A stretch of 30,132 bases of DNA from the NCBI GenBank assembly GCA_029942065.1, contig JAPYTY010000001.1, positions 1 to 30,132 on the forward strand, read 5' to 3'. The position numbers and the translations under genes were made by a program. The stretch comes from Acidobacteriota bacterium (GTDB lineage Bacteria; Acidobacteriota; UBA6911; RPQK01; JADFOI01). The notes beneath the pieces were generated by a model, which worked only from the letters and a program-made list of their open reading frames with translations, was not told the DNA's origin and made no database searches. Shown here one piece after another: positions 1 to 30,132 of the stretch. Position 1 is the stretch's first letter. The number at the start of each line of letters is the position of its first letter.

Positions 1-2
1 AA

Positions 3-221
3 AGCGGCATCCATCCTGACTATCAAATAGTGGCAGTGAGTTGCGCCTGTGGGAATAAATGGGAAACGCGCTCCACCTGCACAGGTGAAATCCGTTTGGA
101 GATTTGCTCTCAATGCCATCCCTTTTTTACGGGCAAGCAAAAGCTTATCGACACTGCAGGGCGAGTGGAGCGATTTCACCGAAAATACGGAAAGCTCCAG
201 AGGGAAAGTTCCTCAGATTAA
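3..221 (+). CDS. rpmE: 50S ribosomal protein L31 (zinc-binding type), 5'-truncated by the window edge
   Basis: Frame from nt 3 reads [18 protein letters not shown]...[26 protein letters not shown]. This has the L31 signatures (GIHP, CxC, CxxCHPFFTG, GRVERF). The true start lies just upstream of the window. Confidence 0.97.
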
Positions 222-230
222 CCACCGGCT

Positions 231-1304
231 ATGCTTGAGAAGCTTCGGGGACTGGAAAAGGCTTACGACAAGCTCACGGAGACCCTGGCCGACCCTGAAG
301 TCGTTTCTTCGCCTGAAAGATATCGCAAAACTGCCCAGGCCCATGCTGAGCTGAGCGCAATTGTCGACAAATACCGCGGCTACAAGTCCCTCCTGGAGGA
401 AATTGCCGGAACGAAGGGGCTCCTGGAAGAGGAAGAAGACCAGGAGTTGCTTGAAATGGCCCGCCAGGAATTTCAAGAGCTGGAGGAGCGGCAGGCTTTC
501 GCCGAGGAAGCGCTCAGGGCCCTCCTTCTCCCCAAGGATCCGAATGACAAGAAGAGCGTCATTCTGGAAATACGCGCGGGTACAGGGGGAGATGAGGCCA
601 CTCTCTTCGCTCAGGGCATTTTCCGGATGTACTCCCGGTACGCAGAAAATCGAGGCTGGAAGGTTGAAGTACTCTCGGCCAATCAGTCCTCGGTGGGGGG
701 CTTCAAGGAGGTCATTGGGCTCATCCAGGGAGAAAATGCCTACAGCCGACTCAAGTATGAAAGCGGGGTTCATCGGGTCCAGAGAGTGCCTGAAACAGAG
801 ACTCAGGGTCGGCTGCACACTTCTGCGGTGACCGTCGCCATCTTGCCCGAGGTTGACGAGGTAGATGTCAAGATTGATCCCAAGGAAATTCGGGTGGACC
901 GATTCTGCTCCTCCGGGCCAGGAGGGCAGTCCGTCAATACCACTTACTCGGCCATACGCATCACTCACCTTCCCACCGGAGAGGTGGTCAGCTGCCAGGA
1001 TGAAAAGTCTCAGATCAAGAACAAGGCCAAGGCCCTCAAGGTTCTACGCTCGCGACTGTACGAAAAGGCCCTGCAGGAGCAGCAAAGTGAGATCGCCGAG
1101 ACGCGGCGGGCCATGGTGGGAAGTGGCGATCGTAGTGAAAAAATCAGAACCTACAACTATCCACAGAATCGGGTCACCGACCACCGGGTGGGCCTCTCTC
1201 TGCATCAGCTCGCCGCCATCATGGAAGGTGCCCTGGACGTCATTATCGATGCATTGATTTCCTCGGATCGGGAGAGCGCTCTGCGTGACCAGAAGCTCGG
1301 CTGA
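231..1304 (+). CDS. prfA: Peptide chain release factor 1
   Basis: GPGGQSVN (GGQ), RVPETE (PxT RF1 specificity loop), EIRAGTGGDEA, RTYNYPQNRVTDHR; sits between rpmE and prmC. Confidence 0.98.
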   Translation: MLEKLRGLEKAYDKLTETLADPEVVSSPERYRKTAQAHAELSAIVDKYRGYKSLLEEIAGTKGLLEEEEDQELLEMARQEFQELEERQAFAEEALRALLLPKDPNDKKSVILEIRAGTGGDEATLFAQGIFRMYSRYAENRGWKVEVLSANQSSVGGFKEVIGLIQGENAYSRLKYESGVHRVQRVPETETQGRLHTSAVTVAILPEVDEVDVKIDPKEIRVDRFCSSGPGGQSVNTTYSAIRITHLPTGEVVSCQDEKSQIKNKAKALKVLRSRLYEKALQEQQSEIAETRRAMVGSGDRSEKIRTYNYPQNRVTDHRVGLSLHQLAAIMEGALDVIIDALISSDRESALRDQKLG

Positions 1305-1334
1305 TCACATGCGGCACCTCGCCTCCTCAATGAC

Positions 1335-2213
1335 GTGACCATCAAAGAAGCGCTTCAGTTCGGGGCCAGCTATTTGGCCGAGCATCAACTCCGGTCCCCT
1401 CGAGAGGACGCAGAACTTCTGGTTGCCTCCATTCTGCAATGCGAGCGCTCCTTTCTTTATACCTATCCGGAAGAACAGCTCTCCTCGGGGCGGCAGCGGC
1501 TTTTTCACCAGTGGCTGACCAGGCGTGGCCAGCACTACCCCTTGCAATACCTTCGCGGCAAGCAGGAATTCTACGGTCGGGAGTTTTTGGTGCGGCCGGG
1601 AGTTTTCATCCCTCGGCCGGAAACCGAACTGCTCCTGGAAGCGGCGCTGGAACTGCTTGGGCAAAGCCTGGAAAAGGAGTTGCAAATTGCCGACGTAGGC
1701 ACAGGATCCGGATGTGTAGCGGTCACCCTGGCATGCGAGGAACCTCGCGCTCGGGTCGCCGCGATCGACATCTCCTCGGCGGCGCTGCAGGCGGCGCGGC
1801 AAAACGCTGAATTCCACCGGTGCCAGGGCCAGATTCGTTTTTATGAAGGGGCGGCTCTCCACCCCCTCAAGGCTCAACAGCAGCGCCTCCACCTGGTCAT
1901 CTCGAATCCTCCCTACGTCAGCACTCTGGACAGAGAGTCGATTGATCTGGCCGTCAGTCGATACGAGCCGGACGAGGCGGTCTTCTCGGGTAAATCGGGC
2001 CATGAAATGTACTTGGAGTTGTTTCGGCAAGGCGGGGAAGTGCTCCGCCCGGAAGGGAAGCTGATCGTGGAGTCGGGCTGGGGAGAAGCCGCCAGCGTGA
2101 CCCGGTTGGCCGAAGAGAACGGGTGGTTTCTGGAAGAAACGAGAAAGGATCTGGCCGGCACGGACCGGTGCGCGATTTTTGGGGTGCGGGGAGAAACCAA
2201 GTCGTTTTTTTGA
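1335..2213 (+). CDS. prmC: Release factor glutamine N5-methyltransferase (HemK/PrmC)
   Basis: VFIPRPETE, DVGTGSGC SAM motif, SNPPY motif; follows prfA. The GTG start has no visible Shine-Dalgarno, so the exact start is uncertain. Confidence 0.95.
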   Translation: MTIKEALQFGASYLAEHQLRSPREDAELLVASILQCERSFLYTYPEEQLSSGRQRLFHQWLTRRGQHYPLQYLRGKQEFYGREFLVRPGVFIPRPETELLLEAALELLGQSLEKELQIADVGTGSGCVAVTLACEEPRARVAAIDISSAALQAARQNAEFHRCQGQIRFYEGAALHPLKAQQQRLHLVISNPPYVSTLDRESIDLAVSRYEPDEAVFSGKSGHEMYLELFRQGGEVLRPEGKLIVESGWGEAASVTRLAEENGWFLEETRKDLAGTDRCAIFGVRGETKSFF

Positions 2214-2236
2214 TATGGTTTCAAGGAGCGCTTTTT

Positions 2237-2575
2237 ATGTCCCCTTGTATTTTCTGCCAAGTTGTCCAGGGAGAGTTGGACTCGGAGGTTGTCCAGGAAG
2301 ACGATCGGGCTTTAGCCTTCAAGGATGTCAACCCCCAGGCGCCCACCCATTTCCTGGTCATTCCGAAAGAGCACATCCCTTCCCTGTCTGAAGTCCCTGA
2401 GGGGAAAGGGGATCTTTTGGGGCACCTGCTCTTGATGACCTGTCAAATTGCCCGCGCTCAAGGGCTGGATGCTTACCGGGTGATCATCAATGACGGCACG
2501 GGGGCAGGGCAGACCGTATTCCACCTACACCTGCACCTGCTGGCTGGGCGGACGTTCAGCTGGCCGCCGGGGTAG
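2237..2575 (+). CDS. hinT: HIT-family nucleotide-binding protein (HinT-like), 112 aa
   Basis: MSPCIFCQ...FKDVNPQAPTHFLVIPKEHI...GQTVFHLHLHLLAGR (histidine triad). AAGGAG at 2223-2228 supports ATG 2237 rather than the track start at 2123. Confidence 0.93.
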   Translation: MSPCIFCQVVQGELDSEVVQEDDRALAFKDVNPQAPTHFLVIPKEHIPSLSEVPEGKGDLLGHLLLMTCQIARAQGLDAYRVIINDGTGAGQTVFHLHLHLLAGRTFSWPPG

Positions 2576-2659
2576 ACCGGAACAAACAGCGCCGCCTGAG
2601 CGAATCCCTCCTTATGGGGCAGGGCTTGGTGAGGCGGTTTTGCCGAGACCCGAGGAGTT

Positions 2660-3235
2660 ATGCCAATGCCAATGCCACCTCCAATGGATGAATTGATCAG
2701 GCAGATGCTTGAGCGCCTGGGAGAGGATACCGAGCGGGAGGGACTCGCGAATACGCCGTCTCGGGCTGCCGCAACCTACCGGTTTCTCACCAAGGGCTAC
2801 CAGGAAAACGCCGACGAAATCCTCAATGGGGCGCTCTTTGAGGTGGAATATGACGAGATGGTGGTCATCAAAAACATCGAGGTCTACAGCCTGTGCGAGC
2901 ACCACCTTCTTCCTTTTTTTGGCAAATGCCATGTGGGCTACGTGCCCTCCAATAAAATCATCGGCCTGAGCAAGATTCCTCGGCTGGTTGATATGTTTGC
3001 CCGTCGTCTCCAGGTGCAAGAGAGGCTAACCCAGCAAATCGCTGAAACCATCGAAAAGTACGCAGAGCCAAAAGGAGTCGGGGTCATCATTCAGGCCCAG
3101 CATTTGTGCATGATGATGCGTGGCGTTGAAAAACAAAACACTCAGGTCACCACCTCCGCGCTTCTGGGCAAGTTTCGCCAGGACCAGCGGTCGCGGGCAG
3201 AGTTCCTCAACCTGGCGCAGGTCGACACCCGATGA
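2660..3235 (+). CDS. folE: GTP cyclohydrolase I (type IA)
   Basis: [47 protein letters not shown]; GAGGAG upstream of ATG 2660. Confidence 0.97.
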
Positions 3236-4689
3236 GTTGGCCGGGAAGGGCGCCCCCTCGAATTCTATTCTGCCTCTGGCTCCTTTTCGCGGCGGCCTGG
3301 GGCAACGTCGAATCCGCCTGTGGCCAGACCTCCAACCCCATGGGCCAGGAAAACATACGGGTTGAGGTCAATCTGGCAACCCTGCGATTCACCGTCAAGA
3401 AGCCGGATGGATCCCTTCTCAACGACCTGCTCCAAGAGGACTTCAGGGTGTTCGAAGGCGGAACCCCTCAGGAAATCGCATTTTTCGACGCCCCCCGCAA
3501 TCAAGGCGGTGCGGCCGCGCCTCTGCGGCTCGCCTTCTTGATTGATGTCAGCGGCAGCACCTTTGCCACTCGCGCCGAAGAAATCGCAGCGGCCTCGACC
3601 TTCCTCGAAAATGTGCATGATTTCACCGAGGTGGGGATCTTTGGTTTTACCGATGAACTGGCCCCTTTCCAGGACTTCACGGCGGATCGCTCTCTGGCCC
3701 AGAAGGCCTTATCCCGAGCAAGGCGACCTCTGGGCAGGACCGCCTTGTACTCGTCCCTGGAGGAACTCCTGCGGCATATTCGCACTCAACCCGCGGCGGC
3801 TGATCGCAACGTGGTCATCCTGATCTCCGATGGCATGGATGACGCCTACCAGGGCGCCCAGCAGGCCATCGAGCTGGCCCGGCGCTCCAACGTGGTTATC
3901 TACGCCATCCTGGTGCCATCCGCGGCGCAACTCTACATCGGCCCGACTTCACCGGCGGCGGCGGCGGCTCCGACCGCAGCTCAGTCGTCGAATGACGATC
4001 GCAAAGAAAAAGAGGCCGCCTTTTCCAGCCTCTCGATTGGCACCAACGGAAAGCACTTCAGTGGATTTGAGGCCATCCTGAACTTTGACGATGTGATGGC
4101 TCAAATCAACGATGATGTTTTTGGCAACCTTTACTCCATCGGCTACTACACGGATGATCCGTATCGAGACAAGGCCCAGAGGAATATTCGCGTCCAGATC
4201 AGCCACCCGGAGGCCTACATCCCCGCTCGATTCGAGCATCTTCCGGACAGCCTGCTGGCCAAGAAGAATTTCGTTGCAGCGCTTTTTGACAGCGATGCCA
4301 TCGCCAGCCTGATCGACAACCTCTATACCTTCCATGAAATCGGTGCCGATATGGACCTGCTCTCCGTCCGGCGGGAAGGAGGTCGGTTTGGACTCCCCTT
4401 TCGTATCAAGATCAGCCCCCACCCCTTGCGGGGGGAGAAGGGCAACGTCAGGACCCAATTTGGGGTCATCGGGTTGCTGCTGGATCAACAGGGCAGGGAG
4501 GTGGTAAGGCTGCGGGAGATTTTCCGCGTGGACCTGGACAGCAAGGATATCCGTAATGGTCGAGGAATTATCTACACCAACACCCTCTACGCTCCCCCCG
4601 GAACCTATGCCCTGAAGATTGCCCTCCTGGAGATTGCCACCTGGAAGCTGACCTCTTTTTCCAAAATCGCTCGAATCCGGGAGAATTAG
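3232..4689 (+). CDS. Exported VWA (MIDAS) domain protein of the acidobacterial VWFA-related type, with a C-terminal extension
   Basis: Hydrophobic N-terminal signal-like segment; [11 protein letters not shown]...L..EDFRVFE leader; MIDAS DVSGS, GRTALY, ISDGMD; ATGA overlap with folE. Confidence 0.85.
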
Positions 4690-4710
4690 GCGCTGGCCTT
4701 TGGCCAGCGC
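4690..4710. terminator. Perfect 9-bp hairpin just after the VWA gene stop; possible terminator between convergent genes
   Basis: GCGCTGGCC-TTT-GGCCAGCGC. It lacks a strong U-tract, so its function is inferred. Confidence 0.45.
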
Positions 4711-4745
4711 GTTCCAGGTTCCACGGTCCACGGTCCACGTTTCAC
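4711..4745 (+). repeat. Five imperfect tandem heptamers (G[T/G]T[C/T]CA[C/G])
   Basis: GTTCCAG GTTCCAC GGTCCAC GGTCCAC GTTTCAC. A related inverted copy lies at 25171-25186 (reverse complement GTTTCAGGTTTCACGG, 14/16 identical to 4711-4726). Confidence 0.8.
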
Positions 4746-4754
4746 GAAAGAAGC

Positions 4755-4788
4755 AGGGGCGCTCGCCGATTCCGGAAGGCCGCTACAA
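4755..4788 (-). repeat. Degenerate GTAG-type REP-like copy
   Basis: Reverse complement begins TTGTAGCGGCC and ends GAGCGCCCC, matching the ends of the copies at 20723, 22758 and 22990. Confidence 0.5.
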
Positions 4789-4872
4789 CGACCTTACCGT
4801 GGGCGCACGGCCTTGCGACCCCGACTGTGTCGGCTAAGATTTGAAGGGCAAGGCAAAGGAACGAATTTTCTT

Positions 4873-4896
4873 CTCTGTGCCTCCGCGTCTCTGTGG
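4873..4896 (+). repeat. Three tandem octamers CTC[T/C]G[T/C]G[C/T/G]
   Basis: CTCTGTGC CTCCGCGT CTCTGTGG preceded by TCTT. The same family occurs inverted at 29996-30015. Confidence 0.65.
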
Positions 4897-4904
4897 TGAA
4901 GGCC

Positions 4905-5627
4905 TTACAAATTCGTTGCGCTCCCCCAGTGCGCTTCGCACTCGTGCCGGAGTCGATCCATCTCGCTCTGGGCCTGCTCCATTCCGTTGGCCTCATCCTG
5001 CCCAGGCAAAATAGTCAGAGGTCGGCCGATCTTCACCAGGACTCGGCTGAAAGGCTTTGGGATGCGAAAGCCGTCCCAGCTCTTGAGGCTCCAAAAGCTC
5101 TTGGGTTGGATGTGAAAGGGCAGCATGGATGCTCCCGTCTTGCGCGACAGCCACACCGGACCCTTCTTCAACTTGTAAGCGGGGCCCCTTGGGCCGTCTG
5201 CAGTGAAAGCGACGTCTCGCCCTTGCCGGATGCAGCGCCTCAATTCAAGGAGCGCAGAGGCCGCGCCCCGACTACTGGAACCTCGCGCCGAGCCATAGCC
5301 GAATCTCCTGATAATTCCAGCAATGGCTTCCCCATCGAAATGCCTGCTGGTGAGCACGACAATACTTCTAGATCGCCAGAGATGAGTTGCAGAGAAAATT
5401 TGGTTGTGCCAGAAACAATAGATAATAGGGTTTTTCTGCTTGGACTCCTGGAAGTGTTTCCAGCCTTCAATCTGGTAGCGCAGGGTTGATCCAACGACCC
5501 AAACCAGCAACCATCCCAGGAAGCTGAGCAGGGAAATTCCGACTCGCTGCTGCCAGGTGAAGGTCGTCACGGCTTTTCCGCCCTTCCCTTGCCGATCGGG
5601 TCCCTCGCCTTCCATCATGGCCCACAT
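4905..5627 (-). CDS. Lysophospholipid acyltransferase-superfamily protein (DUF374-like)
   Basis: FWHNQ, LTSRHFDGEAIA, RGSSSRG, ADGPRGP, SWDGFRIPKPFS. The start could be 5618 or 5615. Confidence 0.88.
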   Translation of the reverse strand: MWAMMEGEGPDRQGKGGKAVTTFTWQQRVGISLLSFLGWLLVWVVGSTLRYQIEGWKHFQESKQKNPIIYCFWHNQIFSATHLWRSRSIVVLTSRHFDGEAIAGIIRRFGYGSARGSSSRGAASALLELRRCIRQGRDVAFTADGPRGPAYKLKKGPVWLSRKTGASMLPFHIQPKSFWSLKSWDGFRIPKPFSRVLVKIGRPLTILPGQDEANGMEQAQSEMDRLRHECEAHWGSATNL

Positions 5628-5675
5628 TTACCCATAGGTTGGCTTCGCTTCGCTCAGATGAAGGCAACTTCGTGG

Positions 5676-6434
5676 TTATCTCTCCAGCGATCCGTGGTGG
5701 TCGGCAACTTCGGAGAGGTCCTTATCGAGAGCCGAAAGCTTCTGGATGAATCGCTTGCGCCACTTGGCTGCGTGGGGATTCTCGCGCTCCATATCCAAAA
5801 ACAGTTGATCGGTATCGTGTTGTACGCTCTCAATTAAACGATAGAAAGCCTCCGGCCCCGGCGTTGAGATGGCCTGCCGACCCCAATCGAGCTGCTTCAT
5901 GGCCTGGGCGATTAGATGGAAAACGGCCTGACTTTTGGCGATTTGCAGGTCATGCTCCTCGGGCGTCGCCTCGATGACAACCAGCTTCAAGCTTTCCAGG
6001 TAACGGCGGATCGAGTCGTACGTTTCTTCCTTGATTCGAACCGGGCACAACGCGATTTTCAACCCGGCGATCCGCTCCCTGCCGCTGTCCGGGCCAAAAA
6101 GCGGATGAGTCCCGAGGATTTCTACTGTTTCGGGAAGGTGGGTCAACATCCACTCAGCCGGCCCCACCTTTACGCTGCAAGTATCCACGACAACCTGGCC
6201 TTCGCCTAACAGCGGGGCCATCTTCTGACAAAACTTTTCCATTCCCGAAATGGGCACACACAAGATGATCAGCGGGGCCGAAAGGGTCTCCTCGAGAGTG
6301 GCGCGCTCGGGGAGATCTTGGATTTTTTCCGGGTTGTGATTGTAGACTCTTAGCTTTTTACCCCGGCGCAAGTGCTCATAGGCCATTTTGCCAAAACGGC
6401 CAAATCCTACAAGTCCGACCTCTTCAAATTTCAC
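5676..6434 (-). CDS. tyrA: Prephenate/arogenate dehydrogenase (monofunctional TyrA family)
   Basis: VGFGRFG Rossmann motif, DTCSVK, GTHPLFGP, EEHDLQIAKSQ. Confidence 0.9.
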   Translation of the reverse strand: MKFEEVGLVGFGRFGKMAYEHLRRGKKLRVYNHNPEKIQDLPERATLEETLSAPLIILCVPISGMEKFCQKMAPLLGEGQVVVDTCSVKVGPAEWMLTHLPETVEILGTHPLFGPDSGRERIAGLKIALCPVRIKEETYDSIRRYLESLKLVVIEATPEEHDLQIAKSQAVFHLIAQAMKQLDWGRQAISTPGPEAFYRLIESVQHDTDQLFLDMERENPHAAKWRKRFIQKLSALDKDLSEVADHHGSLER

Positions 6435-6442
6435 GGGCTGTC

Positions 6443-6452
6443 ATTATATAAT
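6443..6452. promoter_or_regulatory. Palindromic bidirectional -10 element
   Basis: ATTATATAAT is its own reverse complement, giving TATAAT on + (6447-6452) and on - (6448-6443). It fills the 23-bp gap between the divergent tyrA and CBM9-like genes. Confidence 0.7.
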
Positions 6453-6457
6453 AAACC

Positions 6458-7126
6458 TTGAGGATGCCTGAAAACTCTCTCTTTAGCCTCCATGCGGAAG
6501 AGGCGGACGACGCCCTTTTCGATCCGGCCTGTGCCCTTTGGGCTCGATGTGAGCCGGCGGCGATTGACCGGTTTTGGAGCGGCAAATCGGCCCTGCGCGA
6601 AAGAGGTCACAACTGGCCCGACCTGACCCATGTTCGCTCGTTATGGAGCAACGAAGCTCTTTTTTTCTATGTCGAATCCTGGTTTGACTCGCTTAACGTC
6701 AATCCCGACTGGGGGACCGGGGAGGCCACCCGGGACCTGGCGGACAAAGATGTGATCGAGGTCTTCCTGAGGCCGGAGGGATCGGATCACTATTACGAAT
6801 TTGAGGTCAGCCCTCTTGGGCAATGGCTCGACGTGTGTATCATGAGGCCCCGTGTCGAGATAGATGCCGACTGGCAATCCAGCATGGCGGTAAGGGTGAT
6901 TTCGACTGAAGGCGAGGGAGTCTGGCGAGCTTTCCTTAGGGTCCCCTATCAACCCATGATGGCGCCACCTCCAGGGGTGGGCGCCGCCTGGCGGCTGAAC
7001 CTGTTTCGCATCGCCGGGCTGGAGCCCGCACGTGATTACCTTGCGTGGCGGCCGACTTTCACGGAGCGCCCCGATTTTCACGTACCCTGGGCCTTCGGCC
7101 ACCTGATCTTTTTGGATGGTGCCTAG
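6458..7126 (+). CDS. Carbohydrate-binding family 9-like (DOMON-like) protein
   Basis: VRSLWSNEALFF, DVIEVFLRP, YYEFEVSPLG, WRLNLFR, LAWRPT..PDFHVPWAFG. The start may be ATG 6464. Confidence 0.82.
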   Translation: MRMPENSLFSLHAEEADDALFDPACALWARCEPAAIDRFWSGKSALRERGHNWPDLTHVRSLWSNEALFFYVESWFDSLNVNPDWGTGEATRDLADKDVIEVFLRPEGSDHYYEFEVSPLGQWLDVCIMRPRVEIDADWQSSMAVRVISTEGEGVWRAFLRVPYQPMMAPPPGVGAAWRLNLFRIAGLEPARDYLAWRPTFTERPDFHVPWAFGHLIFLDGA

Positions 7127-8095
7127 ATGCCTCTGGACCCTTCGGCTCTTTCGATAGCTGAAATTCGGGAGCACCTGCTCGGCCATTCGGGATCCCCTTC
7201 CACCCGCCTGCTCGGCAAGTTGCAAAGGGATCCGAGAAAAGGCGTCCAACGGATTTACCGGCGGCTGAAAAAACGGCAAAAAGAAGAGGGGCTGGAGCGC
7301 CGGCGCGGCGCGGTGATGTTGCGGTTGGAACGAAACCTGTGGAACTCCGGAATCCGCCACATCGCGGGAGTGGATGAGGTCGGGGTGGGCCCTCTGGCCG
7401 GCCCGGTGGTGGCAGCCTCCGTCATGTTCCCGCCCCAGGCCATGGTCCCGGGAGTTGACGACTCGAAGCGCGTCAGCCCGGAAACCCGAGAGCGGCTGGC
7501 GCTGAAAATTCGAGGGCAGGCTTTGGGGGTGGGGATCGGGGTGGCGGAAGTGGAGGAAATTGAACGGCTCAACGTGTACCACGCGAGCCTGTTGGCCATG
7601 AGGCGCGCCGTTGCACGGCTCCCGATAACTCCCGAGCACCTTCTGGTTGATGCCCGGAAAATCCCTGAAGTCTCGATTCCTCAGAGCAGCTTCAAGAAAG
7701 GGGACCGCCTGAGCTTTTCCATTGCAGCCGCCTCCATCATCGCCAAAACCTACCGCGATCAGCTCATGGTTGAAATGGACAAATCTTATCCCAGATATGG
7801 ATTCGCTCAACACAAGGGCTACTGTACTCCCGCCCACATGGAGGCCATCAGGCGTTTTGGCCCCTCGGACGTTCACCGAAAATCCTTCGCCTTCATCCAG
7901 GAGCTTTGCGGCCGGCACTCCAGCTTGTTTTACCAGCTCAAGAAAGAGCTTCTGGCGGCGGTCACCGCCGCAGAGCTGCGCGCCTTCGAGGAAGAATTCG
8001 GAGCTCGTCGAGCGGAGCTTGGCCCAGATGAGCGCCGAAAAATCGCACTGCTGCTGACCCGGCGCAGTGTTCGATTCGCGCCCACTTTGAAATGA
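7127..8095 (+). CDS. rnhB: Ribonuclease HII with N- and C-terminal extensions
   Basis: AGVDEVGVGPLAGPVVAA, DDSKR, LLVDA, KGDRLSFSIAAASIIAKTYRD, HKGY, HRKSF. Confidence 0.95.
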   Translation: MPLDPSALSIAEIREHLLGHSGSPSTRLLGKLQRDPRKGVQRIYRRLKKRQKEEGLERRRGAVMLRLERNLWNSGIRHIAGVDEVGVGPLAGPVVAASVMFPPQAMVPGVDDSKRVSPETRERLALKIRGQALGVGIGVAEVEEIERLNVYHASLLAMRRAVARLPITPEHLLVDARKIPEVSIPQSSFKKGDRLSFSIAAASIIAKTYRDQLMVEMDKSYPRYGFAQHKGYCTPAHMEAIRRFGPSDVHRKSFAFIQELCGRHSSLFYQLKKELLAAVTAAELRAFEEEFGARRAELGPDERRKIALLLTRRSVRFAPTLK

Positions 8096-8751
8096 AGAAT
8101 AATTGCCAGGTCGAGCGTGAGGAGATGGTGTCAAGCCAGCTGGAAAAAAGAGGCATCCGTGAGGCCCGGGTCCTCGAGGCCTTCAGGGGGGTCCCGAGGC
8201 ATGAGTTCGTTCCTGGCCACCTGAAGGGCCGGGCCTACGCCGATGGCCCTCTTCCACTCGACCAGGGGCAAGCAATTAGCCAGCCTTACATGGTGGCCAT
8301 CATGACTCAGGCGGCCAGGCTGAGCCCGGGTCAGCGAGTTCTTGAAATTGGCACCGGCAGCGGCTACCAGTCGGCCATCCTGGCCGAAATGGGCATGGAG
8401 GTGTACACCATCGAGCGGATGGCAGTCCTCAGCAAGCAGGCCAAGGGAACGCTGCAGCGCCTGGGCTACCATGGAGTGCGCGCCAAGGTGGGAGACGGCA
8501 CCCTGGGCTGGAAGGACGAAGCCCCTTTCGATGCCGTACTGGTGACCGCTGCTGCCCCGGAGCTCCCCGCACCCCTGCTGGATCAGCTGGAACTGGGAGG
8601 CCGATTGGTGATCCCCCTGGAAGAAGGCCCCTCCCAGGTACTTTACGTGATCACACGTCGTCAGAGCGATTTCCATAGGAATCGGGGCGAACGCTGCACC
8701 TTCGTGCCCTTGATCGGTGAGTATGGCTGGGAAAAAGACCCGCGACCCTAG
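8092..8751 (+). CDS. pcm: Protein-L-isoaspartate O-methyltransferase
   Basis: VPRHEFVP, QAISQPYMVA, LEIGTGSGYQ, GDGTLGW, APFDAVLVTAA, FVPLIG; ATGA overlap with rnhB. Confidence 0.96.
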   Translation: MKNNCQVEREEMVSSQLEKRGIREARVLEAFRGVPRHEFVPGHLKGRAYADGPLPLDQGQAISQPYMVAIMTQAARLSPGQRVLEIGTGSGYQSAILAEMGMEVYTIERMAVLSKQAKGTLQRLGYHGVRAKVGDGTLGWKDEAPFDAVLVTAAAPELPAPLLDQLELGGRLVIPLEEGPSQVLYVITRRQSDFHRNRGERCTFVPLIGEYGWEKDPRP

Positions 8752-8903
8752 CCTGAATTATGCATGGGTCGTCTTCGTTCCTCAGATGAAGGCGGCGTCA
8801 CGAAGGGCCGCAGGCGCCGCGGTGACAAGGCGGTCAGTGCGGATGGATGCGGGCTGCCCCGGATGGTGCGTTATTCTCGCAGCGAAGCGGCGAGGAATCG
8901 GGC

Positions 8904-9595
8904 TCAAGGAATCAATTTGAAGGTGCCCTGGTGGCTTCCGAAGTTGGCGGTGTCGGCCTGAGAAGCCGAGACCACAACACGGAGAACTTCATGGTCCTTC
9001 CGGGCTCTGGGCGTGCGAAACTGACAGTCAGGCACATTGGGTCGGTCGGCATATTGGAGCGTGATCTCATCCAGGGGCTCCTCGTTGTGATAAGGGGTTG
9101 CGAAAACGCCTACCTTGTCCGCATCCCAGAGCCCACCGGGCTCAATCAGGCAGCCTCAGAGAAGCCTCGCCGATGCCTCCAGATGAACCGGGTCATCGGG
9201 GCCGAACACCTCCACGCTGGCCGGGGTAGGGTTGTCCAGAGCCCTGCGCGAACCCAACGCAATCTGATCGGACTGGAACCCGGAAAGTTTCGCAACCAAT
9301 CCGCATGCACTCAAATTGAGCGAGTCGGCGACACCCAGCGACGAGGCGCCCCCAAAGGGCCCGGCCGTGATGCTACTGCTCGCACCCATGGAAGAAAGGC
9401 CGCCGTACTGACTGGAGGATACGGAAGCATCCATGGGCTGAAGGGCATCCTGTGCACCCCGGCCTGCGTTCAGCTGAAAACTAAAGGTGCCGCCGCTGGT
9501 GGCGTACTCCTAACGCACCACGCTGCCCTGCTCTTGTGGCCAACCCCGGATCCCGAAGAGGCAAAAAACAGCAGCGCGAAAACCTTGCCTTTCAT
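8904..9595 (-). pseudogene. Disrupted gene for an exported protein of about 230 codons (1-nt frameshift, in-frame TAG, in-frame TGA)
   Basis: ATG 9595 gives MKGKVFALLFF. Adding one T to the T6 run (9563-9568) yields a signal-like MKGKVFALLFFCLFGIRGWPQEQ. One frame then runs to TGA 8906-8904, interrupted only by TAG 9512-9510 and TGA 9158-9156. The 290-aa + strand ORF lies in the same codon register (antisense shadow). No family recognised. Confidence 0.6.
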
Positions 9596-9835
9596 GGCCC
9601 TACCCCGTCTATTCAGCATTGCAATCCCTCGCCGTTACTACAGCCCTGGGCTGTTGTCTAGCTCGGCCTGCGAGCGCCCTCCCAGGCGGGTCGATTCGGC
9701 CACAACCTCCAGGCAGTGAAATGAATCTTGCTTTTGCATTGCGTTCATTGCACCAATGCGTTTTGATTTGCTTGATTACCTCTTGTCCTCTAAAAAGGCG
9801 GCTTCGCAAAGGGTTACGGTGGGCCGCAAGGAATC

Positions 9836-9925
<90 letters not shown>

Positions 9926-10012
9926 GGTCGCGGGCGCCATTCCTAGATTTACATAATCCGAACTGGCTATCGCATTGTAAGGAACGGCGATCCTGCCGGT
10001 CAAACCAACCGA

Positions 10013-13000
10013 TTACTTTCCGTCGCGGGAAAGCTTGCCCAGTTCGACAACCGCTTGGTGGGCTTGGGCCGCAACCTGTCGATAGCGCTCATCCTGAGAG
10101 CCCTGGGCAGCGCCGTCATCGGCCTCGACCTTGATGGCGGGCCCCAAGAACACCTCGATCGGTGTGGGCCGAGGGAAAGTTGCGCCTGGCGGCATGGCCC
10201 GATAGGCGCCCTGGATGTAGATGGGGACAATGGGTGCGCCCGATTCGGCTGCGATCAGCCCTATCCCCGGCTTGAAGTCCTGGATACGGCCCGTCCTGGA
10301 GCGCGTCCCTTCTGGAAAGATAAGTACCGGCTCGCCCTCCGCCAGGATGGCCGTCACCAGGCGCAGGCTTGCCAAGGAGGCCTCCTCCCTCTCCACGGGC
10401 ACAAGGTTGAGAAGCGCGCTGAGCGCCCAACCCTTGAATGTATGGTCAAAGAAGTAGTCCCTGGCCCCTAAAACGTGCAGCCTCGTCGCCTCGTCGGGGC
10501 CCAGCGCGACACCCAGGGAGGCGATGACGGCCGCGGCATCCAGGTGGCTACTATGATTGGCGGCGATGATGTAGGACTGGCTGCGGGGAAAATGCTCCGG
10601 GTTGTGCAGCCGTAGCTGGAAATAGGACTTGTACAGGCCCTTGAGGGTCGCGAAAGAGGTGCGCAACAAAAATTGGTCGGTCGCCGAACGCTTGGCGTAG
10701 GGCCGAGCCGAACGGATCTGAATGGGCCGAGGGGCGGCCTCGTCGGCCGGCGACAACGATCGGGCTTGTTCCAGAACCTGTCCCGCCGTCTGCAGGCTGG
10801 CTGCCACCTGGTCTGGGACCGACACTCCCAAAGTTCGCTCCACGTACAGCAGGAATTCGATGGCCATGAGCGAATCGAAACCAAGATCGGTATAGAGGTG
10901 GCTCTTGTCGCCGATTTCCTGAACAGGGATCCCGGAAAGTCGACTCAATTCCGCCAGTATTTTTTCTTTCTGGCTCCGAGGCGACCCCGTCTGCGGCGCC
11001 CCCCGGGTGGCGGTAGTTCGATTCTGGCGCTGTTGCGACATCAATTTCCGGCGGACCTCTTCTCTGTTGATTTCTCCCGAGTCGGTTCGGGGAAGGGGTT
11101 CCATCCAGGTATGGACGTGTTGGAGTCTATGGTAGCTGGGTAATTCCCTGGCCATCTTTTGAATTTCCTTCTGCAGTTCCTTTTTTGCTTCGCCAGGATC
11201 ACCTCCTGCTCGGGCCGCCAGGGTGGGCACCACGGCTGCATGGATGTCCTCCGTTAAACCGCTTGAAATCCCTATCACGCACACCTCTTCGATGGAGGAA
11301 ATGCTGCGGTAAATTGCCTCCAGGTCAACTGGGTAAACGTTCTTTCCGGCCCCAGTAACAATAACGTCCTTCTTTCGTCCCGTTATGTAGACGTATCCAT
11401 CGGCGTCAATCCAGCCCAGATCTCCGGTGTGCAACCATCCGTCTTTGATCGCCTTTCGGGTGGCGACTGGGTTCTTGTAATACCCCTTCATGAGGCTGGG
11501 GCTGCGCGCGATGATTTCCCCGGCGCCCTCCCGGTCCGGGGAAGAAATCCTCAATTCGACGCCCGGAAGGGGTTTGCCAACTGAGCCCTTTCGGCTCCGG
11601 TGCAGGGGATTGACGGTCAGCACGGGCGCAGTTTCAGTTAATCCGTATCCTTCGTAAATCGGCATTCCCAGGCCCTGGAAGTCTTCGTAGAGCTCTTTTC
11701 CCAGCGCCGAGCCTCCGCTCACAAAGAGCCTGATCTGTCCGCCGAACTCGCGGTGGATTCGAGCAAACAATTGACGGCCAACATTTTTCCCGAGTTTTTT
11801 TCCCACCGACAAGCTCAACTGCTTGGAGGTACCCAGGAGATTCGATTTCAGAGCGGATTTGGGCGCCTTCAGCAAGCGCCTCTCTGTATCCTCCCGGATC
11901 AACGCATAAAGAGTGGGCACTCCGAGCATGCAGGTTGCGCCCACCTCTTTCATGATTCCAAGGATCACCTTGGGCTTCAGGGAGTTCAGGTAGGTCACTG
12001 TGGCGCCGGCATTCAACGCCATCAGGAATCCGCAGGTAAACTCCAGGGCGTGGTTCAGGGGTAGAACTGAAAGCAATTGGTCGCTCTCCGAAGCAGGAAG
12101 GTAGCGATTGACGCCCAGTAGGTTGTTGATGAAGTTGCGGTGGGTGTGGATCGCCCCCTTGGGATCAACGATAGTGCTATTGGTAAAAATTATCGATGCC
12201 GGATCATCAGGGCCCACCTCAACTTTGCCTGGGTTGGCTGAGGCCAGCTTTCCAGTGCTGCGAGGGTACTCCTCGCGGCCAAAGGGCGTGCACTCCCGAT
12301 CGACATTGAGTAGCCTTACGGGAACCTCCGAACTTTCGTTGGCCTCCAGGCCATCAGTGGGGAGCCTTGACAGGCAATGTTCGGAGGTTAGGACAGCCCG
12401 AGCCTCCGTGAACCGAATAACCGACCAGACTTCCCTGTGCCAAGTTTGTGCGTCCAGGGGGACGACAATTACACCTATCGATACCGCCCCGAGATACGCC
12501 ATTCCCCACTCGGGCTTGTTCTCTGAGAAAAGAATGATCCGGTCGCCCTTCTTCAGTCCGGCTCGCTGCAGAGTTCCCCCGATTTCCCGAGCGGCCGCGC
12601 CCAGGGCCCTGTAAGTGAATTTCTGCCAGACTCCGTCGCGCTTGACCTGCAGGGCGGTTTTGTCGGGAAACTTGTCGGCCGCTCGGTCGAGCAGGGCATT
12701 GATGGTGGGGTTATCTCTCGTCGCATCCCGCTCCACCTCCAGAACTCCCGCGCCTTCCAGCTTAAGGATGTGTTTTTTGACTCCGGGTATGTGGACATTT
12801 TGGATATAGTGCCGCCAATTCAGCGAGCTTATATCAAAACCCAGAACCCTCTTCTCGTCTTCGCTGAGGGAGTGGAATAACTCCTGAGTGTTCTTTACTT
12901 CGAAGCGGCAACTGAGGTTGAGGTAGGGCTCATAGATCTGCCCATAATAATAAAGTCTGTCGTAGGCGGCCCGGACGGCGGACACTCTTCGCTTGAACTT

Positions 13001-14338
13001 GGAAAGGGTTGGGGTCGCGGGGAGTCTGGCCAACGCCGCTTCCACTATTTGCAGGGGGACTCTCCGGAGGTGATGCTGAATTCGAAAGGTGGTTGGATTG
13101 TGGAATTTGAGCGGCTTGATGTGGATAGGGCTTCCTGTTTTGTCGGCCATGGGGTTCTTTCGGAAATAGCCGTAAACTAGGTCGTGGAGTTCACCCAGGG
13201 TGACTGGGTTGGTGTCTCCAGTGGCCACCTGGTAAATCTGTAGGCCACCCCGCCTCAAGGCGATCGGAATGGCAGCCAAAAGAGCGTTGACAACCATATC
13301 CACCGGAATTAAGTCCAGGGCTATGTTGGCATCCAGGGGCAGCGCTCGAAGGCGACCTTTCCCGATGGCGACAATGAGTGGGTCGGCCATGCGTAACCCG
13401 TCGAGCCAACCCGGGGTTGGCTCAGCGATACTACTCTCGATTACGGAAGGACGGATAATTACAGTGGGTGCGCCGTTACGCCGTTGCAATACCATTTGCT
13501 CCCCGATAGCCTTGGTGTAGGTGTAGGTATCGTTCCACCCTCTTTGTTGGGCCCACTTCATACCCTCGGTGGCAAGTTGCTCCTGTAGCCACCTACTTTG
13601 CAAGCTCTCTAGTTTGTCCTGGTGGTCACCTCTCCGGCCCGACCTTCGGGCGCGCTTGAGTAACAGCTCTTTGGTAGTCGGCTGATCGACCTCGTTTTTC
13701 AACCTAGTTATCTTGCCTTTGAGTAGTTCGATTTCCCGATTGACATCACTGAACTTTCGGAGGGGGTAGGCTTCATTTAACTCCTCGCCCGTAGCCAGGT
13801 GGTGCATGGTTTCGGGCGCATTCTGGTTGGTCGCACCAGCCACATAGGCTGTAGAGACGTGAACTAAAAGGGCGTCCTTACAGGAATTAGTGAATTCAGC
13901 TACCCGGGCAGCGCTCAAACTGTTCCCTTCGAGGGCGGTGTCTAGGGGTGCGTCAAAGGAAACCACAGCAGCGCTATGGATCACAATATCAATCTCTTCG
14001 CGTAATTGACTGCAAACGCCCGCCTCCAACCCAAGTTTTTCGCTCAAGATATCGCCTGAGACAACAACTAGTTTTTCCTCCAAGAATTTCTTTGTGTCAA
14101 CTCCGTGAGATTGGTAGAGGCGGTCAAAAACACTCGAACCCAGTAACTCTTTTTCGAGGCGCTCTTGAGCGTTCACAATTCGGCCGCCGAGTTCCTGTTT
14201 GGGCCGGATCAAGATATAGACCCGCTTGACACCCGCAGCCAACCAAAGAATTTTCTCCACCAGTGGTTGCCCTAGGAAGCCGGTCGCCCCGGTGACGAGA
14301 ATCACTTTCCCCTCTAGCGCCTCCGTCACTCTATTCAT
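10013..14338 (-). CDS. ElbD-like multidomain lipid enzyme: fatty acyl reductase + AMP-binding domain + ACP + acyltransferase (1441 aa)
   Basis: TGATGFLG and Y272-TYT-K276 (extended SDR/FAR); GYGLTE, GWLHTGDLG, GRKKD (ANL adenylation fold); DLGFDS1156L (phosphopantetheine Ser); NH1262SSHLD and FPEGTRS (PlsC-type acyltransferase). Confidence 0.9.
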   Translation of the reverse strand: MNRVTEALEGKVILVTGATGFLGQPLVEKILWLAAGVKRVYILIRPKQELGGRIVNAQERLEKELLGSSVFDRLYQSHGVDTKKFLEEKLVVVSGDILSEKLGLEAGVCSQLREEIDIVIHSAAVVSFDAPLDTALEGNSLSAARVAEFTNSCKDALLVHVSTAYVAGATNQNAPETMHHLATGEELNEAYPLRKFSDVNREIELLKGKITRLKNEVDQPTTKELLLKRARRSGRRGDHQDKLESLQSRWLQEQLATEGMKWAQQRGWNDTYTYTKAIGEQMVLQRRNGAPTVIIRPSVIESSIAEPTPGWLDGLRMADPLIVAIGKGRLRALPLDANIALDLIPVDMVVNALLAAIPIALRRGGLQIYQVATGDTNPVTLGELHDLVYGYFRKNPMADKTGSPIHIKPLKFHNPTTFRIQHHLRRVPLQIVEAALARLPATPTLSKFKRRVSAVRAAYDRLYYYGQIYEPYLNLSCRFEVKNTQELFHSLSEDEKRVLGFDISSLNWRHYIQNVHIPGVKKHILKLEGAGVLEVERDATRDNPTINALLDRAADKFPDKTALQVKRDGVWQKFTYRALGAAAREIGGTLQRAGLKKGDRIILFSENKPEWGMAYLGAVSIGVIVVPLDAQTWHREVWSVIRFTEARAVLTSEHCLSRLPTDGLEANESSEVPVRLLNVDRECTPFGREEYPRSTGKLASANPGKVEVGPDDPASIIFTNSTIVDPKGAIHTHRNFINNLLGVNRYLPASESDQLLSVLPLNHALEFTCGFLMALNAGATVTYLNSLKPKVILGIMKEVGATCMLGVPTLYALIREDTERRLLKAPKSALKSNLLGTSKQLSLSVGKKLGKNVGRQLFARIHREFGGQIRLFVSGGSALGKELYEDFQGLGMPIYEGYGLTETAPVLTVNPLHRSRKGSVGKPLPGVELRISSPDREGAGEIIARSPSLMKGYYKNPVATRKAIKDGWLHTGDLGWIDADGYVYITGRKKDVIVTGAGKNVYPVDLEAIYRSISSIEEVCVIGISSGLTEDIHAAVVPTLAARAGGDPGEAKKELQKEIQKMARELPSYHRLQHVHTWMEPLPRTDSGEINREEVRRKLMSQQRQNRTTATRGAPQTGSPRSQKEKILAELSRLSGIPVQEIGDKSHLYTDLGFDSLMAIEFLLYVERTLGVSVPDQVAASLQTAGQVLEQARSLSPADEAAPRPIQIRSARPYAKRSATDQFLLRTSFATLKGLYKSYFQLRLHNPEHFPRSQSYIIAANHSSHLDAAAVIASLGVALGPDEATRLHVLGARDYFFDHTFKGWALSALLNLVPVEREEASLASLRLVTAILAEGEPVLIFPEGTRSRTGRIQDFKPGIGLIAAESGAPIVPIYIQGAYRAMPPGATFPRPTPIEVFLGPAIKVEADDGAAQGSQDERYRQVAAQAHQAVVELGKLSRDGK

Positions 14339-14526
14339 GCTCTTGCTTCAATCCTCACGTTTTTCATTCCGCCCCTCGCCCCACCTGCTCTCCCCTTGGA
14401 AGGGCGAGAGTAGTATAGATTATCTCACGGAATTCGGCCGCCTGAAGCACTCTCGCTACCGGCGCCCTCCCGGGTCCTTGATCGCATTGCTGAATGGGCG
14501 TACCGAGGGTGACTTCCTGGGTGCGG

Positions 14527-14535
14527 TGGTATAAT
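14527..14535 (+). promoter_or_regulatory. Extended -10 promoter of tRNA-Sec
   Basis: TG-G-TATAAT, a perfect extended -10, ending 11 nt before the mature tRNA 5' end. Confidence 0.75.
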
Positions 14536-14545
14536 TCTCGGGCAG

Positions 14546-14644
14546 GGAGGTACTTCCCGCCTGGTGACGGGCCTGGTCTTCAAAACCAGTCGAACTGCAG
14601 CGAGAGTTGTGGTTGGTGGGTTCGATTCCCATGTACCTCCGCCA
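14546..14644 (+). tRNA. selC: tRNA-Sec (anticodon TCA), 99 nt
   Basis: 8-bp acceptor GGAGGTAC/GTACCTCC; 6-bp D-stem with TGGT loop (one C.A mismatch); CTGGT-CT TCA AA-ACCAG; 9-bp variable arm with GAGA loop; GTGGG TTCGATT CCCAT; G73 then CCA. Confidence 0.96.
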
Positions 14645-14961
14645 GAGTGTGGGGATGGACTCATTAGTTCTAGGTATAAGATAAATCAACTAGTTATCTT
14701 TTTATAAGAAGTAGTAGTCTCTGTGTATTTGTTGAAAAAACCGCCAATCTGCGCCAGTCCGGGTCTGACCGCCTGGAACAACATGTGAATAATAATTTAA
14801 TAGGGGGTGGGAAGTTAAGAGGCAAGGCGGTAAACGGATCCGAGTGCCGGTAATCCACAGTCGTCCTTCAATAGAGCCCAGATAAAGAGAGCAAACTAGA
14901 AGACTTGAGTGGGGTTTGCCACTGTTGAAATCTTCTGGGCGCGAACCCTTGAGGTGAAAAG
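14645..14961. other. Candidate chromosomal replication origin (oriC)
   Basis: 14661-14740 is 20/80 G+C. Trio-like AAG AAG TAG TAG (14706-14717), a 4-nt spacer, then overlapping DnaA-box-like TGTGTATTT/TGTTGAAAA (14722-14738). Further boxes: TGTGAATAA (14784-14792) and TAATCCACA (14851-14859). rpmH, parAB, parS and mnmG are nearby. Confidence 0.65.
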
Positions 14962-15810
14962 ATGTGTGAAAAAATGATCATCGCCATCCAGGGCGAGCGG
15001 GGATCTTATAGCGAGCAGGCCGCAACAGAGCTCCTGGGTTTCGAGGTGGAAGTTTCTTGTTGTGAATATTTTGAAGAGGTTTTCGAGCGAACTGCAAATA
15101 AAAACACAACCCATTGCCTGATCCCCATCGAGAACTCACTCTCCGGGTCGATTCACAAGAATTACGACCTACTCCTCCGGCACAACCTAAAAATCACTCG
15201 CGAGATCAACCTACCCGTGCAACATAGCCTGGTGGTTGCACCTGGAGTGAAATTCGAAGAAATCAAGGTTGTCATCTCTCATCCCGTTGCCCTAGATCAG
15301 TGCGAGAAATTCTTCGAGAAGAACCCGCAGTTAACCAAGCAAAGCGCCTACGATACCTCTGGCAGCGTCAAGCGGATCATGGAGGAGGGCTTGAAAAGCT
15401 CGGCGGCGATTGCCGGGGAAAGAGCTGCTGAACACCACGAAGCAGAAATTTTAATGGCGGGAATTCAGGACAATCCAGAGAATTTCACGCGGTTTTTCTT
15501 GCTGGCCAGCAAACTGGAAATGGGGGAGAATCGGAACAAAACATCTATTGTGTTCAGCTTCAAGAATACACCCGGGGCCCTATTCAAATGCTTGAGTGTT
15601 TTCGCTCTTCGCGATATTGATCTTTATAAAATCGAATCGCGCCCCATCCCGGGCCGAGCCTGGGAATACCTGTTTTACATGGATTTCCTGGGTAACCCCG
15701 AGGAAGAGGCTCCCCGCAACGCCCTGAGGCACTTGAGTGAATTAACTGAATTTCTGGAGGTGCTGGGAAGTTATCCGCGAGACGCCAAGTTGGAGAAAAA
15801 AAGAATTTAG
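14962..15810 (+). CDS. pheA: Prephenate dehydratase (PDT + ACT, no chorismate mutase domain)
   Basis: IQGERGSYSE, PIENSLSGSI, SHPVALDQC, ENFTRFFLL, KTSIVF, IESRP, YLFYMDFLG, LGSYP; GAGGTG Shine-Dalgarno at 14951-14956. Confidence 0.96.
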   Translation: MCEKMIIAIQGERGSYSEQAATELLGFEVEVSCCEYFEEVFERTANKNTTHCLIPIENSLSGSIHKNYDLLLRHNLKITREINLPVQHSLVVAPGVKFEEIKVVISHPVALDQCEKFFEKNPQLTKQSAYDTSGSVKRIMEEGLKSSAAIAGERAAEHHEAEILMAGIQDNPENFTRFFLLASKLEMGENRNKTSIVFSFKNTPGALFKCLSVFALRDIDLYKIESRPIPGRAWEYLFYMDFLGNPEEEAPRNALRHLSELTEFLEVLGSYPRDAKLEKKRI

Positions 15811-15917
15811 TGCCACATTGCCGCCGGCGTAACGGCGCACCATGGTAACCCGGGACACCGTGGAATAAGATCAAGGGCAGGCTGCGCCGGCAGCTAGTTC
15901 ACTCGGAAGGCAAGGGG

Positions 15918-16385
15918 ATGAAAGCGCTACCGCTCTTACTTTTGGCGTTTCTTGCAACCCCGGGCTTGGTGCCGATCGACGAAGAACTGCTCCCGGCCAT
16001 TCTTCAGGAGCACGAGGGACAGACAGTACTAGTGAACTTCTGGGCTACTTGGTGTATTCCATGCAGAGAAGAATTTCCCAACCTGGTGCAACTCTACCGA
16101 GAGCGGCACAAGGACGGCCTGTCCATTATTTCAATTTCCATCGACAGCCCGGAAAACGAATCCGCCGCCGCCGCCTTCCTGGAGGAACACAACACCCCTT
16201 TCCTGGGCTACATCGCTAACGCGGAGAAACTCAGGGAACTCCTAAGGGCGATGGACCCCGACTGGACGGGTGCCATCCCTGCCACTTTCATTTTTAACGC
16301 CCAAGGGCAAGAGGTCTACAGCCACGTAGGGAAATTGTCTCACCAGGAGATGGCGACGCAATTGGACAAGGTCGCCACAAATTAA
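15918..16385 (+). CDS. TlpA/ResA-like exported thiol-disulfide oxidoreductase
   Basis: Signal-like N-terminus, VLVNFWATWCIPCREEFP (CxxC), GAIPATFIF. Confidence 0.9.
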   Translation: MKALPLLLLAFLATPGLVPIDEELLPAILQEHEGQTVLVNFWATWCIPCREEFPNLVQLYRERHKDGLSIISISIDSPENESAAAAFLEEHNTPFLGYIANAEKLRELLRAMDPDWTGAIPATFIFNAQGQEVYSHVGKLSHQEMATQLDKVATN

Positions 16386-16405
16386 GAGGTCGCTGCCCCG
16401 CGGAG

Positions 16406-16434
16406 TTGAACGGCGACCGCAAAGTTGATACCAT
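16406..16434 (+). promoter_or_regulatory. Sigma70-type promoter of the rpmH operon
   Basis: TTGAAC-N17-TACCAT with TG at the extended -10 position. Confidence 0.6.
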
Positions 16435-16466
16435 CACCCCTCTCCACAGGAAGAGATTAAGGTGTT

Positions 16467-16607
16467 ATGAAGCGCACATTTCAGCCCAACAACCGCCGCC
16501 GCCGTAAGAAGCACGGGTTTCGAGAGCGCATGAAAAGCCGCTCCGGCAGGCTCATTTTAAAAAGGCGCAGAGCCAAGGGCCGTCATAGGTTGACGGTGAG
16601 TGGATGA
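16467..16607 (+). CDS. rpmH: 50S ribosomal protein L34 (46 aa; too short for the ORF track)
   Basis: Hand translation: [46 protein letters not shown]. Confidence 0.98.
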
Positions 16608-16956
16608 GATCAACTGCGGTTTTCCCCGGGAACAGCGGATTCGCAAGAGAAGGGAATTCCTGGCCGTTTACGAGCGAGGCAAGAGGGTTCAAGCGGCCTT
16701 TTTCGTTCTCTATATCCTGGAAAACAACCTACCCCATCATCGATTGGGGGTCACGGTTTCTCGAAAAATAGGGCCATCGGTAGTCCGGAATCGCATCAAG
16801 CGCCAACTACGGGAAGTCTTCAGAAGGAACAAGCGAGCCATTTCCCCGCCCTGCGACGTGGTTGTAAACGCCAGGCGCTCTGCTGCCATTTCCTCCAGTT
16901 GTCAAATCAAGGGGGATCTACTTGGGGCGTTTGACCGGTGGAACCAGAGGCGGTAA
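16600..16956 (+). CDS. rnpA: RNase P protein component
   Basis: [41 protein letters not shown] (RNR motif). Confidence 0.97.
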
Positions 16957-17172
16957 ATGAGACACTTCGTCCTACTCCCCATCAGGATGTACCAGTGGGT
17001 CGCAGGTAGCACCTTACCCCCTGCCTGCCGATTTTATCCGTCCTGCTCGGAATACGCGCACCAGGCAGTCACCCGGTTTGGGGCCAGCTACGGCCTTTAT
17101 CTGGGAGCGAGAAGAATCCTGCGCTGCCACCCCTGGCACAGGGGTGGCTTCGACCCCATTCCAGAAAAATAA
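16957..17172 (+). CDS. yidD: Membrane protein insertion efficiency factor
   Basis: CRFYPSCSEY, RILRCHPW..GGFDP; canonical position between rnpA and yidC. Confidence 0.96.
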   Translation: MRHFVLLPIRMYQWVAGSTLPPACRFYPSCSEYAHQAVTRFGASYGLYLGARRILRCHPWHRGGFDPIPEK

Positions 17173-17181
17173 AAAGAGAAC

Positions 17182-18879
17182 ATGGCCATCCGGGACCCCA
17201 ATGAAATGGATATGGAAAGGCGACTGCTGCTCGCCATGGTTTTATCCATGGCGGTCTTGTTTTTAGCATCGTATTGGTATCAGCCGCCCCCCCCACCCAT
17301 GCAATTCCCCGAGGGGCCCACCGAGGTGACTGAGTCGACGGAAGAGGCGGGAGAGTCCCTCGCTCCGGCGAAGCCCCTCTTGCCACAAGCACCCGCTACC
17401 ACAGCGAATCGGCAAACGATCGAGATGGAAAACGACCAGCTAATTTTGCGCTGGAGCAATATGGGGGGCGTTTTGGAGAGCGCGCAACTGAAGCTTTCAG
17501 CGGAAGAGGCTCCCCTGGAAATCATTCCGCAGGGCCTGGATGAATCGCAGAGGCAAGTCCTTGGAGTCCGCGTCGGAGACGAGGAGTTGGACCGCAGGTT
17601 GGCCTCGGCCATCTATGAAATCGAGGGTGCGGTCGGGGGAAGTCGCCGCGCGCCAGCCGAGATCAGTTTTGTTTATCGGGACGAAGACCTTGAGGTGATG
17701 CGCCGCATCCGACTTCCCGAATCCGGTTATCTACTGGAGATGTCGACGGAAGTACGCGCGGGAAACCGCAGCATCCCTTTTTCCGTGCTGCTGGGTCCGG
17801 GGATTGGAGAGGTGGTAGCGGAGGCGCAAGGAGATTTCGGGGATCGCGAGGTGGCCTTTTACCTCAATGGTTCCGTGGACCGGTTGGCTGCGGGTGATGT
17901 TGAGGAGGCCCCTGTTCAAATGGGCCCCGGTGCCCACTGGCTTGCGATGGACAGCAAATTCTTTGCCGTCGCAGTGCTCCCCTCCGGCGGCCTGCAGGGC
18001 GCCCGAGTTACCCAGGGAGAGTTTTTCGGGACGACACCCGACGGGGAGACGGAGGCCGCGCCTTTACTGACAGCAGAGGTGAACCTGGAGCAGGGATCAG
18101 AATACCGAGTGTTCATTGGCCCCAAAATTTTTGAATTACTGCAGGACACTGATCCAACCCTGAGCGCGATTATCGACTACGGCTGGCTTTCGGTGCTGGT
18201 GAGGCCGCTGGTGCTGAGCCTCCAGTTCGTCCACGGCTACGTGGGCAACTACGGCTGGGCGATTATTATCCTCACTTTCATCATCAATCTGGTGCTGTTT
18301 CCGGTTCGTTACAAGCAGATGGCCTCGATGAAGAAGATGTCGGTGCTCCAGCCTCAGATCAAGGCCATCCAGGACAGATACAAGCGCATGAAACGAACCG
18401 ACCCTCGCCGCTCCAAAATGAACGAAGAGGTGATGGGCTTATACAAGGAACACGGAGTCAACCCGCTAGGGGGATGCCTGCCGCTGGTGATCCAGATGCC
18501 TTTTCTGTTCGCTTTTTACCAGATGCTGTATTCCTCGATCGAGTTGCGCGGCGCGCCTTTTATTGGATGGATCACGGATTTATCCCAGCACGACCCCTAT
18601 TACGTGACTCCCATCTTGATGGGGGTGAGTATGGTCGTTCAACAGAAGATGACACCGGCGACCGGCGACGCCACCCAACGCAAGATGATGATGGCCCTTC
18701 CCGTCGTTTTCACTTTTTTCTTTTTAAATTTCTCAAGTGGCCTGGTCCTTTATTTTCTGTTCAGCAACCTGTTTGGTATGATGCTCCAGGTTGGCTTTCG
18801 GAGGCTCAATCCGGAGTTAGCAACAGCGCCAGCCAAACAGAAATCCGAAAAGAAAAAAGCGAAGGAACCTGAGGCATGA
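17182..18879 (+). CDS. yidC: Membrane protein insertase YidC
   Basis: N-terminal TM plus periplasmic domain; IDYGW, NYGWAIIILT, GVNPLGGCLP, ELRGAPFIGWITDLS, GLVLYFLFSN. Confidence 0.97.
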   Translation: MAIRDPNEMDMERRLLLAMVLSMAVLFLASYWYQPPPPPMQFPEGPTEVTESTEEAGESLAPAKPLLPQAPATTANRQTIEMENDQLILRWSNMGGVLESAQLKLSAEEAPLEIIPQGLDESQRQVLGVRVGDEELDRRLASAIYEIEGAVGGSRRAPAEISFVYRDEDLEVMRRIRLPESGYLLEMSTEVRAGNRSIPFSVLLGPGIGEVVAEAQGDFGDREVAFYLNGSVDRLAAGDVEEAPVQMGPGAHWLAMDSKFFAVAVLPSGGLQGARVTQGEFFGTTPDGETEAAPLLTAEVNLEQGSEYRVFIGPKIFELLQDTDPTLSAIIDYGWLSVLVRPLVLSLQFVHGYVGNYGWAIIILTFIINLVLFPVRYKQMASMKKMSVLQPQIKAIQDRYKRMKRTDPRRSKMNEEVMGLYKEHGVNPLGGCLPLVIQMPFLFAFYQMLYSSIELRGAPFIGWITDLSQHDPYYVTPILMGVSMVVQQKMTPATGDATQRKMMMALPVVFTFFFLNFSSGLVLYFLFSNLFGMMLQVGFRRLNPELATAPAKQKSEKKKAKEPEA

Positions 18880-19340
18880 AGACGGAGAAGGAAAAGCGGA
18901 TCGCTCGGGTGACGAGCTTTGTAAAAGAACTTCTGGCGGCGGCTGAGCTGGATCTGGAGTTCCGCTGCGATGCCGAGGACCAAGGGATGACGGTGCATCT
19001 CTACGGGCACGATGTCGGCCTGGTTTTAAATAGCGGCGCCCGCCTCCTGTATGCCATCAATCACATCCTCAACCGGGCGTTTTACGAACCGGGGACGGAG
19101 GCCTTCAATCTGCTCGTTGACTGCAATGACTACCGCAGCAGGCGAGCCGAAGAACTCGAGGGGTTGGCCCGAAAGGCCGCCGAGGGAGTGAAGGAGTCCA
19201 GCGAGCCCTACCTTTTTGACCCGATGCCTGCGAGCGAAAGAAGGATTGTCCATATCACCCTGGCCGAAGAGCCGGGAGTCATGACCGAGAGCGAGGGCAG
19301 CGGTCTGGAGCGGCGGGTGGCGATCTTCCCAGCAGGGTAG
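18876..19340 (+). CDS. jag: Short Jag/EloR (KhpB)-like KH-R3H RNA-binding protein lacking the N-terminal Jag domain
   Basis: DCNDYRSRR, PMPASERRIVH (R3H), TESEGSGLERRVAI; position between yidC and mnmE. Confidence 0.88.
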   Translation: MKTEKEKRIARVTSFVKELLAAAELDLEFRCDAEDQGMTVHLYGHDVGLVLNSGARLLYAINHILNRAFYEPGTEAFNLLVDCNDYRSRRAEELEGLARKAAEGVKESSEPYLFDPMPASERRIVHITLAEEPGVMTESEGSGLERRVAIFPAG

Positions 19341-19342
19341 CC

Positions 19343-20719
19343 GTGACCTCCATCGAAGAGGGAACCATTGTCGCGGTGGCGACTCCTCCTGGTAGAAGTG
19401 CGATTGCCCTGTTGCGCCTCAGCGGCAGTCAGGCAAGACAGCTTGTGGCACAGCAGCTCGAAAAGCCGACTTCAGGCAAGTGGATGGAGCGGCAGCCCTT
19501 TTTAGCGCGCTTTCTTGGCCCAGAAGGCCAACCCCTGGATCGAGCCCTGATAACCTTCTTTCCGGGTCCAGCTTCCTACACCGGCGAGGACCTAATCGAG
19601 ATTTCCTGCCACGGCAGCCCGGTTCTGGTTGAGGGGATCATGGGGGCCCTATTGCAGGGAGGGGCCCGCCTGGCCGAGCCCGGAGAGTTCACAATGAGGG
19701 CATTCCTGAACGGCAAGATGGATCTGGCTCAGGCGGAAGCGGTACGGGATCTGGTGGAAAGCCGAACGGCGTTTCAGGCTAGGGTAGCTGCCGAGCAACT
19801 GGACGGCAGGCTGTCCCGCAGGCTTCGGCCTGTCAAGGAAAGGATCGTAGCCACCCTTTGCCAGATGGAGACGGCGCTGGAGTTCGTTGAGGATGAGGTA
19901 AGCACGGAAGACCGGTCTCGGCTGATCGGGGAGATCGAAGAAGCGGATCGACAGCTAAGGGAATTGGAGGAGAGCTTTCAGCTGGGGAAGCTGGTTCAGG
20001 CTGGGATCAGCGTCTTGATCACCGGGCGCACTAATGCAGGTAAATCGAGTGTTTTCAATGGTTTACTGCTGGACGACAGAGCCATCGTGACTGACATTCC
20101 GGGCACGACTCGCGATGCCCTCACCGAGACCATTGACCTGGAAGGCATCCCGGCCCGGCTGGCCGATACGGCGGGCATCCGGGAGGCCACCGATCCGGTC
20201 GAGCGGTTGGGTGTGGAGAAATCGCTGGAGTATTTACGTCAGGCAGACCTGGTCCTGTTCGTGATCGACCAGTCGATTCAGTTCAATCAGGAAGACCAGT
20301 ACATCTGGGAGAGGGTGCGGGGGCATCCGTGTGTGCTGGCGCTCAACAAGGAAGATTTACCGGCCCGGGTTGAGATTCCCCTTGACCTCGAGAGGGTTTG
20401 CACGGAAACGGTCCGGGTTTCGGCGCTGAAGCACACTCATTTCCAGCAACTCAAGTCGGCCTTGCTGAGAGCGGTGACCCAGGAGCGACAAGTGGCGAAC
20501 GAGGGGGCGATGGTAACCAACCTTCGACACAAGCAGTGCCTCGAGAAGGCACGTGGGCATTTAGAGAAAGGCCTGGGTGCGTATCAGGGAGGGATGAGCG
20601 AGGAGTTTCCTCTTTACGACTTCCGAAAGGCGCTCACTGCCCTGGGGCAGATCACCGGGGAGACCACAACCGAGGATATACTCGGTCAGATCTTTTCCAC
20701 CTTCTGTATCGGAAAATAG
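19343..20719 (+). CDS. mnmE: tRNA modification GTPase MnmE
   Basis: ATPPG, SYTGED, CHG, GEFTMRAFLNGKMDL, GRTNAGKSS, PGTTRD, DTAGIR, NKED, C-terminal FCIGK. Confidence 0.98.
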   Translation: MTSIEEGTIVAVATPPGRSAIALLRLSGSQARQLVAQQLEKPTSGKWMERQPFLARFLGPEGQPLDRALITFFPGPASYTGEDLIEISCHGSPVLVEGIMGALLQGGARLAEPGEFTMRAFLNGKMDLAQAEAVRDLVESRTAFQARVAAEQLDGRLSRRLRPVKERIVATLCQMETALEFVEDEVSTEDRSRLIGEIEEADRQLRELEESFQLGKLVQAGISVLITGRTNAGKSSVFNGLLLDDRAIVTDIPGTTRDALTETIDLEGIPARLADTAGIREATDPVERLGVEKSLEYLRQADLVLFVIDQSIQFNQEDQYIWERVRGHPCVLALNKEDLPARVEIPLDLERVCTETVRVSALKHTHFQQLKSALLRAVTQERQVANEGAMVTNLRHKQCLEKARGHLEKGLGAYQGGMSEEFPLYDFRKALTALGQITGETTTEDILGQIFSTFCIGK

Positions 20720-20722
20720 CAG

Positions 20723-20748
20723 GGGCGCTCATGGAGCGCCCACCACAA
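20723..20748 (-). repeat. REP-like palindrome
   Basis: Reverse complement TTGTGGTGGGCGCTC-CAT-GAGCGCCC, in the mnmE/parB convergent gap. Confidence 0.65.
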
Positions 20749-20840
20749 TGGGCTTGCCGCCTGGTCAGAAGGCGTACGCTTGTACGCATGCCTTGAGGTT
20801 TTGAGGTGGCCTGCGCGAGACCCGTTCCGCGGTTGCCCAA

Positions 20841-21695
20841 CTAACCCGGCTGACACGACATCAGGGCCTGGTAGAGGTGGTCGAGCTCCGCCTGGGAATG
20901 AAAGTAAAGAGCTATTCGCCCTCGACCCTTGCGGAGTTGAATTTCGGCCCGAGTTTTCCAGAGCTCTTCGAGTTTCCTTTCGGCGGCCAGGACGTCCGGG
21001 TCTTTAGCTGGCCCCGGCGACGACGCGGGCTTTTGGAAATCCTGGACGCGGCGCTCCACCTGCCGGACTGAAAGGCCAAGCTCGACGATTTGCTGAGCCA
21101 GAAGCAGCTGCTCTTTCTTGGGAAGGGGGATGAGTGCCCGGGCGTGCCCCATCGAAAGGGTGCCACGAACCACCTCTTTCTGGATAGAAGGGGGCAGCTG
21201 TAAAAGGCGAAGGGCGTTGGTGACCGCCGTGCGACTGCGACCCACCCGTTGTGCCACCCGCTCCTGAGTGAGCCCAAACTGGTCGATGAGCAATTGGTAG
21301 GCATGGGCCTCTTCAACCGGGCTGAGTTCATCGCGCTGGATGTTTTCGACCAGGGCCATCTCCAGCATTTTTTCATCGGAAACTTCCTGGGCGATAGCCG
21401 GAATTGTTGTGAGTCCCGCCTTCTTGGCGGCGCGCCAGCGACGCTCTCCAGCCACAATTTCGTAATCGTTGTCGGCCTGCCGCACCACAATGGGTTGGAT
21501 CACCCCGTTTTCCTTGATGGACGCCGCCAACTCTTCCAGCTTGCTCGGTTCAAACGCCATCCGGGGCTGAAGGGCGTTGGGGTGGACCTGCTCCAAGTGC
21601 AACTCCAGTAAAATTGAATCGGGGTGACCCTCCGAAGCGGGCGGAAGCTGTGGAAGAAGAGCGTCTAATCCTTTGCCCAGGGCTTGTCTTTTCAT
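20841..21695 (-). CDS. parB: Chromosome partitioning protein ParB (Spo0J)
   Basis: LGKGLDAL, GVIQPIVVR, IVAGERRWRA (GxRR CTP motif), ALVENIQRDEL, HTH GRSRTAVTNALRLL. Confidence 0.97.
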   Translation of the reverse strand: MKRQALGKGLDALLPQLPPASEGHPDSILLELHLEQVHPNALQPRMAFEPSKLEELAASIKENGVIQPIVVRQADNDYEIVAGERRWRAAKKAGLTTIPAIAQEVSDEKMLEMALVENIQRDELSPVEEAHAYQLLIDQFGLTQERVAQRVGRSRTAVTNALRLLQLPPSIQKEVVRGTLSMGHARALIPLPKKEQLLLAQQIVELGLSVRQVERRVQDFQKPASSPGPAKDPDVLAAERKLEELWKTRAEIQLRKGRGRIALYFHSQAELDHLYQALMSCQPG

Positions 21696-21699
21696 AACG

Positions 21700-22509
21700 T
21701 CATGAGGTCAGTCCAAGTGAAAGGGGTTCGTGGGTAGGCGGTTGGGCCAGCGGCTTGCCCAGGATCTCCCGAGCCAGTTCCAGGTAGCTGTCTGCGCCCT
21801 TGGAGCGGGCAGCGTAAAGCAGGATCGGTTGGCCAAAGCCAGGAGATTCTGCCAGTCGGACGTTGCGCGGAACGACGGTCTTGAAGACCTGATCTCCAAA
21901 ATAGCCGCGTACGTCCTGACGAATCTGACTGCAAAGATTCAACCGATCGTCATGCATGGTCAGGAGGACGCCCTCGATTTCCAGCCTGGGGTTCAAGCTC
22001 CGTTGAACCCGGCGAAGAGTGTCCATCAACTCAGAGAGGCCTTCCAGGGCGAAAAACTCGCATTGAACGGGCACCAACAGTGAATCGGCAGCCACCAGGG
22101 CGTTAATGGTGAGAATTCCCAGGGCCGGCGGGCAATCGATCAGGATAAAGTCATATTGTTGCCCAAAAGACTCCAAGGCGCGCTTCAACCGGAATTCCCG
22201 CCATGGGGCCTCCAGTAATTCAACGGTGGCCCCGATAAGGGCCGGGGTGGAAGGGAGCAACTGCAGGGAATCAAGTGCGGTCGAACAAAGGGCTTCATTC
22301 GGTTCCGCGGTTTCGGCCAGAAGCTCGTAAATAGTGTCTCCAAGCGTGCTTTTATCGATTCCGAACCCAGAGGTGCAGTTTCCCTGTGGGTCTAAGTCCA
22401 CGATCAGTACCCGCAAGTCGGCCGCGGCCAGAGACGCCCCCAGATTGATGGCGGTGGTGGTTTTTCCGACTCCGCCCTTTTGGTTTGCGATTGCGATCGT
22501 TTTTGCCAT
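21700..22509 (-). CDS. parA: Chromosome partitioning ATPase ParA (Soj)
   Basis: NQKGGVGKTTT deviant Walker A, DLDPQGN, IDCPP, PVQCEFFALEG, PRNVRLAESP. Confidence 0.98.
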   Translation of the reverse strand: MAKTIAIANQKGGVGKTTTAINLGASLAAADLRVLIVDLDPQGNCTSGFGIDKSTLGDTIYELLAETAEPNEALCSTALDSLQLLPSTPALIGATVELLEAPWREFRLKRALESFGQQYDFILIDCPPALGILTINALVAADSLLVPVQCEFFALEGLSELMDTLRRVQRSLNPRLEIEGVLLTMHDDRLNLCSQIRQDVRGYFGDQVFKTVVPRNVRLAESPGFGQPILLYAARSKGADSYLELAREILGKPLAQPPTHEPLSLGLTS

Positions 22510-22566
22510 CGATTCGGGGTCAGGCTAGCACGGAGGGACGACACCGTTGCCGGTTTTCGACTCATA

Positions 22567-22582
22567 TGTTTCACGTGAAACA
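22567..22582. promoter_or_regulatory. parS centromere-like site
   Basis: TGTTTCACGTGAAACA, a perfect match to the widespread 16-bp parS consensus, 58 bp upstream of parA. Confidence 0.93.
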
Positions 22583-22757
22583 TCCCTGGCCTCCAGGGCT
22601 GACCGCCTGGCGGCAAGAGAAGCGTGCTTTGCACGCGGAGAAGCTCCTCGCTGCCGCCCGGAGTGGAAAAACGCGTCGTTTGGCCCGTACGATGCATCGC
22701 ACGGACTATTCTCCGCGTGGAGAATAGTCCAGTATTGGATTTCGGCGCTCTCGCCAG

Positions 22758-22783
22758 TTGTAGCGGCCGGCCTATGAGCGGCC
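22758..22783 (+). repeat. GTAG-type REP-like element (forward copy)
   Basis: TTGTAGCGGCCGGCCTATGAGCGGCC; 23/25 identical to the inverted copy at 22990-23014. Confidence 0.7.
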
Positions 22784-22989
22784 CTCCGGATTCGGAACGC
22801 TGAGGCGTCTCCCACATTTAGCGAGATCCATAGAACCCTAGAGCAATGGATGTGTAAAGGCGCACAGGCGTGCACCCACAAGGCGAACTTTATCAATGAC
22901 TTATGCAGGACGCTCTCGGTGCGGGCCTCTTGCTGCAGTCAGTAGGCCACACACCCAGCGTCCTTTCATTCCAGGGCTTGGCCTCCCTA

Positions 22990-23014
22990 GCCGCTCATAG
23001 AGCGGCCGCTACAA
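22990..23014 (-). repeat. GTAG-type REP-like element (reverse copy)
   Basis: Reverse complement TTGTAGCG-GCCGCTC-TAT-GAGCGGC. Confidence 0.7.
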
Positions 23015-23081
23015 GTCAGTCGGCACATCCATTTGGAAGGAGCTGCCGAAGGAACGCCCCTGCTTAAAATTCTGGAATAGC

Positions 23082-23113
23082 TTCGAATTTGGGACTTCGA
23101 ATTTCGGATTTTC
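23082..23113 (+). repeat. Heptamer-periodic repeat downstream of mnmG
   Basis: TTCGAAT TTGGGAC TTCGAAT TTCGGAT TTTC; inverted copy at 25094-25125 (28/32 identical). Confidence 0.75.
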
Positions 23114-23150
23114 TATCAAGATGGCAGCCGCCGCAAACCTTTGCCAGTTG

Positions 23151-25013
23151 TCACCCTTTCCTCAAGTCCAGGTAAACGTTCAGGATAGAAACAGCTGCGG
23201 GAGTGATGCCGGGTATTCTGGAGGCTTGGCCCAGGCTGTCGGGCTGAACCCGAAGCAGCCGCTCCACGACTTCCCGGGAAAGGCCCGGAACGTCTCCATA
23301 GTTGAAGCCTGATGAAATTCGCCTGCCTTCCAGCGATCGTAGTCGATCGGAATCGCGCAATTGCTGGAGGATGTAGCCTTCATACTTGATTTGAGTTTCG
23401 ACCACATGGCGCTCTTCGCTGTCCAGGGCCAGTCCCTGCCCCTCGAAAAAGCCGCCCAGATTCTCAATGCCGACCTCGGGCCTTTTCAGGATCTGGCTCA
23501 GGGAGGCCCCCAGTTTGACGCCGAATCGCTGGCGGAAGTCGGATGAAAATGGGTCAAATTTGTTTAAATGCTTTGTTTTCAATAAGTTACAAGCCTTATC
23601 GATTCGCAGCCATTTCTTTTGAAAGGCGCGATAGGTCCTTTCGGGGACCAATCCAACCTGGAAGCCATGGGGCATCAACCTCCGGTCCGCGTTGTCGATT
23701 CTGAGCAGGAGGCGGCATTCGGCTCGCGAGGTGAACATGCGATAGGGCTCATCGACCCCTTGAGTCACCAGATCATCGATCAGAATACCGATGTAGGATT
23801 CCGCTCGATTCAAAAGCAGCGGCTCTTTGTCCTGGGCCTTCAGGGCCGCATTGATGCCGGCCACCAGGCCCTGAGCGGCGGCCTCCTCGTAGCCTGTCGT
23901 GCCATTGATCTGGCCGGCTAGAAAGAGCCCTGCCACCTTTCGGACCTCCAGGCTGGCATGCAATTGAGTGGGTTGGACGAAATCGTATTCAACCGCATAA
24001 CCAGGCCGAATCACGACCGAGCCTTCAAGCCCCACGACGCGATCCAGCAGGGCGCGCTGCACGTCCATCGGCATGCTGGTAGAAAGCCCATTGACGTAGA
24101 TCGCGTTGGATTGCAGGCTTTCCGGTTCGAGAAAGAGCTGATGCCGCTCTCGATCGGGAAACTTGACGACCTTGTCCTCAATCGAGGGGCAATAACGAGG
24201 GCCGATCCCCAGAATTTCTCCTCCGTAAAGAGGGCTCCGGTGCAGATTACTCCGAATCACCTGGTGCGCTCCCGGGTTGGTGTGGGTAATCCAGCAAGAT
24301 ACTTGTTGGTGCTGGACCTCACGGCTACCGAAGGAAAAGAAGGTGGGAACTTCATCTCCGGGCTGAACTTCAAGGCCGGAGAAGTCAATCGAGCTCCGTT
24401 CCAGTCGCGGCGGGGTGCCTGTCTTCAGTCGGCCTACCTCCAGATTCAAATCCCGGATCGACTTCGCCATGGAGAGGGAGGCCTTTTCCCCTGATCTTCC
24501 CGCCATGAATTTGTGCTCACCCACATGACACAAGCCATTCAAAAACGTTCCCGTGGTCAGGATCAGGGTAGAACAGTCGATGCGTTGGCCGCTGGCTGTC
24601 TCGATAGCCACCAAGCGATCTTTTCGGCGCAAAATCGCCGCCACCTCCACTTCCTCCACCGTGAGATTGTCCTGTGCGGCCAGGAGCCTTTGCATCTCAA
24701 TGCGATAGAGTTCCTTGTCGCATTGGACCCGGGGCGCCTGAACGGCGGGGCCACGGCTGCGGTTCAGGAGGCGGAACTGGATGCCCGTTCGGTCGGCCAC
24801 CTGACCCATCACGCCCCCGAGAGCATCGATCTCCCTGACCAGGTGACCCTTGGCGATGCCGCCCACCGAAGGATTGCAGGACATCTGAGCAACCATGTTC
24901 CTGTTGAGGGTGAACAGTCCGGTCCTGGCGCCCAGGCGCGCCGCGGCTATTGCCGCCTCACAGCCGGCGTGCCCGCCGCCGATCACGATCACATCGTAGC
25001 GTCCCGCACCCAT
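23151..25013 (-). CDS. mnmG: tRNA uridine-5-carboxymethylaminomethyl(34) synthesis enzyme MnmG (GidA)
   Basis: GGGHAGCEAA, MSCNPSVGG, RLKTGTPPRL, GPRYCPSIEDK, GQINGTTGYEEAAAQG, YRMFTSRAE. Confidence 0.98.
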   Translation of the reverse strand: MGAGRYDVIVIGGGHAGCEAAIAAARLGARTGLFTLNRNMVAQMSCNPSVGGIAKGHLVREIDALGGVMGQVADRTGIQFRLLNRSRGPAVQAPRVQCDKELYRIEMQRLLAAQDNLTVEEVEVAAILRRKDRLVAIETASGQRIDCSTLILTTGTFLNGLCHVGEHKFMAGRSGEKASLSMAKSIRDLNLEVGRLKTGTPPRLERSSIDFSGLEVQPGDEVPTFFSFGSREVQHQQVSCWITHTNPGAHQVIRSNLHRSPLYGGEILGIGPRYCPSIEDKVVKFPDRERHQLFLEPESLQSNAIYVNGLSTSMPMDVQRALLDRVVGLEGSVVIRPGYAVEYDFVQPTQLHASLEVRKVAGLFLAGQINGTTGYEEAAAQGLVAGINAALKAQDKEPLLLNRAESYIGILIDDLVTQGVDEPYRMFTSRAECRLLLRIDNADRRLMPHGFQVGLVPERTYRAFQKKWLRIDKACNLLKTKHLNKFDPFSSDFRQRFGVKLGASLSQILKRPEVGIENLGGFFEGQGLALDSEERHVVETQIKYEGYILQQLRDSDRLRSLEGRRISSGFNYGDVPGLSREVVERLLRVQPDSLGQASRIPGITPAAVSILNVYLDLRKG

Positions 25014-25093
25014 GAGAGAGAATTATAAACCAACCTGACCCTGACCACTGACTCGGATTTCGCAAAAATTGTCTATTGGGGCGGCGCCTGGCT

Positions 25094-25125
25094 GAAAATC
25101 CGAAACCCGAAGTCCCAGATCCGAA
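25094..25125 (-). repeat. Heptamer-periodic repeat upstream of mnmG (inverted partner of 23082-23113)
   Basis: GAAAATCCGAAACCCGAAGTCCCAGATCCGAA. Confidence 0.75.
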
Positions 25126-25227
25126 ACAAAGCCAAGATCGCCAGCTCGAAACGAGAGAGGGCTTGCCCCTCCGTGAAACCTGAAACGAACTGGCCGCAGG
25201 CCAGTGCTCATGCGTTATAATGGGCGG

Positions 25228-26274
25228 ATGATTTTCCGCAAGAAGAAACGTTTGACCGAGATGGTGGACTGCGCCGGCTGAGCGTCCAAGCTGGCACCGG
25301 AGGTGCTGGCGAAGGCCCTGTCGGGGTTGCAGGTTTATGAGGATCCCAATGTGTTGATCGGTTTCGACCGAGCGGACGATGGAGGAGTTTACCGCTTGGA
25401 TGACCAGCGCGCCTTGGTGCAGACGGTCGACTTTTTTACGCCCATCGTGGATGACCCCTTTATCTACGGTCAGATCACGGCAGCCAACTCCTTGAGTGAC
25501 ATTTACGCGATGGGAGGAACCCCTCGATTTGCGCTCTCGATCGTTGGTTTTCCGGACCAGCACCTGGGCGAGGAGGTGCTGCACGAGATCTTGCGTGGCG
25601 GCACCGAAAAAATGAATGAAGCCCAGGTGCCTGTTATCGGGGGACATTCCGTCCAGGACAAGGAGATCAAGTTTGGCTACTGCGTGACGGGATTGGTCGA
25701 CCCCGCCCGCATCTACAGCAATACCGGAGTCCGGGCTGGTGATGCCCTGCTCCTGACCAAGCCGTTGGGTACGGGAATTATCGCCACCGGCATCAAGTTC
25801 GACAAGGCCCCTGCTGCTGTTTCAGCCACCGCTATTGACTGGATGTCCCAGCTCAACGCCCCCGCCCTGGAGCAATTGCAGAAATTTCCGGTCCATTCCG
25901 TGACCGACGTGACCGGGTTTGGACTTCTGGGTCACGCCTGGGAGATGGCCACCGCCAGTGGAGTGACGCTGGTCTTTCAGGCGGCCGACATCCCCGTCAT
26001 GGAAGGGGCGGAAGAGCTGGCGAGGCAGGGGATGCTCCCTGGAGGCATCGAATCCAATCGCCGCTATGTGGGCTCGGGCGTCGCCTGGAATAGCGCCACC
26101 GAATTTCACCAACAGATCATGCTTGACCCCCAGACCTCGGGAGGGCTTTTGATCAGCCTGCCCGAGAAAGAAGCCGAAGGCCTGTCAGCTCAACTGGAAG
26201 CAAGGGGGTTGCTGGGCCAGCGAATCGGCACCGTTGTCAGCCTGCAGGATACTCATATCCAGGTGACCTCGTGA
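25228..26274 (+). CDS. selD: Selenide, water dikinase SelD, selenocysteine-containing form (348 aa, Sec at codon 18)
   Basis: ATG 25228 reads MIFRKKKRLTEMVDCAG-(TGA 25279-25281)-ASKLAPEVL, in frame with the track ORF 25303-26274 (DDGGVY, QTVDFFTPIVDDP, ANSLSDIYAMGG, GGHS, TDVTGFGLLGH, DPQTSGGLL). The TGA occupies the catalytic Cys/Sec position three residues before the Lys. Confidence 0.95.
25290..25310 (+). promoter_or_regulatory. Bacterial SECIS hairpin of selD
   Basis: GCTGGCACC-GGA-GGTGCTGGC: 9-bp stem with 2 G.U pairs; loop G is 18 nt after the UGA. Confidence 0.75.
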
Positions 26275-26314
26275 TTCATCGTGCTGGATACGGCTGAAGG
26301 ATTCAGCGAGGCCT

Positions 26315-26578
26315 TTATTTGGGGGCGATCTTGAGCGACTTCAAAAACTTTTCGTCTTGAGTCGTCAACTCAAGCTGGATCGCGGGAAGCTGTTTTGGGG
26401 CCGAGGAAGTTTCGTCTCGGGAATTGAAGCCGATGGTGGCCTCAATGATCAAAAAGACATCGTAACCGACATCGCGGATTGCCTCGATGGCCGCGTTTAT
26501 CCGGGGCGAGTCCGTAAGAGAATCGTTGATGGCGGCTTCCAGTTTCTTGCGGTGCTCCTTGAGCTCTTGACCCTCCAT
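26315..26578 (-). CDS. Small conserved hypothetical protein (87 aa)
   Basis: GAGGAG/AAGGA upstream and TG-G-TATCAT promoter at 26637-26629. LEAAINDSL...GYDVFLIIEATIGFN...QDEKFLKSLKI resembles an uncharacterised family I recall from Acidobacteria (not verified). Confidence 0.8.
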   Translation of the reverse strand: MEGQELKEHRKKLEAAINDSLTDSPRINAAIEAIRDVGYDVFLIIEATIGFNSRDETSSAPKQLPAIQLELTTQDEKFLKSLKIAPK

Positions 26579-26656
26579 TTGAAATGGATCCTTCTCCTCT
26601 GCTAATATCCGAAACCACTCTTAAAATCATGATACCAAACTCCAACCTGATGTAAA

Positions 26657-28261
26657 GTGGAAATCAGCCACCCAGCAGCAGCCCCCGGGCGCAACACAAA
26701 AGGCCCGGCCAAGAAAATAGTTTATCGCCCGATCGACGCCGCATCCGTGGATTACCAGGCCGATCTGGGAGATCCTGGGCAGTATCCCTTTGCCCGCGGA
26801 CCCTATCCGGAAATGTACCGCTCCCGGCTTTGGACGATGAGGCAATACGCCGGATACGCGACTGCCAGGGAGTCGAACCAACGCTATCGCTACCTGCTCT
26901 CCCAGGGAACGACGGGCCTTTCCGTAGCCTTTGACCTTCCGACTCAACTGGGCTTGGACTCGGACCATCCGCTGGCCGCCGGGGAGGTGGGAAAGGTGGG
27001 GGTGGCCATCGACAGCCTGGAAGACATGGAACAGTTGTTCGAAGGCATTCCATTGGCCGATGTTTCGACCTCCATGACGATCAATGCCCCTGCCTGCATC
27101 CTCCTTGCGATGTACCTGGTGGTGGCCACGAGGCAGGGTGTGCCAGGGAAGGAACTCCGGGGAACGGTGCAAAACGACATCCTCAAGGAATACATCGCTC
27201 GAGGGACTTACATCTACCCTCCCCGGCCGTCCTTGCGAATCGCCACCGACATGATCGCTTTTTGCAGCAAGGAGGTTCCCCGCTGGAATGCCATTTCCAT
27301 CAGCGGCTACCATATTCGCGAAGCCGGCTGTAGTGCGGTCCAGGAAATAGCCTTCACTCTGGCCAATGGCGAGACCTACGTCAGGGCTGCCACCGAGGCA
27401 GGCCTGAAGATAGATGAGTTCGCCTCGGGCCTTTCCTTTTTCTTCAGCAGTTACAATGATGTCTTCGTGGAGGTAGCCAAGTTCAGAGCAGCCCGTCGCC
27501 TATGGGCGCGATTGATGCGCGATCGACTGGGCGCACGCAAACCCGGGTCCTGGAGGCTGCGCTTTCACGCGCAAACGGCCGGCGTGACGCTCAGCGCCAG
27601 GAACCCTGAAAATAACATCGTGAGGGTGGCCCTGCAGGCGCTTGCCGCTGTGCTCGGCGGCGCCCAATCGCTGCACACCAATGGCCAGGATGAGGCCCTT
27701 GGTTTGCCCACCGAGCAGTCGGCGGCACTGGCCTTGAGGACCCAGCAAATCCTGGCCTATGAGAGCGGCGTTGCAGAGGTCGCCGATCCTTTGGGGGGAA
27801 GCTGGTATGTCGAGAGGCTGACTCAGCAACTGGAAGAAGAAGCCGAGGCTTATTTGGAGAAAATCCGGTCTCTGGGGGGAATGCTTCAGGCCATTGAAAA
27901 GGGCTTTGTCCAGCGCGAGATCCAGGACGCCGCTTACGAGGAACTGAAGCGCCAGGAGTCAGGCGAGCAGGTGGTGGTTGGAGTGGACCGCTTTGAGAGT
28001 GAAGAAAGCGTCCCGATAGAAGTCCTTCGGGTGGAACCGGAAATCGAACAGAAGCAAGTGGGCGCACTTGAATCCTTGCGCCGCCGCCGCAACGACGACC
28101 AGGTAAGCAAGGCCCTGGATGAGATCCGACGTGTGGCGGGGTCTCGTGAAAACCTGATGCCTGGGCTCATCGAGGCGGTTCAATCGCAGGCTACGGTTGG
28201 GGAAATGGCCGACGCCATGAGAGACGTTTTTGGAGAGCACAGGGAAAGGGTTGTCATCTAG
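26657..28261 (+). CDS. Methylmalonyl-CoA mutase family, substrate-binding (large) subunit of a split enzyme
   Basis: [17 protein letters not shown] (Tyr at the specificity position), [53 protein letters not shown]. No DxHxxG B12-binding domain, so the small subunit is encoded elsewhere. Confidence 0.93.
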
Positions 28262-28317
28262 GCACCTCGCTTCGCGAATTCGACGTCGCCGCGCCTGCCA
28301 CAAACGCCACTGCATTA

Positions 28318-29541
28318 ATGGAACGAGGCACCAAGAGAATGCTGAGTTACGAAGAGGCGCTTGAGAAGCTTCTGGGCCATATCCCGGAACCAAAGCCTGC
28401 CCGCGTGCCCCTGCGAGAGGCCTTGGGGCGAGTGCTGGCAGCTCCTGTGCTGGCCGATTCCGACCTTCCGCCCTTCAAGAAATCCTTCGTCGACGGGTTT
28501 GCCGTCCGCAGTCAGGATGTCGGCCAGGCTCCGGTCAAGCTGGAAATTGTTGGGATCGTTGCTGCGGGAGACCTGGAACAGCCTCGCCTTGAAAGCGGCC
28601 AGGCCGTTCAAATCATGACCGGCGCCCCCCTTCCCGCAGAGGCCGATGCGGTGCAAATGGTGGAGAAGACCCATCGGGTGAGTGAATCGGAGGTAGAACT
28701 TCTGGAGCCGGTCGGACCCGCCGATAACGTAGCAGCCCGGGGAAGCGAAGTGCAGGAGGGAGAGACGGTCCTGTCTCGAGGGAGGGTCGTCGGGGCGGCG
28801 GAGGCAGGCGTGCTGGCAACTTTTGGCCAGGCGGAAGTCGAGATTTTTGCGGCCCCTCGGGTTGCCGTGATTCCCACCGGCGACGAACTGGTGGCAGTGG
28901 ACCAAAAACCAGCCTTCGGCCAGATCCGAAATTCCAACGCCTATACCCTATGGGCTCAATGCCGGCGCCTGGGGTTGGATGCGAGAGTTCTGCCGCCGGT
29001 TCCCGATGAGCCCGATCAGGTGCGCCGAAGTATCCAGGAGGGATTGAGGTGCGATCTGGCGATTTTCACCGGCGGCGTTTCGATGGGCGAGTACGACTAT
29101 GTCCCTCGGGTGCTGGCCGAGGAGGATGTCACCATTTTTTTTCATAAGGCGGCCATCAAGCCCGGCAAGCCGATCCTGGTGGGCAAAAAAGGAGACCATG
29201 TGATCTTTGGGCTACCTGGAAATCCAGTCTCGGCCTTTGTCACTTTCGAGTTGTTCGTGCGGCCCGCAGTTCGCCGGTGGATGGGCTTCCAAAGACACTC
29301 TTTACGGAAGGTTTCCGGAGAACTTGTCGCCCCCGCCAAGCAAAAACCCGGGCGAAAGTTCTTCAAGCAGGCGAGGACTGATTGGGTGGAGGGTCGGTTC
29401 CAGGTTCGGCCCATCGAAACCCAGGGTTCGTCCGACCTGGTGGCCTTTTCTTCGGCCAACTCCCTATTGATCCTGGAGGCGGATGTGGCCCACTTGAAAG
29501 CGGGCCAGAAAGTTGAGGTTCTTTTGTTAAACGATGAATAA
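28318..29541 (+). CDS. moeA: Molybdopterin molybdotransferase MoeA
   Basis: [65 protein letters not shown]. The start may be ATG 28339. Confidence 0.96.
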
Positions 29542-29995
29542 GAAATTGACTCACTTGGATGCGCAGGGCTCGGCCAAAATGGTCGATATCGGGGAGAAGC
29601 AGGTGGTCCGGAGGACCGCTCGCGCCGAAGGCAGCGTTCGACTCTCGCCCGGGACCGCCAATGTAATTCTTGCGGCGGGCCTACCCAAAGGGAACCCATT
29701 TGAAGTCGCCCGCCTGGCGGGGATACAGGCGGCCAAGCAAACCAGTTGCCTCATCCCCCTTTGCCATGACTTGAACCTTGATTTTGTCGATGTCCAGATC
29801 GAACTGGCGGAAGACGAGTTGTTGATTCGCAGCCAGGTTGCCTGCCGCTGGGCTACCGGCGTGGAGATGGAAGCCCTGACGGCAGTTTCTGTGGCAGCTT
29901 TGACCCTCTACGATATGTGCAAAGCGGCGGATAAGGAGATGGCCATCACCCAGATTCGATTGGTGGAAAAGACCAAGGAGCAGGCTGAGCCCTGA
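29534..29995 (+). CDS. moaC: Cyclic pyranopterin monophosphate synthase MoaC
   Basis: [48 protein letters not shown]. Confidence 0.96.
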
Positions 29996-30015
29996 GCGCA
30001 GAGACGCAGAGAAGA
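29996..30015 (-). repeat. Octamer repeat, same family as 4873-4896
   Basis: Reverse complement TCTT CTCTGCGT CTCTGCGC, immediately after the moaC stop. Confidence 0.55.
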
Positions 30016-30132
30016 CTGGCCCAGGGCGTGCCGCCCTGCGCCAGGTTCTGTCGCTCCTTCGGGGCGCACTGAGTGCGCCAACCGCAAGGACGGTGATGTC
30101 AAGGAGGGCTCGCCCCAGCCCAGGCCGCCCCC

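Follow-up and report, generated by a model that had tools for sequence, protein, structure and literature searches.

Described systems related to the locus

Among the described systems with which the present locus can be compared is myxobacterial ElbD, a protein tied to the formation of alkyl and vinyl ether lipids. ElbD of Myxococcus is MXAN_1528 (Lorenzen et al. 2014, as reviewed in PMC9131029); in M. xanthus, genetics separates the ElbD route from the AGPS route, and ElbD functions in the absence of AGPS (PMC9131029). AGPS itself is accompanied by FARAT, a FAR-GNPAT fusion exemplified by MXAN_1675 of M. xanthus and by Tetrahymena FARAT (PMC13012113). In MAGs of Acidobacteriota, Poribacteria, and Latescibacterota, elbD has been found in cluster families that contain only elbD and elbB as well as stand-alone (bioRxiv 10.64898/2026.06.23.733905), and elbD hits come also from Black Sea Acidobacteria MAGs (PMC11868695). 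In these two sources, acidobacterial elbD loci are, like the one described here, stand-alone or reduced, with elbD and agps found together in one MAG; the two genes are treated there as parallel pathways, however, whereas we propose that they are linked. Published ElbD homologs from Acidobacteriota already include stand-alone ones, and the locus analyzed here is a variant of a known system. The accessible parts of both sources do not report the split into clades, the loss of motifs, the constant location near the origin, or the either/or occurrence of AGPS-SDR and HAD-ADH genes that we describe below.

A four-domain ElbD-like gene between two tRNA genes

The window is a stretch of 30,132 nucleotides from an Acidobacteriota MAG (contig JAPYTY010000001.1). 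It encompasses an ElbD-like gene that is flanked by two tRNA genes identified with ARAGORN:

9836-9925, minus strand: tRNA-Ser(GCU), 88 nt downstream of the ElbD-like ORF, a landmark kept in relatives
10013-14338, minus strand: ElbD-like four-domain gene, a single ORF of 1441 aa with an ATG start (FAR, ANL, ACP, and PlsC-type acyltransferase domains, Pfam)
14546-14644, plus strand: tRNA-Sec(UCA), divergent, 208 nt upstream of the ORF, kept in relatives from several families

The following parts of the protein were delineated, by Pfam search or, for the two motifs, from motif alignments:

13283-14296, minus strand: FAR NAD(P)-binding domain, residues 15-352 (NAD_binding_4, PF07993, E 1e-63)
12761-12979, minus strand: FAR C-terminal 'Sterile' domain (FAR_C), residues 454-526 (PF03015, E 4e-13)
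11045-12691, minus strand: N and C subdomains of ANL (AMP-binding), residues 550-1098 (PF00501, E 4e-74)
12155-12184, minus strand: degenerate A3 P-loop, residues 719-728
11063-11092, minus strand: A10 motif, residues 1083-1092, with Glu for the catalytic Lys
10772-10966, minus strand: ACP (PP-binding), residues 1125-1189 (PF00550, E 2e-12)
10214-10615, minus strand: PlsC/LPLAT-type acyltransferase, residues 1242-1375 (PF01553, E 3e-24)

The FAR part contains the Rossmann GxxGxxG motif (residues 17-23), the catalytic serine (within residues 160-166), YxxxK (residues 272-276), and the FAR_C domain, with the motifs intact and kept in both clades of the family discussed below. The ANL domain consists of the AMP-binding (550-954) and C-terminal (991-1098) subdomains, the phosphopantetheine serine of the ACP is residue 1156 within a DSL motif, and the acyltransferase retains both the HX4D (1262-1267) and the (F)xEGTR (1341-1347) blocks. 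The likely acceptor of the acyltransferase is DHAP, G3P, or a lyso-lipid, and the sequence does not discriminate among these. The ElbD-like protein matches over 2,200 database proteins; the best 120 of these cover 95-100% of it at 53-80% identity and have the same domain set, which shows that both ends of the ORF and the fusion are real. The claim of the original prediction that four domains reside in one 1441-aa chain is borne out, and the ORF is intact. Mean identity to the 120 homologs is 56-67% in the four domains vs 15-41% in the linkers, and near-invariant columns make up 27-37% of FAR, ANL, and the acyltransferase and 12% of the ACP; the four domains are thus constrained to a similar degree.

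The position of the gene between tRNA-Ser and tRNA-Sec was likewise called correctly. A promoter-like site lies at 10003-9974, beside tRNA-Ser(GCU). The other neighbors in the window are housekeeping genes (prfA, prmC, folE, rnhB, pcm, pheA, rnpA, yidC, jag, mnmE, parAB, mnmG), with no lipid gene adjoining the ElbD-like gene, and the GC content (0.55-0.62) is the same as in the remainder of the contig. The placement with tRNA-Sec and tRNA-Ser beside rnpA-yidC-mnmE-parAB is kept in six further genomes from five families. Within the order, 57 genomes reach a completeness of 90% or more, and 55 of these have the gene, in one copy. Thus, the ElbD-like gene belongs to the vertically inherited core of the order and occupies a fixed origin-proximal site. 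In one genome of the same genus (90% complete), AGPS-SDR is present, with no detectable FAR or four-domain gene; in another assembly, the whole locus is missing, yidC included.

Two deep clades of ElbD-like proteins

We compared the protein with ElbD of Myxococcus sp. Y35 (L050:8980-13413, 1477 aa), the locus of which carries the published elbA-E gene set. The four domains come in the same order in the two proteins, the FAR, ACP, and acyltransferase motifs are the same in kind, and a tblastn alignment spans ElbD residues 13-1447 with 32% identity (625 bits), in agreement with the original assignment to ElbD. In a tree of the ANL-ACP-AT part rooted with FAR-less paralogs (LG+G4 quick search with SH-aLRT support, no bootstrap), however, the window protein does not group with the myxobacterial and Pyrinomonadaceae (SD4) ElbD. 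It belongs to a sister branch with SH-aLRT support of 98, separate from the clade (hereafter clade II; support 100) that holds ElbD of Myxococcus, Archangium, Hyalangium, Pyrinomonadaceae, and Planctomycetota. The phylogeny proposed at the outset thus divides the ElbD family and places the protein in a different, mainly acidobacterial clade; the protein lacks the canonical A3 and A10 adenylation motifs of clade II. BLAST counts of "elbD homologues" merge these two deep clades, and the characterized enzyme belongs to only one of them.

The two clades differ in the ANL domain. Motifs A5 (GYGxTE), A7 (TGD), and A8 (GRxKD) are intact in the window protein. In contrast, the glycine-rich P-loop of A3 and the catalytic lysine of A10 are absent: other residues stand in for the two glycines of the canonical TSGTTGxPKG in the segment that aligns with the P-loop of a malonyl-CoA synthetase of solved structure. 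The P-loop is degenerate across the clade of the window protein, and the A10 position varies across the crown clade, with the lysine lost. Clade II, including Myxococcus ElbD, is canonical, with the P-loop kept in 32 of 32 sampled proteins and the A10 lysine in 30 of 32; in the FAR-less proteins, the respective counts are 11/12 and 12/12. Within the clade that contains the characterized ElbD, ligase and ACP activities have been demonstrated in vitro.

With A3 and A10 degenerate, ATP-dependent self-loading of the ACP is doubtful, although the domain keeps its AMP/ribose and hinge motifs. Conceivably, ANL is dead for adenylation, such that the protein functions as a FAR plus an acyltransferase fed with external acyl-ACP or acyl-CoA, and the ANL-ACP part is a scaffold or an ATP-independent transacylase. 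The loss of both P-loop glycines and the lysine and the freedom of A10 to vary in the crown clade, as opposed to the canonical clade II and FAR-less paralogs, speak for this scenario. However, ANL is conserved as strongly as FAR and the acyltransferase (65% identity, 28% near-invariant columns), A5, A7, A8, and the ACP serine are retained, and loss of the last P-loop glycine also occurs in some active fatty acyl-AMP ligases, so we consider inactivation a tenable but not the favored explanation. The altered motifs of this clade pose a simple biochemical question for a soluble protein.

Candidate partner genes switch between AGPS-SDR and HAD/ADH/ElbC-like sets

The original prediction stated that the gene has no partners. 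This holds within the window, but a candidate partner is encoded on another contig of the same MAG, and partners adjoin the gene in relatives:

C17:12305-14080: AGPS, 592 aa, proposed partner, with an SDR gene directly downstream

The protein encoded on C17 is a genuine AGPS as judged by its alignment with guinea-pig AGPS (4BBY; E 1.4e-159, residues 15-581; next non-AGPS hit at E 4e-20), in which conservation extends to the stretches that we take to hold Arg419, Tyr578, and the HHH loop. The AGPS-SDR pair recurs in seven genomes, and AGPS lies within 8 kb of the ElbD-like gene in eight genomes from two families. In relatives, the pair comes right after the tRNA-Ser gene that flanks the ElbD-like gene; in a complete genome of the same family (G004), elbD-like, tRNA-Ser, AGPS, and SDR follow one another on one strand.

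In other relatives, genes for an elbB-like HAD, a Zn-ADH, and an elbC-like protein are located directly downstream of the ElbD-like gene. These clusters resemble the Myxococcus elb cluster in the elbB-like and elbC-like neighbors, and differ from it in the dehydrogenase partner, a Zn-ADH instead of the ElbE-type SDR. Among the 57 genomes, the elbB-like gene is directly downstream in 17, and an elbC-like gene is present in 21. The two sets are almost mutually exclusive: of the 55 gene-bearing genomes, 37 have only AGPS, 16 only the elbB-like HAD, one has both, and one neither. With a third of the gene-bearing relatives lacking AGPS, the ElbD-like protein is not AGPS-dependent in general.

Among the genome searches that the original prediction called for, the one for a PPTase yielded a single AcpS-type enzyme at C6:5117-5464, a candidate for modification of this ACP, and the one for other elb genes found no elbA, elbB, elbC, or elbE in the window or the MAG. 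The MAG has no ElbB-like HAD or ElbC-like Lar_N protein, and ElbA and ElbE draw only generic SDR hits; no PlsA/Ger-type DUF2229 protein was found either. Given that the source assembly is a MAG, 91.5% complete and in 648 contigs, these absences are provisional, although G004 likewise lacks the ElbB-like HAD and the ElbC-like Lar_N protein. Apart from the ElbD-like protein, the genome encodes no strong FAR, and with Myxococcus FARAT as the query, this protein is the sole match there and in five complete AGPS-bearing relatives. A FAR-less ANL-ACP-AT paralog with canonical motifs exists as well.

Proposed role in ether lipid biosynthesis

The presence of AGPS-SDR in the genome and of partner genes in relatives supports an ether lipid role better than the window alone did, and the suggestion that this organism makes ether lipids without adjacent elb genes gains in this respect; the route, however, probably runs through AGPS rather than through an autonomous, stand-alone ElbD. 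On balance, we favor the combined interpretation that the core gene of this order encodes a functional lipid enzyme from a separate, mostly acidobacterial branch of the ElbD family, and that AGPS receives from this enzyme both fatty alcohol and an acylated acceptor, which would yield 1-O-alkyl glycerolipids. Under this scheme, a fatty acyl group would be held as a thioester on the protein's own ACP, with the phosphopantetheine arm provided by AcpS, and the N-terminal FAR domain would use NAD(P)H to reduce the tethered acyl to a fatty aldehyde or alcohol. The C-terminal PlsC-type domain would place acyl on a phosphate acceptor derived from glycerol, either DHAP or a lyso-lipid; DHAP is a guess because this domain is PlsC-like and not GNPAT-like. 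The products would feed the AGPS-SDR pair encoded on C17: AGPS would put the fatty alcohol in place of the acyl of acyl-DHAP, and reduction of the keto group by the SDR would give 1-O-alkyl-glycerol-3-phosphate and, eventually, ether glycerolipids. Counting against this scheme are the separability of the two routes in M. xanthus, the gene-bearing relatives without AGPS, the genome of the same genus with AGPS-SDR and no detectable FAR, the altered A3 and A10 motifs, and the Pontiella species that have elbD homologs but no detected ether lipids.

The ElbD-like protein would accordingly stand in for FARAT, the companion of AGPS in Myxococcus and protists. It shares with FARAT (Myxococcus L125:8404-11007) the combination of reductase and acyltransferase in one chain, in an AGPS-bearing genome, and a homologous FAR domain (29-34% identity), and no other FAR is at the disposal of AGPS in this order. 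Unlike FARAT, it carries an ANL-ACP insertion between FAR and the acyltransferase; only the FAR domains align, with no BLAST similarity between the acyltransferase parts, and whereas FARAT accompanies AGPS, the window gene is not adjacent to AGPS in its own genome. Carboxylic acid reductases (A-T-R), the nearest feature neighbors of the locus after ElbD-like clusters, also combine ANL, a carrier, and an NAD_binding_4 reductase acting on a tethered acyl, but in a different domain order, without an acyltransferase, and with a reductase that lacks FAR_C.

An alternative is that the protein follows the mode of myxobacterial ElbD, an Elb route independent of AGPS, and produces the alkyl-ether precursor together with unlinked helpers, the AGPS-SDR pair being a separate, parallel pathway. 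PMC9131029 and bioRxiv 10.64898/2026.06.23.733905 treat elbD and agps as two pathways, and the relatives with HAD, ADH, and elbC-like genes downstream have no AGPS, that is, an AGPS-free mode exists in the clade. Nevertheless, this alternative appears quite unlikely for the MAG analyzed here, given the missing ElbB-like and ElbC-like proteins in it and in G004, the near-exclusivity of AGPS and HAD, and the lack of another FAR in the genome that could give AGPS its alcohol. We attach similarly little credence to a role outside ether lipid synthesis, namely, production of fatty aldehyde or alcohol for wax-type lipids or as free alcohols, or re-acylation of lysolipids in the manner of Aas, an acyl-ACP synthetase fused to an acyltransferase. 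FAR domains are known from wax and alcohol pathways, and Pontiella species have ElbD homologs with ether lipids undetected (PMC11868695). Partial NCBIfam hits to the protein include acyl-[ACP]--phospholipid O-acyltransferase models, but all are far under the cut-offs. The wax-type option of the original prediction found no support, with no WS/DGAT match in the genome, in a search whose control was likewise silent. Furthermore, in relatives, the gene lies in elb-like clusters or beside AGPS-SDR, and the canonical FAR-less paralog is already available for an Aas-like job.

The way in which alkyl ether lipids arise in bacteria devoid of PlsA/Ger, and the actual function of ElbD, bear on the interpretation of bacterial ether lipids and of brGDGT-type biomarkers. 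A gene that is nearly universal in one acidobacterial order, with partners that switch between AGPS-SDR and the HAD/ADH/ElbC-like set, hints at where the ether-forming chemistry may reside. More speculatively, and in our estimation rather improbably, ElbD-type proteins could be a universal front end that provides an acyl donor and alcohol derived from a tethered acyl to interchangeable ether-forming back ends, either AGPS-SDR or ElbB-HAD/dehydrogenase/ElbC (LarA-like), with ANL of the acidobacterial clade acting without ATP-dependent adenylation, for example, as an AMP-dependent acyl-CoA:ACP transacylase; the ether-forming step of the elb pathway would then lie outside ElbD. The either/or genotypes provide a natural contrast for lipidomics. 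Mapped onto the gene tree, both AGPS and HAD show a minimum of six changes of state; in six independent contrasts, HAD goes opposite to AGPS in four to five and never in the same direction (sign test, p ~0.06).

The ElbD-like gene and its integrity

The metagenome-assembled genome (MAG; 2.9 Mb, 648 contigs, 91.5% complete), of which the window is the entire contig C1, encodes a protein of 1441 aa in a single minus-strand ORF running from 14338 to 10013. The Pfam domains of this protein and the flanking tRNA genes are the following:

Residues 15-352, NAD_binding_4
Residues 454-526, Sterile/FAR_C
Residues 550-954, AMP-binding
Residues 991-1098, AMP-binding C-terminal subdomain
Residues 1125-1189, PP-binding
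Residues 1242-1375, Acyltransferase PF01553
Window 9836-9925, minus strand, tRNA-Ser(GCU)
Window 14546-14644, plus strand, tRNA-Sec(UCA)

The first two domains jointly form one fatty acyl reductase (FAR). The ORF, the Pfam matches and the tRNA coordinates thus bear out the four-domain chain (FAR, ANL, ACP, and PlsC-type acyltransferase) between tRNA-Ser and tRNA-Sec that the original prediction had read from the sequence. The other genes of the window are origin-proximal housekeeping genes (rnpA, yidC, jag, mnmE, parAB, mnmG, prfA, prmC, folE, rnhB, pcm, and pheA).

Over 2,200 proteins matched in a search of 5.8 billion; the top 120 cover 95-100% of the query, with an equal domain set and 53-80% identity, and the homologs bearing names come from Acidobacteriota MAGs and one Gemmatimonadota. 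The existence of such full-length homologs rules out both a pseudogene and a mis-assembled fusion. The reductase motifs (Rossmann, Ser, YxxxK), the DSL serine of the carrier domain, and the HX4D and EGTR blocks of the acyltransferase are all intact, and the GC content of the gene resembles that of its neighbors.

Two clades of four-domain proteins

ElbD begins with a FAR1-like domain at its N terminus, after which come ACS, ACP, and AGPAT-like domains; the protein is encoded in the elbA-E operon, and in vitro activity has been demonstrated for its ACS and ACP (reviewed in PMC9131029). As the myxobacterial reference, we used the locus of Myxococcus sp. Y35, standing in for M. xanthus DK1622, which comprises the elbA-E set: ElbA (SDR), ElbB (HAD), ElbC (Lar_N domain), ElbD, and ElbE (SDR). 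The Y35 ElbD (1477 aa) has the same four domains as the window protein, to which it is 32% identical over the full length. The designation ElbD-like therefore holds for architecture and full-length similarity, but not for placement: in a quick LG+G4 tree of the ANL-ACP-acyltransferase part of 58 four-domain proteins, rooted with 12 FAR-less paralogs and with SH-aLRT support only (no bootstraps), the window protein falls outside the myxobacterial/Pyrinomonadaceae clade. Clade II (SH-aLRT 100) unites the ElbD of Myxococcus, Archangium, and Hyalangium with proteins of Planctomycetota and of Pyrinomonadaceae, the latter presumably being the SD4 homologs of the literature; in clade I (SH-aLRT 98), the window protein is joined by its acidobacterial relatives and by one Fervidibacterota protein.

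Across 201 genomes sampled throughout the phylum, the four-domain protein was found in all 16 members of the order to which the MAG belongs (52-62% identity), in one further family (39%), and in two families with clade II-like proteins (31-34%); none was found in the other ~170 genomes. Two reports (bioRxiv 10.64898/2026.06.23.733905; PMC11868695) already describe ElbD homologs in Acidobacteriota, including stand-alone ones, and elbD-bearing MAGs, some of which also carry agps. The window adds the clade split, the motif loss, and the fixed origin-proximal position described here, along with a suggestive either/or pattern of partner genes and an unlinked AGPS-SDR pair in the same MAG.

An ancestral origin-proximal site

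Within the order, 55 of the 57 genomes that are at least 90% complete carry one copy of the elbD-like gene. From the assembly of G001, the entire locus is missing, yidC and rnpA with it. The block mnmG-parAB-mnmE-jag-yidC-rnpA, pheA, tRNA-Sec, elbD-like gene, tRNA-Ser, pcm-rnhB is common to six further genomes from five families, and this shared order shows the two tRNAs to flank an ancestral site rather than an island. Horizontal transfer of an island between the tRNAs is ruled out by the identical arrangement and flanks in these six genomes together with the uniform GC content.

Several minor features of this neighborhood were observed. A low-GC intergenic stretch (14645-14960) separates tRNA-Sec from pheA; its surroundings (rnpA, yidC, jag, mnmE, parAB, mnmG) are of the origin type. 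Directly after the pcm stop codon, at 8748-8832, there is a dispersed repeat of ~85 bp, with ~60 BLAST matches across the MAG and many in genomes of the same genus, that resembles REP or MITE elements. A DUF374 protein (4905-5627, minus strand), which we take to be lysophospholipid-acyltransferase-like, adjoins a prephenate-dehydrogenase-like gene, a pair that is syntenic in the related genome G016; no link between this protein and the ElbD-like gene was found.

Motif loss in the ANL domain

The canonical A3 P-loop (TSGTTGxPKG) is present in all 32 clade II proteins and the A10 lysine in 30 of them; among the FAR-less paralogs, the respective counts are 11 and 12 of 12. Of the clade I proteins sampled, only one has the last P-loop glycine, and the A10 lysine position varies freely in the crown group. 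The P-loop of the window protein reads TNSTIVDPKG, with neither glycine left, and the A10 residue is Glu; the register was confirmed by alignment to a solved malonyl-CoA synthetase. The A5, A7, and A8 motifs are retained. Mean identity over 120 homologs is 65% for the ANL domain, 58% for FAR, and 63% for the acyltransferase, against 15-41% for the linkers; conservation on a par with that of the two other domains indicates that the ANL domain is under selection. As judged from the motifs, its ATP/pyrophosphate-handling elements are altered.

The MAG encodes a second, FAR-less ANL-ACP-acyltransferase gene, split by contig ends (C63:4-1143, minus strand, and C354:3-1472, plus strand; loci L004 and L003), orthologs of which, of ~900 aa, are present in nearly all genomes of the order. 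Both this protein and a FadD-like protein of the same MAG keep the canonical A3 P-loop and the A10 lysine.

An unlinked AGPS-SDR pair

The original prediction had described the gene as standing without partner genes. This holds for the window, where no lipid gene lies beside it, but not for the genome: contig C17 encodes a 592-aa AGPS, an animal-type alkyl-ether synthase (12305-14080), with an SDR directly downstream, the two genes together spanning 11472-14080. The match of this protein to guinea-pig AGPS spans nearly the whole length (E 1.4e-159), the next non-AGPS match reaching only E 4e-20, and the alignment shows conservation of the stretches that probably contain Arg419, Tyr578, and the HHH loop. 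Neither an ElbB-like HAD nor an ElbC-like protein was detected in the MAG, which is 91.5% complete, and its matches to ElbA and ElbE are generic only. The only strong FAR of the MAG is the ElbD-like protein, and no other protein matches the Myxococcus FARAT (a FAR-GNPAT fusion), either here or in five relatives that have complete genomes and AGPS; the search for a GNPAT-type acyltransferase gave none. PlsA/Ger (DUF2229) was not found; nor was WS/DGAT, a weak negative given that no control genome matched either.

All seven genomes examined for the AGPS-SDR pairing retain it. The complete genome G004, from the same family, has the elbD-like gene, tRNA-Ser, AGPS, and SDR in succession on one strand, and AGPS lies 1.1-7.8 kb from the elbD-like gene in G004, G014, G038, G247, G248, G249, G250, and G251. 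The position that holds AGPS-SDR in G004 and G014 corresponds in the window to a 1-kb gap downstream of tRNA-Ser (8832-9836), which may be a scar of AGPS-SDR relocation. No AGPS remnant was found in this gap, nor any gene with a Pfam family; it contains a 290-aa plus-strand ORF without a family match and a minus-strand frame with an in-frame TGA, neither of which matched the 1.5-kb flanks of the relatives.

A selenoprotein AGPS in G004 was considered and rejected, the flagged in-frame TGA being its stop codon. TGA or TAG was flagged in the AGPS of G020, G250, and G037 as well.

A proposed route to alkyl ethers

The acyl group would be tethered on the in-cis ACP of the ElbD-like protein; a genome search for a PPTase, proposed in the original prediction, found one, of the AcpS type. 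The FAR domain could then reduce the tethered acyl group to an aldehyde or alcohol, the PlsC-type domain would acylate DHAP or a lyso-acceptor, AGPS would swap the acyl group for an alkyl group, and the SDR would reduce alkyl-DHAP to 1-O-alkyl-G3P. The ANL domain could reclaim the fatty acid freed by AGPS. The ElbD-like protein would thus stand in for FARAT, the partner of AGPS in Myxococcus and protists (PMC13012113). Against such feeding of AGPS stand the separability of the elb and AGPS routes in M. xanthus (PMC9131029), the existence of HAD-type relatives without AGPS, and the genome G003, which has AGPS-SDR but no detectable FAR. A further point against it is that elbD homologs are no guarantee of ether lipids, as Pontiella illustrates (PMC11868695).

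An either/or pattern of partner genes

An ElbB-like HAD is encoded directly downstream of the elbD-like gene in 17 of the 57 genomes, followed by a Zn-ADH dehydrogenase in all six loci examined; 15 of the 17 HAD-bearing genomes also encode an ElbC-like protein. Of the 55 genomes that carry the four-domain gene, 37 encode AGPS without HAD, 16 HAD without AGPS, one both (G019), and one neither (G237). These counts include G017, an unpublished, AGPS-free genome with HAD and ElbC that was left out of the tree; without it, they become 37, 15, 1, and 1 of 54 genomes, and none of the conclusions rests on this genome. ElbC-like proteins show a negative association with AGPS, yet the two coexist in one AGPS-bearing family (f9), in which all five genomes encode the ElbC-like protein directly after the elbD-like gene.

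On a FastTree of 53 four-domain proteins, with the gene tree standing in for the species tree, AGPS and HAD each changed state at least 6 times. In six independent contrasts, HAD changed opposite to AGPS in 4-5 and in the same way in none (sign test, p ~0.06, near the best attainable with so few pairs). Given the non-independence of related genomes and the use of a gene tree in place of a species tree, the either/or pattern is suggestive, not proven.

Individual loci vary in layout. In G021 (C1:440232-448181), the elbD-like, HAD, Zn-ADH, and elbC-like genes are contiguous; in family f9 (for example, G033, C374:13335-19319), the elbD-like gene is followed by the elbC-like gene, with AGPS elsewhere and no HAD. 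G012, from the same family as the MAG and 96% complete, is without the four-domain gene, AGPS, and HAD and keeps an ElbC-like (Lar_N) gene, the product of which is 49% identical to Myxococcus ElbC. In G007, also of this family, an IS481-type transposase (L114:4935-5882) lies between the Zn-ADH and elbC-like genes of an elb-like cluster.

What the first reader, a model, noticed from the sequence alone, without database searches (positions are those of the whole stretch)
14645..14973. Candidate oriC with a complete basal unwinding module, uncoupled from dnaA and sitting behind tRNA-Sec
Seen: + strand 5'-TAT AAG AAG TAG TAG TCTC TGTGTATTTGTTGAAAA-3' (14703-14738). That is four trio-like units, a 4-nt spacer and two DnaA-box-like 9-mers overlapping by one base, next to a 25% GC tract. 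Further boxes lie at 14784-14792 (exact TTWTNCACA), 14851-14859 and 14965-14973. Known: tandem boxes, a short spacer, 3'-GAT/GAA-5' DnaA-trios and an AT-rich tract form the unwinding module described for Bacillus subtilis oriC and many other bacteria. rpmH-yidC-mnmE, mnmG, parAB and parS are typical origin neighbours. Here dnaA is absent from its usual place beside rpmH, and the flanking protein genes point away from the spacer. Inference: a dnaA-distal origin.
Basis: partly seen in the sequence, partly recalled or inferred. Interest (0 to 1): 0.72.

Follow-up and report, generated by a model that had tools for sequence, protein, structure and literature searches.

The report
Replication origin beside the tRNA-Sec gene
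The 317-base gap between a selenocysteine tRNA gene and the pheA gene is very probably where this uncultured acidobacterium starts copying its chromosome: an ordinary kind of origin in an unusual place that its whole family shares.

Summary
The window alone is weak evidence, because the box scores are modest and the layout rule fits 5 sites in the genome. Comparison with relatives is what makes the case.

- **Family conservation:** all 9 genomes of the family with an assembled tRNA-Sec/pheA junction carry the same ordered module. It is an AT-rich tract, a TAG-repeat array (DnaA-trios), a short G-rich spacer, two tandem DnaA boxes and 3-4 further boxes. The rest of the spacer has diverged.
- **One copy per genome:** a profile of the module finds a single site in nearly every genome.
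- **Independent profile:** a second profile, built only from modules of other families that lie between dnaA and dnaN or upstream of dnaN, picks this spacer as the best site in 8 family genomes. That includes the window's own, at a marginal E of 0.015.
- **GC skew in relatives:** the minimum lies 3.1 kb (G021), 10.5 kb (G023) and 2.7 kb (G007) from the module. It lies 90 kb away in rearranged G004 and is ambiguous in G028.
- **parS:** the only parS lies 7.8 kb away.

Verdict: a true oriC with a basal unwinding module, not next to dnaA. It is a new member of a known kind.

The parts
14546..14644 (+). tRNA-Sec gene (anticodon TCA). Its 3' end lies about 10 nt from the AT-rich tract.
   Evidence: ARAGORN. 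Rfam RF01852, 69.1 bits.
14655..14702 (.). AT-rich tract, the candidate DNA unwinding element.
   Evidence: 14655-14721 is 72% AT, and the AT-richest 60-mer of the window starts at 14681. An AT-rich tract sits at the same place in all aligned relatives.
14703..14717 (+). DnaA-trio array: five triplets with a central A. The two nearest the boxes read TAG, which is 3'-GAT-5' on this strand.
   Evidence: Read. Relatives carry 2-7 TAG repeats at the same column. This fits the rule (.A.){3,} of PMC8287927.
14718..14721 (.). 4-nt spacer between the trios and the proximal box.
   Evidence: Read. Relatives have 1-4 nt here, mostly G-rich. G004 and G014 have 11 nt between the intact TAG pair and the box.
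14722..14730 (-). Proximal DnaA box of the tandem pair, 3 mismatches to the consensus.
   Evidence: Read. Its first four bases are invariant in 14 of 14 aligned modules.
14730..14738 (-). Distal DnaA box of the tandem pair, 2 mismatches. It lies 12 nt from the first trio.
   Evidence: Conserved in the family.
14784..14792 (-). DnaA box, 1 mismatch.
   Evidence: At this alignment block G004, G010, G013 and G014 carry an exact consensus box (columns about 146-154).
14851..14859 (+). DnaA box, 1 mismatch, in the opposite orientation.
   Evidence: A box-like block sits at the same columns in most of the 9 aligned spacers (columns about 213-226).
14923..14931 (-). Weak DnaA-box-like 9-mer.
   Evidence: 2 mismatches to the T-rich box variant. 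It aligns with stronger box-like 9-mers in G004, G007, G010 and G013 (columns about 300-322).
14962..15810 (+). pheA (prephenate dehydratase), the right-hand flank.
   Evidence: Pfam PF00800, E 2.4e-57. No conserved box at that place.
10013..14338 (-). 1441-aa multidomain gene (fatty-acyl reductase-like, AMP-binding, carrier and acyltransferase domains), the left-hand flank. In several sister families the module sits directly beside this gene's start.
   Evidence: Pfam. tblastn of its N-terminus finds it in loci of G018, G023, G046, G066 and G072.
22567..22582 (.). Exact palindromic parS just upstream of parA, 7.8 kb from the module.
   Evidence: 0 of 100 shuffles reach 2 matches. It is the only site with at most 1 mismatch in the whole genome.

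Best explanation
The spacer 14645-14961 is the chromosomal replication origin (oriC) of this uncultured Acidobacteriota genome. It is built as a basal unwinding system.

**Proposed mechanism.** This is inferred by analogy with Bacillus subtilis incC (PMC6669920, PMC8287927). Nothing was tested here.
1. DnaA occupies the better boxes at 14784 and 14851 and the tandem pair at 14722-14738.
2. From the tandem pair, an ATP-DnaA oligomer grows onto the plus strand of the TAG-type trios at 14703-14717.
3. The oligomer stretches that strand and opens the AT-rich tract at 14655-14702, right behind the tRNA-Sec gene.
4. The helicase is loaded there.

**Evolutionary setting.**
- Shown: the same module lies between dnaA and dnaN in some sister families. 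It lies beside tRNA-Sec and the large acyl-reductase-like gene in others. In this family it lies on the 3' side of tRNA-Sec.
- Inferred: the origin has moved within this order, and dnaA and the origin are no longer neighbours.
For: **1. Phylogenetic footprint.**
- The module sits in the tRNA-Sec/pheA spacer of G000, G002, G004, G006, G007, G010, G011, G013 and G014, in the same order and orientation.
- blastn finds no similarity across the spacer, even within the genus.
- A strict pattern hits 7 of 15 family genomes, one locus each, with 0 hits of the reversed control.

**2. One copy per genome.**
- Profile R1 gives a hit at E<=0.01 in 42 of 76 genomes of the order. Forty of those have exactly one hit.

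**3. Independent profile.**
- R2 was built from 12 modules of other families only. Eleven lie between dnaA and dnaN and one lies upstream of dnaN.
- Its best genome-wide hit is this spacer in G004 (2e-11), G014, G013, G010, G011, G007, G002 (0.005) and G000 (0.015).

**4. GC skew in relatives.**
- G021: a sharp V with its minimum at 472,080. The module is at 468,895 and dnaA is 487 kb away.
- G023: minimum at 2,311,471, module at 2,321,966.
- G007: minimum at 75,061, module at 72,390.

**5. Formal criteria.** The window meets the published criteria for a basal unwinding system (see the membership test).

**6. Origin-typical setting.**
- It contains the AT-richest 60-mer of the window.
- The single parS of the genome lies 7-9 kb from the module in G000, G004 and G023.
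- rpmH, rnpA, yidC, jag, mnmE, parBA and mnmG are nearby.

**7. No room at the canonical site.** The dnaA-dnaN gap in this family is only about 35-100 nt and holds no box within 2 mismatches of the consensus, by my reading. No box scan was run on it.
Against: - **G004:** in the only closed genome of the family, the cumulative G-C minimum is at 3,211,940, with a flat stretch to 3.34 Mb. That is 90 kb from the module at 3,121,480. The discrepancy begins at a synteny breakpoint at 3.126 Mb relative to G007 and the window, so a recent rearrangement may explain it. I did not show that.
- **G028:** the minimum (115,333) lies midway between a weak module hit (70,034) and dnaA (157,154).
- **G007:** the skew is flat from 50 to 75 kb, so the region upstream of dnaA is not excluded there.
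- **The window's own skew:** 0.000 on the left and +0.041 on the right. Three of 14 other contigs of at least 16 kb show a difference between halves that is at least as large.
- **The window's copy is weak:** it is among the most degenerate in the family. R2 gives E 0.015 and no box is exact.
- **Stronger boxes elsewhere:** tighter box clusters sit upstream of dnaA (C82 8116-8147) and on C274.
- **Assembly:** the genome is 91.5% complete in 648 contigs, so a second site in unassembled DNA cannot be excluded for this genome.
- **No experiment:** no binding, unwinding or replication data exist.
Confidence: 0.82

Rival explanations
1. The spacer is an auxiliary DnaA-binding site, for example a titration or regulatory site, or an operator for pheA or tRNA-Sec. 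The firing origin would lie elsewhere, most likely upstream of dnaA, where contig C82 ends.
For: - The strongest box cluster for the T-rich box variant lies upstream of dnaA (C82 8116, 8128, 8139, 8340).
- That contig breaks off 408 nt upstream of dnaA.
- In G007 the strongly negative skew ends at about 50 kb, just upstream of dnaA, and the stretch on to the module is flat.
- In G004 the skew minimum is not at the module.
Against: - The boxes upstream of dnaA lie within about 80 nt of its start codon and have no trios beside them. This is the usual look of autoregulatory operators, which I state from general knowledge.
- Neither R1 nor R2 finds a second module in G000, or in closed G004.
- A pure titration site or operator needs no trio array and no AT-rich tract, yet both are conserved.
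- In G004 neither dnaA copy is near the skew minimum.
Confidence: 0.1
2. The module is a retired origin. It was kept for a while after the origin moved on and no longer fires.
For: - Origins have clearly moved within this order.
- The window's copy is degenerate: two intact TAG units and no exact box.
- In G004 the skew minimum is 90 kb away.
Against: - The module is kept across three genera of the family (g1, g2, g4), while the surrounding spacer has diverged beyond blastn detection.
- No replacement module is detectable in any family genome.
- By contrast, the dnaA-dnaN gap in this family has shrunk to 35-100 nt. That shows what an abandoned site looks like here.
Confidence: 0.05
3. The match is a chance assembly of box-like and trio-like words in an AT-rich intergenic tract behind a tRNA gene.
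For: - The formal layout rule is loose: 5 sites fit it in 2.9 Mb.
- 156 windows in the genome hold two boxes with at most 1 mismatch.
- The short order-wide pattern was no more frequent than its reversed control, with 13 genomes hit against 22 control hits.
Against: - The same ordered elements are conserved in 9 family genomes.
- A profile built without any family member still finds the site.
Confidence: 0.01

Closest known systems
Bacillus subtilis oriC unwinding region incC and its basal unwinding system (Richardson et al. 2016, recalled; PMC6669920 and PMC8287927, passages read)
   Same: - The order of elements is the same: several DnaA boxes, a tandem pair next to a short spacer, a repeat of 3'-GAT-5' trios, then an AT-rich tract.
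- The distal box of the pair is the better match to the consensus.
- The better box lies 12 nt from the first trio. The published peak is 10-13 nt.
- Sister families of this order even keep the module between dnaA and dnaN, with the trios on the dnaN side.
   Different: - Here the module is not between dnaA and dnaN. It lies between tRNA-Sec and pheA.
- No second box cluster upstream of dnaA is linked to it, so it is not a bipartite origin.
- The boxes are weaker, with no exact consensus box in the window.
- Function is untested.
Escherichia coli-type oriC lying away from dnaA, between gidA (mnmG) and mioC (location as mentioned in PMC10225481; the rest recalled)
   Same: - The origin is separated from dnaA by tens of kilobases.
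- It lies in a neighbourhood with mnmG, mnmE, yidC, rnpA and rpmH.
   Different: - The flanking genes differ.
- In the letters I saw one GATC in the spacer and no 13-mer repeats. No count was run.
- The trio array here is a plain TAG repeat.
Helicobacter pylori oriC, with a basal unwinding system validated outside Firmicutes (PMC8287927 passages; PMC8235120, listing only)
   Same: A box-plus-trio module in a Gram-negative lineage.
   Different: H. pylori oriC is bipartite around dnaA (recalled). This one is a single spacer away from dnaA.

Membership tests
Basal unwinding system (BUS) as defined in PMC8287927 | A DnaA box with at most 2 mismatches to the consensus, within 0-16 nt of the trios. 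| tested here: met
   The box at 14730-14738 has 2 mismatches and lies 12 nt from the last trio base at 14717. Rule text.
Basal unwinding system (BUS) as defined in PMC8287927 | Optional second box in tandem, with at most 4 mismatches. The site farther from the trios is usually the better match. | tested here: met
   The box at 14722-14730 has 3 mismatches (own count). The distal box is the better one. Rule and tendency.
Basal unwinding system (BUS) as defined in PMC8287927 | At least three consecutive trios with a central adenine, with 3'-GAT-5' most frequent next to the box. | tested here: met
   Five NAN triplets at 14703-14717, and the two next to the spacer read TAG. Relatives have up to seven TAG units.
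Basal unwinding system (BUS) as defined in PMC8287927 | An AT-rich region beyond the trios, on the side away from the boxes. | tested here: met
   14655-14702. The AT-richest 60-mer of the window starts at 14681.
Basal unwinding system (BUS) as defined in PMC8287927 | DnaA-dependent strand separation that needs both the box and the trios. | not testable with these tools
   This needs purified DnaA and the scaffold assay of PMC8287927.
Chromosomal oriC (DnaA-dependent) | Lies at the switch of GC skew (the cumulative minimum). | tested here: inconclusive
   The own genome is in 648 contigs, and the window's skew is not distinctive.

Distance from the module to the minimum in relatives:
- G021: 3.1 kb
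- G023: 10.5 kb
- G007: 2.7 kb, with a 25-kb plateau
- G028: 45 kb
- G004: 90 kb
Chromosomal oriC (DnaA-dependent) | A cluster of DnaA boxes conserved among relatives. | tested here: met
   Four to five box positions are shared across 9 family spacers.
Chromosomal oriC (DnaA-dependent) | One per chromosome. | tested here: met
   R1 gives one hit in G000 and in closed G004 at E<=0.01. R2 gives one hit in G004 at E<=1. In G000 the next-best hit has E 0.245.
Chromosomal oriC (DnaA-dependent) | Supports initiation in vivo (marker-frequency peak, autonomous replication). | not testable with these tools
   The organism is uncultured. One 20-kb read layout cannot show a replication gradient.
dnaA-adjacent origin (dnaA-dnaN type) | The origin lies in the spacer next to dnaA. 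| tested here: not met
   - dnaA is on contig C82.
- The dnaA-dnaN gap is about 100 nt, without a box within 2 mismatches of the consensus by my reading; no scan was run on it.
- In G007 dnaA is 25.4 kb from the module.

The most novel reading that the evidence does not exclude
The origin of a whole acidobacterial order left the dnaA-dnaN spacer and has since stayed within about 1 kb of the tRNA-Sec gene in at least nine families. It lies upstream of the tRNA gene in most of them and downstream in this family.

The most novel reading is that this is not mere synteny. Transcription of tRNA-Sec would help to open the origin. In this family it runs straight into the AT-rich unwinding tract, and no terminator-like site was found on that strand.
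Probability: 0.12. Interest if true: 0.6.

Novelty: new member of a known kind. Interest (0 to 1): 0.45.

Why it matters
- **First anchor for these genomes.** This gives a sequence-level origin for a family of uncultured Acidobacteriota. Two full-text searches listed no paper on an acidobacterial oriC or on an origin beside tRNA-Sec. DoriC itself and paper supplements could not be consulted.
- **Practical uses.** The module can set the start coordinate of closed metagenome-assembled genomes. It can orient contigs. It can anchor growth-rate estimates from read depth in these lineages, where dnaA is a poor guide: dnaA lies 25 kb to about 490 kb from the module in the relatives examined.
- **Natural series of origin moves.** Related genomes carry the same unwinding module between dnaA and dnaN, upstream of dnaN alone, upstream of tRNA-Sec, or downstream of tRNA-Sec. 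This is useful material for asking how origins relocate without killing the cell.
- **What it does not do.** The mechanism itself is the known one, so this does not change how origins are understood.

Tried and rejected
- **Whole-genome skew of the window's own genome.** Not possible, because the assembly has 648 contigs and the window is the longest. The window's own skew is not distinctive.
- **Joining contig C82 (dnaA) to the window's left end.** There is no end overlap. The two genes that lie between dnaA and the prfA homologue in G007 have no match in this assembly. Adjacency is therefore unproven.
- **Short order-wide pattern.** It was no more frequent than its reversed control (13 genomes against 22 control hits in 19 genomes). 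I used only those hits whose context I then checked. G066 C1:2530374 lies in coding-looking sequence and was dropped as chance. The G046 C12 and G029 C4 hits resemble each other and not the origin context, and were dropped as a possible mobile element.
- **Box-cluster scan of 460 kb around the G004 skew minimum.** It found only weak three-box groups, with no rival origin candidate.
- **G028 skew.** Ambiguous.
- **Integrated element behind tRNA-Sec.** Rejected. The spacer is 317 nt between conserved housekeeping genes, and the junction is syntenic across the family.
- **RNA element in the spacer.** Rfam finds only the two tRNAs in the window.
- **Earlier notes of this scan.** Three look-ups returned nothing.
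- **Not seen.** Paper supplements (the parameter tables of PMC8287927 and the indicator-gene tables of Ori-Finder) were closed and may refine the criteria. DoriC and Ori-Finder could not be run.
Full report
**Setting**

The window is the whole of contig C1, the longest of 648 contigs of a 2.9-Mb genome that is 91.5% complete and 55.8% GC. Titles of related public records name uncultured Acidobacteriota.

The finding lies in the 317-nt gap between tRNA-Sec (14546-14644, plus strand) and pheA (14962-15810).

- **To the left:** a 1441-aa multidomain acyl-reductase-like gene on the minus strand (10013-14338). Beyond it lie tRNA-Ser, a PCMT methyltransferase, RNase HII, folE, prmC and prfA.
- **To the right:** an AhpC-like gene, rpmH (16467-16607), rnpA, a yidD-like ORF, yidC, jag and mnmE. 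Then come parB and parA on the minus strand, an exact parS (22567-22582) and mnmG. I named rpmH and yidD from their sequences by recall.

**The observation**

- Five triplets with a central A occupy 14703-14717, and the last two read TAG.
- A 4-nt spacer follows.
- Then come two 9-mers that share one base, with 3 and 2 mismatches to the consensus DnaA box.
- Further boxes with 1 mismatch lie at 14784 and 14851.
- The box at 14965 lies inside pheA and is not conserved, so I set it aside.
- The AT-richest 60-mer of the window starts at 14681 (77% AT). Only 363 of 2,879,040 such windows in the genome reach 75% AT.

On its own this is suggestive, not compelling.
- 156 of 90,415 330-nt windows hold two boxes with at most 1 mismatch.
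- A formal 'trios, spacer, two boxes' rule fits 5 sites in the genome.
- Tighter box clusters exist upstream of dnaA on contig C82 and on contig C274.

**Comparison within the family**

tRNA-Sec followed by pheA is conserved across the order, but blastn finds nothing in the spacer, even within the genus. Read by eye and then aligned, the spacers of G002, G004, G006, G007, G010, G011, G013 and G014 all show the same series as the window:
1. an AT-rich tract;
2. a TAG repeat of 2 to 7 units;
3. a short, mostly G-rich spacer;
4. the same tandem pair of boxes;
5. about 45 nt further on, a strong box that is an exact consensus in four genomes;
6. a box in the opposite orientation;
7. one or two more boxes.

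A strict pattern for the core hits 7 of 15 family genomes, one locus each, and its reversed control hits none.

The six family genomes without a module at the junction give no counter-example.
- G001, G003, G005, G008 and G009 have no tRNA-Sec match at all.
- G012 has only a 39-nt fragment of the tRNA.

In other families the tRNA-Sec/pheA gap is only about 65-170 nt, or holds another gene.

**Comparison across the order**

A sequence-only profile of 14 modules (R1) finds a hit at E<=0.01 in 42 of 76 genomes, and 40 of those have a single hit.

I checked context with the window genome's own DnaA, DnaN and acyl-reductase N-terminus and with the tRNA-Sec coordinates. This sorts the non-family hits as follows.
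- **Between dnaA and dnaN, trios on the dnaN side:** 11 genomes of 4 families (G074, G022, G039, G033, G050, G052, G054, G051, G053, G029, G015).
- **Upstream of dnaN, with dnaA 487 kb away:** G021.
- **Beside the start of the acyl-reductase-like gene and/or up to about 450 nt upstream of tRNA-Sec:** G018, G023, G046, G066, G072, G031, G019, G037, G028 and G017.
- **About 1.1 kb downstream of tRNA-Sec, on the other strand:** G025 and G034.
- **Weak hit about 50 nt upstream of tRNA-Sec, on the other strand:** G038 (E 0.0037).
- **Context not checked:** eight weaker hits, in G073, G041, G042, G043, G047, G075 and the family genomes G008 and G009.

The arrangement between dnaA and dnaN is that of Bacillus subtilis incC, as described in the passages I read of PMC6669920.

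**An independent test**

R1 included family members, so I built a second profile (R2) from 12 modules of other families only, all next to dnaN.

Searched over the 15 family genomes at E<=1, its best hit is the tRNA-Sec/pheA spacer in eight genomes:

| Genome | E-value |
|---|---|
| G004 | 2e-11 |
| G014 | 1.8e-9 |
| G013 | 1.3e-7 |
| G010 | 2.3e-7 |
| G011 | 1.5e-6 |
| G007 | 1.8e-5 |
| G002 | 0.005 |
| G000 | 0.015 |

- In G000 the hit is at 14689-14742, and the next-best hit in that genome has E 0.245.
- In G006 the spacer hit (1e-6) ranks second, behind a hit on another small contig.
- G003 and G012 have no hit.

The window's copy is thus recognisable but among the most worn in the family.

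**GC skew**

Skew is weak in this order, about 0.02-0.06.

| Genome | Cumulative G-C minimum | Module | Offset | Note |
|---|---|---|---|---|
| G021 | 472,080 | 468,895 | 3.1 kb | sharp V over a 400-kb stretch; dnaA at 955 kb |
| G023 (closed) | 2,311,471 | 2,321,966 | 10.5 kb | dnaA at 2,348,405 |
| G007 (family, 94-kb contig) | 75,061 | 72,390 | 2.7 kb | curve flat from 50 kb, just upstream of dnaA, to 75 kb |
| G028 | 115,333 | 70,034 (weak hit) | 45 kb | midway between the module and dnaA |
| G004 (family, closed) | 3,211,940 | 3,121,480 | 90 kb | flat to 3.34 Mb; at least 300 kb from either dnaA copy |

- G004 is rearranged relative to G007 and the window. The block with the module and the block with prfA-to-dnaA adjoin in those two genomes, but about 495 kb separates them in G004.
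- The misfit in skew starts at that breakpoint, 3.126 Mb.
- I take G004 as unexplained rather than as a refutation.

**Other support**

Each of G000, G004, G023 and G021 has a single parS with at most 1 mismatch. It lies 7-9 kb from the module in the first three and 38 kb away in G021. G007 has none at that threshold.

In the family, the dnaA-dnaN gap has shrunk to about 35-100 nt, with no box within 2 mismatches of the consensus by my reading. The canonical site is therefore not available.

**Mechanism and verdict**

The best reading (0.82) is a working oriC built as a basal unwinding system.
1. DnaA binds the boxes.
2. It spreads from the tandem pair onto the TAG trios of the plus strand.
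3. It opens the AT-rich tract behind tRNA-Sec.

All functional steps are inferred from PMC6669920 and PMC8287927 (passages). Nothing was tested here.

The window meets each sequence criterion of PMC8287927 (see the membership test). It fails the criterion of lying next to dnaA.

That origins need not be next to dnaA is established (PMC10225481 passage). This is therefore a new member of a known kind, in a location not reported in the papers my two searches reached.

Rivals:
- an auxiliary DnaA site, with the origin upstream of dnaA (0.10);
- a retired origin (0.05);
- chance (0.01).

Noticed in passing
G000 contig C82 (locus L003) 8116-8147 and 8340: Three tightly packed T-rich DnaA boxes lie within about 80 nt upstream of the dnaA start, with a fourth further on. 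This is the top window in the genome for that box variant. The contig ends 408 nt upstream of dnaA. The boxes are probably autoregulatory operators, and no trios lie beside them.
   Followed up: partly
G000 contigs C274 about 2440-2640, C412 about 1560-1680, C114 about 3350-3400: Further clusters of DnaA-box-like 9-mers. On C274 there are four in one orientation. Flanking genes were not examined. They could be DnaA-regulated promoters or titration sites.
   Followed up: no
G000 contig C82 (L003) about 6637-6736, the dnaA-dnaN gap: The roughly 100-nt gap begins with a stretch that resembles, in order, the distal box, the proximal box and two trio units of the dnaA-dnaN modules of sister families. 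The box cores are destroyed. It may be a decayed relic of the ancestral origin. G007 and G004 lack it.
   Followed up: partly
G004 (public record OY760074.1) 39,094-40,443 and about 3,513,465: The closed family genome has two full-scoring dnaA genes. About 495 kb lies between two blocks that adjoin in G007 and in the window. The GC-skew minimum and a 130-kb stretch of zero skew lie inside that interval.
   Followed up: partly
L095 (G046 C12) and L096 (G029 C4): Two genomes of different families share a near-identical element outside the origin context. It is an A-rich run, three TAG units, about 10 nt and a DnaA-box-like word. It may be a mobile element or plasmid-type origin.
   Followed up: no
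window 10013-14338 (minus strand): A 1441-aa fusion of a fatty-acyl reductase-like domain, an AMP-binding enzyme, a carrier domain and an acyltransferase. It is conserved as the neighbour of the origin module in several families of the order.
   Followed up: partly
L172 1705-2470; L168 about 2384-2503: In a related group, a PHP-domain-like gene of about 800 nt lies between tRNA-Sec and pheA. In the f4 genome only a short N-terminal remnant of it is left. In the window's family the origin module occupies this gap. The domain name comes from reading the translation by eye, not from a search.
   Followed up: no
G006 contigs C69, C81, C91: Profile R2 hits three small contigs in this 72%-complete genome. 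This may reflect strain variants or contamination rather than three origins.
   Followed up: no
G007 contig C13 32105-33424 and 73795-75252: Two copies of one gene, probably an insertion sequence. One lies between pheA and rnpA, only about 1.4 kb from the origin module.
   Followed up: no
window 1-230: The contig starts inside a gene that reads like ribosomal protein L31 (rpmE), just upstream of prfA. This was named by eye, not by a search.
   Followed up: no
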